Source: an uncultured bacterium (GTDB taxonomy: Bacteria; Hydrogenedentota; Hydrogenedentia; Hydrogenedentales; JAEUWI01). From it: a stretch of DNA of 14,019 nucleotides. Shown piece by piece: positions 1 to 14,019 of this stretch. The translations under genes were made by a program, and so were the position numbers. The DNA lies in the NCBI GenBank assembly GCA_963977445.1, contig CAXBPH010000189.1, positions 1 through 14,019 of the forward strand. The letters run 5' to 3'. The notes beneath the pieces are model-generated. The model did not search any database and was not told the DNA's origin. It saw nothing but the letters and a program-made list of their open reading frames with translations. Every line of letters begins with the position of its first letter. The first letter of the stretch is position 1.

Positions 1-1
1 A

Positions 2-346
2 TTCCTGGAGCCCGGTGACTATGTCCTGACCTACATCGAAACCGCCACCGACAACGCTACGAAGGCCGTTGTCGCCCACGCAAAAGCCTACACGCGGGTG
101 GTCCCCGTACCCCCAGTCCCGACGCAAACTACCGTCAATACCAACGTGGCGTTTTCGGCACCTTCCGGCTACGCAATGCACGCGTGGAGCATCGACGGAC
201 AACCGGCTTCCGAAGAAGCAGAATTTACGCACAAGTTCCTTGCTCCGGGCACCCACCTCATCGAGTGTCTTGCTTCTGCACCCGACCAGGGGCCAGCAAA
301 GGGATTTTCGCACATTCGATACAAGGTCACCGTTGGCGGAGCATAA
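2..346 (+). CDS. 3' end of a protein with PKD/Ig-like beta-sandwich repeats (5'-truncated by the window edge)
   Basis: The frame is open from position 2 (FLEPGDYVLTYIETATD...) through ORF 98..346 to TAA. It has two 'F-x-x-P-G-x-Y/H' motifs (FLEPGDY, FLAPGTH) plus 'WSIDG', typical of PKD-like domains. Confidence 0.65.
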   Translation, partial: FLEPGDYVLTYIETATDNATKAVVAHAKAYTRVVPVPPVPTQTTVNTNVAFSAPSGYAMHAWSIDGQPASEEAEFTHKFLAPGTHLIECLASAPDQGPAKGFSHIRYKVTVGGA

Positions 347-425
347 ACACGAAAAAAAATCGTGAAGTGTCGCGCCAGAAATCGGCAGCAAACCTGCAGT
401 CTGGGGAGAAGAAAGGAAGTTTTCC

Positions 426-920
426 ATGAGGTATGAAAAAGCAAAGCTCACGACAAGCGACGTGGGCAAAAATAACGAATGCTCACTGGAAGCTACCGTT
501 GCTCCCGACGGGGACTCCGGTGTGCTTTCTGCAGCGATTCCAATTGCATCGATGGCGGCAGATACGACAGTAAAGCTGGCCAGCGATGCCGTATCGTTCG
601 CGACGGAAAAAATTGAAGACACCGCAGCCTTAGCCGTTGCCGGCCTCGAAGACGGGGCCAGCTATATCGGCCAGAAAACGGAAGAAGTGCTTACTGCGGC
701 CGAGGGCGGCCTTCGCTCTCTCGGCCTCTTGCCCGAGGAGGGTGAGGCGGCAGAAGGCACCGTTAGCCCGGCAATGGTTGCAGTAATTGAGGCCTCCAAA
801 GGGGAAGCCACTAAGGATGATGGGGCGGATGTGACCAAATTGATCGGCCGCAATGCCGTACCAGCAATGTTGGTGGGGCTGGCGTCTGGCGTCCTGTTTG
901 CACGACCGGAAACGCCGTGA
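426..920 (+). CDS. hypothetical Ala/Glu-rich protein with a C-terminal hydrophobic segment
   Basis: 164-aa ORF with AAGGAAG upstream. Its stop overlaps the next start (GTGA at 917-920), suggesting translational coupling. The C-terminus AVPAMLVGLASGVLFAR is a possible membrane anchor. Confidence 0.6.
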   Translation: MRYEKAKLTTSDVGKNNECSLEATVAPDGDSGVLSAAIPIASMAADTTVKLASDAVSFATEKIEDTAALAVAGLEDGASYIGQKTEEVLTAAEGGLRSLGLLPEEGEAAEGTVSPAMVAVIEASKGEATKDDGADVTKLIGRNAVPAMLVGLASGVLFARPETP

Positions 921-2239
921 GGTCGCACTTGCACCGTTATACCATTCGCTTGGGCCTTGTGGTCGCCGCCCTGGCTACCGTCCAACTCCTGACGGGATGC
1001 CAGACAAATATATTCATGCCGGCCCCAAATATCTATGCGAATTCCCCCACGAATCCCTTCGACCGGGTGCCCCCCGAGTTGAGACGCAACGAAGTCACCA
1101 TCCTTTATGCCACCGACCGACTTCCGGTTATTGATGAAGAAACGAAGGCGCTGGGATATGGCTATTTCCGATCGGGTTCGTTGGGTGGCGGTGTGAGCAA
1201 TGTCGTCTTTGGCGAAGGGCTGGCGTGGCCGGAACTTGTGCAGGAAAGTCTTGCGAGTCGCCCGGGTCACCTGCTGAAGGCGGAAGTGACGGGGCACGAG
1301 GAATTGTTTCGCTTTCCCGATACCAGCCTGTACGCGAAAGCCAATACGGAGGGAAGCACGGATGAAGACGACCTGGAACGCTCGGAGTCCGAGGCAACCC
1401 AACAACTCCACCAGCTCATTAAAGAACGCCTCCAGGAAGGCGAGGGTCACGATGCCTACGTATTTATTCACGGGTACAATTCCGCCTTTGATGACGCGGT
1501 CATCACCATGGCCCAGCTTTGGCACTACCTCGGGCGAACGGGCATACCAATCGTGTACTCATGGCCGGCGGGGCGCAAGGGTTTTCTCGGGTACAACAAC
1601 GATATTGAGTCGGGTGAATTTACCATCTGGCACTTGAAGCGCTTCCTCGCCGCGTTGGCATCGAGCCCGGACATTGAGCGTATTCACCTGATAGCCCATA
1701 GCCGTGGGAGCAATGTAACCCTCGAAGCCCTGCGGGAATTGCATCTATTTAATGAAGGCGCGGGTATCGAGACCCAGCAGGCGCTTAAGTTGGGCAATCT
1801 CATTCTGGCTGCACCCGATCTCGACCTGGAAGTCGCAACCCAGCGAATTTTACCCGAGGGTTTGTTGGCCGTGCCACGGCGAATGACGATATACATCTCC
1901 GAGAAGGATCGGGCTATGGGATTCACCACCTGGCTATTTGGGGGCCTCGCGCGCCTCGGAAAGCTTACCCGGGGTGAACTGCCTCATACCGTAAAGCGCA
2001 ACATAGATACGGTACCGTCCTTCGACCTGATTGACGCACGTATCAAACGGACGGATTGGTCGGGGCACAGTTATTTCTACCAGAGTCCTGCGGTCAGCTC
2101 CGACGTCATCCTCATTCTCCGTGACGACCTCGACCCTGGTAAGGAACACGGCCGTCCCCTCCGAAAGGGACCACCACACTACTGGATCGTTGACGAGAAC
2201 TATCCCGTTTTTGCAAATTCAAAAGCCCCTGCCGATTGA
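917..2239 (+). CDS. alpha/beta-hydrolase (DUF900-like esterase/lipase superfamily), predicted lipoprotein
   Basis: Signal peptide with lipobox LLTG-C. Family motifs ILYATDR, VFIHGYN, YSWP, nucleophile elbow IAHSRG, LILAAPD, and candidate catalytic Asp (EKDRA) and His (GHSY). Confidence 0.88.
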   Translation: MRSHLHRYTIRLGLVVAALATVQLLTGCQTNIFMPAPNIYANSPTNPFDRVPPELRRNEVTILYATDRLPVIDEETKALGYGYFRSGSLGGGVSNVVFGEGLAWPELVQESLASRPGHLLKAEVTGHEELFRFPDTSLYAKANTEGSTDEDDLERSESEATQQLHQLIKERLQEGEGHDAYVFIHGYNSAFDDAVITMAQLWHYLGRTGIPIVYSWPAGRKGFLGYNNDIESGEFTIWHLKRFLAALASSPDIERIHLIAHSRGSNVTLEALRELHLFNEGAGIETQQALKLGNLILAAPDLDLEVATQRILPEGLLAVPRRMTIYISEKDRAMGFTTWLFGGLARLGKLTRGELPHTVKRNIDTVPSFDLIDARIKRTDWSGHSYFYQSPAVSSDVILILRDDLDPGKEHGRPLRKGPPHYWIVDENYPVFANSKAPAD

Positions 2240-2425
2240 AGTCCTTGGACCAGAGTGAGTCTTGGCCCACGCAATCAATCGTACCAACAATCCCACCTGT
2301 GGCCATCACACCTCCACAGCCTGGCTCCACACTCCCGTCAACACGTAGCCACAAGCGCTGAGATTCACCTTCAGGTGACAGCGCGATGCAGGCGAAGTTT
2401 AACCAACCCATTCAGGATATCTACG

Positions 2426-2878
2426 ATGATTAAAACTATACGCGACATAATCGGCGAGAACCGGGAACCCTTTTCTGTAGACCTCAATCTTTCCCTCCAA
2501 AAGGCCATTGAGTATATGCGTGAAATGGATATACGTGCCGTTGCCGTCTGCGACAAGAAGGATGTCGTGGGCGTTTTCTCGGAGCGGGATGTATTGCGCA
2601 ACGTGGTTCTTGAGGAACTCGATCTGACCGATATTCCGGTGCGAGACATCATGAGTAGCCCTGCCTATTGGATTTCCATGGATGAGCGCTGCGACGTAGC
2701 CAAGGCGATTATGGTCAAGAAGCGCTGCGGCCACCTGGTGGTATTGGACGAAGCCCGTACGTTTCGTGGTTTTGTTTCATCGCAAGAACTTCTGGAATCG
2801 GATCTTGTGGAATCTCGCAATCTCGTAGGCAAACTGAACGATGAGTATTTTGCCCACAACTTGGATACGACTTCTTGA
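2426..2878 (+). CDS. CBS-domain pair protein (~150 aa)
   Basis: ATG at 2426 (MIKTIRDII...) preceded by AGGA. Two CBS motifs: 'VVGVFSERDVL...VRDIMSSP' and 'HLVVLDE...GFVSSQELL'. The longer ORF-track start at 2255 adds non-protein-like sequence. Confidence 0.85.
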   Translation: MIKTIRDIIGENREPFSVDLNLSLQKAIEYMREMDIRAVAVCDKKDVVGVFSERDVLRNVVLEELDLTDIPVRDIMSSPAYWISMDERCDVAKAIMVKKRCGHLVVLDEARTFRGFVSSQELLESDLVESRNLVGKLNDEYFAHNLDTTS

Positions 2879-3126
2879 GGCACAGAAAAAGCCCGGGACC
2901 CGTTGCAATCGACGACCATGACGCCCCAGGTACGAGAACCTGCGCGGTAGAAACGCGGCACCTGCTGAAAACTGCGCTGTGATGCTTTAGTTTCGTTTCG
3001 ATCTATTTGCCCATAATTTACCTTGTCTGTCCCTCAAATAGACCTGAGTTTGAGATACTTTTCTGGAAGCGGGAGTGAAAAAAATCTCTCCAGTTTTTCA
3101 GTCTTTCTTTCACTCAGGAGTGTATT

Positions 3127-4017
3127 ATGTTAAAGAGAATTTCAGCCGCATTAGTCGTAGTCGCCGCAGTCGGTTTCAGCGCCCCATCCAGCGCAATAAC
3201 CACCAACGGCGACTGGTCAGACTGGTTTAACTACGATGGCGACGCCAGTGTCGGTAAGACTTGGGACGAGACGAAAGTTGATTTGGTAGATTCGAATATT
3301 CGATTTCTTAACGATGAAGAAGGTCCGACCCCGGGCTTCGGCGGCCAGACCTACGACATCGAACAGATCTTCTACTTCTATGAAGATAATGGTGCTGGAT
3401 TTACCGGTGGCCGTCTTCACATCGGGCTTGTAACCGGTTTCCCTGCAGCGGGCGTGCCTTCCGACAATCTCTACTCCGGCGACATGTTTGTTGACTTTGG
3501 TGGCGAGGGTAACTTTGACGTTGCCATAGCTACCAGCACAGCAACATCGATTGGTCACTTGGGTAAAGGCGACCTCGGCACCCTCACCCCGGATGCCGAT
3601 TTCTTCGGTCAGGCTTGGGCCTATGACGGCAGCAAGTCTTTGGAGCAGGACGTAATCCTCAACCAGTACGTCGCTTCCAGCCCCTATCGCCTGTCCCGTA
3701 AGGACCTTGGCAGCACCACGGACATCACGAATAGCGCGAATGTCGAAGTTGCCTGGGGCGGCATGGGTTACCACAACTTCCTCGAAATTGCCTTGGACGT
3801 CGATGGCAGTATCGAAGAATTGCTTACGGGTGCTGGTGGTCTTGGTCTCCACTGGACGATGGAATGCGGTAACGACGTGATTAACGTTTCCGACAGCACG
3901 CCTTTCGTACCTGGGTCCCCCAATCGGAATGCGCCTCCTGTTCCCGAACCATCCACCCTCGCACTCCTCGGAATGGGCCTCATCGGCGGGGCACTCCGCA
4001 AGAAGTTTACAGCCTGA
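3127..4017 (+). CDS. PEP-CTERM sorting-domain surface protein (exosortase substrate)
   Basis: AGGAG RBS and an N-terminal signal peptide (MLKRISAALVVVAAVGFSAPSSA). The C-terminus is VPEPSTLALLGMGLIGGALRKKFTA (PEP motif, TM helix, basic tail), and there is a 'LHWTMECGND' motif seen in PEP-CTERM proteins. Confidence 0.93.
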   Translation: MLKRISAALVVVAAVGFSAPSSAITTNGDWSDWFNYDGDASVGKTWDETKVDLVDSNIRFLNDEEGPTPGFGGQTYDIEQIFYFYEDNGAGFTGGRLHIGLVTGFPAAGVPSDNLYSGDMFVDFGGEGNFDVAIATSTATSIGHLGKGDLGTLTPDADFFGQAWAYDGSKSLEQDVILNQYVASSPYRLSRKDLGSTTDITNSANVEVAWGGMGYHNFLEIALDVDGSIEELLTGAGGLGLHWTMECGNDVINVSDSTPFVPGSPNRNAPPVPEPSTLALLGMGLIGGALRKKFTA

Positions 4018-4060
4018 CCCGCGTAACGAATGAACCACAATTGAATTTTCAGATTTAAAT

Positions 4061-4101
4061 AGTGAGGCAGCCCGGCCCAGACCAGGCTGCCTTCACTTTT
4101 T
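4061..4101 (+). terminator. rho-independent terminator after the PEP-CTERM gene
   Basis: Stem AGGCAGCC (4065-4072) / GGCTGCCT (4085-4092), extendable with AGTG/CACT, followed by TTTTT. Confidence 0.75.
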
Positions 4102-4224
4102 ATAGAAGCCCGAAAAAATAATTCAGGCCCTGTCTGCCGATGGCGTGCCAAAAGAAGAAACAGGTATGATGTGTTTTCTGGTATGTGTCAATGTGTCCGG
4201 CACATGATTTACAGGGAGTAACGT

Positions 4225-6600
4225 ATGATTGATAGCAGTTTGTGGCCCCATAGGGCATGCAGTCGAAAGATAGCGCGAGGTATTCTGGCCCTTTCAAGCG
4301 TCGCGTGGGCCCTGGTGGCGACCTCCGAATCTTTTACCCGTAGAGAACCATCGGTACCGCCGATCCCCGCAAAGAATCTCATACCCAACAGCAGCTTCGA
4401 ACTGGGCGCGGACCACTGGTCATCGCTGGGAAAACATACGGTAAGTGGCGGTGACTTATGCGGCCTCTATGGTGTCATTCAAGCCGGTGGTGCCCAGGAG
4501 GGCGATCATTGCCTCCGCATCGAACTCGGGCCCGGAAAAACGCCCGTGACCCATTCTGATTATACCCTGGGCGCTTCGGCGACGGTTGTCCAGTCGGCCC
4601 CCAGAGCGGCCACCCTCGGCTGGATGACCGTGGAGCCGGGAAGGTCCTACACCCTTTCGGCATGGCTCCGTGCCGACCGGGACGATGTGCCTGCCGATTT
4701 GGTCTTTCGATTTGGTGGCGATGTAAACTCGGGCACCGGACCCAATACGCATATAAAGGTTCTATCGCTTACACCAACCTGGACCCGCTATGCATTCACC
4801 ATGGTTGCGGAACATCCCGATGTATACGTGGCGGTTGGCCCCAATCTACTCGCCACCACCGAGGATTCCGCCACGGTATGGCTGGACGCGGTACAGCTGG
4901 AGGCCACACCGGAATCAACGGCGGGTGACGTGCATGTCGAAGCCACGCCCTATGCGTCACGAGAGCTCGTGGAAATTGGCATCAATACGAAGCACTACGG
5001 CAACCTCTTTGACCACAAAGACCTCACGGGGTTTGAGGTAGTTGGCCTCAACGGAACGACGACGTCCACAAGCGTGGAATTGCGTGTCGAACTCGAAGAC
5101 TACTTCGGTGAGCGCGGCCCCATGTCTTCCCATCGTCTGGAGATTCCCGCCCAGTCACGAAGCTCAACCTTTCTTCCCCTGGCGATACCCGGCACGGGCT
5201 ATTACCGAGCCCACCTTTCGTGGAATGCCGCAGGCGTCTTGCACACCCGGACGATAAAATTCTCGGTGGTGGACACCTATCGCTGGGACGATTCTGCCTT
5301 CGGCCTCAATCATGTTCCGACGACCGCTGAAGCCTGCGCCCAATTGCGTAAGGGAGGGGTTGCCTGGGCGCGGGACTGGTCCATGAAATGGGACGCGGTG
5401 GAGGCCACCGAAGGCAGCTATGACTTTTCCGAAATTGACCGACAGGTGAATCGAATCAAAGCCACCGGCATGCATCCGCTACCGCTGCTTCCCCCCCAGC
5501 CTTCCGCCGCGTGGGCCTCTGAAGCCCCGCTGGGCGATCTTCCCGTCGTGGAGCGAACGGCCTATGCCCCAACGGCAGATAAGCGCGCGCAGCTCAATCA
5601 ATTCATCGCCGCCACGGTAACGCGCTATAAGGACCGCGTGGAGTACTGGGAATTCCTTAACGAGCCGCTGTGGGTACCCTGGTATTGCCTCCCCACCAGC
5701 GCGGGCTACGATGTCGATACCTATATCGACCTGTTGAAGGGTGCCTTCGCCGCAATGAAAGGTGCGGACCCGGATTGTCTGGTGCTCGGTGGCCTCTCCA
5801 TCATGGCGCGGAGCACCCTGGGAGACGAATTTATCGAGAAGGGTGGTCTGGACTATGTAGATATCTACAATCTACATCCCTACCCCGAAGGAGACGGTCC
5901 AGAAGCCTTTGTGCCCTGGATGGCCCGCATCCAGGCCACCATGGACGCCCACGGTGGTCGCAAGCCCATCTGGGCCACGGAGCTGAGCTATTGGGGCACC
6001 GACGACAAACCCTGGTCACCCTGGGCACCGCCCAATTCGGGTCACTGGTCGGCCAACCGTCAGCAAGCCTCCGAACGGGAAGCCGCCGATTACAACATAC
6101 GGCAGTCGGTGATATTGCTGGCCCATGGCGTCGAAAAAATATTCTGGCATTCCGGCCTCGAAGGCGAGGTCAATGTGGGCGTGAATGACCTGGAAAACCC
6201 ACTCCTCGACCCGGAGGCTATACCGCAAAAGTTTTTTGTGGCCCAGGCGGCCCTGGCTAATTTTCTCGGACCCAAGCCGGCATTCGTCGCTCCCCTCAAG
6301 AAAGCGGAGAAAATAGACGACCACGACACGTCCAAAATTCACGGCTACGCCTTTGATGGACCGGAAGGAGCCGTACTCATTGTCTGGTCACCCGGGGTGC
6401 TCAACAAGGGGCAATTCGGCAAGGATGGCGTGGTGCACTTGGGCGAATCACCGGTGTACCTGGTTTCATCCACACTGGACGCTGAATCACTGGCCCAGGC
6501 AGGCGCCTTGGGATACAGCAACGCGTACAACGGCTGGACAATCACGATTCCAGAGAACACGTCAGCGTACACCGTCGTGGGCTCCCCCATTCGGGAATAG
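4225..6600 (+). CDS. secreted clan GH-A glycoside hydrolase (GH39/GH5-like TIM barrel) with an N-terminal carbohydrate-binding (CBM4/9-like) domain
   Basis: Signal-like N-terminus. 'NLIPNSSFE', 'PGRSYTLSAWLR' and 'VWLDAVQLE' are CBM-type motifs. Acid/base motif WEFLNEP, 'DIYNLHPY' and nucleophile motif KPIWATE. The exact GH family is not determinable by eye. Confidence 0.82.
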   Translation: MIDSSLWPHRACSRKIARGILALSSVAWALVATSESFTRREPSVPPIPAKNLIPNSSFELGADHWSSLGKHTVSGGDLCGLYGVIQAGGAQEGDHCLRIELGPGKTPVTHSDYTLGASATVVQSAPRAATLGWMTVEPGRSYTLSAWLRADRDDVPADLVFRFGGDVNSGTGPNTHIKVLSLTPTWTRYAFTMVAEHPDVYVAVGPNLLATTEDSATVWLDAVQLEATPESTAGDVHVEATPYASRELVEIGINTKHYGNLFDHKDLTGFEVVGLNGTTTSTSVELRVELEDYFGERGPMSSHRLEIPAQSRSSTFLPLAIPGTGYYRAHLSWNAAGVLHTRTIKFSVVDTYRWDDSAFGLNHVPTTAEACAQLRKGGVAWARDWSMKWDAVEATEGSYDFSEIDRQVNRIKATGMHPLPLLPPQPSAAWASEAPLGDLPVVERTAYAPTADKRAQLNQFIAATVTRYKDRVEYWEFLNEPLWVPWYCLPTSAGYDVDTYIDLLKGAFAAMKGADPDCLVLGGLSIMARSTLGDEFIEKGGLDYVDIYNLHPYPEGDGPEAFVPWMARIQATMDAHGGRKPIWATELSYWGTDDKPWSPWAPPNSGHWSANRQQASEREAADYNIRQSVILLAHGVEKIFWHSGLEGEVNVGVNDLENPLLDPEAIPQKFFVAQAALANFLGPKPAFVAPLKKAEKIDDHDTSKIHGYAFDGPEGAVLIVWSPGVLNKGQFGKDGVVHLGESPVYLVSSTLDAESLAQAGALGYSNAYNGWTITIPENTSAYTVVGSPIRE

Positions 6601-6792
6601 AAGGCTGCAGCACGATTTCCCAGAAGTACGCTGAGGAGTCCGCGGGGCCCTATCCTGTCCAACCGGCACCGTCCCAATGCCTTGTCCCGCGAAACACGTA
6701 AACCTATAACACAGGCATACTTGTAGATAGGGCATGAATCGAGTGCTACGGCCCACCGACTGGTCCCCATGGATTATCGGTATGCTTAGACG

Positions 6793-6827
6793 AAAAAAGG
6801 GTTATCGCGAATTTTCGCGATAACCCT
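6793..6827 (-). terminator. intrinsic terminator downstream of the tRNA-Lys 3' end
   Basis: Perfect 13-bp inverted repeat AGGGTTATCGCGA (6798-6810) / TCGCGATAACCCT (6815-6827) with a 4-nt loop. The A-run at 6793-6798 gives a U-tail on the - strand, and the stem starts 10 nt after the CCA. Confidence 0.85.
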
Positions 6828-6837
6828 GTATTTATAA

Positions 6838-6886
6838 TGGTGAACGGGCTGGGGCTCGAACCCAGGACCACCGGATTAAAAGTCCG
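6838..6886 (-). tRNA. 3' half of tRNA-Lys(UUU): att-site fragment, not a complete gene
   Basis: The - strand reads CGGA-CTTTTAA-TCCG GTGGTC CTGGG-TTCGAGC-CCCAG CCCGTTC A CCA, i.e. anticodon arm (TTT at 6880-6878), T-arm, acceptor 3' strand and CCA. No D-arm or complementary acceptor 5' strand is present beyond 6887. Confidence 0.88.
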
Positions 6887-6976
6887 TGGGAAGACTGGTA
6901 TCCTATTGTCACCCGAACGCCATAACCGCTGTAAATAAAGGCCCAAAACAATCACAATGTCTCCCCTTGTTGCCTG

Positions 6977-6985
6977 TGATATACT
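6977..6985 (+). promoter_or_regulatory. extended -10 promoter candidate for the integrase
   Basis: TG-A-TATACT at 6977-6985, about 40 nt upstream of the int ATG. GGGGAG RBS at 7013-7018. Confidence 0.5.
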
Positions 6986-6990
6986 TACGT

Positions 6991-7010
6991 TGGACTTAAT
7001 ATGGACTTAA
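6991..7010 (+). repeat. tandem TGGACTTAA direct repeat, putative integrase arm-type binding sites
   Basis: TGGACTTAA at 6991-6999 and 7002-7010 (11-bp period), between the att core and the int start. Confidence 0.6.
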
Positions 7011-7026
7011 ATGGGGAGATTCGACC

Positions 7027-8277
7027 ATGAAAAAAGCGATTACAGACCGGGTATTGAAATCATTAAAGCCGTTAGCGACCGCCTATGAGGTGAGAGACCA
7101 AGACCTGGGCGGCTATTTGGCACGCGTCCAGCCATCCGGGCTCATTGTTTTCTATTGTGAATATCGAAACGAGGCGGGGAAGCGCAATCGCATCAAGCTG
7201 GGCAGGTATCCGGCACTATCGGCCCCACGGGCGCGCGAAGCGGCGCGGGCGCTACTTGCGGGCGTATCCTTGGGCGCGGACCCAGCGGCAGAACGGCGAC
7301 AAGCCCGTGACACCGTTGCAAGCCTCACCCTTCGAGAATACATAGACGGCCCCTATAGGGCGTGGGCCGAGTCCAATCTAAAAAGCCACAAGCAAACACT
7401 ATCCCGCCTATTCTACGGCTTCGAGACGCTACTAGATCGGAATCTCGACAGCCTGACAGCGTTCGACTTCGAGAAAAACCGGCAGGCCCGTTTGAAGTCC
7501 AAGCCCAAGAGCAAGGGCAAGCGGTCATCACCCACGGGCGCTACCATTAACCGGGACGCGGCGCACCTGCGCGCGGCGTTCACCCGTGCCATGAAGTGGG
7601 GGTATATGGCGGTGAATCCCCTCACAGGTATTACCAAGTCCGTGGAAGATCGCAACGCGAAAATACGCGCCCTTACCGATGATGAAGAGGTGAGCATTCT
7701 GGCCGAATTTCAGGCCCGGCGGGATGCCAAAATCGCGCTACTACGGCGGCAGGAGCTGAAGAGAAAGCGGCAACTGCCGAAGGTGCCCCGATATGTGACG
7801 TTTTTGGAACCTGCATTTATCGTGTCGGTTGACTGCGGCGTACGGCGCGGTGAATTACTCGGCTTGCTATGGAAAGACGTGGACTTTGACGGGCGCGCAA
7901 TCACCGTGCAGGGCGCGGGCTCGAAGTCTTCACAGTCACGCATGATCCCCCTGTCTACCCGAGCGCATATGACCCTCGCCAAATGGAAGACGCTGACACG
8001 CGGGCAAGGGCGCGTATTCCCCAAGGCCACGGCAGACGGCCTTAAGGCGCAATGGAAGACCCTGCTTAGGGACACCAAAATAAAGGCCTTGCGCTGGCAT
8101 GATTTGCGTCATACCTTCGGCTCACGGCTTGCACAGGCGGGCGTACCTGTCACGACGATACAGCGGCTCATGGGCCATTCATCGATTGTGACCACGCAGA
8201 GATACTTACACGTGTCCGCCGAAGATGCCCGGCGCGGGATAGAAATGCTGGAAAAAGCAGCAGGGGATAGAGCATGA
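7027..8277 (+). CDS. int: tyrosine recombinase / phage integrase with an N-terminal arm-DNA-binding domain
   Basis: N-terminal 'YEVRDQDLGGYLARVQPSG...RIKLGRYPALS...AREAAR' arm-binding domain. Catalytic motifs GVRRGELLGL (R), GSKS (K), WHDLRHTF (HxxR) and LMGHSSIVTTQRY (H, Y). Confidence 0.96.
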   Translation: MKKAITDRVLKSLKPLATAYEVRDQDLGGYLARVQPSGLIVFYCEYRNEAGKRNRIKLGRYPALSAPRAREAARALLAGVSLGADPAAERRQARDTVASLTLREYIDGPYRAWAESNLKSHKQTLSRLFYGFETLLDRNLDSLTAFDFEKNRQARLKSKPKSKGKRSSPTGATINRDAAHLRAAFTRAMKWGYMAVNPLTGITKSVEDRNAKIRALTDDEEVSILAEFQARRDAKIALLRRQELKRKRQLPKVPRYVTFLEPAFIVSVDCGVRRGELLGLLWKDVDFDGRAITVQGAGSKSSQSRMIPLSTRAHMTLAKWKTLTRGQGRVFPKATADGLKAQWKTLLRDTKIKALRWHDLRHTFGSRLAQAGVPVTTIQRLMGHSSIVTTQRYLHVSAEDARRGIEMLEKAAGDRA

Positions 8278-8305
8278 AGCGCAAAGCAAAATAGAATCAA
8301 GTCTT

Positions 8306-8358
8306 GCCGGGGCTAGGGTAGCTCCCGAAAGCCTGTTTCCGTACAGGTTGCCCCCGGC
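8306..8358 (+). ncRNA. structured three-stem RNA/DNA element after int (resembles the int-alpA-type motif)
   Basis: GCCGGGG (8306-8312) / CCCCGGC (8352-8358) closes two hairpins, GGG-TAGCT-CCC (8316-8326) and CCTGT-TTCCGT-ACAGG (8332-8347), joined by GAAAG. The family name is from memory and unverified. Confidence 0.55.
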
Positions 8359-8375
8359 TTCATTTAACGGAGTTT

Positions 8376-8900
8376 ATGAACGGAGATAAACAGATGGATA
8401 ACTGGTCACATCAACAGCGGCGATGGTTTAAAGATTTTATCAAACACGACTGTATGAACTTCGCGATTCGCGACATGGTCAACGGAACAGACAGTCTAAA
8501 TCTTCCCGAGGGTTGGGAAGAACGCGAATTGTTGACGCACGCTCTAAACCTCAATTGGGCGTTGACAGACGCAGGATATGAGTACACGAAAGAGCACAAT
8601 GTCAGGGCGACGGGTGCCACAGTTGTGGCTCTGGGGATTGCAGAGAAAGTCCCCGCTTGCGACATACAGAAAAAGATACTTCGATTTATGAATAACGAGG
8701 GATTTGACACCGACGTTAATACGATAGCCAAGGGCGATATCTGTAACAAACTTTCGATTGACGATGAGGTGGGCAAGAATGCGATCAGGGCACTCCGCGA
8801 CTTAGATCTAGTCAAACCACACGGCAACCACCCCCGACTAAAGTACTATCTTTCAGTAGAGGGCCGCAGAGTGGCCTCCTACATTAAATTGGAATCCTAA
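8376..8900 (+). CDS. hypothetical protein with a probable C-terminal winged-helix DNA-binding domain
   Basis: 174-aa ORF with GGAG RBS (alternative ATG at 8394, also with GGAG). The C-terminus 'IQKKILRFM...KGDICNKLSIDDEVGKNAIRALRDLDLVK...YYLSVEGRRVA' fits a wHTH pattern. Confidence 0.65.
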   Translation: MNGDKQMDNWSHQQRRWFKDFIKHDCMNFAIRDMVNGTDSLNLPEGWEERELLTHALNLNWALTDAGYEYTKEHNVRATGATVVALGIAEKVPACDIQKKILRFMNNEGFDTDVNTIAKGDICNKLSIDDEVGKNAIRALRDLDLVKPHGNHPRLKYYLSVEGRRVASYIKLES

Positions 8901-9004
8901 TCGAATTCCAATTACCCCCCATTAGCCCCTGATAAACGGCCCTAAAACCCGTAAACTTCCAATAGTGATGGCTGGAATTAGCCAGCTATAACGGGAGTTT
9001 TTTT

Positions 9005-9229
9005 ATGAATATCTTATGTGAAGATCGCGGATTAACTGAAATCGAGGCGGGGGAATTTCTTGGGCTCCACCCTGCGACACTGCGGAAAATGCGCTGTATC
9101 GGGAATCGCCCCGGCTTATTGCCCTGCCCGCCATACTACAAATTCGGCAAGGCGATCCGGTATAGCCTCTTTGAATTGCAGGACTATCGGGCAGCACACC
9201 GCGTGACTGACGGGGGCGAAGCTGCATGA
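9005..9229 (+). CDS. AlpA/excisionase-type helix-turn-helix protein
   Basis: 'LTEIEAGEFLGLHPATLRKMR...PPYYKFGKAIRYSLFELQDY' is a typical HTH_17/AlpA pattern. GGGAG RBS, and ATGA overlap with the next gene. Confidence 0.88.
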   Translation: MNILCEDRGLTEIEAGEFLGLHPATLRKMRCIGNRPGLLPCPPYYKFGKAIRYSLFELQDYRAAHRVTDGGEAA

Positions 9230-11004
9230 CCTGCCCCAACGAAGCGACCCCCGACGCGGTAGGACGCGGCGAGGGCCGAGCAAAACATTTACTCCAAAAA
9301 AATGATAGCACGCGTGACCTTATTAAGCAAATCGGAAATATCGCCGATTTGATTATATCGGCAGCGGCGCAGCGGCCCGGCCCTGAGACGAACGCTATCC
9401 TTGCCCGCGTCAACACCGACGCATGGTTCTGGACGGAACCCGAGCAGCTGGCTTGCTCCACGGTGGAGCTTGTAGGGCGGAATCCAGGAACAGAAGCGGC
9501 ACTGCCTGAAATTCTCCAAAAATACGGGCACGATGGCGACCCGTTGCGGCTCGAAGAATACGTGTCTGACTTCAACCGACTGTCGGCAGAGCATCGGCGC
9601 GAAAGCGACCTGTTCGAGAGTTCTCCCGAAGACTTCGCGGCGCTGCGCTGCACCGACGTTGCCAACGGCGCGCGGTTCGAAGAGCAGTTCACAGGCGTGG
9701 CGCTCCATTCGGCATCGCTCGGCCCCATGGTCTACGATTCCACCCGATGGGCACCTGACCCCAAGGCTATGCGGGAATTGGCGAAGAAGATTCCTGATTG
9801 TATTCGGGCAGAAATCAAAGCCATCGTGCTCAAGATGGATACGACCGATGGCGACAGCCTGAAGCGGCTCGAAGAACATTCGAAGGCGCTGCGGAAATGG
9901 GCTAAAACTTCTGCATCTTCGAAGGGAATCGACAATACCACCCGTGAGGCCAGTTCGACACCGGGTATAAACGCCGACCACATCGAATTCGACAGCAACC
10001 CGGCGCTATTGAATTGCCCGAATGCGCGCATTGACCTCAGGACCGGCCAGACTGGCCCGCACAGGCCATACGACTACGCGACGCAGGTCTGCCCCACAGA
10101 ATACGACCCAGACGCCACCTGCCCCCGATGGGACCAATTCCTGAAAGAAATATTTCAAGGCGATACCGAGCTAATCGAATATGTGCGGCGCGCCCTTGGC
10201 TATTCGCTGAGCGGCGATACGAGCTGGCAATGCTGGTTTCTGTTGCACGGCTGCGGCGAGAATGGCAAATCCCGTTTCGTGGCAGTCTTGCGCAACATAT
10301 TGGGCGCGGACTATTGCTCCGAAATCGACCCCGAGGAATTGTGTGCGCAGCCATGGGCCCGACACAGCACCGAGCGGGCGGCGCTCCGTGGTGTGCGTTA
10401 CCTGACATCCGAGGAAACCAAGTCAGAGCGGGAAATCAACGAGACCTTTATCAAATCCTTGACCGGCGAAGGGCGATTGCGCGCGCGGTTCATGCGACAG
10501 GATTCGTTCGAATTTTCCCCGGTCCTGAAGCTGTGGCTATCGACGAACAACAGGCCTGTTGTCAAAGACAATTCACACGGATTTTGGCGGCGGGTGCGGT
10601 TGATACCGTTTGAAGCAAATTTCAGCAACTCACCCAATCGTGATCCGTTTCTTGACCAGAAACTGAAGGCAGAGGCCCCTGGCATCCTCGCCCAGCTGGT
10701 GAAGTATGCGGGAATCGCCTTTCGGGAAGGTGAAGGTGTCCCCCCGGCCCGCATGGTCGAAGCGCAATCGGAATACCGGGCAGATAACGACGAAATTGGC
10801 GAATGGCTGAAAGAGCACACAACCGACGCTTTCAAGAGCAACACAGTCGGAAAGCGCTTTCTATATGACAACTACGCACTGAGCGCACCCGGAGAAAAAG
10901 AGGCTTTTAATGCATTTAATCGGAAACTCAAGGCGCGCGGGATAGCTGATAAGCGTGAAAAGATGGGGTATGTATGGGTCGGCTTAACCCTGAAATCGGC
11001 TTAG
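9226..11004 (+). CDS. P4-family phage/plasmid primase-type protein (D5_N plus SF3 helicase)
   Basis: D5_N motifs 'TDVANGARF', 'YDSTRW', 'LLNCPNARIDLRTG' and 'YDPDATCPRWDQFL'. Walker A GCGENGKS, 'IKSLTGEG', motif C 'STNNRP' and 'GFWRRVRLIPF'. Confidence 0.93.
   Translation: MTCPNEATPDAVGRGEGRAKHLLQKNDSTRDLIKQIGNIADLIISAAAQRPGPETNAILARVNTDAWFWTEPEQLACSTVELVGRNPGTEAALPEILQKYGHDGDPLRLEEYVSDFNRLSAEHRRESDLFESSPEDFAALRCTDVANGARFEEQFTGVALHSASLGPMVYDSTRWAPDPKAMRELAKKIPDCIRAEIKAIVLKMDTTDGDSLKRLEEHSKALRKWAKTSASSKGIDNTTREASSTPGINADHIEFDSNPALLNCPNARIDLRTGQTGPHRPYDYATQVCPTEYDPDATCPRWDQFLKEIFQGDTELIEYVRRALGYSLSGDTSWQCWFLLHGCGENGKSRFVAVLRNILGADYCSEIDPEELCAQPWARHSTERAALRGVRYLTSEETKSEREINETFIKSLTGEGRLRARFMRQDSFEFSPVLKLWLSTNNRPVVKDNSHGFWRRVRLIPFEANFSNSPNRDPFLDQKLKAEAPGILAQLVKYAGIAFREGEGVPPARMVEAQSEYRADNDEIGEWLKEHTTDAFKSNTVGKRFLYDNYALSAPGEKEAFNAFNRKLKARGIADKREKMGYVWVGLTLKSA
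9302..9330 (-). promoter_or_regulatory. antisense sigma70-type promoter inside the 5' end of the primase/helicase gene
   Basis: On the - strand: TTGCTT (9330-9325), 17-bp spacer, TATCAT (9307-9302), with an extended-10 TG at 9310-9309. Confidence 0.6.
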
Positions 11005-11005
11005 C

Positions 11006-11096
11006 GGTGTACCTTGGTGTACCTATTAAAGCATCACTCCGCGAGAAATTCATTTTCCTTAAGGGAGATACTATTTTTGGTACACCGTAGTACACC
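11006..11096. repeat. putative replication origin: two inverted pairs of GGTGTAC(C) iterons flanking an AT-rich core
   Basis: GGTGTACCT at 11006-11014 and 11016-11024. Reverse-complement copies GGTACACC (11079-11086) and GTACACC (11090-11096). Both pairs have a 10-bp period, and the site lies immediately after the helicase stop. Confidence 0.75.
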
Positions 11097-11132
11097 AATC
11101 ACGAAATTACCACATTGGAAAGGCTCCAAATC

Positions 11133-11513
11133 ATGAAATTCTGGCAAGTTCTCCACCGATTTCCAACCTTAACCGCAGCAGGATTCACAGACCCGGCAGA
11201 CCCCAACTTTGCCAAGTGGCGTGCCGAGCTGACGACCCGGCCCGATGACATCGAAGCCGCTCAGCAGTGGGTGTCACAGTTCCCGAAATCCACGACGGCA
11301 CGGCTATCCAGCTATCACGCAAAACACATCCTCGAATACGACACCGGGCGCTACGTCGACGAAGGCTCATTTATCGTGGGCGCGATTCTGGCGGGCTTCA
11401 CGCCGGGCACCTCGGCACACGGCCCGGTCGGCTTCCTGAACGTCGACAGGCGCGCACTGAATCGATACATCAAATCGAAACCGGCGCTGGCCCTGCTGGG
11501 GCTTGCGGCCTAA
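11133..11513 (+). CDS. hypothetical mobile-element protein with an S-Y-x-x-K-H...Y-V-x-x-G-x-F-I motif
   Basis: ATG at 11133 after GAAAGG (ORF-track start is TTG at 11115). It contains 'SSYHAKHILE...RYVDEGSFIVGAILAGF'. Confidence 0.7.
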   Translation: MKFWQVLHRFPTLTAAGFTDPADPNFAKWRAELTTRPDDIEAAQQWVSQFPKSTTARLSSYHAKHILEYDTGRYVDEGSFIVGAILAGFTPGTSAHGPVGFLNVDRRALNRYIKSKPALALLGLAA

Positions 11514-11539
11514 CCATCACCAACCAAAGAGGAAAAACC

Positions 11540-12154
11540 ATGAGCGTAAAAAAACACCAAGCCCAACTATCCCGAGCAACCGCCGAACTGGTGGACCTGC
11601 AAACCCGCAGGACCGCAGCACAGCAGGCATGGACGGCGGCTATCGTTGCCGATGACCCGAAGGCCGAGGCGAAGACGGCCAAGGCGCTGGCGGACATCGA
11701 CGCAGCCCTTAGCCTGGCCGAGTCCAAGATCGCCGTCGTGCGGCGCTGCCTGCACGATGCCGAGGTCGCAGCAATTCCAGACCGTGCGGCCAAGGCGCTA
11801 TCTGAGTACACAAAGCTGGCAGGCGAGGCTACGGAATTGGCCCGTGGCGTCATGGAGCACTGGCAGGAAGGGTACGACAAGGCGCAGCGCATCCGTGAGC
11901 TTGACGGCCAATGTGGGGCCATTGCTGGCGAATTCCACGAACATACCCGCGAATTGGGCGACCCTACCACGCTGACCGGCGCACGATTCCCCGTGGCGCT
12001 GGCCGAGCTCGGGAGACTCTACGGAAATTTCGAGAAATTCGGGCCGAAGTGGCAGCCATCCATCGATACGTTGCTGCCGACCAGGCGGGCGCGGCCCGTC
12101 GAACCTGTCGAACCTGAAACCGTGACCGAACCCGCAGAGGACACCGCAGCATGA
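11540..12154 (+). CDS. alpha-helical / coiled-coil hypothetical protein (~204 aa)
   Basis: ATG at 11540 after AGAGGA (MSVKKHQAQL...). Ala/Leu/Glu/Lys-rich heptad-like sequence with a Pro/Glu-rich tail. ATGA overlap with the next gene. Confidence 0.75.
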   Translation: MSVKKHQAQLSRATAELVDLQTRRTAAQQAWTAAIVADDPKAEAKTAKALADIDAALSLAESKIAVVRRCLHDAEVAAIPDRAAKALSEYTKLAGEATELARGVMEHWQEGYDKAQRIRELDGQCGAIAGEFHEHTRELGDPTTLTGARFPVALAELGRLYGNFEKFGPKWQPSIDTLLPTRRARPVEPVEPETVTEPAEDTAA

Positions 12155-12459
12155 CCATGAACGACTTCATTCGAGGCAACCCGGCGGCGGCTGAGCAGAC
12201 TCCATGCGACCCGGGAGAAGCAGAATTCTTTGAGCGTGCCCGCGCATTTGGCTGCACGAATCCGAGGGCGATGCGAACACTTGCCACGGCTTCGGAGGGC
12301 TGGACATTCGAAAGCCTTCGCGCGGAATGCCCCGAGTTTTTTACTGAATTCCCGAACGCCAATGCGGGCCAAGGCGCTGGCCAGAAGTTCGGGACTGACC
12401 AAATCGATATGAACGCCCTGTTGCGCAAAGCAGCAGCTGAGCAACGTTGTTTTTTCTAA
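12151..12459 (+). CDS. hypothetical protein with a phage scaffolding-protein-like C-terminus
   Basis: Coupled start (ATGA) with GAGG upstream. 'LRAECPEFF...NANAGQGAG...DMNALLRKAA' resembles scaffold C-termini (recognised by eye). Confidence 0.6.
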   Translation: MTMNDFIRGNPAAAEQTPCDPGEAEFFERARAFGCTNPRAMRTLATASEGWTFESLRAECPEFFTEFPNANAGQGAGQKFGTDQIDMNALLRKAAAEQRCFF

Positions 12460-12483
12460 ACCAACCACAAGGAATCTATCATC

Positions 12484-12744
12484 ATGAAAAGAAACACCCG
12501 CGAACGAATCGCAGTAATGCCACCCATGGACGATGGCAGAAACTCACGTTTCCACAGCATGAGCGGCGAAAGCCTCATGCGCCTTCACCTCGGCATGAGC
12601 AATGCCGAGATTCAGCGCGTCAACGAGATTGCGGCACAGACTGCCCGCGATTCGATTGTCGTGCTTTGCGAAATAAAGCAGTTTGCCAACGTAACGCAGA
12701 TCCCCGGCTGGCAGTGGGTGCCCGTTGCCGGTAGTCGCGATTGA
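12484..12744 (+). CDS. hypothetical protein (86 aa)
   Basis: AAGGA RBS upstream; fills the gap between co-oriented neighbours. No recognisable motif. Confidence 0.6.
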   Translation: MKRNTRERIAVMPPMDDGRNSRFHSMSGESLMRLHLGMSNAEIQRVNEIAAQTARDSIVVLCEIKQFANVTQIPGWQWVPVAGSRD

Positions 12745-12760
12745 CTCTGGAGTTTGAACA

Positions 12761-13243
12761 TTGGCAACCGTAAAACGCAGTAAATCGCAGCGTGAAGCCG
12801 ACCTGCCCGAGATTGCCCGCGACTGGATTCAGGGGCACACGTTGCGGGAAATCGCGGCCCGCCTGAATGCCCGGCGCGACTACTCGCTATCGTTCCAGAC
12901 CATCGCCAACGACACGAAGTGCATTCTGACCCGTTGGCGCGAATCTGCAACGACTTCGATTGGCGAGCACAAGGCCATTGAGCTGGCTCGATTGAATGAG
13001 CTGGAGCGCGAAGCATGGGCGGCATGGCGCGGCTCGAAACAACCCGCAGTTCGGGCATTGGCCGAAGACAGCTCGGGCCCGGAAGGCGGGCGGATTCGAA
13101 ATCAGACTGTGACCGAAACCAAGCGAGACCCGAGGTTCCTGGCGATTATCCGGGACACAATCGCGGCCCGCGTCAAATTGCTTGGCTTGGATGGCGACTT
13201 CGCCGAACGGCTCGAAAAATTAGAAGGGAAAATCGCATCATGA
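12761..13243 (+). CDS. putative terminase small-subunit-like HTH protein
   Basis: TTG start with GGAG RBS. N-terminal HTH 'GHTLREIAARLN...SFQTIAND', central helix 'ELARLNELEREAWAAW' and 'DPRFLAII...RVKLLGLD', a pattern I associate with phage TerS-like proteins. Confidence 0.62.
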   Translation: MATVKRSKSQREADLPEIARDWIQGHTLREIAARLNARRDYSLSFQTIANDTKCILTRWRESATTSIGEHKAIELARLNELEREAWAAWRGSKQPAVRALAEDSSGPEGGRIRNQTVTETKRDPRFLAIIRDTIAARVKLLGLDGDFAERLEKLEGKIAS

Positions 13244-13419
13244 AAAATCTATTTGAGCGACTACGCAGGCTCGAAAAACGAATGGTGCCCGTCGGACCGG
13301 CGGCAGTATTCGTCATGGCACCGCCACCCGGCATCGTGGGCAAGAACGTGGACCTCACCCAGTTTTCACCGGCCAGCAATGGGCGGCCCGGCTGTCTGGT
13401 GGAATTCCGCAGACCATGA
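13240..13419 (+). CDS. small hypothetical protein (59 aa)
   Basis: ATG at 13240 overlaps the upstream stop (ATGA), with AAGGGA upstream. Sequence begins MKNLFERLRRLEKRM. Confidence 0.6.
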   Translation: MKNLFERLRRLEKRMVPVGPAAVFVMAPPPGIVGKNVDLTQFSPASNGRPGCLVEFRRP

Positions 13420-13434
13420 CGCTATCCTGTCGGC

Positions 13435-13713
13435 ATGGCAAAGCACGAAGAACTTGAACCGCTCATGACCTGTTCAGCCGTTGCCAAGGCGGCAGGCGTT
13501 GGGCGTGAGACGATCCGCCGGATGGCCGATGCTGGGAAAATCCCGTACAGCAGGCCAACCGGCGGCCATCGTCGCTACCTACTGTCACAGGTTCATGCGG
13601 CGCTAACCAAGCCCGTGACCGATGCCGAAGAGCGTTGTTATCGGATGGCACGTGAGGCAAGAAAAATAGAAGCAGAAATGGCAGCAGCAGAACGCAGAAA
13701 ACGCAAGTCTTGA
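13435..13713 (+). CDS. excisionase/MerR-like (BldC-type) HTH DNA-binding protein
   Basis: 'LMTCSAVAKAAGVGRETIRRMADAGKIPYSRPTGGHRRYLLSQV' includes the T-x-G-G-H-R-R-type motif. Confidence 0.85.
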   Translation: MAKHEELEPLMTCSAVAKAAGVGRETIRRMADAGKIPYSRPTGGHRRYLLSQVHAALTKPVTDAEERCYRMAREARKIEAEMAAAERRKRKS

Positions 13714-13738
13714 CAAGTCACCCGCTCCGGCGTATTCT
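13710..13738 (+). promoter_or_regulatory. near-consensus sigma70 promoter
   Basis: TTGACA (13710-13715), 17-bp spacer, TATTCT (13733-13738). Confidence 0.8.
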
Positions 13739-13744
13739 ACTAGC

Positions 13745-13915
13745 GGTCAACCGGACCATTTTTAAACTAAGCGGCCCCCGAAGGTGCGACAACACCAACG
13801 AGGGCCTAAGACTCGAATGCAGATGAGTGCAAACGAATCGTCACCGTAGTATACCCCCAAGTGGGGGGTATATTCACCCGCACCCGCCTGCATTCTCAAT
13901 CAGGAGAATGCACCC
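13745..13915 (+). promoter_or_regulatory. long structured 5' leader with alternative RBS-sequestering folds
   Basis: Hairpins at 13773-13806, 13850-13872 (TATACCCCC/GGGGGTATA) and 13889-13912 (TGCATTCTC/GAGAATGCA, covering AGGAG). A competing helix forms between 13815-13830 and 13880-13895. Confidence 0.65.
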
Positions 13916-14019
13916 ATGAATATCAGCACCACCCTCGAATGCCAAGACCTCGAAGATCTCTTTATCCAGCATCTTGCGGAGCAAAGCCACCACTTCGGCG
14001 ATATAGACGAATACGTCCG
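13916..14019 (+). CDS. 5' end of an unknown gene (MNISTTLECQDLEDLFIQHLAEQSHHFGDIDEYV...), truncated by the window edge
   Basis: ATG at 13916, 9 nt after AGGAG (13902-13906); the frame is open to the end of the window. Confidence 0.6.
   Translation, partial: MNISTTLECQDLEDLFIQHLAEQSHHFGDIDEYV

Follow-up and report, generated by a model that had tools for sequence, protein, structure and literature searches.

A probable minimal phage satellite, ~7.5 kb long, at tRNA-Lys(UUU) in an uncultured member of the phylum Hydrogenedentota

In SaPI-type PICIs, a satellite-encoded TerS redirects the TerL of the helper phage. Very small satellites are represented by PICMI, which, according to the available part of its description, is 6.1 kb long, carries int, a variable gene, alpA and prim, and is packaged as concatemers; no terS, sid or ppi homologue is reported there for PICMI115 (PMC10803314). 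Marine VEIMEs were found in virions with monomers of <5 to 16.8 kb, some having TerS, AlpA and primase/helicase genes, and the available part of that survey gives capsid genes for none of them (PMC9618062). For P4-like satellites, the core set is given in the accessible text as int, psu, delta, sid, alpA, epsilon and alpha (PMC10085698).

The DNA analysed here (the window) is one whole contig of 14,019 nt from an uncultured bacterium of the phylum Hydrogenedentota. An earlier sequence-only reading had placed a phage satellite in its right part, in a PEP-CTERM-bearing host; the assembly indeed has 21 PEP-CTERM matches, including one in the window (3937-4005). Positions 6824-14019 were found to form the left ~95% of an island of ~7.5 kb at tRNA-Lys(UUU), which is probably a minimal phage satellite, PICMI- and VEIME-like in size and core gene order and SaPI-like in its TerS. 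The earlier reading had named virion genes further right, conjugation genes, and late genes all belonging to a described satellite family as outcomes against it; each was tested and none occurred, which supports the satellite reading.

The left attachment repeat, attL (6824-6886, minus strand), is an exact 63-bp direct repeat made up of the last 49 nt of tRNA-Lys(UUU) and 14 bp downstream of the tRNA. The displaced tRNA 3′ fragment, noted by the sequence-only reading, occupies 6838-6886 on the minus strand and includes the CCA end. ARAGORN detected no whole tRNA in the window, and the Rfam tRNA match was partial (6849-6905, minus strand; 24.9 bits, under the 29-bit threshold). The second copy of the repeat, sought to the right together with an intact tRNA-Lys, was located on another contig, C370, where positions 119-181 (reverse complement) are identical to window 6824-6886 and lie within an intact tRNA-Lys(ttt) (C370:5377-5452). 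Past this copy, 132 bp show homology to the right end of a paralogue that is complete on contig C24, with 7,614 bp between 51-bp repeats at tRNA-His. Based on the C370 junction and the end of the C24 paralogue, ~222 bp of the island are missing past the window end. No virion cluster was indicated further right, the C24 paralogue ending one gene past the point where the window stops. The C24 interior was missing from all eight same-genus genomes, each of which keeps tRNA-His and its right flank. The island is thereby confirmed as a tRNA-Lys-integrated, repeat-bounded element.

Directly upstream of int, GGACTTAA occurs twice in tandem with 11-bp spacing (6992-7010, plus strand). This sequence was found only as tandem pairs: besides the one in the window, the C24 element has a pair before its int and another at its right end. 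On C370, the right end of the window island carries two copies of GTGTGCTTA with identical 11-bp spacing. The GGACTTAA tandem may be an arm-type site for the integrase or an operator of int.

All island genes lie on the plus strand. The first, int (7027-8277), encodes a tyrosine integrase of 416 aa (Phage_integrase, 8.4e-27; Arm-DNA-bind_3, 1.5e-15; phrog_1, 8.1e-58), which is of P4 type and carries an arm-binding N-terminal domain. An int-alpA RNA motif, Rfam RF02996 (8306-8370, plus strand), begins 29 nt after the int stop codon; the match is full-length (model 1-71 of 71) and scored 37.6 bits versus the gathering threshold of 35.8 (E = 4.3e-05 over 7.3 kb). A winged-helix HTH gene had been called next, in the slot of variable content that separates int from alpA. 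The 174-aa ORF exists (8376-8900), but the winged-helix identity was not confirmed, as no family was matched at E ≤ 0.01 and the sole basis was a weak match to the winged-helix family HrcA_DNA-bdg (E 0.22). This slot is filled by unrelated proteins in the C24 element, in an element on contig C56 and in that of another genome, G015, and the 174-aa protein is a candidate regulator or excision co-factor. The AlpA-like small HTH protein that follows (9005-9229, 74 aa) is 54% identical to the C24 copy, and its stop codon overlaps the replicase start. Its location directly before the replicase fits the earlier alpA-like call, but the HTH_17 match (7.6e-4, 20.1 bits) is below the Pfam cut-off of 27; phrog_66, annotated 'excisionase and transcriptional regulator', was matched at 0.0031. 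An excisionase-family HTH protein of 92 aa (Xis-like, 13435-13713), missing from the C24 paralogue, matched TIGR01764 with 35.7 bits versus a cut-off of 28.8, HTH_17 at 1.4e-08 and MerR at 6.6e-08.

The replicase (9226-11004, 592 aa) is a P4-family SF3 helicase (D5_N, 4.3e-31; DUF5906, 1.1e-09), scoring 245.6 bits against TIGR01613, the C-terminal model of P4-family primases (cut-off 108.7). PHROG matches span residues ~94-591 and reach only C-terminal parts of primase-helicase profiles, and no primase or Prim-Pol domain was detected with Pfam and PHROG profiles, residues 1-140 included. The replicases of relatives on C24, C56 and a further contig, C89, have an N-terminal primase-polymerase part. 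The candidate replication origin (11006-11096) consists of four copies of GGTGTACC, two direct and two inverted, flanking an AT-rich spacer. This motif occurs four times in the window versus 0.17 expected, a number reached in none of 200 shuffles; three of the four exact copies lie in the origin, together with a fourth copy matching 7/8. In the C56 element, the replicase is likewise followed by repeats of this layout, built from another 9-mer, and the C24 element has an inverted repeat at the matching place, each of the three elements having its own repeat set directly after its own replicase.

The four genes following the origin (11133-12744), previously listed as unknown, gave no match to a known family. 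The product of the first (11133-11513, 126 aa; phrog_9576 family, no characterised family match) is 90% identical in C24 and 51% identical in C56, always directly after replicase and origin, and a 33%-identical relative is located in a phage replication module. Its AF2 model (pLDDT 81) gave weak matches to winged-helix folds (Z ≤ 4.3), suggesting that it is probably a winged-helix replication accessory. The 204-aa protein (11540-12154) has three helices in its AF2 model (3-36, 40-77 and 79-139; pLDDT 71) and belongs to a small uncharacterised family, with 10 distant relatives among 1.84 billion representatives and members in tRNA-integrated int-primase islands of G015, G098 and G087, three more genomes of this phylum. 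Next come a 102-aa accessory ORF (12151-12459), without family and missing from the C24 paralogue, and a conserved late gene for an 86-aa protein (12484-12744), which is 76% identical in C24 and has a 38% relative adjoining the 204-aa family gene in the G015 element.

The 59-aa ORF at 13240-13419, which overlaps the TerS stop codon and has no family, is the best-conserved late gene (93% identical in C24, dN/dS 0.23). A sigma-70-like promoter, TTGACA-17-TATTCT, with a structured leader of ~175 nt (13710-13915, plus strand) was the only promoter-like site in the promoter scan. Its hexamers and leader are conserved in C24, and a third copy of promoter and leader precedes a different gene on contig C301. 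The last hairpin of the leader covers the ribosome-binding site, and its consensus fold, drawn from just three sequences, has 47 pairs, six of them with compensatory change. The last gene (13916-14019) is cut by the contig end; the 34 codons present, the 5′ part of a gene for a Cys-rich protein of ~96 aa, share 88% identity with the first part of the corresponding C24 gene (96 aa), and a longer N-terminus is ruled out by a stop codon at 13847. No late gene matched any described satellite protein, as had been anticipated for P4 sid/psu/delta and cf-PICI capsid genes. A lead to P4 Psu from a language-model Atlas (0.91) was not reproduced by Pfam at E up to 10, and fold searches gave generic helical hairpins only.

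Gene context points to the 160-aa protein encoded at 12761-13243 as a TerS homologue. In 5 of 5 IMG/VR viral contigs and in 15 of 26 genome loci with a relative of it, TerL directly follows the gene of that relative, the other 11 loci giving no TerL neighbour with the four TerL queries used; the locus of one relative continues with endolysin, portal and head-tail adaptor genes. The TerS-like call of the sequence-only reading is thus backed by phage gene order. The sole PHROG match was phrog_645, annotated 'RNase E' (2.6e-10), and no TerS match was found in Pfam or PDB sequences. Only two non-self matches were present among 5.8 billion proteins, and close relatives were absent from 100 related genomes. 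In alignment the protein is ~30-40 C-terminal residues shorter than its phage relatives, and a TerS shortened in this way could interfere with a terminase rather than cooperate with it. Neither Terminase_6N, TerL_ATPase, Phage_capsid or Phage_portal matches nor a relative of the phage TerL were found in the island's own 94%-complete assembly, and the TerS is therefore an orphan. No helper phage was found in this assembly.

The island was also compared with PICIs in the SatelliteFinder sense, for which the forbidden list was taken from the available part of PMC10085698. It has an integrase at one end (Phage_integrase, 8.4e-27), a replicase with an adjacent candidate origin (D5_N, DUF5906, TIGR01613 and iterons) and a packaging gene without TerL in either island or assembly, and no tail, holin, portal or connector genes were found in the window ORFs or the C24 extra ORFs. 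The Pfam and PHROG scan of 12 window ORFs, the latter proposed by the earlier reading, gave no capsid, portal, TerL or tail family, in agreement with that reading, whose listing of int, SF3 helicase, iteron origin, TerS-like and Xis-like genes on one strand was likewise borne out by profiles, coordinates and context.

Several such islands coexist in the one genome. The window and C24 copies share ~52-54% identity in int and alpA, where dS is saturated, and have non-homologous replicases, whereas the late module is 74-93% identical (dS 0.19-0.72, dN/dS 0.22-0.50); this difference between front half and late module would correspond to the modularity typical of satellites. In 7 of the 8 genes compared with the C24 paralogue dN/dS was 0.11-0.50, and the eighth, the 34-codon piece, gave 0.85 with too few changes to judge. 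The ORFs are thus real genes. Islands of int-primase type with the 204-aa family, bounded by tRNAs, were also found in G015 (6.7 kb, 47-bp repeats at tRNA-Ala) and G098 (12 kb, 50-bp repeats at tRNA-Arg).

The gene content suggests a satellite lifestyle of excision, replication and packaging with a helper. Infection by the helper, which is possibly virulent because none is resident in the assembly, would switch on the alpA-replicase operon. Int and the HTH factors would excise the island at the repeat, and the helicase would fire the origin, with priming from host or helper because the window replicase has no primase domain. The island TerS would bind a pac site on island DNA and then recruit the helper TerL, and headful packaging would fill helper capsids with island DNA, probably in concatemers of several units because of the 7.5-kb size. 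The 204-aa, 86-aa and 59-aa proteins and the Cys-rich last gene may form a conserved, lineage-specific interface with the helper.

Other explanations were considered. With neither helper nor TerL in the assembly, several islands in one genome and a TerS homologue without the C-terminal tail of its phage relatives, the island could be an unpackaged, integrative, self-replicating one, i.e. a cryptic integrated plasmid-like element or an anti-phage island, its TerS-like protein being a decoy that blocks the terminase of an incoming phage or merely a DNA-binding regulator; in the available part of PMC9618062, satellite TerS genes are counted among interference genes. We regard this as a minority possibility to be taken seriously, as no defence family was matched save a lone HTH match to mad1, packaging and interference coexist in known satellites, and the conservation of the late module between two islands with different int, att and replicase agrees better with a common external partner than with a passive island.

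Descent from a prophage decayed to its integration, replication and terS genes is improbable. The TerS relatives are phage genes and the related G098 island retains a tape-measure gene and a neck/tail-completion gene, so that part of the wider group of this type may be decayed prophages; against this, the window and C24 copies have intact repeats and ORFs, have dN/dS <0.5 in 7 of 8 genes and share one compact 7.5-7.6-kb gene order at two different tRNAs, and head/tail pseudogene debris is absent. In layout the island, which is small, tRNA-integrated and equipped with int and a replicase, also overlaps with IMEs, but its mobilisation in trans by a conjugative system is very improbable, since the ORFs of the window and C24 copies matched no relaxase, coupling-protein or T4SS family and the TerS homologue points instead to phage packaging.

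It is conceivable, though still doubtful, that such elements are the first phage satellites that can be recognised in the uncultured phylum Hydrogenedentota and represent a new lineage of satellites with interchangeable halves, the back half being a new means of taking over helper packaging or capsid assembly. In that case, the front half (integrase/att, variable gene, AlpA and replicase/origin) would be swapped freely, and the lineage-specific back half would comprise the 204-aa family, the 86-aa and 59-aa proteins, the short TerS and the Cys-rich protein, the last standing behind a riboregulated promoter.

Among described satellites, cfPICIs have their own capsid, portal, connector, adaptor and TerL genes, none of which was found in the window island. 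P4-like elements share with it tRNA integration, an arm-binding P4-type integrase, an AlpA-like gene and a TIGR01613-matching helicase. They differ in that profile searches gave no psu, delta, sid or epsilon homologues, nor a psu-delta-sid late operon, in the window island, its gene order is not psu-delta-sid-alpA-epsilon-alpha, its helicase has no primase part, and TerS is present. SaPI-type PICIs resemble it in int, a regulator/excision HTH, a replicase with adjacent origin, TerS without TerL, a unidirectional layout and the absence of tail and holin genes; the window island is about half their usual size, its TerS is C-terminally short, capsid-morphogenesis, ppi and Stl-type repressor homologues were not detectable, and its late genes are in no described PICI family.

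As far as the available parts of the sources describe them, VEIMEs and PICMIs are similar to it in size. VEIMEs share with the window island the size range, tyrosine integrase, AlpA, primase/helicase, excisionases, lack of major capsid genes and, in some modules, a TerS closest to phage TerS genes, but they are defined by concatemers found inside virions, whereas the window island is known from its genes. PICMIs lie next to fis and belong to Vibrionaceae, and no TerS is reported for PICMI115; the window island lies in tRNA-Lys(UUU) and not at fis, carries five or six further late genes besides its TerS homologue, and is known from sequence in a host of an uncultured non-proteobacterial phylum. 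The two are alike in very small size (6.1 kb and ~7.5 kb), in the absence of capsid-remodelling genes, and in the order int, an adjoining variable gene of unknown function, alpA, and a DUF5906-type primase/helicase. The colocalised set that marks PICMIs, int, alpA and prim (DUF3987 or DUF5906), is present in the window island, with the alpA-like match below its cut-off. By analogy to PICMI, packaging as concatemers by a virulent helper would be the most plausible model for the window island too.

A tRNA-Lys(UUU) gene is represented on the reverse strand, at 6838-6886, by its 3′ half with the CCA end, as read from the sequence; ARAGORN found no complete tRNA in the window. To its right, all features lie on the forward strand. 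The integrase gene with an arm-binding domain (7027-8277; Phage_integrase, 8.4e-27; Arm-DNA-bind_3, 1.5e-15) is followed by a 174-aa ORF, a 74-aa HTH ORF whose stop overlaps the start of the helicase gene, a 592-aa SF3 helicase gene (9226-11004), a repeat-rich gap, and ORFs of 126, 204, 102, 86, 160, 59 and 92 aa in that order; a gap of 200 bp then separates these ORFs from a final gene, of which the window contains the first 34 codons.

The assembly consists of 464 contigs (7.1 Mb, 94% complete), and the window is one entire contig, C189. The tRNA-Lys segment occurred once more in the assembly, within an intact tRNA-Lys(ttt) gene on contig C370 (C370:5377-5452), 132 bp from the contig end. 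The exact repeat shared by both contigs is 63 bp and comprises the last 49 nt of the tRNA and 14 bp beyond it; the second att core or intact tRNA-Lys sought after the sequence-only reading is thus present. On contig C24, the counterpart of the window end lies 222 bp before the stretch to which the beginning of C370, in reverse complement, is similar. Since this start of C370 matches the island on C24 beyond the equivalent of the window end, C370 was assigned as the right junction, and about 222 bp would be missing between the two contigs, giving an estimated island of about 7.5 kb. The window end shares no overlap of 15 bp or more with any of the contig ends; the join therefore comes from homology and not from the assembly. 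In same-genus genomes (~71% nucleotide identity) the two flanks of the tRNA-Lys site do not occur together, the left flank being out of synteny; one of these genomes, G003, retains tRNA-Lys beside the C370-side flank only. A public protein collection places proteins identical to the 160- and 204-aa proteins on another contig, 65,707 bp long, which probably carries the entire island with both flanks. In the left flank, the protein encoded at 3127-4017 ends in a PEP-CTERM signal (3937-4005, 36.5 bits; 21 PEP-CTERM matches in the assembly), and a 791-aa secreted-looking protein is encoded at 4225-6600.

A search of the same genome revealed a second copy of the 160-aa protein (74% identical) on the 41-kb contig C24. 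The C24 island is complete, with 51-bp direct repeats at C24:9827-9877 and 17441-17491, 7,614 bp apart, the right one inside tRNA-His. Its interior was missing in 8 of 8 same-genus genomes, all of which keep tRNA-His and the right flank. The gene order on C24 is int, a 225-aa ORF, an alpA-like gene, a gene for a 768-aa primase-helicase, homologues of the 126-, 204-, 86-, 160- and 59-aa proteins, and finally a gene of 96 aa. The C24 copy and window 11118-14019 align colinearly (81-85% DNA identity) apart from the genes for the 102- and 92-aa proteins, which are insertions on the window side. Between the two islands, dN/dS was 0.11 for int, 0.15 for alpA, 0.22, 0.41 and 0.50 for the 126-, 204- and 86-aa genes, 0.29 for the 160-aa gene and 0.23 for the 59-aa gene; the 34-codon piece of the last gene gave 0.85, with too few changes to judge. 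Because dS was saturated (>2.9) for int and alpA and only 0.19-0.72 for the late genes, and because the replicases are alike in their first 28 residues only, the islands were regarded as mosaics. To judge from these divergences, the back half was shared recently, and the front halves and tRNA targets to which it is attached differ between the islands.

At least three more small islands with int and/or primase-helicase genes were observed in this genome (C24:9827-17491, C56 and C89). That on C56 (24375 to ~30400) lies at tRNA-Pro(GGG), where tRNA and int point the same way; its far end was not found, and no tRNA-Pro direct repeat of 11 bp or more occurred before the contig end. The C89 island (250 to ~3900) is truncated at the beginning of its contig. 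In the 8 same-genus genomes, no late or replication-accessory gene of these three islands was found. The native tRNA-Lys terminator hairpin is at window 6798-6827 (within 6798-6837), and in the tRNA-Lys and tRNA-His islands an own terminator hairpin adjoins the core (C370 5453-5494; 8895-8942 in L003, the C24 locus), so that the rebuilt tRNA keeps a terminator. The hairpin of the tRNA-Lys island is a diverged copy of the native one. The same Lys-type terminator sequence is retained in the tRNA-His island, which suggests descent of the latter from a tRNA-Lys-integrating ancestor with a changed integrase and target.

In the circular form, tandem 8-9-mers with 11-bp spacing stand on either side of the core and are putative arm-type sites. 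Two copies of GGACTTAA precede int in both islands and recur at the C24 island's right end, and two copies of GTGTGCTTA lie at the right end of the tRNA-Lys island; neither motif occurred elsewhere in the stretches searched. Beginning 29 nt past the int stop, a full-length match to the int-alpA RNA (Rfam RF02996) scored 37.6 bits against a gathering score of 35.8. This RNA was not found in the other four loci scanned. The motif reportedly first came from a 2017 comparative screen, and its usual hosts are mainly Proteobacteria. For the 174-aa protein no family was found, and the former label "wHTH", which rests on a match with E 0.22, was not confirmed. The 74-aa protein, labelled alpA-like, has a weak HTH_17/phrog_66 match under the Pfam cut-off. 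In the sister islands, the slot between int and alpA is filled by proteins unrelated to the 174-aa protein: 225 aa on C24 (start 2 nt after int) and 259 aa on C56 (overlapping int). In G015, another Hydrogenedentota genome, a likewise unrelated protein of 144 aa fills the slot, its gene overlapping int by 4 nt.

The replicase matched D5_N, DUF5906 and the C-terminal domain of TIGR01613 ("phage/plasmid primase, P4 family"), and its first ~140 residues matched nothing. Relatives on C24, C56 and C89 possess an N-terminal primase-polymerase part, as does the G015 replicase (Prim-Pol, 1.1e-31). The part in common with the C24 primase-helicase is the first 28 residues (68% identity), after which ~110 matchless residues take the place of the primase-polymerase domain (window 9226-9650 in all); this N-terminus may be a recombination scar or a new domain. 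Directly after the replicase gene, an origin-like region displays GGTGTACC-TT-GGTGTACC, an AT-rich spacer and two inverted copies. The window contains this octamer 4 times, where 0.17 would be expected, and none of 200 shuffles reached 4. The same design with its own 9-mer was found on C56, and an inverted repeat occupies the origin position on C24. Such per-island repeat sets are consistent with replicase-specific origins.

In three islands, the next gene after replicase and origin encodes the 126-aa protein, with identities of 90% and 51%. It had a weak phrog_9576 match; a relative 33% identical is encoded amid DNA polymerase, exonuclease, helicase and primase genes on a phage-like contig, and the predicted model (pLDDT 81) gave weak winged-helix matches alone (Z≤4.3). 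On account of its position, these neighbours and the model, it was counted as a replication gene product rather than a late one. The family was detected in one of 135 genomes of the phylum, the island's own. A metagenome scan returned three loci, two of which are not independent because they are 100% identical to contigs of this genome.

Alignment of the 160-aa protein showed an HTH-like N-terminal segment and a conserved E-R-E-A-W-A-A-W helix. It had no Pfam or PDB match, its sole PHROG match was phrog_645, labelled "RNase E", and a PDB sequence search with the alignment yielded nothing below E 0.049; sequence libraries alone would not name it a TerS. On viral contigs, 5 of 5 relatives stand immediately upstream of a Terminase_6N TerL gene, which is split in one (L008) and followed in another (L010) by endolysin, portal (1.9e-97) and head-tail adaptor genes. 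The species-genome collection gave 26 loci, mostly Planctomycetota; with four TerL queries in tblastn, TerL was detected within ~0.7 kb downstream in 15 and in none of the remaining 11. By gene context the 160-aa protein is a TerS homologue, bearing out the TerS-like call made from sequence. Several viral and Planctomycetota loci (L007, L009, L013-L015, L020 and L021) carry TerS-TerL and directly after it a ~230-aa tyrosine recombinase, with a primase-polymerase and a ParB-methyltransferase fusion on the preceding side, an order unusual for a phage packaging module. Close relatives were confined to one of 101 genomes, the island's own, and a metagenome scan with the satellite-type TerS gave none. 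The 147-aa ORF of G015 was considered as another type of TerS and rejected, since hhalign with the TerS alignment gave a probability of 0.2 and no Pfam or PHROG match was found.

The 204-aa protein is predicted to form three long helices. A word-based search recovered only itself and the C24 copy, and exhaustive profile search with HMMER was needed to find 10 relatives (190-221 aa; E 1.6e-11 to 7.8e-4), one with the source label Candidatus Hydrogenedentes bacterium. Matches occurred in 4 of 135 phylum genomes, including this one, and two were placed in islands. The G015 island (6.7 kb, 47-bp repeats of tRNA-Ala) carries int, an int-overlapping gene, a Prim-Pol helicase gene, the 204-aa family gene and an 86-aa-family gene. 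That of G098, a further Hydrogenedentota genome (C69, 4597-16661; 12 kb, 50-bp repeats of tRNA-Arg), begins with int, an HTH gene, a large ORF in the replicase position and the 204-aa family gene, and continues with neck/tail-completion (4.8e-10) and tape-measure (1.7e-33) genes; none of the ORFs scanned had a capsid, portal or terminase match. This island could represent a prophage in decay or a satellite that carries part of a tail gene set. As a Psu candidate, the 204-aa protein reached an Atlas cluster score of 0.91, yet it had no Pfam match at E up to 10, no PDB sequence match below E 0.45 and no Foldseek match at E≤0.001, and a wide VIA search gave generic helical hairpins (Z≤11.6, a range common for helical models); the Psu candidate was not supported by these searches. 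Neither the 204-aa nor the 86-aa protein appeared in the viral-contig scans. The 92-aa protein passed an excisionase-family model, its sole defence-library match being an HTH component, and the 59-aa ORF gave no BLASTP alignment with a 68-aa ORF of G098.

Before the last gene, window 13710-13915 contains a conserved promoter (TTGACA-17-TATTCT) followed by a ~175-nt leader, whose conservation exceeds that of the genes around it. Three copies of the leader were found in the genome: in the window, on C24 (L003, 8272-8484) and on C301 (L067, ~2750-2960), the last of them ahead of an unrelated ORF. In the consensus fold of the three sequences there are 47 pairs, of which 6 show compensatory change, and the ribosome-binding site is buried in the final hairpin; a GAATGCA farther upstream is a possible competitor for this hairpin. 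No Rfam match was found, and the leader is a candidate riboregulator.

The anatomy read from these data is an integration module, a self-replication module with a cognate origin and an orphan TerS, with no virion genes; clean repeats and purifying selection are evident at the same level. We consider it rather probable that a helper phage would trigger excision and replication of the island, and that the helper's TerL, directed by the island's TerS, would then load it into the capsids of the helper. The packaged form would probably be concatemers, by analogy with PICMI115 and VEIMEs, for which this is shown (PMC10803314; PMC9618062). The main rival, an unpackaged island whose short TerS serves as a decoy or regulator, appears unlikely to us; in its favour, the C-terminus of the 160-aa protein is ~30-40 residues shorter than in phage relatives.

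In the island's own assembly, searches with the families Terminase_6N, TerL_ATPase, Phage_capsid and Phage_portal, which recovered their targets in control genomes, gave no match, and the phage TerL had no relative there. A prophage remnant is less likely, given the clean repeats and the selection on the genes. Conjugative mobilisation is also less likely, as no relaxase, coupling-protein or T4SS family matched any ORF of the window or C24 copies. By C24 homology and the C370 junction, the gap of ~222 bp and the size of ~7.5 kb leave no room for head, tail or conjugation genes further right.

Most known phage satellites come from Proteobacteria and Firmicutes, with recent additions from marine viromes; we know of no isolated phage for the phylum Hydrogenedentota. 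The satellite logic of int, AlpA, replicase and orphan TerS also occurs in an uncultured phylum, and the int-alpA RNA is found here outside its usual hosts. At least two sister copies in one genome have a common late module and differ in integrase, tRNA target and replicase; nature has thereby set up a comparison that can tell which genes are directed at the helper. The phage relatives of TerS indicate the kind of helper to seek, and the 204-aa protein, a small new family, can serve as a marker of related islands. If packaging is true, minimal concatemer-packaged satellites would reach well past Vibrionaceae and ocean viromes.

On sequence evidence, we rate the element as a minimal, satellite-like island that bears TerS; its late module is undescribed, and its host belongs to an uncultured phylum. 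It differs from P4, whose late genes are absent from it, in agreement with the earlier view that its late genes do not resemble sid, psu or delta. In carrying TerS it is like SaPI-type PICIs and some VEIMEs. It is unlike PICMI in this respect and in its att site, which is a tRNA and not fis. Core order and size are like those of PICMI, and so is the variable int-adjacent slot filled by unrelated proteins, corresponding to the "iolg/icg" gene that PICMIs require for excision (PMC10803314).
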